The notes under the pieces: generated by a model | Told to the model about the DNA's origin: nothing | Databases searched by the model: none | What the model saw: only the letters and a program-made list of their open reading frames with translations | Shown: piece after piece, positions 1 to 64,000 of the stretch | Layout of the letters: each line of letters begins with the position of its first letter | Position numbering within the stretch: the first letter of the stretch is position 1 | NCBI GenBank assembly: GCA_963765575.1 | Contig: CAVXWZ010000008.1 | Span: 224,001 to 288,000 of the forward strand | DNA: 64,000 nucleotides | Reading direction: 5' to 3' | Source: an uncultured cyanobacterium | Lineage (GTDB): Bacteria; Cyanobacteriota; Cyanobacteriia; PCC-6307; Cyanobiaceae | Translations under genes and position numbers: made by a program

Positions 1-648
1 ACCGAGAAGCTGCGGCTGGAGAAGGAGCTGGTGGGGTTCTATCTCTCCGACCATCCCCTCAAGCAGCTGGCGGGCCGGGTGAAACTGCTCTCACCGGTGG
101 CCCTGGGCAACCTCGAGGAGCTGGCCGACAAGGCCAGGGTCAGTGCGGTGGCGATGGTGCCGGAGATCCGCCAGGTCACCACCCGCAAGGGCGACCGCAT
201 GGCGGTGCTGCAGCTGGAGGATCTCACCGGCAGCTGCGAGGCGGTGGTGTTCCCGCGCACCTACGCCCGCCTGGCGGACCATCTGATGGTGGATGCTCGC
301 CTGCTGGTGTGGGCTTCGGTGGACCGGCGGGATGACCGGGTGCAGCTGATCGTGGACGACTGCCGCCAGGTGGACGACCTGCAGCTGCTGATGGTGGAGC
401 TTCCGGCGGACCAGGCGGCCGACATCGCCGTGCAGCACCGGCTGCGGGAATGCCTGCAGAGCCATCGTCCCCCCCAGGACGAGGGTGGCGTGCGGGTGCC
501 GGTGGTGGCCCTGGTGCGCCAGGGGGATCAGACCCGCTGCGTGCGCCTCGGCCCCCAGTTCTGTGTGGCCAATCCGGCGGCCGCCCTCTCCACCCTCAGC
601 GCGGCGGCGTTTGCCGCCCGGGTGAGCGCTCCGCTCTCAGCGGTCTGA
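1..648 (+). CDS. dnaE: DNA polymerase III alpha subunit, C-terminal part (5' truncated by window edge)
   Basis: EKELVGFYLSDHPL motif followed by OB-fold (TTRKGDRMAVLQLEDLTGSCEAVVFP). Confidence 0.93.
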   Translation, partial: TEKLRLEKELVGFYLSDHPLKQLAGRVKLLSPVALGNLEELADKARVSAVAMVPEIRQVTTRKGDRMAVLQLEDLTGSCEAVVFPRTYARLADHLMVDARLLVWASVDRRDDRVQLIVDDCRQVDDLQLLMVELPADQAADIAVQHRLRECLQSHRPPQDEGGVRVPVVALVRQGDQTRCVRLGPQFCVANPAAALSTLSAAAFAARVSAPLSAV

Positions 649-1101
649 GGATCCTTCAGGGGTGTTGGGGGCGGCAGTTCCTTGGCGCCTGGAGCGCAGC
701 GAGGATCGGAGACGGCCGAAGTTGAGGCTGATCTGCTCGCTGCCGAGCAGGCTGCCGGGCTGGGTCTCCCAGCTGGCGGAGAGCACGCCGTAGCTGAGGC
801 CCAGAAGCCCCAGCAGGAAACAGCCTCCCGAAGTCACCAGGGTGGCCCCCGGCGGGATGTCGAGCACCCCTCGGCTCACCAGCACGTAGCTGGCAATGAA
901 CACCCCCATGCCCATCACGGTGGGGATGCCCGTGGCCACGGCGATGCGGCGGGCCATGCGATTGGCCACGGCCTCAGGGATCACCTGCTGGCGGCTGGCA
1001 GGTTGGGGTTTCGCTGGGGTTGGCCCCTTGCCGCGCTTGCCGTTGCGACCCGGTGGCTTGCCGGATTGCTTGCCTGTGGGCTGGATGCCTTGAGCCGCCA
1101 T
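637..1101 (-). CDS. PAM68/DUF3464 family photosynthesis-associated membrane protein
   Basis: IPEAVANRMARRI and LSYGVLSASW motifs, two TM helices. Confidence 0.85.
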   Translation of the reverse strand: MAAQGIQPTGKQSGKPPGRNGKRGKGPTPAKPQPASRQQVIPEAVANRMARRIAVATGIPTVMGMGVFIASYVLVSRGVLDIPPGATLVTSGGCFLLGLLGLSYGVLSASWETQPGSLLGSEQISLNFGRLRSSLRSRRQGTAAPNTPEGSSDR

Positions 1102-1128
1102 GGTGTCCCCTGCTGGCTGGACGGCGCC

Positions 1129-1398
1129 TCAGCCGCGGATTCCGAGCTTGGCGATCAACTGGCTGTAGCGCTCCAGGCTGATGCCCTTGAGATAGCCCAG
1201 CAGACGCTTGCGGCGGCCGATCATCTTCAACAGCCCCTGGCGGGAGGAGAAGTCGTGCTTGTTCTGCTGCAGATGGGTGGTGAGCTGGCTGATGCGTTCG
1301 CTCAGCATCGCCACCTGCACTTCAGCCGATCCGGTGTCGGTGCCGTGGGTCTGGTGACCGTTGATCAGTTCCTGCTTTTTGGTGGTGGTGAGCGGCAT
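1129..1398 (-). CDS. rpsO: 30S ribosomal protein S15
   Basis: 89 aa, [12 protein letters not shown] and [20 protein letters not shown]. Confidence 0.98.
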
Positions 1399-1534
1399 GG
1401 ATGGGGAAGAAGGCGAACGCGGGAAGAACCGGGGCCCGGTGCAGGAATCCGGCGTGGCAATGACCCACGTTACCGCCCCACCGGCACCATTTCAGGGCCT
1501 GCGGCGATGCTGAATGCCGGCTGCCCGGGGGGCC

Positions 1535-2197
1535 TCAGGCGGCCTGGCAGCTCAGCCAGCGCAGGCATTCGCGGATCCAGTCATCGGCGCTCCAGGCGCT
1601 GTCGCTGGCGGCGGCGGCCTGCTGATGGGCCACAGCCCGCAGCGCCCGGTGAATCTCCAGCACCTCGTAGCCCAGCACCGCCAGCGTCAGCTGCACCTCC
1701 TCGCGGTGGTTGTCGCTGAGCTGGCTCTCCGGGGGAGCCAGGGCGTCGTCGTCCGCAGCGATCCCCAGGGCACCGACGAAGCGCTGCTGCAGCCGGCTGC
1801 GCAGCTCCACCGCCAGCCGTTCCGCCGTGCGTCGTCCCACCCCCGGGGCCTGACAGAGCCGGCGCAGGTCGGTCTGCACGATCGCCTGCACCAGCTCTTC
1901 GCGTTCCAGGCAGCCCAGCAGCCCCAGGGCCATCTGCGGCCCCACGCCACTCACGGCCACCAGCTCGCGGAAGAGGTCCCGCTCGGCCCGCTCGACGAAG
2001 CCGTAGAGGGTCCAGCCGTCGTCGCGCACGGCCTGGTGGATGTGCAGGGCCAGGCCACTGCTCAGGGCCGGCAAGCGCTGCCACAGGCGCTGGTGCACCT
2101 GCACCTCGTAGCCCACGCCCTGGCACAGCAGCAGCAACCCGCAGCGCTTGTCCTGCTGCCAGGGATCGGCCAGTTCTCCTTGCAGCCAGCCGATCAT
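1535..2197 (-). CDS. ruvA: Holliday junction branch migration protein RuvA
   Basis: MIGWLQG start, GVGYEV, LYGF, HhH motifs VSGVGP and APGVGRRTAERL. Confidence 0.96.
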   Translation of the reverse strand: MIGWLQGELADPWQQDKRCGLLLLCQGVGYEVQVHQRLWQRLPALSSGLALHIHQAVRDDGWTLYGFVERAERDLFRELVAVSGVGPQMALGLLGCLEREELVQAIVQTDLRRLCQAPGVGRRTAERLAVELRSRLQQRFVGALGIAADDDALAPPESQLSDNHREEVQLTLAVLGYEVLEIHRALRAVAHQQAAAASDSAWSADDWIRECLRWLSCQAA

Positions 2198-2218
2198 GGG
2201 AGCACTTGGATTGCGCCC

Positions 2219-2749
2219 ATGGTGCCCGCCCCGCGGTCCCCTGCCCAGCTCCAGCCGCCGGCCCCACCGCGTCTACCCCGGCGCTCCCTCCAACGCTCAC
2301 TCCAGCGCTCCCTGTGGCAGCCCGCCCTGCGCTCGCTGGCCGGGCTGCTGCTGGCTGCGCTGTTGCTGCTGCCCCTGACGGCCTGCAGCGGTTCGTCCCA
2401 GCCGCCCCGCGGGGTGCTGCTGAGTGCCCTGGCGCTGCAGATCCAGATCACCCAGGGCGCCATCGCCCAGGCTCTCGACCTGCAGCTGGACCAGAGCACC
2501 GCGCCCCAGGTGAGCCGGGTGCGCGTGTCCGAGCAGCAGAGCCTGGCCATCGGCGAGGCCAGGGGCCTGCGGCTGGCGGGTCAGTTCGACTGGCGCCTGA
2601 GCGGTGATCCGATCCGGGTCGACAGCCCCTTTGAGCTCTACCTGCAGCGCGGCGAGCGGGGCCAGAGCTGGCGGCTGGCCCGTCCCAGCGGCAGTCCCGA
2701 CGGCAGCACCCAGGAGTGGATCACCTATCCGCTGCCCCTGAAGGGCTGA
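2219..2749 (+). CDS. hypothetical lipoprotein
   Basis: 3' part of ORF 1514..2749; hydrophobic stretch ending in lipobox-like LTAC; start uncertain. Confidence 0.65.
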   Translation: MVPAPRSPAQLQPPAPPRLPRRSLQRSLQRSLWQPALRSLAGLLLAALLLLPLTACSGSSQPPRGVLLSALALQIQITQGAIAQALDLQLDQSTAPQVSRVRVSEQQSLAIGEARGLRLAGQFDWRLSGDPIRVDSPFELYLQRGERGQSWRLARPSGSPDGSTQEWITYPLPLKG

Positions 2750-3666
2750 GCTGGCAGAGGTGGCTGTGGCTGTGGCGGCGCTGGTCGGCTGCTGAGGCTG
2801 ATCAGGGTGGCGCCCAGCACCAGGGCGGCACCGGCCAGGGTCCAGCCATCCACCACCTCCCCGAAGATCAACCAGCCCCACAGGCCCGCGAAGCCCACCT
2901 GGACGTAGCTGATTGCGGTGGCCTGGGCGGCCGGCAAGCCCACCAGTCCGCGGGTCAGGGCCACTTGACCCAGCTGGGTGAACAGGCCCACCCCCAGCAG
3001 CCAGAGGAGCTCCGATGGGGTGGGCAGCACCGGGTTCAGCAGCACCAGGGGCAGGCTCAGGGGCACCGCCACCAGTGGGAAATAGAACACGATCACCAGG
3101 GGCTGTTCCGTGGTCGCCAGCTTGCGAACGCTGACGTAGGCCACGGCTGTGGCCAGGGCCCCGACCACGGCGATCAGCACGGCCGTGGGCGGCAGCCCCG
3201 CGCCGGTGTTGACCGCTCCGGCGGCGACCAACTGGGCCGGCTGGGCCACCAGCAGCACGCCGGCCCAGCCCAGGCCCATGGCCGCCAGCACGCGCTTGCC
3301 GATCCGCTCCCCCAGCAGCAGCCAGGCCAGCAGGGCTGTGAAGGTGGGATAGAGGTATTGCAGCACGGTGGCGGAGGCCAGCGGCAGCTCGCTCAGGGCG
3401 ATGTAGACGCACAGCAGCGCCACGCTGCCGATGCTGCCGCGCCAGATCAGCAGGCCCCGCCGCTGGCCCCAGGGGCTGATGCCGGCGCGACGCAGCAGCC
3501 ACCAGCTCAGGGCCAGGCTCACCAGGGCGCGGGCCAGCACCACCTCGGCCGCGGGAATGCGGCCGCCCACCTGCTTCACACAGATGCCCATCAGCGAGAA
3601 GCTCAGGGCGCTCAGCAGCATCGAGGCCGCCGGTGGCAGGGAGCGGGGTGCAGCCGACGGCGTCAT
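2725..3666 (-). CDS. DMT/EamA family transporter
   Basis: About 10 hydrophobic helices, ATVLQYLYPTFTALLAWLLLGERI; start placed at ATG 3666. Confidence 0.9.
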   Translation of the reverse strand: MTPSAAPRSLPPAASMLLSALSFSLMGICVKQVGGRIPAAEVVLARALVSLALSWWLLRRAGISPWGQRRGLLIWRGSIGSVALLCVYIALSELPLASATVLQYLYPTFTALLAWLLLGERIGKRVLAAMGLGWAGVLLVAQPAQLVAAGAVNTGAGLPPTAVLIAVVGALATAVAYVSVRKLATTEQPLVIVFYFPLVAVPLSLPLVLLNPVLPTPSELLWLLGVGLFTQLGQVALTRGLVGLPAAQATAISYVQVGFAGLWGWLIFGEVVDGWTLAGAALVLGATLISLSSRPAPPQPQPPLPAQPFRGSG

Positions 3667-3823
3667 GGCGGTGGCAGGACAGGCAGGTGCCGGCGACGCA
3701 TGCTGACCGATGGCTCCCGGCTGCTGCAGCGGCGGCGGCCCTGCAGCAGAATTGGCAAGCGTTCCATGGGCTGCCGCGCCCGCTGCGCCTGCGGCTCCGC
3801 ACTCGCCCACAACCCCCCTCACC

Positions 3824-5938
3824 GTGAGCCTGCCGCGCCTCCATCCCCGCACGATCGAGGCCGTCAAGGAGCGCGCCGACATCGTTGATGTGGTGGGCGA
3901 GCACGTGGTGCTCAAGAAGAAGGGCCGGGAGTTCGTGGGGATCTGCCCCTTCCACGACGACAGGTCGCCGTCGATGACGGTGTCGCCCGCCAAACAGTTC
4001 TATTACTGCTTCTCCTGCGGCGCCGGCGGCAACGCCATCAAGTTCCTGATGGAGCTGCAGCGCCAGAGCTTCAGCGATGTGGTGCTGGAGCTGGCACGCA
4101 AGTACCAGCTGCCGGTGGAGACCGTTGATGGTCCCCAGCAGGAGCGGCTGCGCCAGCAGCTGTCGCGCCGGGAGCAGCTGCACCGGGTGCTGGCCCTGGC
4201 TTCAGGCTGGTTTCGCAGCCAGCTGCGCGCCGCTACGGGCCAGGTGGCCCTCACCTATCTGCGCGAGCAACGGCGCCTCAGTGAGAGCACCCTGGAGACC
4301 TTCGAGCTCGGCTACGCCCCCGACCGCTGGGACGGCCTGCTCCAGCACCTGGGCCAGGCCCATGGCCTGGCCCCCGACTGGCTGGAAGCCGCCGGCCTGG
4401 TGGTGCCCCGCAAGGGCGGTGAGGGCTTCTACGACCGCTTCCGCGGCCGGGTGATGGTGCCGATCAAGGACCGCCAGGGACGGGTGGTGGGCTTCGGTGG
4501 CCGCAGCCTCGACGGTGGCGAGCCGAAATACCTCAACTCGCCGGAAACGGAGCTGTTCGAGAAGGGCCAGCACCTGTTTGGCCTCGACCGGGCGGCTCCT
4601 GCCATCCGTAAGGACGACCGGGCGGTGGTGGTGGAGGGCTACTTCGATGTGATCGCCCTGCATGCCGCCGGCATCACCAACGCGGTGGCGTCCCTGGGCA
4701 CGGCCCTCAGCAGCCAGCAGATCACCCAGCTCTGCCGCTGCTGCGACAGCCGCCGGCTGATCCTCAACTTCGACAGCGACGGCGCCGGTGTGCGGGCGGC
4801 CCAGCGGGCCATCGGTGAGGTGGAGCAGCTGGCGCTGCAGGGCCAGCTGGAGCTGCGGGTGCTGCACCTGCCCGCCGGCAAGGATCCCGACGACTTCCTG
4901 CAGGCCCATGGCGCCGGCGATTACCGCGCCCTGCTGGATCAGGCGCCCCAGTGGCTTGACTGGCAGATCGAGCAGGTGCTGGAGGGCAAGGATCTGGCCC
5001 GCTCGGATCAGTTCCAGCAGGCGGTGAGCGCCCTGGTGGCCCTGCTCGGCAAGCTGCCCCAGAGCGCCGTGCGCAGCCACTACCTGCAGCAGGTGGCCGA
5101 GCGGCTCAGCGGCGGCCAGGCGCGGCTGGCGATTCAGCTCGAAGACGACCTGCGTCAGCAGGTGAAGGGCCAGCGCTGGCATGGCCGCTCCCAGAAGTGG
5201 GAGCAGCCCGGTGAAGCGGGGTTGCGGGAGCGCGCCGAGGCCGAGGTGCTGCGGCTCTATCTGCACTGCCCCCGCGAGCGGCCGTTGATCCGCGCCGAGC
5301 TGCGCCGCCATGAGCTGGAGGATTTCGCCCTCTTCCATCACCGTCAGCTGTGGGCGGCCATCAGCGCCATGGAGGAGGACAACCTCGGTGCCGGGCGCCT
5401 GGAGGCCGTCAACCGGGGTCTCGATGCCGGGCTGGATCTGGCCGATCTCGATCTGCCCCGGCTGCTGGGCGACCAGCTGGTGGTGGAGGAGAGCGCCCTG
5501 CTGGCACGGCTCACGCCCCTGATTCAGCCCAGCGAACTGCAGCAGCTCCACCTTTCCCAGCCCCAGCTGCAGTTGCGTGGGGCCCTGGCGGCCCTGGAGC
5601 GCCAGCGCAGCCTCAAGCGCTGCCGGCATTTGCTTGATGCCTGGGGCAGCCAGCGCCTGGAGACCCTGGAGCGCTGCATCGCCAAGCTGCTGCAGGCTGA
5701 CACCGGGCCAGCTCCGGAGCCCCAGGGGCCGTCTGCGCAGTCGCAGGGGCTGGTGCCGATCAGTGAGTTGGTGCCGATCAGCAACATGGAGAGCCGGCTG
5801 GAGGAGTTGTTCGCCGACCTCAACCGAGACGCCCTGCGCTTCCAGGAGCTCTATTACAACGAGCGCCGCTATCTTGAAGATCTTGATAATCGGCGGCGGG
5901 CCGGCTACCCCAACCGGGGAGACGAGCAGGTGGCCTAG
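3824..5938 (+). CDS. dnaG: DNA primase
   Basis: Zinc finger CPFH..CFSC, KYLNSPET, TOPRIM VVEGYFDVI, GKDPDD; GTG start 3824. Confidence 0.97.
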   Translation: MSLPRLHPRTIEAVKERADIVDVVGEHVVLKKKGREFVGICPFHDDRSPSMTVSPAKQFYYCFSCGAGGNAIKFLMELQRQSFSDVVLELARKYQLPVETVDGPQQERLRQQLSRREQLHRVLALASGWFRSQLRAATGQVALTYLREQRRLSESTLETFELGYAPDRWDGLLQHLGQAHGLAPDWLEAAGLVVPRKGGEGFYDRFRGRVMVPIKDRQGRVVGFGGRSLDGGEPKYLNSPETELFEKGQHLFGLDRAAPAIRKDDRAVVVEGYFDVIALHAAGITNAVASLGTALSSQQITQLCRCCDSRRLILNFDSDGAGVRAAQRAIGEVEQLALQGQLELRVLHLPAGKDPDDFLQAHGAGDYRALLDQAPQWLDWQIEQVLEGKDLARSDQFQQAVSALVALLGKLPQSAVRSHYLQQVAERLSGGQARLAIQLEDDLRQQVKGQRWHGRSQKWEQPGEAGLRERAEAEVLRLYLHCPRERPLIRAELRRHELEDFALFHHRQLWAAISAMEEDNLGAGRLEAVNRGLDAGLDLADLDLPRLLGDQLVVEESALLARLTPLIQPSELQQLHLSQPQLQLRGALAALERQRSLKRCRHLLDAWGSQRLETLERCIAKLLQADTGPAPEPQGPSAQSQGLVPISELVPISNMESRLEELFADLNRDALRFQELYYNERRYLEDLDNRRRAGYPNRGDEQVA

Positions 5939-6053
5939 GCGCCTGTCAGACCATTGCTGCACCTCAGGTCGTCGCCCCTGACACGCTGAACTGCCGCTGC
6001 CAACGCCGCCCCCTCACGATCCCATCGGCCTGGGTCTCATCTGGACGTTGCGC

Positions 6054-6185
6054 TCAGGAGCTGCCCTGGCCGCTGAGTTGGGTGTGGCTGCCGTCGCAGT
6101 AGGGGGTGTTCTGGCTGTTGTCGCAGGTGTCGAGCGCATCGCTGCCGGCTTCCAGCTCGAGGGCCAGGGGAGTGGATTGGGTCAT
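6054..6185 (-). pseudogene. CDGSH iron-sulfur domain mini-ORF (43 aa), first Cys replaced by Asp; probably degenerate
   Basis: Hand translation MTQSTPLALELEAGSDALDTCDNSQNTPYCDGSHTQLSGQGSS; not in ORF track. Confidence 0.75.
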
Positions 6186-6229
6186 GGGGGGGTAAGAACG
6201 CACCAACACGTTGGCTTGTTTCCAGGGGG

Positions 6230-6504
6230 CCACGATCCATCCAGCACGGGCTCATCACACGACCCAGGAGCAAACCAACGATCCAGCGGAATGGGCTCTG
6301 GCAATGAGGCAGGCCCCTGGACGGTGCCGATTCCGCGGCAGCTCGTGATGGCTGTTGTGGTGGCCCGCAGGCTGTAGGCGCAGGCGCCAACAAAGGTGGG
6401 AGTGCCTCACCGATGCCGGCGTTGCCCTGATTCCGGTGCTGGAAGGATTGCACGCCTGGAGACAGGCCGAGCAGGAGGACCTGGGATGCGGCACTGAACT
6501 CTGA
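6230..6504 (+). pseudogene. HxlR-family winged-helix regulator remnant
   Basis: VVARRL*AQAPTKV, then frameshift to CLTDAGVALIPVLEGLHAW, resembling the HxlR C-terminal pattern; 5' end approximate. Confidence 0.65.
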
Positions 6505-6614
6505 GCGTGGTGTGTCTGTGGTGAGCGCCGGCGGCATCGTTTTCAAGCGCCTTGCCAGGTGAAGCCATCGGCGGCTTGGATTCGTGCCACCATTGCGTTC
6601 GTGGAATCTCGTCA

Positions 6615-6938
6615 ATGCCGACAATCTTTGCTGGAATGATTTCGACTGGGCTCAGTCTGGCGGCGGCGATGGCCCTGGTGCTCCCCCAGTCCTCCCAGGC
6701 CCAATCATTGAAAGACAGGGTGGTTCATAATCAATGCACGGTCAAGCTGACCAAAGAGATGGCCAGCAAGGGAATCGCCAACCCACCGCAACCCTTCATC
6801 AACAACGTCTGCGACTGTGTGGTTATCAATATGAATGCGGGTGACACGATCGAGCAGTCCAAGCAAACCTGCAAAGCCGAGGTCAAGGCCAAGATGGAGG
6901 GCGAGATGAAGCCCAAGACGACCACCCCCCAGCCCTGA
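6615..6938 (+). CDS. small secreted hypothetical protein with four Cys
   Basis: Signal-like LSLAAAMALVLPQSSQA, then C..CDC..C; lower GC than flanks; ATG 6615 or 6636. Confidence 0.7.
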   Translation: MPTIFAGMISTGLSLAAAMALVLPQSSQAQSLKDRVVHNQCTVKLTKEMASKGIANPPQPFINNVCDCVVINMNAGDTIEQSKQTCKAEVKAKMEGEMKPKTTTPQP

Positions 6939-6976
6939 CCAGGCGCTCGCTGGCCAGCAGCCGTAACCATCCTGAT

Positions 6977-7296
6977 GTGCGCTCTTTACTGCGCCTGGTG
7001 ATCGGGGAGTCGGAGCGATTCCCCGCCCTGGCCATGGTCTTGGTGGAGCAACTGCAGCGCTCCGGTATGGCTCCATGCGTGCGCCGGTTCAGCGCCGGCT
7101 CCGCTGGGGTCGCCGAGATCCGCGCCCGGGGGTGTTCATGGGCGCGCTCATGCACGGGATCCTGATGGCAGCGGTGGTGCCTGGCCACGATCTGGCGCCA
7201 GGGGACCGGGATCGCTTCGCCGCCATGCCCGTCCACCTGGTGCGTGCGGCGGCGGCGGATTCGGGCTGCCGCCCCCACCCACCAGACAGCGGCTGA
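6977..7296 (+). pseudogene. TetR/AcrR-family regulator C-terminal remnant
   Basis: LLRLVIGESERFPALA motif, frameshift in G-run about 7128-7132 to VFMGALMH; no HTH domain upstream. Confidence 0.65.
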
Positions 7297-8335
7297 CAAA
7301 CGGGGAGGTCATCGCCCGCAGCAGGGCGCTGTAGTTGAGGCTGAAACGCTGCTCCTGGCCCACCACCAGCGGCTCGCCGCAGCTTTCCACCACCAGGTGA
7401 TCGCTGGACGATCCCACCAGGGCTAGCCCCGCTGGGGGGCCCAGGCCGCCAGGATCGGTGTCCTGTTCCCCGAGGGCCAGCAGGGCCCGCTGGCGGACCC
7501 CCCGCTCAGGGCCGATGGCGGTTTCGGCAAAGCTGGTGAGGCCGCGCTCGCCCCAGGGTCGGGTGGGTTTGGGCTTGGCCTCGATGACTTCGGCCACCAG
7601 GGTGAAGGCATCGGTGAACAGGCCCGGCAGGGCCGTGCGGCCCAGGGGCTCGCGGCCCAGCAGCAGCGCTTCCCCCAGCCGCAGGTGGTTGATGCGCTGG
7701 GGCACCCCGCCCGCCGCCAGCCAGGGGAGGTTGGCGGAATTCCCGCCCGACACGATCGCCAGCTCGATGCCGAAGCGACCCTCCAGGGCGGTGGCCAGAT
7801 CCGAGAGCTCCGCCATGTTGGTGGCATCCGGTTTGACGCCGTGCTGGCAGCCGAGATTGGCGCCGATCCCCATCAACTCCAGGGAGGGCAGGCCCAGGGT
7901 GAGCGCCGCCACCGCTTCCAGATCCGCCGCCAGGATGCCCTCACGCAGGTCCCCCAACTCCACCATCAGCACCACGCCGTGGCGAAGGCCCTGGTGGGCA
8001 GCTGCCGCCGCCAGGGCTTCGAGCAGCAGCGGTTCGCTGTTGCAGCTGATCGCGGCGCCGGCCACCACCCGATCCACCTGGCTGAGCATCGGCGTGCGGA
8101 TCAACAGCTTCGGCACGGCCACGCCGGCCTGGGCGAGCGCATCAAGCGTCTCGATGCGGGAGTCGCCGATCGAACCCACCCCCGCCGCCACCCAGGTGTG
8201 CGCGATCGCCGGCAGGCCGAGCACCGCCTTGCTCACGCCGCTGATGGCGATGCCCTGCCGCCCCAGCTGCTCCACCAGGGTGCGGGCGTTGTGGTGCAGG
8301 CGGTCGAGATCGATCTCGAGCCGCGGGGCGCTCAC
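7148..8335 (-). CDS. alanine/ornithine racemase family PLP-dependent enzyme
   Basis: ISGVSKAVLG (PLP Lys), IGDSRI, MVELGDLREG, VSGGNS, INHLRLGEA, GSSSDHL; low-complexity C-terminal run-on. Confidence 0.9.
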   Translation of the reverse strand: MSAPRLEIDLDRLHHNARTLVEQLGRQGIAISGVSKAVLGLPAIAHTWVAAGVGSIGDSRIETLDALAQAGVAVPKLLIRTPMLSQVDRVVAGAAISCNSEPLLLEALAAAAAHQGLRHGVVLMVELGDLREGILAADLEAVAALTLGLPSLELMGIGANLGCQHGVKPDATNMAELSDLATALEGRFGIELAIVSGGNSANLPWLAAGGVPQRINHLRLGEALLLGREPLGRTALPGLFTDAFTLVAEVIEAKPKPTRPWGERGLTSFAETAIGPERGVRQRALLALGEQDTDPGGLGPPAGLALVGSSSDHLVVESCGEPLVVGQEQRFSLNYSALLRAMTSPFVSRCLVGGGGSPNPPPPHAPGGRAWRRSDPGPLAPDRGQAPPLPSGSRA

Positions 8336-9495
8336 GCCGGGGCCCGTTGGCTGGCGCCGAGCTCGGGGAAGGCGCGCACCACCATCTGCACCAGCCGCTC
8401 GGCTGGACGGCTGAGGGCATCGCTCACCGGAATGCCCAGCTCCGCCTGATAGAGGGCGATGGCGGTGGAGAGCTCGTCGTCGTCCATGCCCTCGTGGTTG
8501 ATCGTGAGGCCGATCACCCGCGTGGGCGCGAAGGCCTCGATCAGCTTGATTTCGCTGGCCGGGCTGGGCATGGCCACCGCGGGAATGTCGCAGAGGCGCT
8601 GGCGTTTCGGGGCGTGCTGCAGGATCACCGCCTGGGGCTGGCCGCCCCGCAGGATGAAGGCGGAGGAGAGGTAGGCGGGATGGCTGAGGGCCCCCTGGCC
8701 CTCGATCACGATCACTTCGGGGCGCTCGCTCTCGTAGGCCTCCACCACGGCGGCCTCCACCTCACCCGAGCAGAACTGTGACGGGATCGCGTCGAGGGCC
8801 ATGCCGTAGCGGCCCCCCTGGATCAACCCCGTCTGGCCCGTGCTCACCAGCAGGGAGGGGATGCCGTGGTCGTTGAGCGCCTTCACCAGCAGGGTGGCGG
8901 TGGTGCGTTTGCCGATGGCGCCGTCGGTGCCGAGCACGGCGATGCGACGGCAGTGGGCCCGGGCGATCGAGCCGTCGAACAGCCGCAGATCCTTGAGGGC
9001 CGGCGGCCGGCGCACGTCGCGAATGGATACGCCATGGCGCTGGGCGGCGGCCACGAACGCCGGGTCGTCGAGCAGAAACTCCCGCAGGCCGTTCACCAGG
9101 TTGAGGCCGGCGCCGATCGCCGCCAGCAACAGGCTGCGATCGGCTGGGCTGAATAAGCCGTCGGCCGGTGCCACGCCGTAGATCAGGGTCGTCAGCGTGG
9201 CTCCGCCGACGGCGAGGGCGGCCTTCAGGTTGGCCACGATCGGGATGCCGTTGGCTGTCCCATCGAGCACCAGCCCGGCATCCCGGCCAGCGCAGTGGCT
9301 GTCGATCACCGCAGTGATCTGGAAGGCCTCGCAGTGGCGCACCAGGCCATGGGCCGTCTTGCCGTCCAGGCCCTCAAATTGCCCTTCGCAATAGACCACA
9401 GCGGCCGGTCGCGGTGCCGGCGGCGGCAGCGCGGTGGCGCTGGGGTACAAACGCCAGGGCGCCTGCAGGCCGGGGGCCTGGGAAAGGGATGTCAA
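8332..9495 (-). CDS. DUF1611 family P-loop protein (DgcN-like)
   Basis: GKTAHGLVRH, VLGTDGAIGKRTT, STGQTG, IEGQGALSHPAY; TTG start with GAGGA SD; 4-nt overlap with racemase. Confidence 0.9.
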   Translation of the reverse strand: MTSLSQAPGLQAPWRLYPSATALPPPAPRPAAVVYCEGQFEGLDGKTAHGLVRHCEAFQITAVIDSHCAGRDAGLVLDGTANGIPIVANLKAALAVGGATLTTLIYGVAPADGLFSPADRSLLLAAIGAGLNLVNGLREFLLDDPAFVAAAQRHGVSIRDVRRPPALKDLRLFDGSIARAHCRRIAVLGTDGAIGKRTTATLLVKALNDHGIPSLLVSTGQTGLIQGGRYGMALDAIPSQFCSGEVEAAVVEAYESERPEVIVIEGQGALSHPAYLSSAFILRGGQPQAVILQHAPKRQRLCDIPAVAMPSPASEIKLIEAFAPTRVIGLTINHEGMDDDELSTAIALYQAELGIPVSDALSRPAERLVQMVVRAFPELGASQRAPA

Positions 9496-9599
9496 CGGAA
9501 GCCGTTCCTCGTCGGGAGCTCAGAGGAGGCGTCTGCGTGGCCTGCAACGGCTCCAAGCCGTGCGGGGGGACCAGAAGACTCAGCCAAGTTGGGTAACTG
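9496..9599 (-). promoter_or_regulatory. candidate structured 5' leader with SD-sequestering hairpin
   Basis: Three adjacent stems by manual pairing (9581-9599, 9531-9579, 9501-9530); last pairs UCCUC with GAGGA. Confidence 0.45.
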
Positions 9600-9606
9600 T
9601 TGTTAC
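9593..9606. promoter_or_regulatory. NtcA-type box overlapping putative -10 of DUF1611 operon
   Basis: GTA-ACTGTTGT-TAC, extended dyad GTAAC-N4-GTTAC; minus-strand TAGAGT at 9605-9610. Confidence 0.6.
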
Positions 9607-9677
9607 TCTACGGTGCCCTGAGAGCTGGTGGTGGGGCGGCCTCGATGGCCGGTTGCCTCGGCCGTGCGAGGCCGCAC

Positions 9678-10041
9678 TCAGGGCTCGAAGGGCAGGGTGA
9701 TCGGAGTGCCGACCCGGCCCCTGCAGACCACAACGATCTGCGCCGCTTCAGGGCCGAGGCTGGTGCCCTGGTGGGGTGTGTGGACCAGTTCGATCAGGGC
9801 ATCGCCCGCCTCCAGGGTGATGCTCTCGCCATTCAGGGAGTTCACCTGCAGTCGGCCCTGCAGCAGCACGCCCGCGTTCACCACGGGGTGAACATGGAGG
9901 GGCAGGGTGACGCCGGCGGGAACGGTGATCCGCAGAACGGTGACCTCGGGTTGCCCAGGGCCCGCGGCTGGGTGCTGGAACCAGCGCCATGGCGATGGCC
10001 GCGAGCAGCGCTCCTGCCTTGCGGACGACGGGATCAGGCAT
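9678..10041 (-). pseudogene. cupin domain protein with frameshifting internal deletion
   Basis: Signal-peptide frame (ATG 10041) out of frame with PGQPEVTVLRITVPAGVTLPLHVHPVVNAGVLLQG...ELVHTPH. Confidence 0.75.
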
Positions 10042-10248
10042 GGGGGAACGCCTCACGGGTCAGGGCCTGAACTGTTGGAGCAGGGTCTCGGTGCGCGCCA
10101 TCTCGCCGCCCATCACGACGGTGCTGTAGCCGCTGCCCGGGATCATCGGAGCAGCGGCAGGCGGCGATCTCTGCCCCTGAGCCATGTCTGAGGCTTGCTG
10201 CCTGGCCGACGGATCGGAGCAGATTGAGCGTCAGGGCCTCGGCCGGCA

Positions 10249-11889
10249 TCAACGGTCGCCATTGAGCCGCTGACTCAAGGCCTCCATGGCGTTGGCAACA
10301 GTCGCGAAATTGCCCATGCCAGACCGGAGACCGAATCGGCTCAGTTCCTTCTCGATGGCACTGGATGTGGTCACCAGTGCCGTGTGGATCCCGCGCTGGT
10401 GGAGCAGGTCGCGCAGTTCCAGCAAGGTCTTGGCCGCTGAGTCGTCCAGATCATCCACACCGGAGGCATCAATGACCAGTCCTCGGATCTGCTCGCCGGG
10501 CTGGCTGGTGAGACCCAGCACCTCCTGGGTGAAGCGGTTGGCATTGGCATCGAAGAGGTTGGCCTCGAAGCGGTAGGCCAGGATCCCGGGTGCGGCCAGG
10601 ATTCCTGGGCCAACCGGCACGGTGCGGAGGTCGGTGCCCTCGCTGTTGAGCGTCCACAGGTAGGTGCGGGGGCGGACGGTGTGTCGCACCTGTTCGATCA
10701 GCGAAAGCACCACGGCGAGCACGAATTCATTGCGCTGCAGGTGCCAGAGTTCGGCGAGGCCATGCCAGTCGATCAGCTGGATGCCGATCAGAAACACGAT
10801 CGTCGACAGCAGCGCCGCAGGCAGAAGCGCCAATGGTCGCGTGAAGAACAGCGGCACCAGCAGCACGACCATGGCCGCCGTGAGATGGGCGAGCTGGCTG
10901 CGACCGCCCGCGGCATCCACCATTTCTGTCTTGGTGGGACTGCCGTTCACCACGAACGTGCCGCTGAGCCCGGCCGCGAGGTTGGCGCCGGCCAGCCCCA
11001 GCAGATCCACATTGTCCAGATTCCTTTCGCGGTAGCGCTGGGCGTAGGCCCGGGTCGTGGCGGAGCTCTGGGCCAGGATCACCACGAAGCAGGACGCAGC
11101 GCTGATCAGCACCGCGTTCCACTGGGACGCGCCGACCGAAGGAATCGCCAGCTTGGGCAGTCCTCCGGGAACACTCCCCACCACATCCAAGCCCCTAGCG
11201 GAAAAATCCAGCAGCCAGCTCGCCAGGATCGAGCCGGCCACGGCAATCAGAGCACCCGGAAGCCGTCGGTTCAGGCGGAAGCAGACCACGATCACGCCCA
11301 CCACCCCCAAGGCCACCAGCAGGTGATCAAGGCGGCTTTGGCCGATCCGGGCCAGCGCACGACACCACCTGCTGTAGAGCACCGTTGCAATGCTTCTGCA
11401 GCCCGAGCAGGCCCGCCAGTTCCCCTGATGCCACCTGGATTCCGATTCCGGAAAGCAGGCCGATCAGGGCACTTCGAGATAAAAAATCCGCCAGGAATCC
11501 AAGCCGCAATCCAGCCGCTAGCACCAGCATCCCGCTAGCACCAGCATCACGGTGACAGCCAGGGCAACCGCCATCGTGAGGCTGAGGTAGGCCTGCGACC
11601 CTGGAACCGCCGCCCCCGACAGCGTGGCCACCAGGATGGCTGCGGTGGCGGAGTCGGCAGCCACCACCAGGTGCCGTGAGGCGCCGATGAAGGCAAAGGC
11701 CAGCATCGGCAGCAGCATCGTGTAGAGGCCCGTGGCCACCGGGGTCTGGGAGATGCGGGTGTATCCCATCACCTCGGGAATGGCCAGTGCTGCCAAGGTG
11801 AGACCGGCGACCACGTCGGTGCTCAGCTGGTCATGGCGCCGTGGCAGTAGTCCAGTCGCTCGTGGAACAAAGCGGTGCAGAAATGTCAA
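10249..11889 (-). pseudogene. SulP family anion transporter with STAS domain, frameshifted
   Basis: DVVAGLTLAALAIPEVMGY, GTFVVNGSPTKT, STAS LVIDASGVDDLD; three frames; 17-bp tandem duplication at 11515-11548. Confidence 0.88.
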
Positions 11890-11987
11890 CAGAACGGGGC
11901 AATCAAGGAATCTGAATCGGCTTCGCTGAGCTGGAATCTGATGGGCAGGTCGGTCTGCGTGATGGCCATCCCGGCGAATCTCGATGC

Positions 11988-12026
11988 TGCTTCACAAGGC
12001 CCCTTCATGAGGCTGCTTCATGAGGC
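11988..12026. repeat. three tandem 13-bp near-palindromic repeats
   Basis: TGCTTCACAAGGC / CCCTTCATGAGGC / TGCTTCATGAGGC. Confidence 0.7.
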
Positions 12027-12045
12027 CGCTTACCAGACACCGATC

Positions 12046-13534
12046 TCAGGCCCCGATCTCCAGCACTCCCATCATCCCCAGCTCCTCGTGATCGAGCACA
12101 TGGCAGTGGTAGACCGTGCGGCCGGGAAAATTGCGGAAGCGGGTGCGTAGCCGCACGCTTTCGCCCGGCCGCACCAGCACCACATCCTTCCAGGCGCGGT
12201 AGGGCTCGGGGCGTCCATCGCGGCTGATCACCTGGAAAGGATTGGTGTGGATGTGGAAGGGGTGGTCCATTACACCTGTGTTGCGCACCAGCCAGTCCTC
12301 GGTGTCGCCCAGGCGCACGCGGGTGTCGACGCGGTGGTGCTCATAGGCCTTGCCGTTGATCAGAAACACCATCCCCTGGCCAGGGGCATGCCTGGCCAGG
12401 GGCCATGCCGTGGTTGAGCACGAAGCGGCGGCTGATCGAGGGTTCCGGCAGGGGCTCCACAACGCCCAGCCGGCCGGGTAAGGGCACGGGTTCCACCGAT
12501 CCGGCGTAGCGCAGGGTGGCCAGAACAACGGGCGCGGCCGCTTCTGAGCTGGCGGCCCTGGCGGGAGCCTCGCTTCCCATCCCCATCCCCATCCCCCTGC
12601 CCATGCCCATACCCATGCCTCGTCCCATGCCCATGCCGCCCCTGGTGCGGCTGTAGGGCAGGTCCAGAAGTCGGTAGCTGCCGGGGGGCTGGTTGCCGCG
12701 CACGAGGACCTCGGCTCGCTCCCCCGGGGCCAGCAGCAGCTCCGGGAGCTGCACCGGTGCCTCCAGGGCGCCGCCGTCGCTGGCGATCAGGTGCAGGGCA
12801 TGACCCTCCAGGGCAAGCCGCCAGACGCGGGCATTGGAGGCGTTCAGCAGGCGCAGCCGCAGCAGCCCCCCGGCGGCCACGCTGAGGTTGGGGTTGCGTT
12901 GACCGTTGACTGTGAGCACGCTGCCCTCGCGGCCCAGCGCCCGGGCCATGCCGGCAGATCCCACTCCAGTGGCAGCGGCGAGGTCTTTGAGCACCAGCAG
13001 CTGCTCGGCAGCGGCGGCGACCTCCGGGATCCGATCCAGGGCTCCCCGCACCACGATGGCGCCGCCGAGGCCGCCGAACACCTGATCGCTGACGTTGCCG
13101 TGGTGGTGGGGGTGGTAGTAGAAGGTGCCGGCCGGGTGATCGTCGGGCAGGGTGAAGCGGTAGGTCTGCGACGCTCCCGGCGGCACGCTCAGAAACACGT
13201 TGTCGGCATTGCCGCTGGGGGAGATGTGCAGGCCGTGGAAGTGCAGGTTGGTGGCGGAGTCGAGGCGGTTGTGCAAGCGAATCTGCACCGCATCACCGGC
13301 TTCCAGCTCCAGTGGCGGGCCCGGCAGCTGGCCGTTGTAGGTGAGGCCGTGGCTGGGGCCGCCCGGAATCGAGAGCCTGGTGCGCTCGGCCACCAGATCG
13401 AGATCCAGGCCCCCGTTTCCGGCCGAGACGGGTGGTTGCTTGGCCGCTGTGGCGGTCTGGCGCGCGATCAGCGCCGATCCCACCGTTCCTCCGGCCAGCA
13501 CGAGGAAGGAGCGGCGGCTGAGCGGCTGGGCCAT
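12046..13534 (-). pseudogene. Tat-exported multicopper oxidase (CueO-like, Met-rich insert), frameshifted
   Basis: SRRSFL Tat motif, HFHG, YYHPHHH, GM-rich insert; HPFHIH and HCHVLDHEELGMM in second frame; 16-bp duplication near 12375-12407. Confidence 0.9.
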
Positions 13535-13600
13535 GGGGATCAGCCTCGGTGGTGAGGCCAGGGCTGGGTGGCGCCCGCTCTGGTCTGGCGGTCTGGCTTC

Positions 13601-13631
13601 AGGCTACGGACTCCCCTCGGGGGAGAGTCAA
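13601..13631 (-). promoter_or_regulatory. MerR-type promoter of multicopper oxidase
   Basis: TTGACT-19 bp-TAGCCT with dyad CTCCCC-CGA-GGGGAG in spacer. Confidence 0.8.
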
Positions 13632-13653
13632 GCCTGCGGGTGCGGGATGGGGC

Positions 13654-13684
13654 TTGACCCAAGCCGGGGTGGAAGGATCAAAAT
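13654..13684 (+). promoter_or_regulatory. possible MerR-type promoter of cytochrome b gene
   Basis: TTGACC-19 bp-CAAAAT; only right half-site (GGAAGG) conserved. Confidence 0.5.
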
Positions 13685-13702
13685 CAGAAGTTCCACCACC
13701 CC

Positions 13703-14434
13703 ATGTCCGCAAGAGCACAACCCCCAGTCCAACCGCTGATGTTGCGGGCACTGCACGGTGTCACCGGACTGCTGCTGATCGCAGCCCTGTTCACGGCCTA
13801 CTGGACGTATGACACCTACGACGGTCGCTTCGGGGGCCTACCACTGCCTGACGTTGCCGCCATGGAGGGAATTCATGGCACGTTTGGGCTGCTCACCTTG
13901 GTGGTGTTTCCAGCCTTCCTCATCTATGCCGTTCACCACGGACAGCAGCGGCTGATTCAGGTTGATGCTGCCTCTGCAAGACGACAGGTCCATCCCAGAA
14001 GGGGTACGCGTGCCTGGTGGTATGGACTGCACCGTGGGCTGAACACCTGGTCGCTGGTGGCCCTCACTTTTGCATTGTTCAGCGGCAAGATGATGAACGA
14101 AACCTGGCTGCCTCGGGGAGAACTGCATCATCTCTGGTACAGCTTGCACCTGATCTCCTGGCTGATCATGGTGTTGACAATGGTCTTCCACATCGGCATC
14201 AATGCCCGACTGGGTGGAGTGGCCTGGATGGGCTCGATCTGGAGCTGGCGCCTGGGCCCTGAGGATCACCCTGAGCGATGGCTCGCTGATCTTCGGCACG
14301 GGTGGGCTGGCCTGCGCCAGCGGCTCGAGAGCGGCGGCCTCCAGGCGAGGTTGATCACCTCCCCTCTGGTGGTGCTGGAATCCAGCCTGGTGACCAGCTT
14401 GCTCCTGGCCTGGTTGATTCCCCTCTGGCGTTGA
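13703..14434 (+). CDS. cytochrome b/b6 domain membrane protein
   Basis: Multiple TM helices with His at haem-ligand-like positions (RALHG, GIHGTFG, YSLHLI, VFHI). Confidence 0.82.
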   Translation: MSARAQPPVQPLMLRALHGVTGLLLIAALFTAYWTYDTYDGRFGGLPLPDVAAMEGIHGTFGLLTLVVFPAFLIYAVHHGQQRLIQVDAASARRQVHPRRGTRAWWYGLHRGLNTWSLVALTFALFSGKMMNETWLPRGELHHLWYSLHLISWLIMVLTMVFHIGINARLGGVAWMGSIWSWRLGPEDHPERWLADLRHGWAGLRQRLESGGLQARLITSPLVVLESSLVTSLLLAWLIPLWR

Positions 14435-14634
14435 TGGTGGCTGCTCTCAGTGGGTGATCGGAGACGGTTGCAGGGCTGGGCCATCGCCATGGCTCGCCCC
14501 GCGCCGTCCGCCTGGGGACCTCTTGGAACCTCCTTCTGCTCCCGCAGCCGAAAGCATGTCGAAGTGTGCACCGTCGCTGCAGGCGCAGGCTCTTCGCACA
14601 TGCTTGAAGGCTGTCTATCCCTGCACTCCCGCTG

Positions 14635-15120
14635 ATGCCCGTCTCCCAGAGCACGATCGACATTGTCAAGGCCACGGCGCCCGCCGTGAAGGAACACGGC
14701 GAGGCCATCACCAGCCGGATGTATGAGATCGCCTTTGCGGAGCGGCCCGATTACAAGCTGGGTTTTGAAACCACCTGGATGGTGGATGCCCATGGCAAGG
14801 GCCAGGCCCAGAAGCTGGCCGCCTCGGTGTATGCCTATGCCACCCACATCGATCGGCTGGACGAACTCGCGGCGGCTGTGGATCACATCGCCCACCGCCA
14901 TGTGGCCTGCAGGATCCTGCCGGAGCAATACCCCTTGATCGGCGCCAAGTTGCTGCAGGCGATGCGGGATGTGCTGGGGGAAGCGGCCACCGATGAGGTG
15001 ATCGCCGCCTGGACCGAGGCCTATGAAGCCCTGGCCGGCATCTTCATCGAGGCGGAGGCCCGGCTGTACCGCCAGAACGACGCGGCCCTGCAGGAGCGCC
15101 TCGCGGCACCACCGGCCTGA
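14635..15120 (+). CDS. single-domain globin (Vitreoscilla Hb / flavohaemoglobin globin family)
   Basis: TIDIVKATAPAVKEHGEAIT, GQAQKLA, IAHRHV, PEQYPLIG, DEVIAAWTEAY; no reductase domain. Confidence 0.92.
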   Translation: MPVSQSTIDIVKATAPAVKEHGEAITSRMYEIAFAERPDYKLGFETTWMVDAHGKGQAQKLAASVYAYATHIDRLDELAAAVDHIAHRHVACRILPEQYPLIGAKLLQAMRDVLGEAATDEVIAAWTEAYEALAGIFIEAEARLYRQNDAALQERLAAPPA

Positions 15121-15179
15121 CCGGCCCAGGCGCGGCAGGGCTCAGGTGGGCTAGTGGTGTTGAGCTTCGCTGAGGTGGT

Positions 15180-15554
15180 GTGATGCAGTTCCGGATCGGC
15201 GAAGCGTCCCGCCTGAGCCAGCTGCCTGTGAAGACCATTCGCTACTACTGCGACCAGGGATTGATTCAGCCCACCGAGAGAACGGAGGCGGGGTATCGGC
15301 TGTTCGACGCCCAGGCCCTGGAGGAGCTGGATCTGATCAAAAAGCTGCGCTCTCTGGACGTCAGCCTTGCTGACATTCAGCGCATCCTCGACGCCCGGCG
15401 CTCGGGTTTTTGCGCCTGCGACGACCTCAGGGCAACGCTGGTGCGCTACTCGGCCCTGATTGAGGAGCGCATCAGCTCCCTGCACACGATCAGGACTGAA
15501 CTCGATGCCCTGGCCAGCAGCTGGGAGCTCTGCGGCCGCCCCCAGCGCTCCTGA
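15180..15554 (+). CDS. MerR family heavy-metal-responsive regulator
   Basis: FRIGEASRLSQLPVKTIRYY, GYRLF; Cys in CAC and ELCG. Confidence 0.92.
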   Translation: MMQFRIGEASRLSQLPVKTIRYYCDQGLIQPTERTEAGYRLFDAQALEELDLIKKLRSLDVSLADIQRILDARRSGFCACDDLRATLVRYSALIEERISSLHTIRTELDALASSWELCGRPQRS

Positions 15555-15583
15555 ACTGCCCAGCACCGACCTGGCCCGCGGCC

Positions 15584-16352
15584 CTATCGCCCTGCCAGAG
15601 CCGGCCACGAGCACGGCCGCGCCCATGGCCACCATGATCAGATTCTCCGCGAAACTCACCACCCCCAGGGGCGTGCTGCTGTTGCCGCCCACGCAGGCGC
15701 AGTTGAGCGCCAGCTTGTCGATGTAGACCGCCTTGGTCACCGACACCATGCCCGCCAGACCCAGCAGCAGGGCCAGCAGGGCGGCCAGGGGCACCGGGGG
15801 GGTGATCAGGAAGCCCAGCCCAGCCAGCAGTTCCAGGCCGGGATAGAGCTGGGCGTACAGCGGCAGGCGCTGGCTGATCAGGTCGTACTTGAGAAAGCTG
15901 CTGGCGAAGGCCTCCACATCCATCAGCTTCAGCATCGCCAGCAGGCAGAGGGCGTAGCCCATGAAACCGCGCAGGCCGCCGCCCACCGCCAGACTCACCA
16001 GCAGGGCCGTGCCAAACACGGCGAGCACGGGCGTGTAGGACACGCTGGCGCCCTCCGGCCGCACCCCCAGGCGCGTCGCCAGGTCGGTGTAGCCACCGAT
16101 GCGCTCCGCGCCGGCGAAGATCTGGGGGGTGCTGGCCACGCCCTGCTCAGCCTTGAAGGCCTCGATGGCGGCGGGGCTGGTGAGGCGATGGTCGGCAAAC
16201 GGGATGCCGTGCTCCTGCAGCAGGCGGATTGTCTTCAGACCCCAGGGGCAGGGCTGCTCGGGCAGATCCATGCGGTAGAGCCGCACCTCGGAGAGCGCAG
16301 GCCGCGCCGTGGGGCTGGGCATGACAGGCGGCCGCTCGGCCCTTGGGGTCAT
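15584..16352 (-). CDS. glutaredoxin-MauE/DoxX family redox membrane protein (stop likely missed by 1-nt indel; raw ORF runs to 15021)
   Basis: CPWG, STPQIF, RIGGYTDL, LNCACVGG, SFAENLIM; TAG at 15584-15586 is one base out of frame after a G run. Confidence 0.85.
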
Positions 16353-16357
16353 CCTTC

Positions 16358-16424
16358 ACGCTATGGAGTCCAGTGGGGGGAGAGTCAAGGGCCTGGACTC
16401 TCCCCCCACTGGAGCCCATACGTT
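16358..16424. promoter_or_regulatory. back-to-back duplicated MerR-type promoters
   Basis: Minus TTGACT-19-TAGCGT (16388-16358); plus TGGACT-19-TACGTT (16394-16424); near-identical spacers. Confidence 0.85.
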
Positions 16425-16445
16425 GCCTTCAGACGCACCGTTGGC

Positions 16446-17192
16446 ATGCACCGCCGCGCCATTTCGCCATGCTCCCTGCGCGCCCGCGCTCTGCTGAGCC
16501 TGGTGGTCCTGGCGGCGCCAGCCCTGGCCCCGGCCACCGTTCGGGCCCAGGCGCCCCACACCCTGCCGGCAGAGCATGGCGCTTCCCACCGCGACCATGG
16601 CGCCCACGATCCTGGCGCCCATGCCCCTGGCACCCATGCCCACGACCTGGGCCCCGCCGGCGCCACCTACGACCTGCGCTTCATCGACGGCATGGTGCAG
16701 CACCACACCGGTGCCCTGCGCATGGGTGAGTTCGTGTTCGACATCGGCGCGCCCGGTGTCGGCGCCCTGGCCAAGACGATCTGGCGCGAGCAGGCCCAGG
16801 AGATCAAGGCCATGGGGCAATGGCGCAAGGCCTGGTATCCCGAAGCCCCGGTGTATTCCGTGGTGCTGCCCCCCGGCGGCGACCCCGACAGCATCGCCGC
16901 CCTGGCGCGCATGAGTGGGGCCGAGATCGACGCCATGCGCATGATCACCACCCTGCCCAGCCGCGACACCCGCGTGATCTGGTTTCTTGAGGGCATGCTC
17001 CATCACCACGGCGGTGCCCTGGTGATGGCCCACGACGCCCTCAAGAAGAGCACCAACCCGGCCCTGCGGCGCTTCTCCCGCGCCGTGATCCGGGCCCAGC
17101 GCGCCGAAATCATCGAGCTGCGGCGGATGCTGGCGCTGGAGGGCCTGCGCAAGCCGGAGTACGCGGCCTATGACGCCCTGTTTGCCCTATGA
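16446..17192 (+). CDS. DUF305 (CopM-like) exported metal-binding protein with His-rich N-terminus
   Basis: Signal peptide, His-rich linker, YDLRFIDGMVQHHTGA and FLEGMLHHHGGALVMA. Confidence 0.9.
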   Translation: MHRRAISPCSLRARALLSLVVLAAPALAPATVRAQAPHTLPAEHGASHRDHGAHDPGAHAPGTHAHDLGPAGATYDLRFIDGMVQHHTGALRMGEFVFDIGAPGVGALAKTIWREQAQEIKAMGQWRKAWYPEAPVYSVVLPPGGDPDSIAALARMSGAEIDAMRMITTLPSRDTRVIWFLEGMLHHHGGALVMAHDALKKSTNPALRRFSRAVIRAQRAEIIELRRMLALEGLRKPEYAAYDALFAL

Positions 17193-17237
17193 GCCGCCAT
17201 CGGTAGCGTGGTGACGCACTCCCGCCGCGCTGCCGCC

Positions 17238-17489
17238 ATGGGCTTTTTCGAGGTGCTCTGGCACGGCGAGGGCATCGGTGATGGCGGCGACCTCGAGGAG
17301 GCCCTGATGGCCTACGCCCTGGTGAAGCCCGACGACGGCGACTGGGCCGCCGCCTGCAGCGCCGCCGGCGCCGAGCCCTGCATCCGCCGCTACGCCTCCT
17401 TCGACGCCTTCCTCGACAACGCCGATGAGCTGGAGACGATTCCGGTGTCGGCGGCGATGATCGACGACGCCCTGGCCCAGCTGCCCTGA
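17238..17489 (+). CDS. small acidic hypothetical protein
   Basis: 83 aa ORF with strong GC3 bias. Confidence 0.7.
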   Translation: MGFFEVLWHGEGIGDGGDLEEALMAYALVKPDDGDWAAACSAAGAEPCIRRYASFDAFLDNADELETIPVSAAMIDDALAQLP

Positions 17490-17498
17490 GTTACGGCC

Positions 17499-18857
17499 TC
17501 ATTGCGCCAGCACCCGCGGGATGGCCTCCAGCCGCGTGGTGGCCGCCCGCGAGAGCCTGCCGCGGCGCATCGCCCAGGGCGGCTGCAGCCCGCAGGCGGC
17601 CCACTGCACGGTGCCGCGGCCGTAGCGGCGGTTGAGCTGGTCGATGGTGGCCATCAGGGCAGCGCGGCGCTGCTGCTGTTCCGGCGGCAGCGGCTGCAAC
17701 AGATGGTGTTGCAGCAGCTCCTCGCCCTGCAGCTGCAGCAGCAGCACGCCCGCCTTCTGCAGCGGGTGCTGGCGGCGGAACAGATGCTCGGCCAGGGGCA
17801 GGGCCGCCGCCAGCAGCACGGCGCTGTCGTGGCTGGGCACCGCCAGGGTGATGGTGGCGGCGTTGGCGTAGAAGCGGGTGCCGTTGAACGGGCTGCTGCG
17901 CACGAACACGGTGAGGGCGCCGGCTCGCTGGCGCTGGCGCCGCAGCTTCTCGGCGGCCCGACAGGTGTAGGTGGCGATCGCCTCGCGCAGCTGGGGCAGG
18001 GTGTCGACCGGCCGGGAGAAGCTGCGGCTCACGCAGGTTTCGCGCTTGGCCGCCGGCAGCCGCTCCAGGGGCAGACAGGGGATCCCGCGCAGTTCCTGCT
18101 GCAGCCGCACCCCCACCACCCCGCAGCGGCGGCGCAACTCGCCGGTGGGCAGATCGCGCAGGGCCCGGGCGCTGGCGATGCCGCGCAGCCGGCACCAGCG
18201 GGCCCGTTGCCGGCCGATGCCCCACACGTCCTCGATCGCCACCGCCTCCAGCCAGGGGTCGGGATCGGCCATCGCCCCCAGGTCGAACACCCCTTCACCC
18301 GTGCCCCCGACCTGCGCCGCCCCGGCCTTCGCCAGCCGGTTGGCCAGCTTGGCCTGCACCTTGGTGGCGGCGATACCCACCGCCACCGGCAGTCCCAGCC
18401 GGCGCTGCACGTCGCGGCGCAGCCGCCGGCCCCAGTCGCCCAGATCGCCGTCGGCGGGGCGATGCAGCAGCCCGAAGGCCTCATCGATCGAATAGATCTC
18501 CAGCTCCTCCACCCACTCCTCCAGCACGCTCATCAGGCGCTGGCTCATGTCGGCGTAGAGGGCGTAATTGGAGCTGCGCACCAGCACGCCCCGCCGTTCC
18601 AGCTCCCGCTGCACCTGAAACCAGGGCTGGCCCATGCGCACGCCCATGGCCCGGGCCTCGGCGCTGCGCGCAACGATGCAGCCGTCGTTGTTGGAGAGCA
18701 CCACCAGCGGCCGGCCGATCACGGTCGGATCCATCACCGCCTCACAGGAGGCGTAGAAGTTGTTGCCGTCCACCAGCACGGTGGCCTGCCGGGGGCGCTG
18801 GTGGGCGAGGGCGCGGGGCAGCGGCCCGCGGGGTATGGCCGTGCTCAGGGGCTTCAT
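17499..18857 (-). CDS. umuC: Y-family DNA polymerase V subunit UmuC
   Basis: VDGNNFYASCE, VLSNNDGC, SSNYALYADMS, YSIDEAF, VSRSF; start uncertain. Confidence 0.95.
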   Translation of the reverse strand: MKPLSTAIPRGPLPRALAHQRPRQATVLVDGNNFYASCEAVMDPTVIGRPLVVLSNNDGCIVARSAEARAMGVRMGQPWFQVQRELERRGVLVRSSNYALYADMSQRLMSVLEEWVEELEIYSIDEAFGLLHRPADGDLGDWGRRLRRDVQRRLGLPVAVGIAATKVQAKLANRLAKAGAAQVGGTGEGVFDLGAMADPDPWLEAVAIEDVWGIGRQRARWCRLRGIASARALRDLPTGELRRRCGVVGVRLQQELRGIPCLPLERLPAAKRETCVSRSFSRPVDTLPQLREAIATYTCRAAEKLRRQRQRAGALTVFVRSSPFNGTRFYANAATITLAVPSHDSAVLLAAALPLAEHLFRRQHPLQKAGVLLLQLQGEELLQHHLLQPLPPEQQQRRAALMATIDQLNRRYGRGTVQWAACGLQPPWAMRRGRLSRAATTRLEAIPRVLAQ

Positions 18858-18874
18858 CAGGGGTGTCAGAGGCT

Positions 18875-19384
18875 TCAGAGGCTGTGGATGGCGTGGATGG
18901 CCACGCCCCAGATGCAGCTGTCGTCGCCGTCCCCCAGCTCCAGCGGCGGATAGTCGGGATGGGCGGCCTCCAGGCGCCAGCGGCCGCGGTGGCGGCGCAG
19001 GTGCTTGAGGGTGAAGGCCCCCTCGACCACGGCCACCACCACCAGCCCCGCCCGCGCTTCGATCGCCCGGTCCACCACCAGCAGATCGCCATCGAGGATG
19101 CCGGCGTCCCGCATCGAGTCGCCGCTCACGCGCAGGAAGAAGGTGCTGCTGGGGTGGCGGATCAGGGCCTCGTTGAGGTCGATGCGACTTTCCACGTAGT
19201 CGTCGGCCGGGCTGGGGAAGCCCGCCGCCACCGTGGCGCCGGCCAGGGGCAGGAGCCGCCGCTGCCGCTGCCGCGCCGCGGGCAGGCGGCCCAGCAGCTG
19301 CAGCTCCGGCGTGGGGCCGGCCACCACGTCGCCTGCCCCATGGCCGGCGTGCTGCGGGGCGGGAGCGGGCACGACAGCAGACAA
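18875..19384 (-). CDS. umuD: DNA polymerase V subunit UmuD (S24 peptidase)
   Basis: VAAGFPSPADDY cleavage region, VSGDSM Ser, FTLK Lys; true start may be downstream. Confidence 0.92.
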   Translation of the reverse strand: MSAVVPAPAPQHAGHGAGDVVAGPTPELQLLGRLPAARQRQRRLLPLAGATVAAGFPSPADDYVESRIDLNEALIRHPSSTFFLRVSGDSMRDAGILDGDLLVVDRAIEARAGLVVVAVVEGAFTLKHLRRHRGRWRLEAAHPDYPPLELGDGDDSCIWGVAIHAIHSL

Positions 19385-19390
19385 CCAAAG

Positions 19391-19406
19391 CAGTGCAAAT
19401 GTACTA
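19391..19406. promoter_or_regulatory. cyanobacterial LexA box upstream of umuDC
   Basis: Minus strand TAGTACA-TT-TGCACTG, close to TAGTACA-N2-TGTACTA. Confidence 0.75.
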
Positions 19407-21260
19407 CTGGCTGGCTGGGTTGGGCGGTGGCTGCAGGCGGGCGAGGGTCAGCTTCGCCGCCGGGTCCCGCTGCAGAATCTCCAGCGAGCCGGCGGGGCAG
19501 TGGCCGCCCGGTTGCTCCACGCGCCTGCTCGGGCCTAGCAACAGCCGCGGGGGCGGCGCAGGTGGAGGCGGGCTGCTCCGGGGTGTGCTGGGCGAAGGCT
19601 TCACCCTGCTTCAGGATCTCGGCCCGGCCCTGGGTGCGGATCTTCACGGAATACCAGCTCTTGCTCACCACCTGGATCGCTTCACCGGGTCGGGCCTCCC
19701 GCAGGGCCCGGTCGGCCAGCTCCAGCCGGGGCCCCTGGTAGAGCTGGCGGTAGAGCTGCTGGAGCGGCGGGGCCAGGGCCAGCAGAAACGCCAGGATGGC
19801 GGCCGCCCAGAGGCCGCCGAGCAGCAGACGGGGCTGGGGGCCCCGCCAGGCCGCCCAGCCACTGGCCAGACCCAGGAGCAGCAGGGCCGCGATCACCGGC
19901 GCTGATCCCAGGGTGCTGCGCAGGGCCAGGCTGAACGCCGGCGCGCTTCCGGTGATCGGCACCACCAGCGCCGGGACCCGCTGCAGGGCCAGGGCCAGCA
20001 GCAGCAACAGTCCGGCGGTGCCGATCAGCAGCACCCGGCTGAACCGCTCTGCCCCCACCCGCTTTGCCACCCGCTCGGGTGGTGCCTGGGGCTGCGGCGG
20101 CCAGAAGAAGCGGGCAGCGGCGATCGCCGTGGGCGGCAGCGCCGCGAGGATGTAGTGGGGCAGCTTGGTGGAGGCCAGGCTGAACAGCCCCACGGTGACC
20201 ACGATCCAGATCGTGCAGAACAGGGCCAGGGGATCCCGCTGGGCCTGGCGGCGCCAGTGGCGGGGGTTGGACAACCGGCCTGGACCAGGGCCGCCAGGGC
20301 CGTGATTCCCCAGGGCAGGGTGATGGCCGCATACACGGGCAGGTAATAGAACCAGGGCCCGGCGTGGCCATCCAGCGCGCTGGTGAAGCGATTCAGATGG
20401 GTGCGTCCCAGGTAGCCCTCGAGAAACGCCGCCCCCTGGCTGTGCCAGGCCGCCAGATGCCAGGGCAGGGCCACGAGCAGCAGGGCCAGCAGCAGGGGGA
20501 GCAGGAAGCGGCGACCGCCCAGGGAGCGGCGGGCAGCCGCTCCCGCCAGCAGCAGGAACAGGCCGGCGATGGCGCCGGGCAGGGCGAGGCTGAGCAGACC
20601 CTTGGCGAGCAGCCCCACGCCCAGGGCGCTGCCCACCAGGACGCCGCTCAGCACCTGGCGGCGGCGGGAGGGGTTGCGGGCCTGGCTGAGCAGGACGACA
20701 CAGGCCAGCGCCACGGTCGTGCTGGCGGTGAGATAAATGTCGTGGATCGCGACTCGCGCCAGCACGATGTACACCGGCATCAAGGCCAGGATCGCCGCGG
20801 CGCTGACGGCGCGAAACAGTCCCCGGCGGCTGGCGCCGTCAGGGCTGCCGAATCGGCACAGCGCCAGGGTGGCGATGACGCCGATACACCCGGAAAAGGC
20901 GGTGCCCAGGCGGGGCAGCCACACCTGCTGGGGGGCGAGGCGCAGCAGCAGCCCACCGATCCAGTAGGGCAGGGGGGGCTTGTCGAAATAGGGAAGACCG
21001 TCAATCGCCGGCACGACCCAGTCGCCGCTCACCGCCATCTGACGGGCGAGCTCCAGCTGCAGGGCTTCGGTCTTATCGGCCGGGTAAAGGATCGCCAGGC
21101 CGTTGAAGAAGCACACCCAGCACAGAGCCGCCAGCAGGACCAGGGCTGCTGCCAGCAGCGACGCGGGTTGGCTCAGGGCCCGGCCTGGGCCTGGGAATCG
21201 TTGAGAAATGGTGGTGAAAGGGGGGGGGGAGATTACATGAAATGGACGCGCGCACCCCAT
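19404..21260 (-). pseudogene. ArnT/PMT-family (GT39/83) membrane glycosyltransferase, frameshifted in this sequence
   Basis: YFDKPPLPYW, LAKG, PWFYYLP, STKLPHYIL; frame breaks near 20275 and probably near 19550; start uncertain. Confidence 0.8.
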
Positions 21261-21288
21261 ACGATGGGCGACGGTGCGGCAGGCGGGC

Positions 21289-21897
21289 ATGGGGGCGGAA
21301 ACGAGGTGGACGGCCGCCTCGGGCCTGGCCCTGGTGCTGTTCCTGGTGCTGCACCTGAGCGGCGTTGCCCTGGCACCGCTGGCCCCTGAGGCCTTCGAGG
21401 CCTATGCGGCAGCCCTGCATGGTGCCGCCTGGCTGCCGGCGGCGGAGCTGGCGCTGCTGGCGGTGGCCCTGAGCCACGCCGGCCTCAGCCTGGCCAAGGC
21501 CAGTGCCAACCGCCGCGCCGGCAACACGGCGCAGCTGGTGAGCCGGCGCGGTGACCCCCTGGCCGCCCTGGCGGCTCGCAGCCAGGCGCTGGCCGGCGTC
21601 ACGCTGCTGGGGTTTCTGGTGCTGCATCTGCTGCAGCTGCGCTGGCCCCGACCCGCCGCCGGCGCGGAGCTGGCGGCCCTGCGGGCGGTGCTGCAGCAGC
21701 CCCTGAGCCTGGTGCTCTACGCCGCCGCCGCCCTGGCCCTGGCCCTGCACCTGCTGCACGGCACCGAGGCCGCCCACCGCAGCCTGGGGCTGCTGGATCC
21801 GCAGAACGGCCGCCGCATTCGCCTGGCCGGCCGTGGACTGGCCCTGCTGCTGGGCGCTGGTTTCGCGGCGGTGGCGCTGCTGGTGGCGCTGCCATGA
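21289..21897 (+). CDS. sdhC: succinate dehydrogenase cytochrome b subunit
   Basis: [26 protein letters not shown]; overlaps sdhA start. Confidence 0.88.
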
Positions 21898-23813
21898 GCG
21901 GCCTGCCCGATCCCCGCCTGCCGGCGGGCCCGATTGACGCTGCCTGGCGCCGCCACCGCGAGGAGCTGCCCCTGATCAGCCCGATGCGCCGCCGCCAGCT
22001 GCGCCTGCTGGTGGTGGGCACCGGGCTGGCCGGGGCCTCGGCGGCCGCCACCCTGGCGGAGCAGGGCTACCAGGTCACGGTGCTCACGTATCACGACAGC
22101 CCGCGGCGGGCCCATTCGGTGGCGGCCCAGGGGGGCATCAATGCCGCCCGGCCGCTGGCCGTCGATGGCGACAGCGTCGGGCGCCTGTTCGCCGACACCC
22201 TGCGCGGCGGCGACTTCCGCGCCCGCGAGGCCGGCTGCATGCGGCTGGCCGAGCTGAGCAGCGGCATCATCGACCAGTGCGTGGCCCAGGGCGTGCCCTT
22301 CGCGCGCGACTACGGCGGCAGCCTGGCCACCCGCAGCTTCGGTGGGGCCCTGGTGAGCCGCACCTTCTATGCCCGCGGCCAGACCGGCCAGCAACTGCTC
22401 TACGGCGCCACCCAGGCGCTGCTGCGCCAGGTGGCCGCCGGCCGGGTGACCCTGCTCTGCCGGCGCGATGTGCTGGAGCTGGTGACCGTGGATGGGGTGG
22501 CCCGCGGGGTGGTGTGCCGCAACCTGCTCAGCGGTGAGCTGGAGGTGCACACCGCCCAGGCGGTGCTGCTGGCCACCGGCGGCTACAGCAACGTCTACTT
22601 CCTGTCGACGAATGCGCTCAAATCCAACGCCACCGCCATCTGGCGGGCCCACCGCCGCGGCGCCCTGTTCGCCAACCCCTGCTTCACCCAGATCCACCCC
22701 ACCTGCATTCCCAGCGGCGACCCCTACCAGAGCAAGCTCACGTTGATGAGCGAGAGCCTGCGCAACGACGGCCGCGTGTGGCTGCCGGCCCGCCCCGGCG
22801 ATGGGCGTCCGCCGGCGCAGATCCCGGAAAGCGAGCGCGACTACTTCCTCGAGCGCCTCTATCCCACCTACGCCAACATGGCGCCGCGGGATCTGGCCTC
22901 CCGCCGCGCCCGGGAGCTCTGCAACGCCGGCCATGGCGTGGGCCCCGGTGGTCGCTCGGTGTACCTGGATCTGCGCGATGCCATCGCCCGCGACGGTGTG
23001 GAGCTGATCACGGCCCGCTACGGCAATCTGCTGACGATGTACGAGCGCATCACCGGCGAGGATCCCACCGGCACGCCGATGCGCATCTACCCGGCGCCCC
23101 ACTACACGATGGGGGGGCTGTGGGTCGACTATCACCTGATGAGCTCGATCCCGGGGCTGTTCGTGCTGGGCGAGGCCAACTTCTCCGAGCACGGTGCCAA
23201 CCGGCTGGGGGCCAGTGCCCTGATGCAGGGGCTGGCGGATGGCTATTTCATTGCTCCCGCCACGGTCACGGCCTGGCTGGCGGGCCATCCCACCCCGGCC
23301 ATCAGCGCCGATCACCCCGCCTGCCGCGAGGCCCTGGCCCTGGCGCAGCAGCGCATCGCGGCGCTGCTGGCGGTGGGCGGCTCGCGGCCGGTGGATGCCT
23401 TCCACCGCGAGCTGGGGGCACTGATGATCGAGCACTGCGGCATCAGCCGCGATGCCGCCGGCCTGCGCGCTGGCCAGGGGGCTGTGGCGGCCCTGGCCGA
23501 GCGCTTCGCCGCGGAGGTGCGGGTGCCGGGTTGTGCGGCGGGGCCCAATCCGGAGCTGGAGAAAGCGCTGCGGGTCCACGATTTCTTCGGCCTGGCCCAG
23601 CTGATGCTGGGCGATGCCCTGGCCCGGGAGGAGTCCTGCGGCGCCCATTTCCGCGAGGAGCACCAGAGCGCCGATGGTGAGGCCCGGCGCGACGACGCCC
23701 GCTTTGCCCACATCGCCGCCTGGGAGCATCGCGGCGAGGGCGCCGAGCCCGAGCGCCATGCCGAGCCCCTGCCGTTCACGGCCCTGCAACCCGTTGCCCG
23801 CAGCTACCGATGA
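21894..23813 (+). CDS. sdhA: succinate dehydrogenase/fumarate reductase flavoprotein
   Basis: [39 protein letters not shown]. Confidence 0.96.
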
Positions 23814-24553
23814 GTGCTCCCCTGTCACTGACGCTACGGATCTGGCGCCAGGAGTCGGCGGCTGATCCGGGTGCCTACCGCAGCTACCGGCTGGAGCGCC
23901 TCTCCCCCAACCTCTCCCTGCTGGAGGCCCTCGACCAGCTCAACGAGCAGCTGATCGGCTGCGGCGAGCGGCCCGTGACCTTCGAGCACGACTGCCGGGA
24001 GGGAATCTGCGGCAGCTGCGGCTTTCTGGTCAACGCTCAGGCCCACGGCCCCCGCAGCGCCACGAGCGTGTGTCAGCTGTATCTGCGCGAGTTCCGTGAT
24101 GGCGCCACCCTCACGCTGGCGCCCTGGCGGGCGCGGGCCTTCCCGCCGATCCAGGACCTGGCGGTGGATCGCTCGGCCCTCGATCAGCTGATCGCCGCCG
24201 GTGGCTACTGCTCGGTGAACACCGGCCAGGCGCCGGATGCCAACGCCATGCTGGTGGGTCAGGAGCAGGCGCAATCGGCCTTCGACACGGCCACCTGCAT
24301 CGGTTGCGGCGCCTGTGTGGCCAGTTGCCGCAACGCCTCCGCCAGCCTGTTTGTGGCCGCCAAGCTCGCCCATCTGGCCCAGCTGCCCCAGGGGCAGCCC
24401 GAGCGCCAGCGACGAGCCCGCGCCATGCAGGAGCAGATGCGCAGCGAGGGCTTCGGCAGCTGCAGCAGCAACCTGGAGTGTGAGGCGGTGTGCCCCCAGG
24501 AGATCTCCGCCGACTGGATCAGCTGGATGCAGCGCCAGGGGCCGCGCAGCTAG
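23810..24553 (+). CDS. sdhB: succinate dehydrogenase/fumarate reductase Fe-S subunit
   Basis: [28 protein letters not shown]. Confidence 0.96.
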
Positions 24554-24936
24554 GCCGGCAGCTCTCCAGGTGCGAAATGGCGCCGGAAGCCATCCAGGGC
24601 CATGGGCCCGCAGCGGCGCTGCCAGCCGATGTCGCCGGCGTGCCGCCGCCAGCAGCTCATGCGGGCGCCGCCGCCGCGCAGCTGGATCAGATAGCGGTAG
24701 GTCGCCTGCCTGGCGGCCGGCCCGGCAGTGTCGGGCCGCAGCTGGGGCAGGGGCGCAAACACCTGGCGGAGCTCCTCAAAGCGGCGGGCGGGTGCGGCGC
24801 TGCTGTGCAGCGGAGCGGCCAGCAGCGCGGCGAGCTGCGACGGCGAACCGCCATCGGCAAGCCACCAGTGGCGCTGACGGCGGGCGCCGCGATCCAGCAG
24901 GGAGATCAGCGCAGGGCATGGGGTCGGGGTCGGCAC
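24550..24936 (-). CDS. hypothetical protein
   Basis: ORF fills gap between sdhB and gap; no motif recognised. Confidence 0.55.
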   Translation of the reverse strand: MPTPTPCPALISLLDRGARRQRHWWLADGGSPSQLAALLAAPLHSSAAPARRFEELRQVFAPLPQLRPDTAGPAARQATYRYLIQLRGGGARMSCWRRHAGDIGWQRRCGPMALDGFRRHFAPGELPA

Positions 24937-24991
24937 CGATGGCGCAGGGCGGGCCCCAAACCAGTGCCACCGCCGTCCCAGCCCGATGGGC

Positions 24992-26008
<1,017 letters not shown>

Positions 26009-26069
26009 TCACGCTGCACCCGAGATTAAGGATGCCGTGAGCCCCTGGCCGAGTCCCCTGCTCCAGGTC

Positions 26070-26510
26070 TCAGATTTCGTCGTCTTCCAGCAACAGCTGC
26101 TGAAAGGCGGTGTAGAGCTCGCCGTGCTCACGCAGCAGCTGGGGATCAGGCCGCCCTCGCTCTGGCCGGCGCCGCTCGGAGCGGGGGCGGCCATCAGCCC
26201 TGTTGGCCCCGCCCCCGGCCTCGTGAGTCGTAGGACGCCCGAGGGCAGCAGTCTGCGACCGGCGGGCCTCCAGCTCGCGCAGACGCTCCAGCAGGTGGGG
26301 CGGGGCGCTGCCGTCGGCGCTGGCGCGCACCAGCTCGTGGAACAGGGCATCGGGATTGGTCTCCGTCTCCAGCCTGTGGCGGCGGCCGCCACCGCCCTCG
26401 GACGGCGCAGGCACAGGCGCTGGTGGGGCGGCTGCGGGTGGGGGCAGCCGCTGGGGCAGGCTGCGGCCGAGCTGCTGCAGTCGCTCGAGGCTGCGGGCGT
26501 CGAAACTCAT
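26070..26510 (-). CDS. hypothetical protein
   Basis: 146 aa ORF in series with neighbours; ends LYTAFQQLLLEDDEI. Confidence 0.75.
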   Translation of the reverse strand: MSFDARSLERLQQLGRSLPQRLPPPAAAPPAPVPAPSEGGGGRRHRLETETNPDALFHELVRASADGSAPPHLLERLRELEARRSQTAALGRPTTHEAGGGANRADGRPRSERRRPERGRPDPQLLREHGELYTAFQQLLLEDDEI

Positions 26511-26526
26511 CGGGGCGCAGGGGGGA

Positions 26527-27108
26527 TCAGGAGCAGCCGAGGCTGGCGCGGGTGTCCCGGCCGGTGATGGGGTTGGTGCCCCGGGCCGCGGCGCAGAGCA
26601 CCTTGCGGGCGTCGCCCCGCAGGGGCACGTTGGTGAAGTCAGCCCCGTCGATGGTCACATTCTCGAAGCGGGTGTTGAAGGCGAAGGCGTCCTCCAGCAC
26701 GGCATTGCTCAGGTCGCTGCCGTAGAACACCGCTGAATCCAGCGTCGCCTCGCGCAGGTTGGTGTTGCTGAGGTCGGCGTCCTGCAACTTGGCCCCAAAC
26801 AGGCTGGCGCCCTGCAGGTCGGCCCCGGCGAGGTTGGCGTCGCGCAGGTTGGTGAGGTTGAAGGTGGCGCCGCGCAGATCCTGGCCCGAGTAGTCGGCCC
26901 CGATCAGCACCTGCTTGGCCACGTCCACGGCGGCGTGGGCGGCAGCGCCCCCCAACAGGGGTGCAACCAGCAGCATCAGCGCCAGCAGCAAGGGCAGCAG
27001 CGGGCGCAGGCTGGGGCCTGGCCATGCCCAGGGGCCCGGCGGGTTGAGGCTGGCGTGGGGGCGGGCGGCACTGGGGCCGTGGCGCCGGATCTGGAGCCGT
27101 TTTGCCAT
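26527..27108 (-). CDS. pentapeptide repeat protein (exported)
   Basis: Signal peptide then A(D/N)LXX repeats; start uncertain. Confidence 0.9.
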   Translation of the reverse strand: MAKRLQIRRHGPSAARPHASLNPPGPWAWPGPSLRPLLPLLLALMLLVAPLLGGAAAHAAVDVAKQVLIGADYSGQDLRGATFNLTNLRDANLAGADLQGASLFGAKLQDADLSNTNLREATLDSAVFYGSDLSNAVLEDAFAFNTRFENVTIDGADFTNVPLRGDARKVLCAAARGTNPITGRDTRASLGCS

Positions 27109-27162
27109 CGCGGCGATGCACCTGGGGCAACCCTAGGGACAGTTCCGGGAACGTCGCCGCCG

Positions 27163-27540
27163 ATGCCCCATCCCCCCCTGGCCGGTGGCTGGGCCGAGCA
27201 ACGTGCCCTGCGGCTGCTGTTGGAGCGCGGCTGGCGCCTGCGCGATCGCAACTGGCGCTGCCGCTGGGGGGAGCTGGATCTGGTGCTGGAGAAGGACGAT
27301 CGGCTGCTGGTGGTGGAGGTCAAGGGCCGCAGCGGTGGCCTGGACGGCTGGGGGGCGGGCGCCCTGCGCCATGGCAAGCGCCAGCGGCTCGATCGCGCCT
27401 GGCGCTGCTGGCTGCAGGCCCATCCCGATGCCGCCCTGCGGGCGGTGGAGCTGGTGTACGCCCTGGTGCCGCTGCCGCCCCGGCGCGGAGCCGTGCGCTG
27501 GATTCGACCCGCCACCTGGCCGTCAGCCACGGCCCCGTGA
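27163..27540 (+). CDS. YraN family protein
   Basis: RNWRCRWGELDLV, VVEVKGR. Confidence 0.9.
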   Translation: MPHPPLAGGWAEQRALRLLLERGWRLRDRNWRCRWGELDLVLEKDDRLLVVEVKGRSGGLDGWGAGALRHGKRQRLDRAWRCWLQAHPDAALRAVELVYALVPLPPRRGAVRWIRPATWPSATAP

Positions 27541-27595
27541 GGGCGGGGTGGGCCAGGGCACCAGGCAGCCTGGAGGCCAGCGCCGCCGCCACGCG

Positions 27596-28429
27596 ATGAG
27601 CTTCTCCTCCCACCGGGCCCGCAAGCGCTTCGGTCAGCACTGGCTGGACGACCCGCGGGTGCTGGAGCGGATTGTGGCGGCGGCCGAAATTCAGCCGGGC
27701 GAACGGGTGCTGGAGATCGGTCCTGGCCGTGGCTCCCTCACCGAGCTGCTGCTGCGCACAGCGGCAGCGGCGGTGCGGGCGGTGGAACTGGACCGGGACC
27801 TGATCGCCGGACTGGACGGGCGCTTCGGCGGCGATCCCCGCTTCACCCTGCTGGCCGGCGATGCCCTCGTGGTCGAGCTCCCCGCCGCCGACACGGTGGT
27901 GGCCAACATCCCGTACAACATCACCGGGCCGTTGCTGGAGCGGCTGGTGGGCCGTCTGGACAGGCCCGTGATGCCGCCCTACCGCCGCCTGGTGCTGCTG
28001 CTGCAACAAGAAGTGGCCGAACGCATCCGCAGCACTCCCGGCAGCAGCGCCTATTCCGCCCTGAGTGTGCGGCTGCAGCTGCTGGCGCGCTGCCGCTCGG
28101 TATGTGCGGTGCCGCCGCGCTGCTTCAAGCCGCCGCCGAAGGTGCACTCGGAGGTGATCTGCATCGATCCGCTGCCGCCAGCCGAACGCCTCGATCCCCA
28201 GCAGGCCCGACAGGTGGAACAGCTGCTGAAGCGCTGCTTCGCGGCCCGGCGCAAGATGCTGCGCAACACCCTGGGCGGGCTGTTGCCGCCGCCGCAGCTG
28301 GAGGCCCTGGCTGCCGAGGCTGGCATCGGCCTGCAGCAGCGGCCCCAGGAGATCGCCCCGGCGGCCTGGGTGGCCCTGGCCACCGGCTTGAATCGCTGCC
28401 CCGGCGAAGCGCAGGCCAGCGATGGATGA
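27596..28429 (+). CDS. rsmA: 16S rRNA adenine dimethyltransferase
   Basis: [36 protein letters not shown]. Confidence 0.97.
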
Positions 28430-29357
28430 ACTCAGCCTGGAGGCTCCGGCCAAGATCAACCTGCACCTGGAGGTGCTGGGACTGCGCGGCGATGGCTTCC
28501 ACGAGCTGGCGATGGTGATGCAGACCATCGACCTGCACGATCGCCTGCGACTGAGCTCCAGTGCCGATGGCGCCATCGCGCTGCAGTGCGATCAGCCGGG
28601 GCTGCCCAGCGATGGCAGCAATCTGGTGGTCAAGGCCGCAGAACTGCTCAGGGAGCGGGCCGGCCGGCCCCAGCTCGGGGCCCGGATCGCCCTCAGCAAA
28701 CGCATCCCGGTGGGGGCGGGCCTGGCCGGAGGTTCCAGCGATGCCGCCGCTGCCCTGGTGGGCCTCAATCGGCTCTGGGGTCTGGACTTCAGCCCCAGCG
28801 ACCTGCAGGCGATGGCGGCATACCTCGGCTCCGATGTGCCCTTCTGTCTGCCCGGTGGCACCCAGCTCTGCTTCGGGCGCGGGGAGCGGCTGGAGCCGGT
28901 GCCGGTCGGCGCCGGCGAGGCCTTGGCGGTGCTGCTGATCAAGCACCCCGAGGCCTCGGTGAGCACGCCCTGGGCCTATGGCCGCTGCCGCGAGCTGAGG
29001 GGCAGCAGGTATCTCAGCGGCGAGGAGGCGTTCGAGCGCCGCCGGCAAGCCCTGCGCCAGGGGGCGCTGCTGCGGGCGCTGCGGGAGGGCGGGCCCCTGC
29101 CGCCGCTGCGCAACGATCTGCAGGCGGTGGTGGAGCCGGAGCAGGCCAGCGTGCGCCAGGGCCTGGCCCTGCTGCGCCGCTTGCCGGACAGCCTGGCCGT
29201 GGCCATGAGTGGCTCCGGCCCCAGCCTGTTCGCCCTGTTTGCCCACCTTCACCAGGCGCGAGCCGCCCAGGCCGGGCTGGCCGCGGAGCTGGCGGCGGCG
29301 GGCTTTGAGAGCTGGGCCTGTGGGTTCCGCAGCACAGGCGCCATGCTGGAGCCGTGA
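28422..29357 (+). CDS. ispE: 4-diphosphocytidyl-2-C-methyl-D-erythritol kinase
   Basis: [31 protein letters not shown]. Confidence 0.97.
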
Positions 29358-29718
29358 GTGATCCCACCGCCAGTCCGGGTCCGCCGCTGAAGTCGCCACC
29401 CGCCCGACACCGCCCGCCCAGCCCCCACGCAAGGGTCCCCTGAGCTTCCTGTCCGGGGCCGTCACCGCCGCGCTGCTGAGCTGGCTGTGTCTGGGCCTGA
29501 GCCGGCGCATGGTCCTCTACTACGCCCTGCATCCACCCCACTACCCCTCGGCCGTCGCCCAGTCGATCGCCACGGCCCTCAAGACCCTGCTGGTGGGCAT
29601 GGGCTTTCTGGCCACCTTCAGTTTCGGCTTCATCGCCTTCGGGCTCACCCTGTCGTTCCTGCGCAGCCTGGTGGCGCCCAAGCCACCGGCGGCTGACACG
29701 GGCCCCCCGGCCCCTTAG
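29354..29718 (+). CDS. DUF3082 family membrane protein (1-nt frameshift near 29378)
   Basis: [11 protein letters not shown]...[11 protein letters not shown]...[10 protein letters not shown] 29354 out of frame by one base at a GGG run. Confidence 0.75.
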
Positions 29719-29741
29719 TTTCGGGGTCGTTCCCACCGGCC

Positions 29742-29837
29742 ATGACCCTCCACGACCTGGGCCTGCTGATCACCCTGCTGTTGCCGGGCATGCTGTTGTC
29801 GGTGCTGATCCTGAGCACTTTCGCCGCCGGCGGCTGA
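29742..29837 (+). CDS. 31-aa single-TM small protein
   Basis: [31 protein letters not shown]; strong GC3 bias; not in ORF track. Confidence 0.65.
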
Positions 29838-29907
29838 CCCCCCAAGGCCTGAGCCCCCAGCGCCTGGGCCTGAGATAGGTTGGCGCCCAGTCGGTGCTTG
29901 CCAACGC

Positions 29908-30891
29908 GTGGCCGAAACGCTGCTGTTCAACGCTCTCCGCGAAGCCATCGACGAGGAGATGGCCCGCGACCCCTATGTCTGCGTGATGGGGGAGGACGTG
30001 GGCCAGTACGGCGGCTCCTACAAGGTCACCAAGGACCTCTACGAGAAGTACGGCGAGCTGCGGGTGCTGGACACCCCGATCGCCGAAAACTCCTTCACCG
30101 GCATGGCCGTGGGTGCGGCCATGACCGGGCTGCGACCGATTGTGGAGGGCATGAACATGGGCTTCCTGTTGCTCGCCTTCAACCAGATCTCCAACAACAT
30201 GGGCATGCTGCGCTACACCAGCGGCGGCAACTACACGATTCCGGCCGTGGTGCGCGGCCCCGGTGGAGTGGGTCGCCAGCTGGGGGCGGAGCACAGCCAG
30301 CGGCTGGAGGCCTATTTCCATGCCGTGCCCGGCATCAAGATTGTGGCGGTGAGCACCCCCACCAACGCCAAGGGGCTGATGAAGGCCGCCATCCGCGACA
30401 ACAACCCGGTGCTCTTCTTTGAGCACGTGTTGCTCTACAACCTCAGCGAAGATCTGCCGGAGGGAGATTACATCTGCGCCCTCGACCAGGCCGAGCTGGT
30501 GCGCTCTGGACGGGATGTGACCATCCTCACCTACTCACGCATGCGCCACCACTGCCTCAAGGCGGTGGAGCAACTGGAGGCCGAAGGAGTGGATGTGGAG
30601 CTGATCGACCTGGTCAGTCTCAAGCCTTTCGACATGGCCACGGTGCGGGCGTCGATTGCCAAGACCCACAAGGTGCTGATCGTGGAGGAGTGCATGAAGA
30701 CCGGCGGAATCGGCGCCGAGCTGATGGCCCTGGTCATCGAGCAGTGCTTCGACGACCTCGACGCCAGGCCCGTGCGCCTGTCCTCGCAGGACATTCCCAC
30801 CCCGTACAACGGCAACCTGGAAAATCTCACCATCATTCAGCCCCACCAGATTGTGGATGCGGCCAAGGCCCTGAAGGCGGGTGTGATCTGA
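29908..30891 (+). CDS. pdhB: pyruvate dehydrogenase E1 beta subunit
   Basis: [29 protein letters not shown]. Confidence 0.97.
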
Positions 30892-30892
30892 G

Positions 30893-32386
30893 ATGGCCCG
30901 CCAACAAGGCTGGCTCGCGCTGATCCTGGCGTTGGCGATCGCCGCCGCCGCCCTGCTGATCCAGTTCCCCCTCCAGCTGGGCCTCGACCTGCGCGGCGGC
31001 AGCCAACTGTCGCTGCAGGTGATGCCCGCGGGCACCATCACCCGGGTGGAGCGGGAGCAGCTGGAGGCGGTGAAGGAGGTGCTCGATCGCCGCATCAACG
31101 GCCTCGGCGTGGCTGAATCCACCCTCCAGACCGTGGGTGACGACCAGCTCGTGCTGCAGCTCCCCGGGGAGCAGGACCCCAGCCGCGCCGCCCGGGTGCT
31201 GGGCACCACCGCCCTGCTCGAGTTCCGCGCCCAGCAACCCGGCAGCGAGGAGGAGATGCGCGGCCTGCTGGCCCTCAAGCGCCAGGCCGAGGCCGTGCTC
31301 ACCAGCCGCCAGGCCCGCGCCCAGCCGTCTGGCGATGACAGCGAACCCGAGCCCTCCCTGGATGCTGAGGATCTTGCGCAGGCCCTCAGGGAGCTGGGGG
31401 TTGACGTGGCTCCGGGGAGCTCGGAAATCAGCCAGCTCGAGGCCCTGCTCGACGTGGTCAACAGCCGCGTCGTCGAGCTCTACGAGCCCGCTGAACTCAC
31501 CGGTCGGGAGCTGGTGGGGGCCGGCCGCCAGCAGCAGCAGAACGCCAGCAGCTGGGACGTGACCCTCAGCTTCACCCGGGAGGGCGGTGAGCAGTTTGCC
31601 CGGCTCACCCAGTCGCTCGCCGGCAGCGGCCGTCTGCTGGGCATCGTGCTGGATGGTCGCTCCATCAGTGAGGCCAGCGTGGGCCCTGAATTCCAGGCCG
31701 CCGGCATCACCGGCGGCGCCGCCACCATCACCGGCAACTTCACGGCCGAAGAGGCCCGCGATCTGGAGGTGCAACTGCGCGGTGGCTCGCTGCCCCTGCC
31801 GGTGGAGGTGATCGAGGTGCGCAGCATCGGTCCCAGCCTGGGAGCCGAAAACGTGCGCACCAGCCTGCTGGCGGCCCTGGTGGGGCTGGCCCTGGTGGCG
31901 GTGTTCATGGTGCTGGTGTATCGCCTGGCCGGGGTGGTGGCGGTGCTCGCGCTCAGCCTCTACGCCCTCTTCAACCTGGCCGTCTACGCCCTCATCCCCG
32001 TCACCCTCACCCTGCCGGGCATTGCCGGTTTCATTCTCTCGCTGGGCATGGCGGTGGACGCCAACGTGCTCATCTTCGAGCGCATCAAGGATGAGCTGCG
32101 GGAGGGCAACACCCTGATCCGCTCCATCGACGCCGGCTTCTCCCAGGCCATCTCCTCGATCGTCGATGGCCAGGTCACCACGCTGATCAGTTGTCTGGCC
32201 CTGTTCAGCCTCGGCACCGGCTTCGTCAAGGGCTTCGCCGTCACCCTGGGCATCGGCGTGCTGCTGAGCCTGTTCAGCGCCCTGGTCTGCACCCGGGTGC
32301 TGCTGCGGCTGCTGATGAGCTACCCCAGCCTGCGCCGCCCCGCCAACTTCATCTCCCGGGCCCAGCTGCCCGCAGCCGTGTCCTGA
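30893..32386 (+). CDS. secD: protein translocase subunit SecD
   Basis: LGLDLRGG, LTLPGIAGFILSLGMAVDANVLIFERIK. Confidence 0.97.
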   Translation: MARQQGWLALILALAIAAAALLIQFPLQLGLDLRGGSQLSLQVMPAGTITRVEREQLEAVKEVLDRRINGLGVAESTLQTVGDDQLVLQLPGEQDPSRAARVLGTTALLEFRAQQPGSEEEMRGLLALKRQAEAVLTSRQARAQPSGDDSEPEPSLDAEDLAQALRELGVDVAPGSSEISQLEALLDVVNSRVVELYEPAELTGRELVGAGRQQQQNASSWDVTLSFTREGGEQFARLTQSLAGSGRLLGIVLDGRSISEASVGPEFQAAGITGGAATITGNFTAEEARDLEVQLRGGSLPLPVEVIEVRSIGPSLGAENVRTSLLAALVGLALVAVFMVLVYRLAGVVAVLALSLYALFNLAVYALIPVTLTLPGIAGFILSLGMAVDANVLIFERIKDELREGNTLIRSIDAGFSQAISSIVDGQVTTLISCLALFSLGTGFVKGFAVTLGIGVLLSLFSALVCTRVLLRLLMSYPSLRRPANFISRAQLPAAVS

Positions 32387-32389
32387 GCC

Positions 32390-33349
32390 ATGTCTCCCCT
32401 CGCCGCCCTTCTGCGTCTGCGCGTCAACCAGCGGCGCCGCCAGCTCTGGACCCTCTCCGTTGTGGCCATCGCCCTCAGCCTGCTGGGCCTGGCCCTGTCC
32501 TGGCTGTCACCGGTGATCGGCTCCCCCCTGCGGGCCGGGCTGGATTTCACCGGCGGCACCCAGATCCGCATCGAGCGCCGCTGTCAGCAGAGCTGCGAGC
32601 CGCTCACGGCATCGGCCCTGCAGCGGCGTCTGGCCGAGCTGGAGCTGCCCAGCGAAGCGGGCGAGCCAGCGCCACGGCTGGGCAGTTCCAGTGTGCAACT
32701 TCTCGATGGGGGCCGCCAGGTGGTGCTGCGCCTGCCCACCCTCGCCGCCGCTCAGTCGCAGGCGGTGGTGGAGGCCCTAGCCCCTGATCTGGGTGACACC
32801 GACACCGGTGGTCTGGGCATCGACACCATCGGCCCCACCCTTGGCGCCCAGTTGCTGCGCGCCAGCCTGGTGTCGCTGCTGGTGAGCTTCATCGGCATCT
32901 CGGCTTACATCACCCTCCGCTACGACCGCCTCTACGCGGTTCTTGCCCTGCTCTGCCTGGGCCACGACGTGCTCATCACCTGTGGGGTGTTCGCCTGGCT
33001 GGGCCTGCTGGCCGGGGTGGAGGTGAACAGCCTCTTCGCCGTGGCCCTGCTCACCCTGGCGGGCTATTCGGTCAATGACACCGTGGTGGTGTTCGACCGC
33101 ATTCGCGAAAAGCGCAACCAGCTGCAGGGGGCGTCCCTCGCCGAGCAGGCCGATGCCGCCGTTGCCGCCACCCTCACCCGCTCGATCTTCACCAGCTTCA
33201 CCACCCTGCTGCCCCTGCTGGGGCTGATCCTGTTCGGGGGCAGCACCCTGTTCTGGTTTGCCGTCGCCCTGAGCATCGGCGTGGTGGTGGGCGCCTGGTC
33301 GAGCATTGCCGTGGCCCCCACGTTGCTGCCTGTGCTGGCGCGCCGGTGA
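32390..33349 (+). CDS. secF: protein translocase subunit SecF
   Basis: GLDFTGGT, GYSVNDTVVVFDRIRE. Confidence 0.97.
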   Translation: MSPLAALLRLRVNQRRRQLWTLSVVAIALSLLGLALSWLSPVIGSPLRAGLDFTGGTQIRIERRCQQSCEPLTASALQRRLAELELPSEAGEPAPRLGSSSVQLLDGGRQVVLRLPTLAAAQSQAVVEALAPDLGDTDTGGLGIDTIGPTLGAQLLRASLVSLLVSFIGISAYITLRYDRLYAVLALLCLGHDVLITCGVFAWLGLLAGVEVNSLFAVALLTLAGYSVNDTVVVFDRIREKRNQLQGASLAEQADAAVAATLTRSIFTSFTTLLPLLGLILFGGSTLFWFAVALSIGVVVGAWSSIAVAPTLLPVLARR

Positions 33350-33558
33350 GCGAGCAGGAGCCCCGCTCTCAGCGCCGGCGCCGTTGGCCCCTGGTGCCGC
33401 TGCTGCTGGCGCTGCTGGCGCTGCTGGATCTGCGCCTCGAACTGCGGCTGCTGGCGGATCACGTCACGCTCACGGCCCTGGTGTTTCTGGTGCGCTCCCA
33501 TCCGCTGGCGGTGGCCGTGCTGCTGCTGCAACCGAGTTTCTGGGCCCACTACCGCTGA
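33346..33558 (+). CDS. small membrane hypothetical protein
   Basis: 70 aa, overlaps secF stop, hydrophobic. Confidence 0.7.
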   Translation: MSEQEPRSQRRRRWPLVPLLLALLALLDLRLELRLLADHVTLTALVFLVRSHPLAVAVLLLQPSFWAHYR

Positions 33559-33577
33559 GGCCCGCTGGGTTCGGTGC

Positions 33578-34642
33578 TCAGGCGGCCCCGCGCATCCGCT
33601 TCCAGTCGTCGAGGATGTCGTGGATCACGACCTCCCGCACCAGCACCTGCAGGCACACCGCCAGGGGCAGGGCCATCAGCAGGCCGAGGGGGCCGAAGAT
33701 GAGCGTGAAAATCAACTGGGCGGCAAGGGTGAGGCCCGGCAACAATTGCAACTGGTGCTGCATCACCGATGGCGTGATCAGGTAGCTCTCCACGTTCTGG
33801 ATCAGCACATAGAGCACCAGCACTGCCAGCGACTTCCAGGGCGAATCGAGCAGGGCCACTGACATGGGAAACACCGTGCTCAGGGTCGGACCCACGTTGG
33901 GGATCACGTTGAGCATGCCGGCCAGCAGGGCATTGGCGGCCACCAGATTCACCCCCAGCAGCGACAGTCCGATCGCCGCCAGGATGCCCACGCAGAGCGA
34001 ACTGATCAGCACGCCCACCATCCAGCCGCTGAGGGCCTCACCGCACTGCACGAGCACGCTGCGAAAGCGCCGGCGATAGAAGGAGGGCACCAGCAGCACC
34101 AGCACCTCCCGGTAGGCGGTGGGCTGCACAGCCACCATCAGGGCGACGGCCAGCACGAACACGAGCTGGAGCATGCCGGCGCCAACCCCCCCGGCCAGGC
34201 CGACGAGCTGCATCGCCCCCTGACCCAGGTCCGGAATCGGCAGCTGACCATCCCGAAACAGCCCCTCCCGCAACTGCTCCAGGCCACCGTCCTGGCTGCC
34301 GTAGAACATGCGGCTGGCGCTGACCATCGCATCCCGCACCAGGTTCAGCAGGGTGCTGGCTGCCGCCGGCAGTTTGGCGATCAGTTCCGCGAACTGCTCG
34401 ACGAAGGGGGGAATCACGGCCGTGCCCACCACCATGCCGAGCAGCAGCAGCAGGGCGAGGCTGAGCAGCAGCGCCACCCCGCGAGCGCAGCCCAGCCGCC
34501 GCTGCATCCAGGCCACCAGGGTGCAGACCGCCATGGCGATCACCACGGCAGTGAACACCAGAATCAGGCTCTGGCGCAGGCTCCAGAGCAGCAGCAGGGA
34601 GGCCACCAGAGCCAGCAGCCCGAGCCACTGGCCAAAGGTCAT
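33578..34642 (-). CDS. AI-2E family transporter
   Basis: LNVIPNVGP, IQNVESYLITP, GPLGLLMALPL; ATG 34642. Confidence 0.9.
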   Translation of the reverse strand: MTFGQWLGLLALVASLLLLWSLRQSLILVFTAVVIAMAVCTLVAWMQRRLGCARGVALLLSLALLLLLGMVVGTAVIPPFVEQFAELIAKLPAAASTLLNLVRDAMVSASRMFYGSQDGGLEQLREGLFRDGQLPIPDLGQGAMQLVGLAGGVGAGMLQLVFVLAVALMVAVQPTAYREVLVLLVPSFYRRRFRSVLVQCGEALSGWMVGVLISSLCVGILAAIGLSLLGVNLVAANALLAGMLNVIPNVGPTLSTVFPMSVALLDSPWKSLAVLVLYVLIQNVESYLITPSVMQHQLQLLPGLTLAAQLIFTLIFGPLGLLMALPLAVCLQVLVREVVIHDILDDWKRMRGAA

Positions 34643-34667
34643 CGGCCCCGGCGGCGGTCCCAGGGGC

Positions 34668-35051
34668 CTAGTCACCCTGCTCTTCGCCCTCACCGTCTGA
34701 TTCCTTGCCCGAGTCCTGACCCGAGAAGCCAAGCTCGTGGCTGTCGGCGTAGCGCTGGGCGAAACGCATGAAGCGCTCGAAGTCGGCCACGGTCTTCCAG
34801 GTGTAGGTGGCCTCCAGGGCGCTGGGCCGGCCGTTCACAAACCGCGCGTTCACCTCCCTGGTGACGAGCTCTCCTTCCTCGTCGAGCATGAACATGCCGG
34901 TGATGTCGCCAAAGGTTTCGGGAGCCAGGGCGTTGGGCTCCTCAAACACGAACATGGCCTGGCCGGTGAGACCATCCCGAGACCGGGTCAGCCGGATGTC
35001 AGGTACGACCGGTTCGTCCACGCCCCGGAAGAACTGAATGGCTGCGGCCAT
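34668..35051 (-). CDS. psb28: photosystem II reaction centre protein Psb28
   Basis: [35 protein letters not shown]. Confidence 0.96.
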
Positions 35052-35163
35052 ACCTCACCAGCAAAATGGGATCTTAAGCGCCGGTCCTGGGGGCCTCCCC
35101 CGCCCTCGCCATGCCCGTGGCTGACATAGTGGGACCGCGCTGGCCCGATCAGGTTCGGTCTCC

Positions 35164-35886
35164 ATGCTTCCCGGCCCCCAGGTCACCGCCCCAGCCACGC
35201 CCGCAGAACTGCTGGAACGCTTCCAGACGGCCTCAGAGCGGCAGCGGCGCAGCCTGCTGCCCCAGCTGGAGCGGCAGGCGGACTGCATCCGTCCCCTGAT
35301 CCTCGACCACATCGCCGGCCTCGACGCCACCGGCGATGACTGGGCGGCCGGCTTCCTGATCCAGATGCTGGTGCAGGCCGACCCCGCCCAGCGCGAGGCG
35401 TTCTTCAGCCGTTACCCGAGTGGCTGGCTGGCCACCACCAGTGCCCAGGGCCTTGACCATGCCCCCCTGCAGCGGGCCCTGGCGCTGCAGGAGTTCGAGC
35501 AGGCCGACCGCATCACCAGCACGGTGCTGCGCCAGCTGGCCGGTCCCGCGGCGGTGCAGCGGGGCTACGTGTATTACAGCGAAGTGCCGGCCATGGCCTC
35601 GGCCGACCTCGACGCCCTCGACCGCCTCTGGCTCTGCTATTCCCGCGGTCGCTTCGGCTTCAGCGTGCAGGCCCGGCTGCTGGCCGCCGCCGGCGATCGC
35701 TGGGAGCGCCTCTGGCCCCGACTGGGCTGGAAGGAGGGCTCCCGCTGGACCCGCTATCCCGGCGGCTTCCAGTGGACGATTGAGGCGCCGGAAGGCCACA
35801 TGCCCCTGGTCAACCAGCTGCGCGGCGTGCGCCTGATGGATGCCCTGCTGCAGCATCCGGCCCTGCTCCAGCGCCGCCAGCGTTGA
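35164..35886 (+). CDS. GUN4 domain protein (Mg-chelatase cofactor)
   Basis: LDRLWLCYSRGRFGFSVQ, APEGHMPLVNQLRG. Confidence 0.92.
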   Translation: MLPGPQVTAPATPAELLERFQTASERQRRSLLPQLERQADCIRPLILDHIAGLDATGDDWAAGFLIQMLVQADPAQREAFFSRYPSGWLATTSAQGLDHAPLQRALALQEFEQADRITSTVLRQLAGPAAVQRGYVYYSEVPAMASADLDALDRLWLCYSRGRFGFSVQARLLAAAGDRWERLWPRLGWKEGSRWTRYPGGFQWTIEAPEGHMPLVNQLRGVRLMDALLQHPALLQRRQR

Positions 35887-35959
35887 GCGGCATCGCCGGG
35901 GACTGGGCTGCTTGCCTGCTGCGCCTTAGGGTTCGATTGGCACCTGCAGAGCCGCCTGG

Positions 35960-36397
35960 ATGACCCTGCGCTGGTCAGACTTCATCACACCGTCCACCCT
36001 CCAGCTGGCCCCCTTGGTGGAACTGCTGCTGGAGCGCGTGCCCTGCAGGCAGCTGCAGGCGGAGCTGCACCTGGGCCTGCAGGAGGCGCTGGTGAATGCG
36101 GTGCGCCACGGCAACGGCAGCGACCCGGCCAAGCTGCTGCGCATCCGTCGCATCGAAACCCCCTGCTGGATGGTGTGGCAGGTGCAGGACGAGGGCGACG
36201 GGGTGCCACCCCAGTCCCGTCAGCCCTGCTTGCCCGCCTGCCCTCAAGCGGAGGGCGGCAGGGGGCTGTTTCTGATCCAGCACTGCTTTGATGACGTGCG
36301 CTGGAGCCGGCGGGGCAACCGCCTGCAACTGGCTGTGCGGCGACCCCGGCGTGGGGCCGGCCTCAGCGGCCGTGGCTGGGGCAGCCGGGGTCGCTGA
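35960..36397 (+). CDS. anti-sigma-factor-like HATPase_c protein
   Basis: LQEALVNAVRHGN, VQDEGDG, GGRGLFLI. Confidence 0.88.
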   Translation: MTLRWSDFITPSTLQLAPLVELLLERVPCRQLQAELHLGLQEALVNAVRHGNGSDPAKLLRIRRIETPCWMVWQVQDEGDGVPPQSRQPCLPACPQAEGGRGLFLIQHCFDDVRWSRRGNRLQLAVRRPRRGAGLSGRGWGSRGR

Positions 36398-36674
36398 CCT
36401 CCGCCCGCAACCACTGCAGGGCATGCTCCAGCAGGGCAATCGCCTGGTCGCGCCCAGGGGAAGACGGGCGGCTGCGGGGATCGTCGGCCTGGAGCAGCTG
36501 CACCAGGGCGGCGGCCACCTGCTCGGCACCCCGGCGCGACCTCTGGCCCTTGAGCGCATGCCAGTCGCGATCGTCGATCACCAACTGGCGATGCAGGGCC
36601 TCGGCCAGCGGCGCGGCCTGCTCCGGCCATCCCCTGGCCCCAGTTGGTTTCTGCTCTTGCACCGGGAGTTGCAC
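36363..36674 (-). CDS. hypothetical protein (DUF6439-like)
   Basis: LHRQLVIDDRDWHALK, ends DPGCPSHGR. Confidence 0.75.
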   Translation of the reverse strand: MQLPVQEQKPTGARGWPEQAAPLAEALHRQLVIDDRDWHALKGQRSRRGAEQVAAALVQLLQADDPRSRPSSPGRDQAIALLEHALQWLRAEVSDPGCPSHGR

Positions 36675-36793
36675 TGGACGCCGTCACTGCCTGGGCACCA
36701 TCCTGGCGTGGGTGGGTGGTGCCCGGGCGCTTGCGGGCCCGTGCTCCCCCCACCCGGCCCCGGCCATCCCCACAGCAGCCTCCCTTCCGCCCT

Positions 36794-37087
36794 GTGCCGA
36801 TCCGTTCCGACTCCACTGCGCTGCGCTTGCGCCGGGCCCGGCGCAAGCGGCTGCGGCCGGTGCGGCTGCTGCATCGCCTCGATGGCCTGCTCACCCAGGC
36901 CGCCCTGGCCCGCCGCAGCAGCGGTGTCGCCCAGCGGCGACAGCTGCAGCGGCTGGCCCTCACCCAACGCCTCCTCGACCCGCTGCCCCCGGAACTGTCG
37001 CAGCCAGGGCGTGGCGCCAACCACTTCTGGCAGGGACTGCGTTGGAGCACGCTCGGGCTGCTGCTGGCCTGGTGGCTGCGGCCTTAG
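36794..37087 (+). CDS. hypothetical protein with C-terminal TM helix
   Basis: 3' part of ORF 36644..37087; start approximate. Confidence 0.55.
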   Translation: MPIRSDSTALRLRRARRKRLRPVRLLHRLDGLLTQAALARRSSGVAQRRQLQRLALTQRLLDPLPPELSQPGRGANHFWQGLRWSTLGLLLAWWLRP

Positions 37088-38160
37088 GCCGCCTCTGCGC
37101 CAGCCATGGGCCGGCGCGCCGACCAGACCCGGGCCATGAAGTGGGTTTCAGCCTGCACCTGGGTGAAGCCGACGCTCTCCAGCCGGCCCTTGATGTCGTC
37201 GCCGATGTAATCGCGGTAGTAGGGCTCATGGAACACCCGCCGGAAGTTCTCCATCACCGCCGCGTAGTGCGGTGAATCGTCTAGCTGGATGGAATCGATC
37301 AGCACCAGCACCCCGCCCGGCTCCAGCAGCCGGAAACACTCCGCGATCACGTGCTGGCGGGCCTGGGCGGGCAACTCGTGCATCAGAAACACGCAGCTGA
37401 TCGCCTGCACGCTGTTGTCGGCGAAGGGCATGGCCTCGGCATTGCCCTGCACCAGCTGGGGCAATTCACCGGGGAGCTGAGCCAGCCAGCGGTTGGCCTG
37501 GCGCAGGTAGGCGGTGGAGAGATCCAGCCCCAGCAGCTGGGCCTGGGGCAGGGCGGCGCGCAACTGGCGCAAGGTCCGCCCCGTACCGGCGGCCACATCC
37601 AGCACACGAATCTGGCTGCGGGGGCGGCTGCTGAAGACCTCCAGGCCCCGCCGCAGGGGTGCGATCACCCGCCGGCGCATGGCATCGCCATTGCCGTTGA
37701 ACAACAGCTCCACCTGCAGGTCGTAGAGCGACGCCGAGTGCTCGCTCAGGTAGCCGTCGGTCTGGTGGTGAAAATTCTGCAGGTAGTAGTCGGGGTAGGC
37801 CGAAGGGTCCACCTCCCGGGGCAGGTCCCGCACCCGTCGTTGCTGGCGCCGCTGCCAGATCTGCGGTAGATCCAGGCACACCAGCGGGTAACGGCCGGCC
37901 CAGTCGAGCCAGGGGGCATCGAACAGCAGGGAGGTCGGGTAGAGACCCTCCTCGGCTTCCTGCCAGTCGCGCTCGTGCAACTGGTCCATCGCCTCGCCCA
38001 GGCGGGCCATCAGCTCGGCCGGCACCGGCACCGTGCGCGGAGCGCCGTCGGGCGCCAGGGCACCCAGCAGCCGGGTGCTCACCTCCTTGTGGGTGACGCC
38101 GAACAGCGCCTTGCCCTGCTGCAGGGTTCGGTAGGCCAGCTTGGTGAGCTGATCAGGCAT
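37084..38160 (-). CDS. class I SAM-dependent methyltransferase
   Basis: YYLQNFHHQTDGYLS, VLDVAAGTG, VFLMHELP. Confidence 0.92.
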   Translation of the reverse strand: MPDQLTKLAYRTLQQGKALFGVTHKEVSTRLLGALAPDGAPRTVPVPAELMARLGEAMDQLHERDWQEAEEGLYPTSLLFDAPWLDWAGRYPLVCLDLPQIWQRRQQRRVRDLPREVDPSAYPDYYLQNFHHQTDGYLSEHSASLYDLQVELLFNGNGDAMRRRVIAPLRRGLEVFSSRPRSQIRVLDVAAGTGRTLRQLRAALPQAQLLGLDLSTAYLRQANRWLAQLPGELPQLVQGNAEAMPFADNSVQAISCVFLMHELPAQARQHVIAECFRLLEPGGVLVLIDSIQLDDSPHYAAVMENFRRVFHEPYYRDYIGDDIKGRLESVGFTQVQAETHFMARVWSARRPMAGAEAA

Positions 38161-38248
38161 GACGTGGCCTTGACAGGGCGTTGACGTCGGCCCATTCCAG
38201 CCGATCACAGGGGCCGCCGCGAGTGCCGTTCCCCGCAAACGCCGCCGT

Positions 38249-39667
<1,419 letters not shown>

Positions 39668-39712
39668 GGCGGAGAACGAAGTGGCGGACCGCAGCGGCGG
39701 CGGCGTGGAGGG

Positions 39713-39755
39713 ACGGTACGGACCGGTGAGGGGACAACCTTGTAGCGCTCGCTAC
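39713..39755 (-). promoter_or_regulatory. NtcA-activated promoter of glnA
   Basis: GTA-N8-TAC at 39742-39755, 23 nt from -10 TACCGT (39713-39718). Confidence 0.88.
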
Positions 39756-39890
39756 CGAAAAACCAGTGGCGGGTGCAGGCGCCGTTGCGTAACCGTTTCT
39801 GTCAGATCCGCCAGAAGCCCGTTCAGATCAGGGTTCTGGGCGGTTGTGAGTGCTACGTTCCGGCCTGGGACCATGCGATCCACACCAGCC

Positions 39891-40421
39891 ATGCGGGATG
39901 CCATCACCGGCCTGATCGGGCGCTACGACCAGCTGGGGCGCTACCTCGACCGCGAGGCCGTCGACCGCATCAACACCTACCTCTCCCAGTCGTCCCTGCG
40001 CCTGGCGGCGGTGGAGCTGATCAACCGGGAGGCGGCCACGATCGTGCGCGAGGCCGCCCAGCGGCTGTGGCTGGAGGATCCGGAGCTGATCCTGCCGGGC
40101 GGCAATGCCTACACCACCCGCCGGCTGTCGGCCTGCCTGCGGGACATGGACTATTTCCTGCGCTACGCCAGCTACGCCCTGATCGCCGCCGACCCCACCA
40201 TCCTCAATGAGCGGGTGCTGAACGGTCTCGACGACACCTACAAGAGTCTCGGTGTTCCCACCGGCCCCACCGTGCGCAGCATCGCCCTGATGGCCGATGT
40301 GCTCTGCGAGCTGCTTGCCGAGGGCGGCCTCGGCGCCGAGGCCGATCTGGCCGCAGTCGTGCGCATGCCGTTCGATCACCTCTGCCGGGGTCTGGCCTCC
40401 TCCAACGTGCGCGCCCGCTGA
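39891..40421 (+). CDS. apcF: allophycocyanin beta-18 subunit
   Basis: MRDAITGLIGRYDQLGRYLD, GGNAYTTRRLSACLRDMDYFLRYA; divergent from glnA. Confidence 0.93.
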   Translation: MRDAITGLIGRYDQLGRYLDREAVDRINTYLSQSSLRLAAVELINREAATIVREAAQRLWLEDPELILPGGNAYTTRRLSACLRDMDYFLRYASYALIAADPTILNERVLNGLDDTYKSLGVPTGPTVRSIALMADVLCELLAEGGLGAEADLAAVVRMPFDHLCRGLASSNVRAR

Positions 40422-40498
40422 TCCCCGGCACCGATCCGCTGCGGCTGGCTGAGATCAGCTGCGTAGGCTCCTTTTATCCGCCCCACCACTCCGGCCCC

Positions 40499-41686
40499 TT
40501 GTCCGCGCTGCCTCCCGTCAACACCGCCCATCGGCTACAGCTCGATCCGATCGCCACCCCGGATCGGCTGCTGCTCGGCCCCGGACCCTCCAACGCCCAC
40601 CCCCTGGTGTTGCAAGCCCTGGCCCGCACGCCAATCGGTCACCTCGATCCGCTCTATGTGGAGTTGATGGGAGAGGTGCAGGAGCTGCTGCGCTACGCCT
40701 GGCAGACCGACAACCGCCTCACCCTGCCGATGAGCGGCACCGGCAGCGCCGCCATGGAGGCCACCCTGGCCAACACCATCGAGCCGGGCGACAAGGTGCT
40801 GGTGGCGGTGAAGGGCTACTTCGGACTGCGGCTGGCCGACATGGCTGGCCGCTACCGGGCCGAGGTGGTCACGATCGAGCGCCCCTGGGGTGAGGCCTTC
40901 GACCTCAAAGAGCTTGAAGCCGCCCTGGAGCTGCACCGGCCCGCGATCCTGGCGATCGTCCACGCCGAGACCTCCACCGGCATCCGCCAGCCCATGGAGG
41001 GGCTGGGCGAACTCTGCCGGCGCCACGACTGTCTGCTGCTGCTCGACACCGTCACGTCCCTGGGGGCCGTGCCCCTCTACCTCGACGACTGGCAGGTGGA
41101 TCTGGCCTACAGCTGCAGCCAGAAGGGCCTCAGCTGCCCCCCCGGCCTGGGTCCCTTCACCATGGGTCCGCGGGCCGAGGCCAAGATGGCCGCCCGCAGC
41201 GGCAAGGTGCCCAACTGGTACCTCGATGTCTCCCTGCTCAACCGCTACTGGGGCAGCGATCGGGTGTATCACCACACCGCCCCGGTGAACATGAACTTCG
41301 GCATGCGTGAGGCCCTGCGCCTGCTCGCCGACGAGGGCCTGGAGCAGGCCTGGGACCGCCATCAGCGCAATGCCGAGAGGCTCTGGGATGGGTTGGAGTC
41401 CCTGGGGATGGAGCTGCACGCCCCGCGGGAGCTGCGCCTGCCGACGCTGACCACCGTGCGCATTCCCGAGGGCGTCGATGGCAAGGCCTTCAGCCTGCAC
41501 CTGCTCAACCGCCACGGCATCGAGATCGGTGGTGGCCTCGGGGCCCTGGCCGGCAAGGTGTGGCGCATCGGCCTGATGGGCTACAACAGCCGCCCCGAGA
41601 ACGTCGACCGGCTGCTCAACCTGTTGGAGAGCGAGCTGCCGGCGTTCCGCTCCGGTGCCTCCCGTTCCGCCGCCGTGGCGGTCTGA
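40499..41686 (+). CDS. alanine-glyoxylate/serine-pyruvate aminotransferase (class V)
   Basis: LLLGPGPSN, VHAETSTG, SCSQKGL, YHHTAP. Confidence 0.94.
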   Translation: MSALPPVNTAHRLQLDPIATPDRLLLGPGPSNAHPLVLQALARTPIGHLDPLYVELMGEVQELLRYAWQTDNRLTLPMSGTGSAAMEATLANTIEPGDKVLVAVKGYFGLRLADMAGRYRAEVVTIERPWGEAFDLKELEAALELHRPAILAIVHAETSTGIRQPMEGLGELCRRHDCLLLLDTVTSLGAVPLYLDDWQVDLAYSCSQKGLSCPPGLGPFTMGPRAEAKMAARSGKVPNWYLDVSLLNRYWGSDRVYHHTAPVNMNFGMREALRLLADEGLEQAWDRHQRNAERLWDGLESLGMELHAPRELRLPTLTTVRIPEGVDGKAFSLHLLNRHGIEIGGGLGALAGKVWRIGLMGYNSRPENVDRLLNLLESELPAFRSGASRSAAVAV

Positions 41687-41709
41687 GGCCGCTGCCGCTG
41701 CAGTTCCCT

Positions 41710-42210
41710 TCAGCCGCGCCGGCGGCTTCGGAACCAGCTCTCCAGCAGCCGGCTCGCCGCGGCCGCCCCCACCCCGCCGATCACCCGCATGTGGTGATGG
41801 GCACTGGGGTCGCTGGCCAGGTTGAGGCAGCCGCCCAGGGCGCCCCGCTTGGGGTCGGGTGCCGCGAACACCAGCGTGCCCACCCGCGCCTGCACCGCGG
41901 CGCCGGCACACATCGGGCAGGGCTCCAGCGTCACCAGCAGGGTGCAGGCATTCAGGCGCCAGTCGCCCAGGGCCCGGGCCGCTTGGCTCAGCGCCTCCAG
42001 TTCCGCGTGGCCGAGGGGATCGGCGTGGCGATGGCGGCGGTTGCTGCCCCAGCCCAGACAGCGGCCCCGGCCATCGAGCACAGCTGCGGCCACGGGGATC
42101 TCACCGCTGGCTCCCACCCGGCCAGCCAGCCGCAGCAGGCGGGCCATCCAGAAGGCATGGCGCTGGGCCTCGTCTTCAAAGCCGGCCGTCGGCAACCCGG
42201 ATCTCACCAT
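41710..42210 (-). CDS. tadA: tRNA adenosine deaminase
   Basis: GEIPV, HAE, VTLEPCPMCAGA. Confidence 0.88.
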   Translation of the reverse strand: MVRSGLPTAGFEDEAQRHAFWMARLLRLAGRVGASGEIPVAAAVLDGRGRCLGWGSNRRHRHADPLGHAELEALSQAARALGDWRLNACTLLVTLEPCPMCAGAAVQARVGTLVFAAPDPKRGALGGCLNLASDPSAHHHMRVIGGVGAAAASRLLESWFRSRRRG

Positions 42211-42230
42211 GGCGGCAGGCACGGGTGACA

Positions 42231-43670
42231 ATGGTTTCGTCTGATCATGCGTCGTTGGCCAGCGCCCCACCTGCCGAGCGGGGGATTCCACCGCTGCCCT
42301 TCGGCTCAGCCGATGGCCAGGACGGCGCCCTGCAGGAGCTGCTCGAGCAGGCCAGTGCCCAGCTCTGCACCTGGCTGGCCACGGCCGCCGATCGCCCGCC
42401 CCTGCCCGGCCTGAGCGTGATGCCGGCGGTGGAGCCGGCGCACCAGCCCCTGGGGGCGGCCCAGCTGTTGAGCGACCTGCAGTTGGTGATGGACGGGGCC
42501 TACAACCCCGGCCACCCCGGCGCCCTGGCCCACCTCGATCCTCCGCCCCTGGCGGCCTCGATCGTGGGTGATCTGATCGCCGCCGGGCTCAACAACAACC
42601 TGCTTGCCGAGGAGCTCTCCCCCAGCCTCACGCGGCTGGAACGCAGCCTGATGGCCTGGCTGGCGGAGCAACTGGGTTTGCCGCCAGGCAGTGGTGGGGT
42701 GCCGGCGAGCGGCGGCAGCCTGTCCAACCTCATGGCCCTGGTCACGGCCCGCCACAGCCGGGCGCTGGGCTGCTGCGGCGAGGCGGTGGTGCTGGCCAGT
42801 GCCGATGCCCACGTCTCCCTGGCCAAATCACTGACAGTGATGGGGCTGCCCTCGGAGGCCCTGCGCCAGCTGCCCGTGGACGCCGAGGGCGCCATGGATC
42901 CCGAGGATCTGGGTCGCCAGTTGCAGGACCTCGAGCGGCGGGGAATCCCCGTGATCGCCGTGGTGGCAACGGCCGGCACCACGGTCCGCGGCGCCGTGGA
43001 CCCGCTGCCGGCGATCGCCGCCCTCTGCCGACGCCACGGGGTGTGGCTGCATGTCGATGGCGCCATCGGCGCCGTGTTTGCCCTCAGCGCGGCCCACCGC
43101 TCGCGGGTGCCGGGCCTGGAGTGGGCCGACTCGATCACGGTGAACCCGCAGAAACTGCTCGGCATCACCAAGACCTCCTCCCTGTTGCTGCTGGCCCGGC
43201 CACGACTGCTGGAGCGGGCTTTCGGCACCGGCCTCCCCTACATGGAGCCGAGCTGGGGTGGCGGCCATGGTGGCGAGAGCGGCATCCAGGGCACCCGTCC
43301 GGCTGAAGTGCTGAAGCTCTGGCTGGGGCTGCGGCAGCTGGGAATGGTGGGGATTGAAGCGCTGCTCGACGGAGCCGTCGGTCGGCGTCGCCAGCTGCAG
43401 AGCCTGCTGGCCGCAAGCCCTGGCCTGCGGCTGGTGACGGGCCCCCTGCATCTGCTGGCCTTCACGCCCCGGCAGGGCGATGCCGCCAGCGCCGAAGCCT
43501 GGAGCCAGCGCACCCGCCAGCAGCTGTTGGCGGCCGATCTGATGCTCTCGCGGCCGCTCTACGGGGAGCGTCACCACCTCAAGGCGGTCCTGGGCAACCC
43601 CCACACCGGCCCTGCCGAGCTGGAGCGCCTTGCCGCGGTGGTGGCCGCCAGCCTGTCGGAGGTGCCATGA
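42231..43670 (+). CDS. group II PLP-dependent decarboxylase
   Basis: ATAGTTVRGAVDP, WLHVDGAIG, DSITVNPQK; start 42231 or 42255. Confidence 0.9.
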   Translation: MVSSDHASLASAPPAERGIPPLPFGSADGQDGALQELLEQASAQLCTWLATAADRPPLPGLSVMPAVEPAHQPLGAAQLLSDLQLVMDGAYNPGHPGALAHLDPPPLAASIVGDLIAAGLNNNLLAEELSPSLTRLERSLMAWLAEQLGLPPGSGGVPASGGSLSNLMALVTARHSRALGCCGEAVVLASADAHVSLAKSLTVMGLPSEALRQLPVDAEGAMDPEDLGRQLQDLERRGIPVIAVVATAGTTVRGAVDPLPAIAALCRRHGVWLHVDGAIGAVFALSAAHRSRVPGLEWADSITVNPQKLLGITKTSSLLLLARPRLLERAFGTGLPYMEPSWGGGHGGESGIQGTRPAEVLKLWLGLRQLGMVGIEALLDGAVGRRRQLQSLLAASPGLRLVTGPLHLLAFTPRQGDAASAEAWSQRTRQQLLAADLMLSRPLYGERHHLKAVLGNPHTGPAELERLAAVVAASLSEVP

Positions 43671-43945
43671 GCGGCCCTCCTCCCCCCACCGACTCCGGGC
43701 GGGGTGCCGGCCGCTGGGTGGCGATCGTCACCGGGGCCATCTCGGTGCTGGTGGGGGTGCTCTACCTGCTGCTGATCGTGGCCCTGGACAGCCGCGGGCC
43801 GTTGCAGCCGCCACCCCCGGAGGCCCTCGGCCTGCCGGGGCCGGCGGCCGCTGGGCCCGCCCTCAGCGCGGCTGCGGCCGCGGTCGATCCGAGCGCGGCG
43901 GCAACTGCGGATCCCGGCGCCGCAGCGGTTCCACCACCCGACTGA
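43667..43945 (+). CDS. small membrane hypothetical protein
   Basis: One TM helix then LDSRGPLQPPPPEA. Confidence 0.7.
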   Translation: MSGPPPPTDSGRGAGRWVAIVTGAISVLVGVLYLLLIVALDSRGPLQPPPPEALGLPGPAAAGPALSAAAAAVDPSAAATADPGAAAVPPPD

Positions 43946-45429
43946 GGGCCTCCTGCAGGAAGCGCTGCAGGGCCCCGTCGCGGCGGTTGAGGTCGTAATG
44001 GCGCTGCACCACCTCCTGAATGCCGCCATCGCCCCAGTCCTGATCCCGCTCGAAGTAGGTGATGAAGCTGGCGCCGGCCACCCGGGTGAGCCAGGCGGCG
44101 CTCACCGCCTGCACCGCCCGGCTCACCAGCAGCGCCGGCAGGTTGAGGCTCAGGGCTGCTGAGAGCAGCCCCACGCCGCCCTTCACCAGCCCCAGTGCCG
44201 CCAGGGTGCGGCCCACCGAGAGGGCGAGATCCTGGGCGGCCTGGCGGCTCAGGCTGACCCCGAAGCTGCGGCCCAGCTCCACCACCATCTGGGCGTTGAC
44301 CGCCGCCGCGCCCAGCAGATCCAGTCCCGGCAGCGGCGTGACCGCCACCACCCCGGCGCCGATCCACATGTACCGATCCACGATCATTTCGGCGTCCCGG
44401 CGACGTTGACCGGCCAGCAGGGCGCGGCTGGCGTCGCTGAGATGGCGGCACTGCAGCAGCAGGTTGTCGGCGATCAGTTCCTCGCCGTCGGCGTGCAGCA
44501 CGGCGGCAAGCCGCCGCAACAACGCCTCGACTTCCGGGGCCGGCTGCAGGGGCCGACCGCCGGGCATCGGCACGCTCTGGGGCGCGGCGCTGGCCGCCAC
44601 CACGTCCTCGCGGGCCACCAGGCCCTCCACCCGGCTGCGCAGCAGCGCCAGCAGCCGCTCCTCCTCCTGCTCGCCGCGCAGGTCGCATTTGTTCAGCACC
44701 AGCAGCAGGCGCTTGCCCATGCCGGCGAGGCTGCGCAACACCTCCGCTTCACTGGCCCGCAGGTCGCCATCCACCACCAGCAGCAGCAGGTCGGCGCGGC
44801 TGGCCTGGCGGCGGGCCAGCTGCTCGCGCTCCTGACCACTGACGCCGGCCTCGAGGATGCCGGGGGTGTCCACCAGCCACACGGCCCGCTGCAGGCCCCG
44901 CAGCCGCAGCCGGTAGCGCTCAGCCTCGGTGGTCGATCCCATCGGCGCCCCCACCTGCCCCACCAGCTCCCGCAGCAGGGCACGAATCAGGGAGGTCTTG
45001 CCGGCCGAGCCGCTGCCGAAGACCACAATCACCAGGTCGCCCCGCTCCAGTTCGCTGGCCATCCGCCGACGCTCCTGGTCGAGGGCCGCGCGGGCAATGC
45101 CCTCCCGCACCCGCTCCAGGGTCTGGTCGATGGCTTCGAGGTTGCGCGCCGCCGCCTCGCGGCGGCTGCTGGGGGCCTGCGCTGGGGCCTGGCCCCCTGC
45201 CCGCCGCCGCCGTTCGCTGCCTGGCAAAAAGGGCTGCAGCCAGGGCCAGGCCAGCTGGCCCAGCAGGGCCGCCACCACCGCCACCAGCAGCAGCGCCACC
45301 GGCCCCACCAGGCCGTAGGGCAGCACGGCAATAGAGCTGCCAGCTCACCTGGTTGAAGGCCGCAATCACCACCAGCAGGGCCAGCAGCAGCACGGCGACG
45401 GCGATCCAGAGGCGGGTGCGTTGCTTCAT
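43863..45429 (-). CDS. YcjF/DUF697 family GTP-binding protein (1-nt frameshift near 45330)
   Basis: GSGSAGKTS, DTPG, NKCD; N-terminal TM from ATG 45429 in another frame. Confidence 0.85.
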
Positions 45430-45445
45430 GCCGCAATCGACCTCC

Positions 45446-47575
45446 CTAGGAGTTCTGGAGCCGGGCGATCTCACCCCATAGTCCCGCGGCCATGGAGCTG
45501 GAGCCATTGGTGGGTTGGTTCTCGTCGTTGCCCAGCCAGATGCCGATCACCCAGTCCCGCCGCGGGTCATAGCCCACGAACAGCAGGTCGCGGTTCTGGT
45601 TGGTGGTGCCGGTTTTGCCACCCTCCTGGCCGCCGAGGGAGGCGGCGGTGCCGGTTCCCGAACGCACCACGGCCCTGAGCAGCTGCTGCATCCTGCGGGC
45701 GGTCTCCTCGGACACCGCCCGCCGTCCCGCTGCCGGCCCTGAGCCAGCACCACGACCGCCCCCCGCCGCCTGTTCGCGGCAGCGGTCCGGCTCTTCACCG
45801 CGACAGGTTTCGCCGTCCACCACCTGGCGGATGGTGGTGGGCGGGCGCCAGGTGCCGCCGTTGGCGATGGCCGCGTAGGCGGCGGTGAGTTCCAGCAGGG
45901 TGATCTCGCTCTGGCCGAGGGCCAGGCCGGGCACGGGGGCGAGGTCACTGGTGATACCCAGATCCCGGGCCGTCTGCACCACCGCCTCCAGGCCCACCCG
46001 CTGGGCGAGGCGCAGGGCTGCGGTGTTGCTGCTGCGGGCGAACGCACTCACCAGGGAGAGGGTGCCCGAGCAGTCACTGGCAAAGGTCTGGCCCCGCCAG
46101 CGCAGGGGCCCGCAGTCGACCGGGTCGCCGGGACTGCTGCCACGCTCGAGGGCGGCCAGAAAGGGGAAGAGCTTGAACGTGCTGCCCGGCTGCCGCAGGG
46201 CCATCGTGGCCCGGTTGAACTGGCTCTGCTGGTAGTCGCGGCCGCCGACCAGGGCCAGGACGCCGCCATTGCCGGCATCCAGCACCACCACCGCCCCCTC
46301 GCTCACCCCCAGGCTGGCACTGCCCTCGAGGCGACGCCGCAACAGCCGCTCCACCTGCTCCTGCAGCCGGGGATCGAGGTGGGTCTCGATGAGGAAATTG
46401 CCCTCGGCCGCCACGTCGGCGCCCACCTGGGCCTCCAGATCGCGGCGCACCTGATCGGTGTAGAACGGCGCCCCACGGCCCAACTCCTGGCTGCGGCAGG
46501 CCTCCGGATGCAGTTGCACCGGACTGCGCCGAGCCCGCCGGCCTTCATCGGCGCTGATGCGGGTGGTGTCGACCATCTTGCCGAGCACCTGATTGCGGGA
46601 GTCCAACGCCGCCTGGGGGTCGAAGCAGGGGTCGTAGCCGTTGGGGGAGGGCAGCAGGCCCACCAGCAGGGCTGCTTCCTCCAGGCTCAGCTCCTGGGCC
46701 GGCTTGGCGAAGAAGTGGTGGCTGGCGTCCTCGAATCCCCAGCCCACCCCCAGGTACACGCGGTTGAGATAGCTCAGCAGCAGGTCGCGTTTGCTGAAGC
46801 GCGCCTCCAGCTGCAGGGACACCAGCAGTTCCCGCCACTTGCGACCCAGCGTCTCCCCCTGACCCACCTGGTCGGGATAGAGGCTGCGGGCCAGCTGCTG
46901 GGTGAGGGTGCTGCCGCCCTGCAGCACCCGCCCCACCAGCAGGTTGGTGAGCAGGGCCCGGGCTGTGCCCACAGGATCCACCCCGGGATGCCACCAGAAG
47001 CGGCTGTCCTCGCTGGCCAAGAGGGCGTCCAGAAGCACGGGTGGGTAGTCGCGCAGATTCTCCAGTTCGCGGTGCTGGCGCCCTTCAGCGCTGGCGATCG
47101 GCTTGCCGGCGCGGTCGTAGAAGCTCAGCGGCCCGCGCACCGGCGCCAGGCTGCCGCGGATCGGCACCTGCACCACCGCCAGTCCCAGGGTGGCGAGGCC
47201 GATCGCTGCCAGGCCGGCGAGGCCGAGGCTGGTGCCGCGCACCAGCTCCGCCAGGCGGGGCCGGGGCCGCTGCTGGAATTCCAGTTCCGGCAGCCCGGCC
47301 TGCTGGCTGGGCCCAAAGCGCACACTGTCGCCATCACTCAGCAACAGCTCGCGCACCCGCCGGCCCCGCCACCAGAGGCCATTGGTGGAGCCGCTGTCGC
47401 GCAGGAGCCAGTGGCCGTCCACCTGCTCGAGCAGGGCGTGCTGGCGGCTCACGGCCGGATGGGCGATCGCCACCTGACAGTCGGCGTCGCGGCCCACCCG
47501 GTAGACCCCGCTGTGCAGCGCCAGCCGGGTGCTGCCCTGACCGGGCAGATGCACCAGCAGCAGCCCCTCGCTCAT
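45446..47575 (-). CDS. FHA-domain class A penicillin-binding protein
   Basis: FHA (VGR, VSRQHA, STNG), EDSRF, GGSTLTQQLAR, RQPGSTFK, GKTGT. Confidence 0.92.
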   Translation of the reverse strand: MSEGLLLVHLPGQGSTRLALHSGVYRVGRDADCQVAIAHPAVSRQHALLEQVDGHWLLRDSGSTNGLWWRGRRVRELLLSDGDSVRFGPSQQAGLPELEFQQRPRPRLAELVRGTSLGLAGLAAIGLATLGLAVVQVPIRGSLAPVRGPLSFYDRAGKPIASAEGRQHRELENLRDYPPVLLDALLASEDSRFWWHPGVDPVGTARALLTNLLVGRVLQGGSTLTQQLARSLYPDQVGQGETLGRKWRELLVSLQLEARFSKRDLLLSYLNRVYLGVGWGFEDASHHFFAKPAQELSLEEAALLVGLLPSPNGYDPCFDPQAALDSRNQVLGKMVDTTRISADEGRRARRSPVQLHPEACRSQELGRGAPFYTDQVRRDLEAQVGADVAAEGNFLIETHLDPRLQEQVERLLRRRLEGSASLGVSEGAVVVLDAGNGGVLALVGGRDYQQSQFNRATMALRQPGSTFKLFPFLAALERGSSPGDPVDCGPLRWRGQTFASDCSGTLSLVSAFARSSNTAALRLAQRVGLEAVVQTARDLGITSDLAPVPGLALGQSEITLLELTAAYAAIANGGTWRPPTTIRQVVDGETCRGEEPDRCREQAAGGGRGAGSGPAAGRRAVSEETARRMQQLLRAVVRSGTGTAASLGGQEGGKTGTTNQNRDLLFVGYDPRRDWVIGIWLGNDENQPTNGSSSMAAGLWGEIARLQNS

Positions 47576-47650
47576 GGCGACAGCCCCACAGTCATGGCGA
47601 GAGCCCGTCGCCACCAACCAGAGCGTCCTGATCGATCACCGTGCTGGCCC

Positions 47651-48145
47651 TCACGGCCGGCGGCCGGGGCCGCCCGGCACCGGCATGACCAGATCAATGA
47701 GAAAGCAGAGCACGGCGAGGTTGATGGCGACATCGGCCAGATTGAACACCGGGAACTGAATCGGCACGAAGGCGAGGAAGTCCACCACCGCCCCCAGGCG
47801 CCAGCGGTCGAGTCCATTGCCGATGGCGCCCCCCAGCAGCAGGGCCAGGGCCAGAGCCCGGGCCACACCCAGGGGACTGCGTCCCTGCCGCCAGATCCAG
47901 ATGGCCACCCCGAGCGCCACCGCCAGGCTCACCACCCCGAGGGCACGGGGGGCGCCGCTGAACAGGCTGAAGGCAGCGCCGCTGTTGGTGGTGTACGTGA
48001 GCTCCAACAGTCCCGGCAGCAGGGGCCGGTCCGGTCCACGCGCCAGATGGGCCGTGGCCCAGGCCTTGGAGAGCTGGTCGGCGGCCACCACCAGGGCCGC
48101 CAGCAGAAAGCACAGCCGCCGGCCCAGCCTGACGGACATGCTCAT
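47651..48145 (-). CDS. lspA: signal peptidase II
   Basis: NSGAAFS, GGAIGNGLDR, VVDF, FNLADVAI. Confidence 0.96.
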   Translation of the reverse strand: MSMSVRLGRRLCFLLAALVVAADQLSKAWATAHLARGPDRPLLPGLLELTYTTNSGAAFSLFSGAPRALGVVSLAVALGVAIWIWRQGRSPLGVARALALALLLGGAIGNGLDRWRLGAVVDFLAFVPIQFPVFNLADVAINLAVLCFLIDLVMPVPGGPGRRP

Positions 48146-48732
48146 GGCTGCACGAGCAGCAGCCGACGCAACACCAGGGCCAGCACGGCGACGGCGGCGC
48201 AGAGCAGCAGCTGGGAGGGCAGCGGCACCAGGGAGTAGGTCACCAGCAGTTGCAGCAGGTCGCCCCGCCAGCGACCCGCCAGGGCCCCCAGCAGCAGGTT
48301 GAGCACCCCGCAGAGCTGGATCACCAGCAGGCCGAAGGCGGCCGTGCCCGTGAGCTTGAGCACGTCGTTCATGCCCGGCTGCCGCGCCAGCTTGCCGGCC
48401 AGCCAGCCGGCGGGCACGAAGCCGGCGAGGTAGCCGAAACCCGGATCCAGCACATAGCTGGCGCCGCCGCCGCCGTGGAACACGGGCAGCTCCAGCAGGC
48501 CCAGGGTGAGATAGGCCACCGCCGCCAGCAGGGCGCTGCGGTGGCCGCAGACCAGGGCCGTGAGCAGCAGGGCCGGCACCTGCAGCGTGATCGGCAGGGG
48601 ACCGATGGCCCAGGCGCCATCACCGCTGGGGAGGGGCGCAGCGGCCTGGATCATGCCGCCGATCAGGATCAGCAGCAGGCCGGCGACGGCACCACTCCAG
48701 TTGGCCAGGGCCCTCAACGGCACAGATGTCAC
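48142..48732 (-). CDS. bioY: biotin transporter BioY
   Basis: PITLQ, YLTLGLLELPVFHGGGG, GFGYLAGF. Confidence 0.9.
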   Translation of the reverse strand: MTSVPLRALANWSGAVAGLLLILIGGMIQAAAPLPSGDGAWAIGPLPITLQVPALLLTALVCGHRSALLAAVAYLTLGLLELPVFHGGGGASYVLDPGFGYLAGFVPAGWLAGKLARQPGMNDVLKLTGTAAFGLLVIQLCGVLNLLLGALAGRWRGDLLQLLVTYSLVPLPSQLLLCAAVAVLALVLRRLLLVQP

Positions 48733-48825
48733 TGGCGTCAGTCTGACCGGTGATCCACCCGGCGCCGCCCGCCGCTGTGCCAGGGTTCGCGGGCAGCCAT
48801 GATGCGGCCCCAGCCCTGGATTTCG

Positions 48826-49086
48826 ATGGCCGAGGCCGACACTCCAGACACCCCAACCCCAGCAGCGGGCCCCGCGCCCGAGCTCTCGATCGGCCAGTCG
48901 GTGAGCCTCAGGGAGCGGCCGGGCTACCTGAAGACCGCCGATCCGATGCCGATGCTGCGCCCCCCCGATCTCATCGGCATGCAGGAGGTGGGGGTGGTGG
49001 TGGAGCTGCGGGCCCTGGGCATGGTGGCCGTGCGCTACCGCCGTGGCACCTTCCTGCTGGCCGCCTCAGCCCTGGATCCGGCCTGA
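48826..49086 (+). CDS. sipA: SipA / DUF3148 (NblS-interacting protein)
   Basis: YLKTADPMPMLRPPDL, VRYRRGTFLL. Confidence 0.85.
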   Translation: MAEADTPDTPTPAAGPAPELSIGQSVSLRERPGYLKTADPMPMLRPPDLIGMQEVGVVVELRALGMVAVRYRRGTFLLAASALDPA

Positions 49087-50412
49087 GCCGCGATCGCCTG
49101 CGGCCGGCTCAGCTGGTTCGGCGCTGCCGGCTACGGCCCAGGCCGCTTCAGCACTCCTGATGGCCTCCGCCGGACCGCAGAGGCTGAGCACCGGCCGGCC
49201 CAGCCAGCGCCGGGCTGCCGTCCGCAGGTCGTCGGCGCTGAGCCGCTCGGCCTGCTCCAGAGATTCCCGCACATGCCCAGGGCCCAGACCGTGGCCCAGC
49301 ACCAGCGCCTGGCGGTCGGCCACCTGGGCGCAGGTCTGGCGGCCCATGGCGTCCTGGCCGCGGAACTTGGCCCGGGCCAGCTCCAGCTCGGATTCGCTCA
49401 GCAGCTCGCTGGCCAGCCGCTGCCATTCCTCCACCAGGCAGCGGCAGGCCTCCCCAGCCCGGGCGGCGGAGGTGGAGAGGTGCAGCACGAAGGGGGTGGC
49501 GGCACAGCGGGCCGGCATGTGCACGCCCACGTCGTAGGCCAGTCCCCGCTGCTCCCGCATCACCTGGAACAGGCGGCTGGACATTCCCAGTCCCAGATGG
49601 GCCTGCAGCAGCAGCAGGGCCAGGGCATCGCCATGGCCCAGGGGCAGCGTCGCGGTGCCAAGCATCAACACCAGTTGTTCGGTGTCCTGCTCCTGAACGG
49701 CCAGGGGATGGCGAGTCGCGGCGGCGGGGCTCCAGGGCCGCTGGCGCGGTGCCTGGGTGGGCCAGGGCCGTTGCTGCAGGACTGCGCTCAAGCGGTCTGC
49801 CAAGCCGTCGTTGACATCGCCGCAGAGCACCAGCAGGGCACCCGGTTCGCCCAGCCCCCCCACCAAGGCCCGCAGATCCGGGGCCTGCAGGGCCGCCAGA
49901 TCGTCCTCCAGTCCAAGCGGATCGTGGCCATAGGGACCGTCGCTGTAAAGCAGACCGCGCAGGCCGTCGTAGGCCAACTGGAATGGATCCTCCCGTTGCC
50001 GCAGCAGCTGCTGCAGGTTGAGCTGGCGCTCCAGATCCACCTGCTCGGGGTCGAGGCTGGGCTCAGCGGCCATCGACAGCAGCAAGGGCAGCAGCTGGGG
50101 CGCATCGCTGCTGGCACATTTCAGACTCAGCACCAGGGCGTCCTCACTGGCCTCGGCCCGCAGGCCCGCCCCGCAGCCCTCCACCAGGTCGGCCAGGGCC
50201 TCGGCGTCCAGGTGGCCCGCACCCCGGGTCATGGTGCCCGCCAGGAGCTGCATCGCCCCGCACTGGCCCCTGGGATCGACGCTGCTGCCGCCGCGGATCC
50301 ACAGCCGGGCCGCCAGCACACCGGCGGCGGGTCGTCGTTGGCTCACCAGTGGCAGGCCACCGGGCAGCACCCGGGTGCTCCAGGTGCTGGGCTGGGCAGC
50401 GATCAGGCTCAT
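49066..50412 (-). CDS. M16 family peptidase, non-catalytic partner
   Basis: Lacks HxxEH; has SSRLFQVMREQRGLAY. Confidence 0.88.
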   Translation of the reverse strand: MSLIAAQPSTWSTRVLPGGLPLVSQRRPAAGVLAARLWIRGGSSVDPRGQCGAMQLLAGTMTRGAGHLDAEALADLVEGCGAGLRAEASEDALVLSLKCASSDAPQLLPLLLSMAAEPSLDPEQVDLERQLNLQQLLRQREDPFQLAYDGLRGLLYSDGPYGHDPLGLEDDLAALQAPDLRALVGGLGEPGALLVLCGDVNDGLADRLSAVLQQRPWPTQAPRQRPWSPAAATRHPLAVQEQDTEQLVLMLGTATLPLGHGDALALLLLQAHLGLGMSSRLFQVMREQRGLAYDVGVHMPARCAATPFVLHLSTSAARAGEACRCLVEEWQRLASELLSESELELARAKFRGQDAMGRQTCAQVADRQALVLGHGLGPGHVRESLEQAERLSADDLRTAARRWLGRPVLSLCGPAEAIRSAEAAWAVAGSAEPAEPAAGDRGSGRIQG

Positions 50413-51737
50413 GCCGGCACCGCCTCGAGCACGCAGGCCCGTTGTGGATCCAGCAGGGGCAGCACGTCCCGCACCAGGGCGGCTGGATCCCAGCGTTCCA
50501 GTTCCAGCAGCGGGCCGTCCAGGGCCGCGGGGTGGTTCCAGAGATGGGTGTTGCCGAGCACGCCGGCCACGCCGGCGGACGACTCCAGGCCGAAGCGATA
50601 GCCGTTGGCCACCATCCGCTGGCAACGCCGCCACTCCGGCGCCGCGATCTCCCCTGCCGCCAGCTCGCGGAAGACGGCCTCGATCTCGCGCCGGATCACG
50701 GGCAGGTCTGCGGCCGTGCCGATGGCCTCCAGCAGGGCGAAGCTGCCGCACTCGAGCACGTGCAGATCCAGGTCCAGGCTCTCGACAATCCGCAGCTGCT
50801 CGCGCAGCCGCTCCACCAGCCGGCTACGCCGACCCTCGGCCAGCAGGCTGGTGAGCAGGTCGGCCCCCATCACGCCATGGAGGTCGGCCGCCGGCGGCAG
50901 GGACCAGAGCATCAGCAGCCGCGCCGACTCGAGTCTCGGAACCTGCAGGCGGTGCTCACCGGGCCGCAGAGCCAGGACCGGCAGTGGCGGCTCTGATTGG
51001 GCTGCGCCCAGGCGGGCCAGCGCACTGGCGGCCAGGCGCTCCTGCAGGGCGAGCGTGGAGCTGGCCTGAGGATCAAGGCAGCCACTGAGCACCAGCAGGC
51101 AGCGGTTGGCGCTGTAGTGACGGCGGTGGAAGGCCGCCATCGATTCGGGACTCTGGGCCAACAGCTGCTGGCGATGGCCCAGGATCGGTTCGCCGTAGGG
51201 GTGGCCACTGCAGCCGTGGCCCAGCAGCCGCTGCATGGCCACCTCCTCCGGCTGGTCCTCGCTCTGGGCCAGCTCCTCGAGCACCACCTGGCGCTCCAGC
51301 TCGAAGGCCTGGGCATCGAGGCGTGGTTCGAGCACCAGGTCCAGCAGCAGATCGAGGGCCTCGGCCGCCTGCTCGGGGGGAATCAGCAGGTGGTAGTGCA
51401 CATCGTCAAAGCCGGTGGCGGCATTGCTGCTGCCCCCGAGGGCCTCGATGCGCCGGTCGAATTCGCCTGGCTCCAGGTGGGCGCTGCCCTTGAACACCAT
51501 GTGCTCCAGGAAATGGGCCAGGCCGCTCTGGCCAGGACCCTCGAACACGCTGCCGGCGCGGCACCAGAAATCGAGGCACACCAGCGGCGCGTCCGGCAAA
51601 TGCAGGCTCACCACCCGGGCGTCGTTGGCCAGGTGCTGCACCCGCGGCGGGCTCAGGCCCGGCAGGGACAGCGGCCCCGGGGCCTGGGGCCCTGGGGCCG
51701 GAGCTGGGGACAGAGCGGAACCTTGGGCCAGGGGCAA
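50409..51737 (-). CDS. M16 family zinc peptidase
   Basis: [26 protein letters not shown]. Confidence 0.92.
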
Positions 51738-51785
51738 CGGGGCGCACGTGGCAGGATCCGCATTCTGCTGGCTGGTGCCACCACT

Positions 51786-52538
51786 GTGAGTTCATCCGCA
51801 CCTCCGCATTCGGCGCCCCAGGGGCTGCCCCTCCATCCCCTGGTCGAAGACCTCGCCGCCAGCATCCGCACCTGCTGGGCCGACCTGCCGGACCTGGCCC
51901 CCCTGGCAGTGGATCCGGAGCTGGAGGCGATCAGCGGCAGCCTGGATGGGGAGGCCCTGTTCATCCGCAATGAGCTGCACAGCAGCCGGGGACTGCGCAA
52001 GCTGCATCTGGAAACGGCCCGCCTGGGGCTCGGTCTGCAGATCCTGCATTGCGTGTGGTTTCCCGACCCCCGCTTCGATCTGCCGGTGTTCGGGGCCGAC
52101 ATCGTCGCCAGTCCGGCCGGGGTGTCGGCCGCGATCATGGATCTCTCTCCCGTGCGGCAGGACCTGCCCGAGGGGATCCGCTCGGCCCTCGACGCCCGCC
52201 CGCAGCGCCACTACAGCCAGCCCCGGGAGCTGCCGCCCTGGGGCTCGATCTTTTCCTCCCACGTGCGCTTCGTGCGGCCGGCCGACGCCGAAGAGGAACA
52301 GACCTTTGTGGAGGAGGTGGCCGAGGCCCTGGGCATCCTGGCGGAGGCCTGCCGCCACACCCCCGCTCAGGCCGCCGATGACCCGGCTACGGTGAATCGG
52401 TGGCAGGGTCAGCTCAGCTATTGCCGGCAACAGAAACAAAACGACAAGACCCGCCGCGTTCTGGAGAAGGCGTTCAACCCGGCCTGGGCCGAGCGCTACA
52501 TCGAAGACTTGCTCTTCGACGATCCCCCGAAGCCCTGA
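51786..52538 (+). CDS. pcyA: phycocyanobilin:ferredoxin oxidoreductase
   Basis: [36 protein letters not shown]. Confidence 0.95.
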
Positions 52539-53455
52539 AGCGTTGGCGCCGCCCCGCCCTGGTGGCTGTCGGGGCCCTGCTGGCGGCCGGCCTGCTCGGG
52601 GTGGGCCTCACCCGCCTGCTGCAGCGCCAGGCCACCCCCGCTGCCGCCGATGGGGGCGCCACGGACCAGGCCGCTGCCCTTCCCGAAGCGGTGGCGGCCC
52701 TGGGACGGCTCGACCCCAGCGGCGAGATCCACCAGCTGGCGGCACCGATCAGCGGCATCGGCGGCAGTCCTCGCATCACCCGCCTGCTGGTGGAGGAAGG
52801 GTCACAGGTTGCGGCCGGCCAGCTGCTGGCTGAATTCGACACCGGGCCAGGGCTGCGGGCCCAGGGCGCCGTGCTTGACAGCCGCATCGCCACCCTGCGC
52901 TCCCGGCAGACGGTGCAGCGCCGGGACATCGAGCGCTACCGCGAACTGGCGCGCCAGGGAGCCATCGCCGGCAGCAACCTGGACGTCCGCGAGAATGAGC
53001 TCCTGGGTCTCAGTGGTCAGCTGCAGGAGGCCCTGGCGGAGCGCGAACGCATCGACGCCGAGCTGGTGCTCACCGAACTGCGGGCTCCGATCGCGGGCAC
53101 CGTGCTGCGCCTCCACGCCCGGGAGGGCGAACGGCCCGGCGAGCAGGGGGTACTGGAGCTGGGTGCGAGCGAACGCATGGAAGCGCTGATCGAGGTTTAC
53201 GAGAGCGACATCGACCGGGTGCGCCTCGCTCAGCCAGTGCAGATCAGCAGCGAGGCCGGCGGCTTCAGCGGCAGCCTGCGGGGCCGGGTGCTGCGCATCA
53301 GCCCCCAGGTGCGCCAGCGCGAGGTGCTCTCCAGCGATCCCACCCAGGATGCCGACGCCCGCATCGTCGAGGTGCGGGTTGGGCTGGATCCCGACGATGC
53401 CCGGCGCGTGCGCGATCTCACCGGTCTGCGGGTGATCGCCCGGCTGGAGAGCTGA
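52535..53455 (+). CDS. devB: HlyD/DevB family membrane fusion protein
   Basis: [33 protein letters not shown]; start uncertain. Confidence 0.85.
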
Positions 53456-54628
53456 TGGCCTGGCGGCTCTGGCAGGGCCGGCGCATCCCGCTGGCCTGGC
53501 TGATGCTCACCCGTCAGCCGGTGCGCCTGGCGGTGGCCCTGGCCGGGATCGCCTTCGCCGGCATCCTGATGTTCATGCAGCTCGGTTTCCGCGACGGGCT
53601 GTTTGAGGCCAGTGTCACCCTGCACCGCCAGTTCGACACCGATCTGGTGCTGATGAGCCCGCGCACGGTCAGTTCGGTGAGCCATGGCCTCCTTCCCGCG
53701 TCGGCGCCTGGTGCAGACGATGGCCGATCCCGCCGTGCAGGGCATCACGCCGGTGAACTGGAACCTGCTGCTCTGGCGCAACCCGGAGAACCGCTCGACC
53801 CGCTCGATCCTCACCGTCGCCTTCGAGCCCACCGATCCCCTGTTCCTCGACCCGGCCATGGCCGGCCAGGCCCAGGCCCTCAGTCAGCAGGGCCGGGTGT
53901 TATTCGATGAGCGCTCCCGACCTGAATTCGGTCCGATCGCCGAACGCTTCCGCGCCGGTGAGGTGGTCGAAACCGAAGTCGCCGGCGTGCGCGTTCGGGT
54001 GGCCGGCCTGCTCGACATCGGTCCCTCCTTCGGCGCCGACGGCAACCTGATCACGAGCCGGGACACCTACCTGGAACTGGCCCCCAGCAGCCCCCCCGGC
54101 AGCATCGAGCTGGGGCTGATCCGGCTGCGCCCGGAGGCCGATGCCGAGGCCACCGCCGAACGGCTGCGACGCTTCCTGCCCCCCGATGTGACGGTGTTCA
54201 CGAAGGCGGGTTTCGAGGAGTTCGAGATGACCTACTGGCGCACCAGCACCGCGATCGGCTTCATCTTCACCCTGGGCGCGGCCATGGGCTTCGTGGTTGG
54301 CTGCGTGATCGTGTATCAGATCCTGAGCTCCGATGTCAGCGATCACCTGCCCGAGTACGCCACTTTGATGGCGATGGGCTATCCGTTGCCCGGGTTGCTG
54401 CGGGTGGTGGGCCGGGAAGGACTGCTGCTGGCGCTGCTGGGCTACCTGCCGGCCTACGCCGCCGGAATCGCCCTGTACGCCCTGGTGCGCAGCGGCACGC
54501 GCCTGCCCGTGTACATGAACACGACCCGCGCCCTGGTCGTGTTCGGCATGATCCTGGCGATGTGCCTGGCTTCGGCGGCCCTGGCCATGCGCCGGCTGGC
54601 CGATGCCGATCCCGCCGAGATTTTCTGA
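53455..54628 (+). CDS. devC: ABC exporter permease DevC (1-nt frameshift at about 53683)
   Basis: IPLAWLML, LMFMQLGF, then MASFPRRRL...HLPEYATLMAMGY...ADPAEIF. Confidence 0.88.
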
Positions 54629-55317
54629 TGGGTGTTCACGTCGAGGGCCTTTGCCACAGCTTCGGCAAAGGGGCCATGGCCCGCCAGGTGCTGCAGGACG
54701 TGAGCCTGAAGATCGCCCCCGGTGAGGTGGTGCTGCTCACCGGTCCCTCGGGTTGCGGCAAAACCACCCTGCTCACCCTGGTGGGGGCCCTGCGCCAGGT
54801 GCAGCAGGGGTCGGTGCGGGTGCTGGGTGAGGATCTGGCGAGTGCCGGTCGCAGCAGCCGCCAGCGCCTGCGCCGCCGCATCGGCATGATTTTCCAGGGT
54901 CACAACCTGTTGCGCTGCCTGAGCGCCGAACAGAATGTGCAGATGGGCGCCGACCTGCTCCCAGGCCTCAGCTACCGCGCCCGCCGCGACCGCTCGCGGG
55001 AGTGGCTGCGGGCCGTGGGTCTGGGGGATCAACTGGCCAAGCTCCCCCACGGCCTCTCCGGCGGCCAGAAGCAGCGGGTGGCCATCGCCCGCGCCCTGGC
55101 CGCTGAGCCCCAGCTGATGCTGGCCGATGAACCCACCGCCGCCCTCGATTCCCAGAGTGGCCGCGAGGTGGTGGAGCTGCTGCGACGGCTGGCGCGGGAG
55201 CAGGGCTGCGCCGTGCTGATGGTGACCCACGATCCGCGCATCCTTGATGTGGGCGACCGTCTGGTGCGCATGGAGGATGGTCGTCTGCTCAGCTCTGCGC
55301 TCGAAGCCGTTGGCTAA
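54628..55317 (+). CDS. devA: ABC exporter ATP-binding protein DevA
   Basis: GPSGCGKTT, LSGGQKQR, LADEPT, VTHD. Confidence 0.9.
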   Translation: MGVHVEGLCHSFGKGAMARQVLQDVSLKIAPGEVVLLTGPSGCGKTTLLTLVGALRQVQQGSVRVLGEDLASAGRSSRQRLRRRIGMIFQGHNLLRCLSAEQNVQMGADLLPGLSYRARRDRSREWLRAVGLGDQLAKLPHGLSGGQKQRVAIARALAAEPQLMLADEPTAALDSQSGREVVELLRRLAREQGCAVLMVTHDPRILDVGDRLVRMEDGRLLSSALEAVG

Positions 55318-55351
55318 GATGAAGCTTGGCAAACCCTGAGGACAAGCCCAT

Positions 55352-55507
55352 ATGGCCAAACGCCGGAACCTGAAAAAGGAAAAACATGAGCGCAATCGCG
55401 CCTACGCCCGCAAGTTCAAGAAGCGCAAGCTGCGCAATGACGGTCGCGGCGAAGGTGTCGGTAACGGCGTGACCGGTACGGCCAACAACGGTGGCGCTGC
55501 CGATTGA
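55352..55507 (+). CDS. 51-aa highly basic small protein
   Basis: MAKRRNLKKEKHERNRAYARKFKKRKLRNDGRGEGVGNGVTGTANNGGAAD; GAGGA upstream, terminator downstream; not in ORF track. Confidence 0.85.
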   Translation: MAKRRNLKKEKHERNRAYARKFKKRKLRNDGRGEGVGNGVTGTANNGGAAD

Positions 55508-55533
55508 GTCGCGCCCGTTCAACCTCCGGCGCT

Positions 55534-55558
55534 GGGGATCCCGCGGGATCCCCTTTTT
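55534..55558 (+). terminator. intrinsic terminator
   Basis: GGGGATCCC-GC-GGGATCCCC followed by TTTTT. Confidence 0.85.
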
Positions 55559-55642
55559 GCTGGCGCAACAGCTGGTGCTGGCGCCCCGGGCTGGACGTCC
55601 GGGCTTGACCACCTCTCCACCCTCCGCTCCTGAACCCGGCGC

Positions 55643-56563
55643 ATGTTCCTGAGCGTCGTCATCCCCACCTACAACCGTCTGCCGATCCTGCGCCAGTGCC
55701 TGGCGGCCCTGGAAGCCCAGCAGCTGGCCCAGCCCCTGAGTGATTACGAGGTGGTGCTGGTGGACGACGGCTCCAGCGATGACACCGTGGGCTGGATCGA
55801 GGCCCACCGGCACGCCCTGCCCCACCTGCGCCTGGTCGAGCAGGAGCATGGCGGGCCCGCCCTGGGCCGCAACCGCGGCGTCGCCGCCGCCCGCGGTGAT
55901 GGGGTGGTGTTCATCGACAGCGATCTGGTGGTGCGCCCCGACTTCCTGGTGCAGCACGCCCGCGCCCTGGCGGCCGACTGGGCCCGGCGGGGCGACCGGC
56001 TGAGCTTCACCTACGGCGCCGTGATCAACACCGCCAACTTCGAGGACCCCACGGCCGAGCGCCACAAGCTGCGCGATCTCTCCTGGGCATACTTCGCCAC
56101 CGGCAATGTGGCCATCGAGCGAGAGTTGCTGGAGCGGGCCGGGTTGTTTGACCCCGCCTTCCGCCTCTACGGCTGGGAGGACCTGGAGCTGGGCGAACGC
56201 TTGCGGCGGCTGGGGGTGCGGCTGGTGCCCTGCCCCGCAGCGGTGGGGTATCACTGGCACCCGGCCCTCGATCTGGCCCAGATCCCCCAGCTGATCGAGG
56301 TGGAGCGCGAGCGCGCACGCATGGCGCTGGTGTTCTTCCGCAAGCACCCCACCCGCCGGGTGCGCTTCATCGTTCAGTACACCTGGCTGCATCGGCTGCT
56401 CTGGGAGCTGGCCACCGCCGGCGGACTGATCAACGAACGCACGCTGCTGCCGCTATTGCGCCGTCTGATCCGCCGCGGTCAACCCGGCCTGGCCATGGAG
56501 CTGCTGCGCCTGCCCCTCAATCGCATCGGCGTCCGCGCCCTGTTCCGGGAAGCCCGCCGCTGA
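55643..56563 (+). CDS. family 2 glycosyltransferase
   Basis: SVVIPTYNR, VDDGSSD, FIDSD, YGWEDLELG. Confidence 0.93.
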   Translation: MFLSVVIPTYNRLPILRQCLAALEAQQLAQPLSDYEVVLVDDGSSDDTVGWIEAHRHALPHLRLVEQEHGGPALGRNRGVAAARGDGVVFIDSDLVVRPDFLVQHARALAADWARRGDRLSFTYGAVINTANFEDPTAERHKLRDLSWAYFATGNVAIERELLERAGLFDPAFRLYGWEDLELGERLRRLGVRLVPCPAAVGYHWHPALDLAQIPQLIEVERERARMALVFFRKHPTRRVRFIVQYTWLHRLLWELATAGGLINERTLLPLLRRLIRRGQPGLAMELLRLPLNRIGVRALFREARR

Positions 56564-56610
56564 TCGGCCCAGGGAACTCACTTTGATAAGGTACCTGGGT
56601 TCTCTCAAAC

Positions 56611-56696
56611 CGCACACCTGCGCGTTTCGGGTGATCGCTGCGCTGCCACCTGTGGCACGTTTTTCGATCCCTGGCAGGTGGAGGCCAACCCGAAAC
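56611..56696 (+). promoter_or_regulatory. rpsB (S2) leader RNA with pseudoknot
   Basis: CACCTGC 56615-21 pairs GCAGGTG 56674-80; GTTTCGGGT 56624-32 pairs ACCCGAAAC 56688-96. Confidence 0.75.
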
Positions 56697-56706
56697 TCTT
56701 AAAACC

Positions 56707-57414
56707 ATGGCTGTTGTCACCCTTTCCGAGATGATGGAGGCGGGTGCCCACTTCGGGCACCAAACGCGCCGCTGGAACCCAAAGATGTCGCGCTACATCT
56801 ATTGCGCGCGCAACGGTGTTCACATCATTGATCTTGTGCAGACCGCTGTCTGCATGAACAACGCCTACAAGTGGGTGCGCAGTGCTGCCCGCAGCGGCAA
56901 GCGTTTCCTGTTCGTGGGCACCAAGAAGCAGGCCTCCGAAGTGATCGCCCTGGAGGCCATCCGCTGCGGTGCCTCCTATGTGAACCAGCGCTGGCTGGGC
57001 GGCATGCTCACCAACTGGACCACCATGCGCGCCCGCATCGAGCGCCTCAAGGATCTTGAGCGCATGGAGAGCTCCGGGGCGATTGCCATGCGTCCCAAGA
57101 AGGAAGCGGCCGTGTTGCGCCGCGAGCTGGAGCGCCTGCAGAAGTATCTGGGTGGGCTCAAGAACATGCGCCGCCTGCCGGATGTGGTGGTGCTGGTGGA
57201 CCAGCGCCGCGAATCCAACGCCGTGCTCGAGGCCCGAAAACTCGACATTCCGCTGGTGTCGATGCTGGATACCAACTGCGACCCGGATCTCTGCGAAGTG
57301 CCGATTCCCTGCAACGACGACGCCGTGCGTTCCGTGCAGCTGGTGCTCAGCCGCCTCGCCGATGCCATCAATGAGGGCCGGCACGGCTCAGCTGACGAGG
57401 CCGAGGCAGCCTGA
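56707..57414 (+). CDS. rpsB: 30S ribosomal protein S2
   Basis: [34 protein letters not shown]. Confidence 0.99.
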
Positions 57415-57480
57415 CGGACGTCGCGATTTCGATCCTTTCTCCCACCCTCCAGATTCCTCACCCTCCCCATTCCTCACCCC

Positions 57481-58140
57481 ATGGTTGAGATTTCGGCAAA
57501 GCTCGTCAAGACCCTGCGCGACCAGACCGGCGCCGGGATGATGGACTGCAAGAAGGCGCTCTCCGAGACCAACGGCGACACCGAGAAGGCCATCGAGTGG
57601 CTGCGCCAGAAGGGCATCGCCAGTGCCGACAAGAAGGCCGGTCGCACCGCTGCTGAAGGCGCCATCGGCTCCTACATCCACACCGGTGCCCGCATCGGTG
57701 TGCTCGTGGAGGTGAACTGCGAAACCGACTTCGTGGCCCGCGGCGACATCTTCCAGGAGCTGATCCGCAACGTGGCCATGCAGATCGCCGCCTGCCCCTC
57801 CGTTGACTACGTGCGCGTCGAGGACATCCCCGCCGAGGTATCGACGCGCGAACAGCAGATCGAGATGGGCCGCGATGACCTCGCCGGTAAGAAGGAGGAG
57901 ATGAAGGAGCGCATCGTCAGTGGCCGCATCGGCAAGCGCCTCAAGGAAATGGCCCTGATGGATCAGCCCTACATCAAGGACAGCGCCATGACCGTCACCG
58001 AGATGGTCAAGCAGGTGGCCGGCAAGGTGGGGGAGAACATCCAGGTGCGTCGCTTCGTGCGCTTCAACCTCGGTGAGGGGATCGAGGTGGACTCCACCGA
58101 CTTCGCCGCCGAAGTGGCCGCCATGGGCGGGGCTGTCTGA
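57481..58140 (+). CDS. tsf: elongation factor Ts
   Basis: [26 protein letters not shown]. Confidence 0.98.
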
Positions 58141-58211
58141 GCTGCAGCGCCATCACCACCCCGGATTTCCCCGAACCTGAGGCCTCCGCCCCGCTGGCGG
58201 GCCTGCAGGAG

Positions 58212-59186
58212 GTGCGCCGACAGCTCGATTGTGGCAGTGATCAGCTGCGCCAGAGCAATCCCGAGCTCTACCGCGACCTGGCCCTCTACCTGCAGGTGCT
58301 GCGTGAGCTCTTGCCCGATGCGGTGGAGCTGGCCTGCTTCCATCTGGCCACCCGCGTTCATCCCCAGCGCTACTGCGAGCTGCCAGCCGATCTGCGTCGC
58401 CGTCTGCACCGACGCAGCGCCGCGCTGGTCCGCCAGGCGTCCAGCCTGCTGACGGTGGAGCAACTCAGCCAGCTGGCCGGGCGACTCGCGGCCAGCAACC
58501 AGCAGGTCCGGCGCGATCAGCCCGATCTGCCGTCCCTGCCGGTCCATGACGAACCACCCATGGGTCCGGAGCCGGAGGGCTCGGTGCGGCTGGGGCTGGA
58601 CCTGCCCGTGGAGGTCTCCTGGGCTGGGCTGCCATCCTTCTGGCCCGGAGGAGCAACCCCCGACAGCGCTGAATCGGACCCGGTCGAGTTCCAGGACGAG
58701 CCGTCGCCACAGCAGGCTCCCCCCCCATGGGACTCCCCCCTGCTGCCGGTGGAGCCGCTGGCCTTGCTGAGCTGGCTGGACGGAGCCGAGCAGGCCCTGA
58801 TTCGCCGCCTGCGCAACCTCTCCCATGCCCTCAATGTGGAGCTGCTGCGCTCGGGCCTCAACCGCACGCTGCTGCCCGTGACGCTGCTGGAGGCGTCCCT
58901 CCGTGGCCAGGTCGAACCCCTGCCGGCGCCGGCCAATCTGCTGCGGGTGCAGCTGCCGGTGATGGACCCCAGTGGCAACCCGATCGAGACGTGTGCCGTG
59001 CTGATGCGCCCCGCCGATCTGGAGTTGGAGCACCCCCGGCTGCGCAGTTGTCGCGCCCGCCTGCACCGGCATCGCCACGAGGTACGCAGAATGGCCGATC
59101 AGCATCGCCGTCTGCAGCGGCGGCTCCAGGCGCTTGAGGCGGAACGGCTGTGGCACCAGGACAACCCCAGGTACCCCCAGCCCTAG
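58212..59186 (+). CDS. hypothetical protein
   Basis: 324 aa between tsf and recG; C-terminal coiled-coil-like segment. Confidence 0.75.
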   Translation: MRRQLDCGSDQLRQSNPELYRDLALYLQVLRELLPDAVELACFHLATRVHPQRYCELPADLRRRLHRRSAALVRQASSLLTVEQLSQLAGRLAASNQQVRRDQPDLPSLPVHDEPPMGPEPEGSVRLGLDLPVEVSWAGLPSFWPGGATPDSAESDPVEFQDEPSPQQAPPPWDSPLLPVEPLALLSWLDGAEQALIRRLRNLSHALNVELLRSGLNRTLLPVTLLEASLRGQVEPLPAPANLLRVQLPVMDPSGNPIETCAVLMRPADLELEHPRLRSCRARLHRHRHEVRRMADQHRRLQRRLQALEAERLWHQDNPRYPQP

Positions 59187-61693
59187 ACCCGGCCGCCGCC
59201 GAAGCCTGGTTCAGCACCCTGCAGCAGGCCCTGCAGCTGGAGGCCGAGCGGGGATTCGGCGATCTGATCGGTCGCCGCGAACGCTTCAGCGCCTTCCTGG
59301 CCCGCAGCCTTCAGAACCCTCCGCCAGGCGTCAGGGTCGACCCCCCCGAGCTGGCCCTGGCCGGCGACTTCGGCCGCTACGAGCAGCTCAGCATCAGCCA
59401 GCGGCAGGGGCTGGTGCGCCGCTGCCGCCAGCAGCTGCACAGCTGGCGGCAGCGGTGCAGACCCCCCAGCCCGCCGGCGCCGCCGCGGCTGCGCCTGGCG
59501 GCGGACCCGGACGCCACTGGTGCCGGCTCGCCCGTGCCCCAGGGCGCCCCGGCCGGGGGCCTGAAGCCGGAAACTCCCCTGGCGGAGATCCGCGGTGTGG
59601 GCCCCCGCACCGCCAGCCGCCTGGCCCAACTGGGACTGTTTGTGGTGCGCGACCTGGTCCACTACTACCCGCGCGACTATCTCGACTACGCCAACCTGGT
59701 GCGCATCAGCGGCCTGGAGCCTGGCAGCACGGCCACGATCGTGGCCACGGTGCGCCGCTGCCGGGGCTTCATCAGTCCGCGTAATCCCCAGCTGGCGATC
59801 CTGGAGCTGCAGCTCGCCGATCCCACCGGCAACCTGCGAGTCAGCCGTTTTTTCGCCGGCCGCCGATTCGCCTCCCCCGGCTGGCTGAAGTCGCAGGAGC
59901 GCCAGTTCCCCAGTGGTGCCACCGTGGCGGTGAGCGGGCTGGTGAAGGAGGGCCCCTACGCCCCCCAGTTTCAGGATCCGCTGATGGAGGTGCTCGCCAG
60001 CCCCCAGGCCCCCGTGCGTTCGCCCCAGATCGGCCGCCTGATCCCGGTCTACGGACTCACGGAGGGTCTGGGGGCCGAGCGGATGCGGCAGGCGATCCAG
60101 GCCCTGCTGCCCCTGGTGCGGCGCTGGCCGGAACCGCTGCCGCAATCCCTGCTGCGGCAGGAGCAGCTGATGGGGCGGGCCCTGGCACTGGAGCAGATCC
60201 ATGCCCCCAGCGACCGCGACCAGCTGCAGGCCAGCCGCCGCCGCCTGGTGTTCGATGAGTTTCTGTTGATGCAGCTGGGGCTGCTGCAGCGGCGGCGGCA
60301 ACTCACCCAGCGCCCAGCGCCGCCACTCACGCTTGCCGCCGCCCCCCCCGACGGGGGCCTGGTCGGGGGGGGCGGCCTGATGGAGCGGTTTCTGCAGCTG
60401 CTGCCCTTCCCGTTCACGGCGGCCCAGGCCCGCGTGCTGGCGGAGATCCGGGCCGACCTGGCCCAGGAGCAACCCATGGCCCGTCTGCTGCAGGGCGATG
60501 TGGGCAGCGGCAAAACCGTGGTGGCGATCGCCGCCCTGCTCAGCGCCATCGATGCCGGCTGCCAGGGGGCCTTGATGGCCCCCACCGAGGTGTTGGCCGA
60601 GCAGCACCAGGCCCGCCTGGCCGCCTGGCTGCCCCAGCTGCACGTGCGCTGCGCCCTGCTCACCGGCTCCACGCCGACCCGGCGGCGGCGGCAATTGCTG
60701 GACGACCTGGTCAACGGTCAGCTGCAGCTGCTGGTGGGCACCCACGCCCTGCTGGAGGATCCGGTGCAGTTCGCCCGCCTGGGGCTGGTGGTGGTGGATG
60801 AGCAGCACCGCTTCGGGGTGCGCCAGCGCGACCGCCTGCTCAACAAGGGGCTGCAGCCCCACCTGCTGACGATGACGGCCACCCCCATCCCGCGCACGCT
60901 GGCGCTCTCCGTGCACGGCGATCTGGAGGTGAGCCAGATCGATGAACTGCCCCCCGGCCGTACGCCCATCCGCACCCGCCTGCTGCGGGCCTCCGAGCGT
61001 TCCGAGGCCTACGACCTGATTCGCGCCCAGGTGGCCCAGGGACAACGGGCCTATGTGGTGCTGCCCCTGGTGGAGGAGTCGGAGAAGAGCGATCTGCGCT
61101 CGGCGGTGGAGGTGCACCGCCAGCTGGCTGGCGAGGTGTTCCCAGACCTGGCGGTGGGCCTGCTGCACGGACGCATGGCCAGCGCCGACAAGCAGGCGGC
61201 CATCGGCGCCTTTGCCCGCGGACACACCCCCGTGCTGGTGAGCACCACGGTGGTGGAGGTGGGGGTGGATGTGCCCGAGGCCAGTGTGATGGTGATCGAG
61301 CACGCTGAGCGTTTTGGGCTGGCCCAGCTGCACCAGCTGCGCGGGCGTGTAGGGCGCGGTGCCGCCGCCTCCCACTGTCTGCTGATCCACGATGGCCGCA
61401 ATGCCGGGGCCCGCCAGCGTCTGGAGGTGCTGGTTCGCTCCAACGACGGCTTCGAGATCGCCGAGATGGACCTGCGCCTGCGGGGACCCGGCCAGGTGCT
61501 CGGGACTCGCCAGAGCGGCCTTCCCGACCTGGCCCTGGCCAGCCTTGCCGATGACGGCGAGGTGTTGGAGCGGGCACGCGAGGTGGCCCGGGGGATCCTG
61601 GAGCAGGATCCGCAGCTGAGCGGCCATCCCCACCTGGCCCACCTGCTGGCCCGGCAGCGCCGCCGCCTCAGCGAGCCCGCCCCCCTGAACTGA
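59150..61693 (+). CDS. recG: ATP-dependent DNA helicase RecG
   Basis: QGDVGSGKT, DEQHRFG, MTATPIPR, QLHQLRGRVGRG. Confidence 0.97.
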   Translation: MAPGQPQVPPALDPAAAEAWFSTLQQALQLEAERGFGDLIGRRERFSAFLARSLQNPPPGVRVDPPELALAGDFGRYEQLSISQRQGLVRRCRQQLHSWRQRCRPPSPPAPPRLRLAADPDATGAGSPVPQGAPAGGLKPETPLAEIRGVGPRTASRLAQLGLFVVRDLVHYYPRDYLDYANLVRISGLEPGSTATIVATVRRCRGFISPRNPQLAILELQLADPTGNLRVSRFFAGRRFASPGWLKSQERQFPSGATVAVSGLVKEGPYAPQFQDPLMEVLASPQAPVRSPQIGRLIPVYGLTEGLGAERMRQAIQALLPLVRRWPEPLPQSLLRQEQLMGRALALEQIHAPSDRDQLQASRRRLVFDEFLLMQLGLLQRRRQLTQRPAPPLTLAAAPPDGGLVGGGGLMERFLQLLPFPFTAAQARVLAEIRADLAQEQPMARLLQGDVGSGKTVVAIAALLSAIDAGCQGALMAPTEVLAEQHQARLAAWLPQLHVRCALLTGSTPTRRRRQLLDDLVNGQLQLLVGTHALLEDPVQFARLGLVVVDEQHRFGVRQRDRLLNKGLQPHLLTMTATPIPRTLALSVHGDLEVSQIDELPPGRTPIRTRLLRASERSEAYDLIRAQVAQGQRAYVVLPLVEESEKSDLRSAVEVHRQLAGEVFPDLAVGLLHGRMASADKQAAIGAFARGHTPVLVSTTVVEVGVDVPEASVMVIEHAERFGLAQLHQLRGRVGRGAAASHCLLIHDGRNAGARQRLEVLVRSNDGFEIAEMDLRLRGPGQVLGTRQSGLPDLALASLADDGEVLERAREVARGILEQDPQLSGHPHLAHLLARQRRRLSEPAPLN

Positions 61694-61713
61694 GCCATGC
61701 AACGGCTTGAGCG

Positions 61714-62430
61714 ATGAGCACACGCCCCTGGGCCACGATCCCCATCGAGGACGCCGGCGACCCCCTGGAGCCGCTGCCGAGCGCCCTGCGGCGGCTCGAA
61801 CCCCATCCCTACGCCGCGCTGGGAGCGCCCTACGGCAGGGCCGGTTCTCCGTTTCGGCTGCGCCCGGAGCTGAACCGGCGACTGCTCCAAGCCCAGGAGC
61901 TGCTGCGCCGGCAGCGGCCCGGCTGGGGGCTGGCCATCTTTGATGGCTGGCGGCCGCTGGCGGTGCAGGCCTTCATGGTGGAGCACGCGATCGCCTGCAG
62001 TTGCCGTGAGCGCGGCATCGACCCGGCCGTGGCCGGCGCCGCACGCCAGGCGGTGGTGGCGGAGGTGGGCCGCTTCTGGGCACCGCCCCATGCCGATCCG
62101 TCGGCGCCACCACCCCACAGCACCGGCGGCGCCGTGGATCTCACCCTGGCCGACGGCGACGCCGCGCCCCTGGACATGGGCTCAGCGATCGATGCCATCG
62201 GGGCGGTGTCGGAGCCCGACCACTTCCTGCAGGCCAGCCACAACTGCCGCGACCCGGAGCTGCTGGCTCGCTACCGCCAATGGCACCAGCGCCGCAGTCT
62301 GCTGCGCCAGGTGATGGAGCAGGCGGGCTTCGCCCAGCACCCCAACGAATGGTGGCACTTCAGCTGGGGCGATCAGCTCTGGGCCTGGCAGCGGGGGGAG
62401 CCCGTGGCTCACTACGGGCGGATGGGCTGA
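61714..62430 (+). CDS. D-Ala-D-Ala dipeptidase-like M15 metallopeptidase
   Basis: IFDGWRP, PHSTGGAVDLTL, NEWWHFS. Confidence 0.9.
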   Translation: MSTRPWATIPIEDAGDPLEPLPSALRRLEPHPYAALGAPYGRAGSPFRLRPELNRRLLQAQELLRRQRPGWGLAIFDGWRPLAVQAFMVEHAIACSCRERGIDPAVAGAARQAVVAEVGRFWAPPHADPSAPPPHSTGGAVDLTLADGDAAPLDMGSAIDAIGAVSEPDHFLQASHNCRDPELLARYRQWHQRRSLLRQVMEQAGFAQHPNEWWHFSWGDQLWAWQRGEPVAHYGRMG

Positions 62431-62440
62431 ACCGGGCGCT

Positions 62441-64000
62441 TCAGCCGGCGGCCACGGCCAGCAGCCGTTGCACCTCGTCGCGGCCACTCTTGACCACGAA
62501 ATCACCGAACCCGCGCCGCAGGCCGCTCTGACGCCAGGCCAGCAACAGCGGCTCGAGGGTGGCCTCCAGGTCGTCGAGGGGCATCTTCTCGAGGAAGGGC
62601 TCGGCCAGCCGGCTGAGCTGACCACTGCCGCCGAGCCACACCTGGTACTGATCGACACCGCTGCCCACCAGCCCCAGTTCGGCCATGTAGGGACGGGCGC
62701 AGCCGTTGGGACAGCCGGTCATGCGCACCAGAATCGGCTTCTCGATCTGCAGCCGGTCGAGCAGGCTTTCGAGCCGATCCAGCACCGCCGGGAAGATGCG
62801 CTCCGATTCGGTCACCGCCAGACCGCAGAGGGGCAGGGCGGGACAGGCGATTCCATGGCGTGCCAGCAGGGAGGTCTCCTCGGGCTTCTCCCAGCCGAGG
62901 GTCGCCAGTTCGGCCTTGAGGCTGGAGCGCTGGGCAGTGCCGATGTTGCAGAGCAGCAGGTCCTGGTTGGGGGTGATGCGCACCTCGAGCTTGTAGGTGT
63001 CCACGAGCTGCCGCAGCCCCGTTTTGCGCTCACCGCTGAGGCGACCACAGAGCAGGGGCAGGCCCACGAACCAGAGCCCCGGGCTTTGGCGGTGCCAGCC
63101 CAGGTAGTCCTCCAGCTTGGGGCGTGGCTCGTCGCGCAGGGGGCGGATCGGGTGCTGGAAGTAGGAGGCGCGCAGCTGGTCACGGAACCAGTCCACGCCG
63201 TGGTCGTGGATCAGGTATTTCATGCGCGCGTGGCGCCGCTGCTGGCGGTCACCGTGGTCGCGCTGCACGGCCACCACCGCCTGGACGAGATCCAGCACGT
63301 GCTCAACGGCCACGTAGCCGAGGGGATCGGCGGTGCGGGCGAAGGTCTCCTCCTTGTTGTGGGTGCGACCCATGCCACCGCCCACATAGACGTTGCAGCC
63401 CTGGGGCCGGCCCTGGGGATCGCAGAACAGCACCAGGCCGATGTCCTGGGTGAGCAGGTCCACCGAGTTGTCGCCGGGCACCGTGACGGCCACCTTGAAC
63501 TTGCGCGGCAGGTAGGTGCCGCCATAGAGCGGTTCGGCGCCATCACCACTGAACACAGCGCCCTCGCTCTGGCGCTCCTTCACCCGCCGCACCGCGGCAT
63601 TGGGCTTGATCCGCAAGCTCAGATCACCATCGACCCAGAGGTCGAGATAGGAGCCCTCGGCGGCCTGGGGGGCCAGCAGATCGGCGATGTCATCGGCGAG
63701 CTGGCGGGCCGCTGGATAGCCACCCTTGGCATAGGGGGCGGCCGGGGCCATCACGTTGCGGTTGATGTCACCGCAGGCGGCCAGGGTGGAGCCGAGGTGG
63801 CGCACGATCGTGCCGATCACCTCCTTGAGGTTGTCCTTGCGCACGCCATGCATCTGGAAGGCCTGGCGGGTGGTGGCGCGCAGGGTTCCATTGCCGAGCC
63901 GGTCGGCGAGGGAATCGAGGGCGAGATAGAGATCGGCGGGAATGCGCCCGCCGGGGCTGCGCAGGCGCAGCATCATCTGCCAGTCCTTTTCGCGCCCCTT
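62441..64000 (-). CDS. sir: ferredoxin-sulfite reductase (5' truncated by window edge)
   Basis: TTRQAFQMHG, ACGDINRN, YLPRKFK, CPALPLC, TGCPNGC. Confidence 0.94.
   Translation of the reverse strand, partial: KGREKDWQMMLRLRSPGGRIPADLYLALDSLADRLGNGTLRATTRQAFQMHGVRKDNLKEVIGTIVRHLGSTLAACGDINRNVMAPAAPYAKGGYPAARQLADDIADLLAPQAAEGSYLDLWVDGDLSLRIKPNAAVRRVKERQSEGAVFSGDGAEPLYGGTYLPRKFKVAVTVPGDNSVDLLTQDIGLVLFCDPQGRPQGCNVYVGGGMGRTHNKEETFARTADPLGYVAVEHVLDLVQAVVAVQRDHGDRQQRRHARMKYLIHDHGVDWFRDQLRASYFQHPIRPLRDEPRPKLEDYLGWHRQSPGLWFVGLPLLCGRLSGERKTGLRQLVDTYKLEVRITPNQDLLLCNIGTAQRSSLKAELATLGWEKPEETSLLARHGIACPALPLCGLAVTESERIFPAVLDRLESLLDRLQIEKPILVRMTGCPNGCARPYMAELGLVGSGVDQYQVWLGGSGQLSRLAEPFLEKMPLDDLEATLEPLLLAWRQSGLRRGFGDFVVKSGRDEVQRLLAVAAG

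Follow-up and report, generated by a model that had tools for sequence, protein, structure and literature searches.

A conserved leader RNA 5' of the DUF1611-racemase gene pair is a candidate translational riboswitch

The DNA analysed here (referred to as the window) is a 64,000-nt stretch of contig CAVXWZ010000008.1 (positions 224,001 to 288,000, forward strand) from assembly GCA_963765575.1, an uncultured cyanobacterium of the family Cyanobiaceae. Its minus strand carries a DUF1611 operon preceded by a structured leader. The first gene (8332..9495) encodes a 387-aa distant DgcN-like protein (PF07755 and PF17396) and starts with UUG at 9495, where the database gene call also begins; the protein scored 155.8 bits against the DgcN model NF041892, below its cut-off of 480. 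The start of the second gene (7148..8335, minus strand) overlaps the DUF1611 stop, and its product is a PLP alanine/ornithine-racemase-family protein (PF01168) that reached 309.5 bits against the Orr model NF040742 (cut-off 480). Upstream of the leader is a Cupin_2 gene (9678-10100, minus strand) whose 5' part is seemingly out of frame, followed by a SulP/STAS transporter (10249-11889, minus strand) and a multicopper oxidase (12046-13534, minus strand), each apparently split into two ORFs. The latter two form a cluster of possibly broken genes beside the cassette.

All leader elements are on the minus strand unless noted. A putative -10 box, TAGAGT (9605..9610), predicts a transcription start near 9598, and a strandless GTA-N8-TAC palindrome of the NtcA type (9593..9606) overlaps both the -10 box and the start, which is a repressor position. 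The 5' core, here CUUGGCUGAGUC (9577..9588; consensus CUYAG-nGn-RGAC), provides the 5' strands of helices P1 and P2 and carries U where 73 of 79 leaders have G. The inner arm P2-P3-P4 follows (9531..9579); its P2 is GUCU/AGAC vs. GACC/GGUC in the closest relatives (L002-L003), so that two pairs are altered on both strands. The 3' core GAC-GCC-UCC-UCUGAG (9519..9533) includes a conserved GCC bulge (9530-9528) and the anti-Shine-Dalgarno (anti-SD) sequence UCCUC (9527-9523). P1 joins the two cores (9588-9584 with 9523-9519) and is the alternative to pairing of the anti-SD with the Shine-Dalgarno (SD) sequence GAGGA (9506..9510), its partner in the full-length fold. A weak terminator-like hairpin is also present on the plus strand at 9578-9594.

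The initial annotation had folded nearly the whole leader into three abutting stems, with UCCUC covering a GAGGA SD located 10 nt before the UUG start. The predicted minimum-energy fold of 9599-9493 (minus strand) reproduced all three stems and this SD pairing. The annotation itself cautioned that chance hairpins are common in GC-rich DNA. Here 135 of 200 shuffled sequences were as stable as this fold (z = +0.53), and in a separate comparison 117 of 200 folded as well (z = +0.26). Because shuffled sequences fold as well, folding alone is no evidence; cyanobacterial leaders in general fold near chance (median z -0.55). Comparison with homologues separated the three stems. Homologues retain the long middle stem, corresponding to P2-P4, as well as the pairing of UCCUC with GAGGA. 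The GCC/GGC extension of the third stem is confined to L001-L003, which are this copy and the two leaders most closely related to it. The register of the first stem (CAGUUA/UGGCUG; 9581..9599) is not kept either, with 53% paired vs. 52-55% in slid controls; this 5' hairpin is in the minimum-energy fold of an RNA starting at 9599 and absent if the RNA starts at 9598. It buries part of the 5' core, and other type-B leaders do so with a 5' hairpin in a different register. P1 and the GTA-N8-TAC box had been missed.

Homologous leaders were collected in two overlapping sets. A search of 201 family genomes gave a match in 41, and the 30 best loci were taken; a species collection supplied the best 80 of at least 223 confirmed loci. 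Two loci came without upstream DNA, and 108 were analysed. Among these best matches, the full motif was found at 72 of 108 DUF1611 loci (67 distinct leaders), a truncated form at 29 and none at 7; in five of these seven the DUF1611 start codon coincides with the end of another ORF, which encodes peptidase S51 in the single case tested. The motif opens with the 5' core CUYAG-nGn-RGAC, followed by the inner arm (∼7-50 nt across homologues) and the 3' core GUC-GCC-UCC-UCUGAG; a spacer then leads to the SD, with which the motif ends. Its hosts are Cyanobiaceae, many Actinomycetota, Nitrospinota and Vibrio plasmids. Among eight plasmid homologues, a diverged motif was present in 5/5 from Vibrio and absent in 3/3 from Rhodobacterales. 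Further sampling recovered the motif in 2/2 loci from the phylum of L068, and nine more from the actinobacterial phylum comprised five clear motifs, three degenerate ones and one locus without it. More distant cyanobacterial homologues (42-49% identity) had the motif in 0/10 cases, no viral relatives were found, and plasmids gave no DNA-level match.

Some of these leaders deserve separate mention. In a Cyanobium clade, 24 distinct leaders carry a 15-nt stub of the motif, made of the outer P1 pairs and GCC with the inner arm deleted, at 17-18 nt past the -10 box (L006, L008, L011-L017, L020, L032-L038, L044, L045, L051-L056, L062); the stub is either a minimal functional form or a relic. Five loci labelled non-cyanobacterial (L034, L039, L048, L050, L062) fall inside the Cyanobiaceae DUF1611 clade and are probably mislabelled assemblies. 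In the Vibrio leaders L265-L268 a U-rich run comes after the 5' hairpin, an arrangement like that of an intrinsic terminator placed very close to the start.

Pairing was then assessed across the aligned leaders (those from Vibrio were anchored by hand; MAFFT misregisters their 1-nt shorter 3' core). P1, P2 and P3 were 86.1% paired vs. 82.0% in shuffled controls, a level reached by 0 of 500 shuffles, and 35-50% when the strands were slid. The central P1 pairs hold in 78/79, 78/79 and 75/78 leaders. One P1 pair is U-G in 42 leaders, C-G in 31 and U-A in 5 (the U-A in Vibrio), and one P3 pair is G-C in 32 and C-G in 26 of 62. Cognate halves of the inner arm pair better than swapped halves in 82 of 118 comparisons; the P1 and P2 arms do no better with their own partner than with a swapped one (24/55), and their variation is mostly wobble. 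Type-A actinobacterial leaders have a separate 5' hairpin (76/78 paired vs. 60.7 expected at one position; own partner better in 84/98), and the core is enclosed by a stem of 4-5 pairs in 37/46 type-B vs. 27/98 type-A leaders. RNAalifold recovered the 5' hairpin and P1 unaided from 27 actinobacterial leaders and gave no consensus structure for all 67 distinct leaders. A tree-aware G-test on four sequence-only alignments detected no covarying base pair at E < 0.05. One column pair at E = 0.012 was non-pairing and was rejected as an artefact of staggered SD alignment. The power of such tests is low because the core is conserved in sequence. The comparison of homologous leaders proposed in the initial annotation gave a mixed answer: conservation was found and counts of covariation on the named structures were positive, but the tree-aware test was negative. 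We regard the proposed structure, as judged from these alignments, as probable.

A second type of conservation concerns bases that pairing does not explain, as is typical of riboswitches. The first G and the last C of the bulge are each present in 78/79 leaders and C102 in 79/79, although the bulge G can pair in a second register in some actinobacteria. The CUG of the 3' core is retained in 39/40 leaders collected protein-first whose SD side cannot pair with it (the automatic anchoring behind this count, and behind the anti-SD probabilities, energy gaps and partner swaps, is shifted in a few leaders with a 1-nt deletion). A coding explanation for the constant 3' core is hardly credible. The core would be the end of a leader peptide, Arg-Arg-Leu-Leu-stop, acting as an attenuator, and many leaders do read R-L-L-stop there in one frame, with the stop present in 56/67; but an in-frame start exists in 19/67 only and none in the window, and homologues differ in the frame in which the 5' core is read.

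We examined predicted pairing in full-length RNA and in RNA that ends at the 3' core. In the full-length RNA, the anti-SD of this copy pairs downstream with a probability of 0.96 (the mean is 0.83 over 106 leaders from outside cyanobacteria and 0.32 over 32 from within), and P1 has a probability of 0.00-0.04. When the RNA ends at the 3' core, P1 of this copy reaches 0.65 and is part of both the minimum-energy and centroid structures. The mean P1 probability of such nascent RNA is 0.79 outside cyanobacteria (28/34 above 0.5) and 0.39 inside (12/32), compared with 0.24 and 0.15, respectively, when the 5' core is shuffled. The P1 state lies above the OFF state by a median of 4.0 kcal/mol in cyanobacteria and 8.0 kcal/mol in the others, and by 3.5 kcal/mol here. 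Many cyanobacterial leaders have lost the SD hairpin. In cyanobacteria, the real core makes freeing the SD no cheaper than a shuffled core does (12/31); the count for the others is 68/106. In Vibrio the SD hairpin is built from other sequence and still overlaps P1, and the two states are 0-2.5 kcal/mol apart. The predicted expression platform is therefore mutually exclusive with the putative aptamer, though some cyanobacterial leaders have no such platform. In type-B leaders the 5' core is in the loop of the 5' hairpin, so that P1 might take the form of a pseudoknot.

These predictions suggest the following order of events. In the nascent RNA the 5' core would pair with the 3' core to form P1, closing P2-P4 around the conserved GCC bulge; the emerging SD region would then strip the 3' strand off P1, leaving the anti-SD:SD hairpin as the lower-energy OFF state. 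A small molecule bound at the P1/P2 junction might hold P1 in place, free the SD and turn translation ON. Judging from the alignments and folding models, the leader is very probably a functional, cis-acting translational switch of the ON type located close to the transcription start. That a metabolite drives the switch by holding it on has, in our estimate, slightly less than an even chance.

The same two states could also run without a ligand. Nascent P1 would briefly expose the SD before the SD hairpin shuts it, limiting translation to newly made, transcription-coupled mRNA, as the MS2 maturation leader and hok mRNA act as kinetic timers. The dominance of P1 in nascent RNA, its absence at equilibrium and the gap of 4-8 kcal/mol in most leaders fit such a timer, which we think unlikely though a serious competitor: it needs pairing only, yet the unpaired bulge bases are near-invariant (78/79), and they survive in the Vibrio leaders, whose SD hairpin differs in sequence. 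Temperature, which the initial annotation had offered as a possible signal, fares worse. An RNA thermometer melting the anti-SD:SD hairpin would account for the sequestered SD of the equilibrium fold, but it requires neither the conserved competing helix nor the invariant unpaired bases of the bulge, no Rfam thermometer matches the leader, and the genes are not heat-shock or virulence genes; we consider it very unlikely. The near-invariant bulge bases favour a small molecule as the effector, and the suggestion of amino-acid sensing made in the same annotation remains plausible.

The motif is closely tied to one gene class. A motif-first pattern search of metagenomes gave 83 matches, of which 73 were directly before DUF1611 and 4 were cut by contig ends; the remaining 6 lack the flanking helices. 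Scans with the model R1, in which 25-31 candidates were scored per genome, returned 18 matches of at least 41 bits over 151 family genomes, all at DUF1611 (16 by position and 2 checked), one new strong match, also at DUF1611, over 151 actinobacterial genomes, and, over 272 more genomes, 18 new matches in two actinobacterial groups, 17 of which were at DUF1611. As for the motif at other genes, weak R1 matches (30.5 bits or less) lie in coding frames, as judged from four of the six in one of these scans. The Vibrio forms of the motif score 12-17 bits with R1, and because of such low scores and the few candidates per genome, diverged copies at other genes could escape. The leader thus has the location of a riboswitch, 5' of one gene class, in sense orientation and after a promoter with a predicted start.

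The racemase gene follows DUF1611 in 97 of 108 loci. A scan of 132 of the 169 neighbouring ORFs at 44 loci showed no third gene that recurs; the neighbours include scattered genes for peptidase S51, M19 dipeptidase, class IV aminotransferase, glutaminase and AzlC. The pair is a mobile two-gene cassette without constant neighbours, observed in several hosts beside tRNA genes (L081 5236-5752; L067 5127-5200) or on plasmids (H2-H9). Two Synechococcus loci have a cobalamin riboswitch downstream of the gene pair (L026 3773-3945; L065 5463-5636). Since the motif crossed phyla together with the gene, its effector is expected to be universal or cassette-encoded, and a host-specific protein effector is disfavoured. 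A protein could still tip the folds if it were DUF1611 itself, acting in autoregulation, or another conserved factor. The motif tracks DUF1611 rather than the racemase (five motif-bearing loci have no racemase) and travels across phyla, as this explanation would have it. We nevertheless rate it as quite improbable: the DUF1611 domains are enzymatic (Rossmann-like and P-loop), a domain search found no RNA-binding domain in the protein, and the geometry predicts an ON switch, which is unusual for autoregulation.

At the promoter, a sigma-70 scan that requires a -35 element found nothing in front of the leader. A TAnnnT box is located 20-24 nt before the 5' core in 34/35 type-B leaders, 28-34 nt before it in 31/31 type-A leaders and 22-28 nt before it in five Vibrio leaders (a single candidate in 49/66 leaders, the remainder picked by hand). 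The fixed distance between the -10 box and the 5' core is compatible with another account, in which the leader mostly hides the SD constitutively, a promoter-proximal DNA signal was inherited along with the mobile cassette, and P1 is a by-product of the SD-like 5' core. The lack of significant covariation, the presence of the cassette on plasmids and near tRNAs, and decay of the motif in several lineages point the same way. This account is about as improbable as a protein-binding site in our judgement, given that the motif core is retained at 50-60% protein identity where the flanks cannot be aligned, that 7-50 nt containing nested stems separate the two halves of the core, and that CUG is kept (39/40) where the SD side cannot pair with it. 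We return to the two-state switch as the preferred reading.

A further layer of control is suggested by the GTA-N8-TAC palindrome. According to PMC6212724 this sequence is the NtcA consensus, and sites at the -10 box repress. The genome has ntcA, and at the sequence level the palindrome of this copy overlaps the -10 box and start as in an NtcA-repressed promoter. Two matches occur in the window vs. 0.16 expected, and 36 in the 2.7-Mb genome. The other match of the window (39742-39755) is ∼75 nt upstream of the glnA start. Among cyanobacterial homologues the palindrome covers the -10 box in 12/56, representing about three lineages; among non-cyanobacterial homologues it was found in 1/34, at another position. 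Two other strong sites of the genome are not at nitrogen genes, for which reason the box, and with it the repression of the leader promoter by NtcA, is suggestive only. If the box is real, the DUF1611 operon would be on when nitrogen is plentiful. When placed on the protein tree, the box characterises the clade in which both the SD hairpin and the inner arm degenerate and the truncated form arises, and the RNA switch may be in the course of replacement by NtcA control there. The copy in the window keeps both the box and the SD hairpin. NtcA repression would have been added at the promoter in one cyanobacterial lineage, with the same two-layer logic as in gifB.

Taken together, the motif is a real cis-regulatory RNA family as far as comparative sequence and folding models can tell, with a predicted two-state translational design, and it is a good, unvalidated riboswitch candidate. 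The proposal of the initial annotation that an unrecognised cis-regulatory RNA acts on translation holds up: a motif from four phyla is strictly 5' of DUF1611, sequesters the SD, has a competing helix and matches no Rfam family. Its ligand would most likely be an amino or acyl-amino acid, either as the substrate of the DgcN-like/racemase pair or as a signal of nitrogen sufficiency, although association with a single gene offers no clue to the ligand. The most specific version is a long shot: the leader would represent a new class of riboswitch for a D-amino or N-acetyl-amino acid, would have moved among four phyla on a mobile two-gene cassette and would be giving way to NtcA control in one picocyanobacterial lineage. 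A new class of riboswitch is a rare find, and each one reveals a metabolite whose level is monitored by the cell; here the ligand would point to the substrate of the DUF1611-racemase pair and would bear on bacterial sensing of D-amino acids or nitrogen status. More than 150 members of the family have been sampled; the smallest natural form is ∼75 nt long, and in some variants the two states are nearly isoenergetic.

The RNA family is apparently undescribed. The Rfam check advised in the initial annotation yielded no family for the leader: at the gathering threshold of Rfam 15 there was no leader match in the window, in 20 homologous loci or in 6 divergent loci, and when the limit was relaxed to E = 10 for a Cellulomonas leader and a Vibrio leader, sub-threshold, unrelated families alone appeared. 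A likeness to T-box and ZTP RNAs (the words UGGU and CGCC) was discarded, as neither gave an Rfam match and both words are either variable or paired within the leader itself. In the open literature, searches on DUF1611/COG3367, racemase RNA motifs and NtcA found nothing relevant. No candidate in PMC8632094 (main text plus one supplement) or PMC11109978 (main text) names DUF1611 or a racemase, and eight supplements of PMC2864571 contain no relevant term.

Among known RNAs, SAM-III/SMK and SAM-VI are translational riboswitches with SD sequestration, a small helix and a conserved junction. The leader, compared with them via Rfam only, shares the small helix, the conserved junction and the mutually exclusive SD pairing; it differs in matching neither Rfam model, in a predicted ligand state that frees the SD, and in genes that are not SAM-related. 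The orphan "strong riboswitch candidates" of PMC11109978 and PMC8632094 belong to the same class of evidence, with a conserved 5'-UTR motif with an SD platform at one gene; the Streptomyces dauA and livJ motifs differ from the leader in being located before STAS and LIVBP genes. The DgcN-DgcA pathway of D-glutamate likewise combines a DUF1611 protein with a racemase (PMC12363236, PMC10845958), whereas the partner here is of the PLP alanine-racemase family, and the available text of both papers mentions no RNA control.

The glutamine riboswitches provide a parallel in overall logic. The genome has its own glutamine-II copy (RF01704, 48.6 bits; G000:C11:790919-790997, L243), with a GTA-N8-TAC sequence 8 nt before its -10-like box. 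According to PMC6212724, glutamine riboswitches of the gifB type are likewise 5' leaders with an RBS-freeing ON mechanism (postulated there), and their promoters likewise have an NtcA box in the repressor position. The initial annotation was right that the leader does not resemble them: it matches neither RF01739 nor RF01704, precedes other genes, and occurs in Actinomycetota, Nitrospinota and Vibrio as well as in cyanobacteria.
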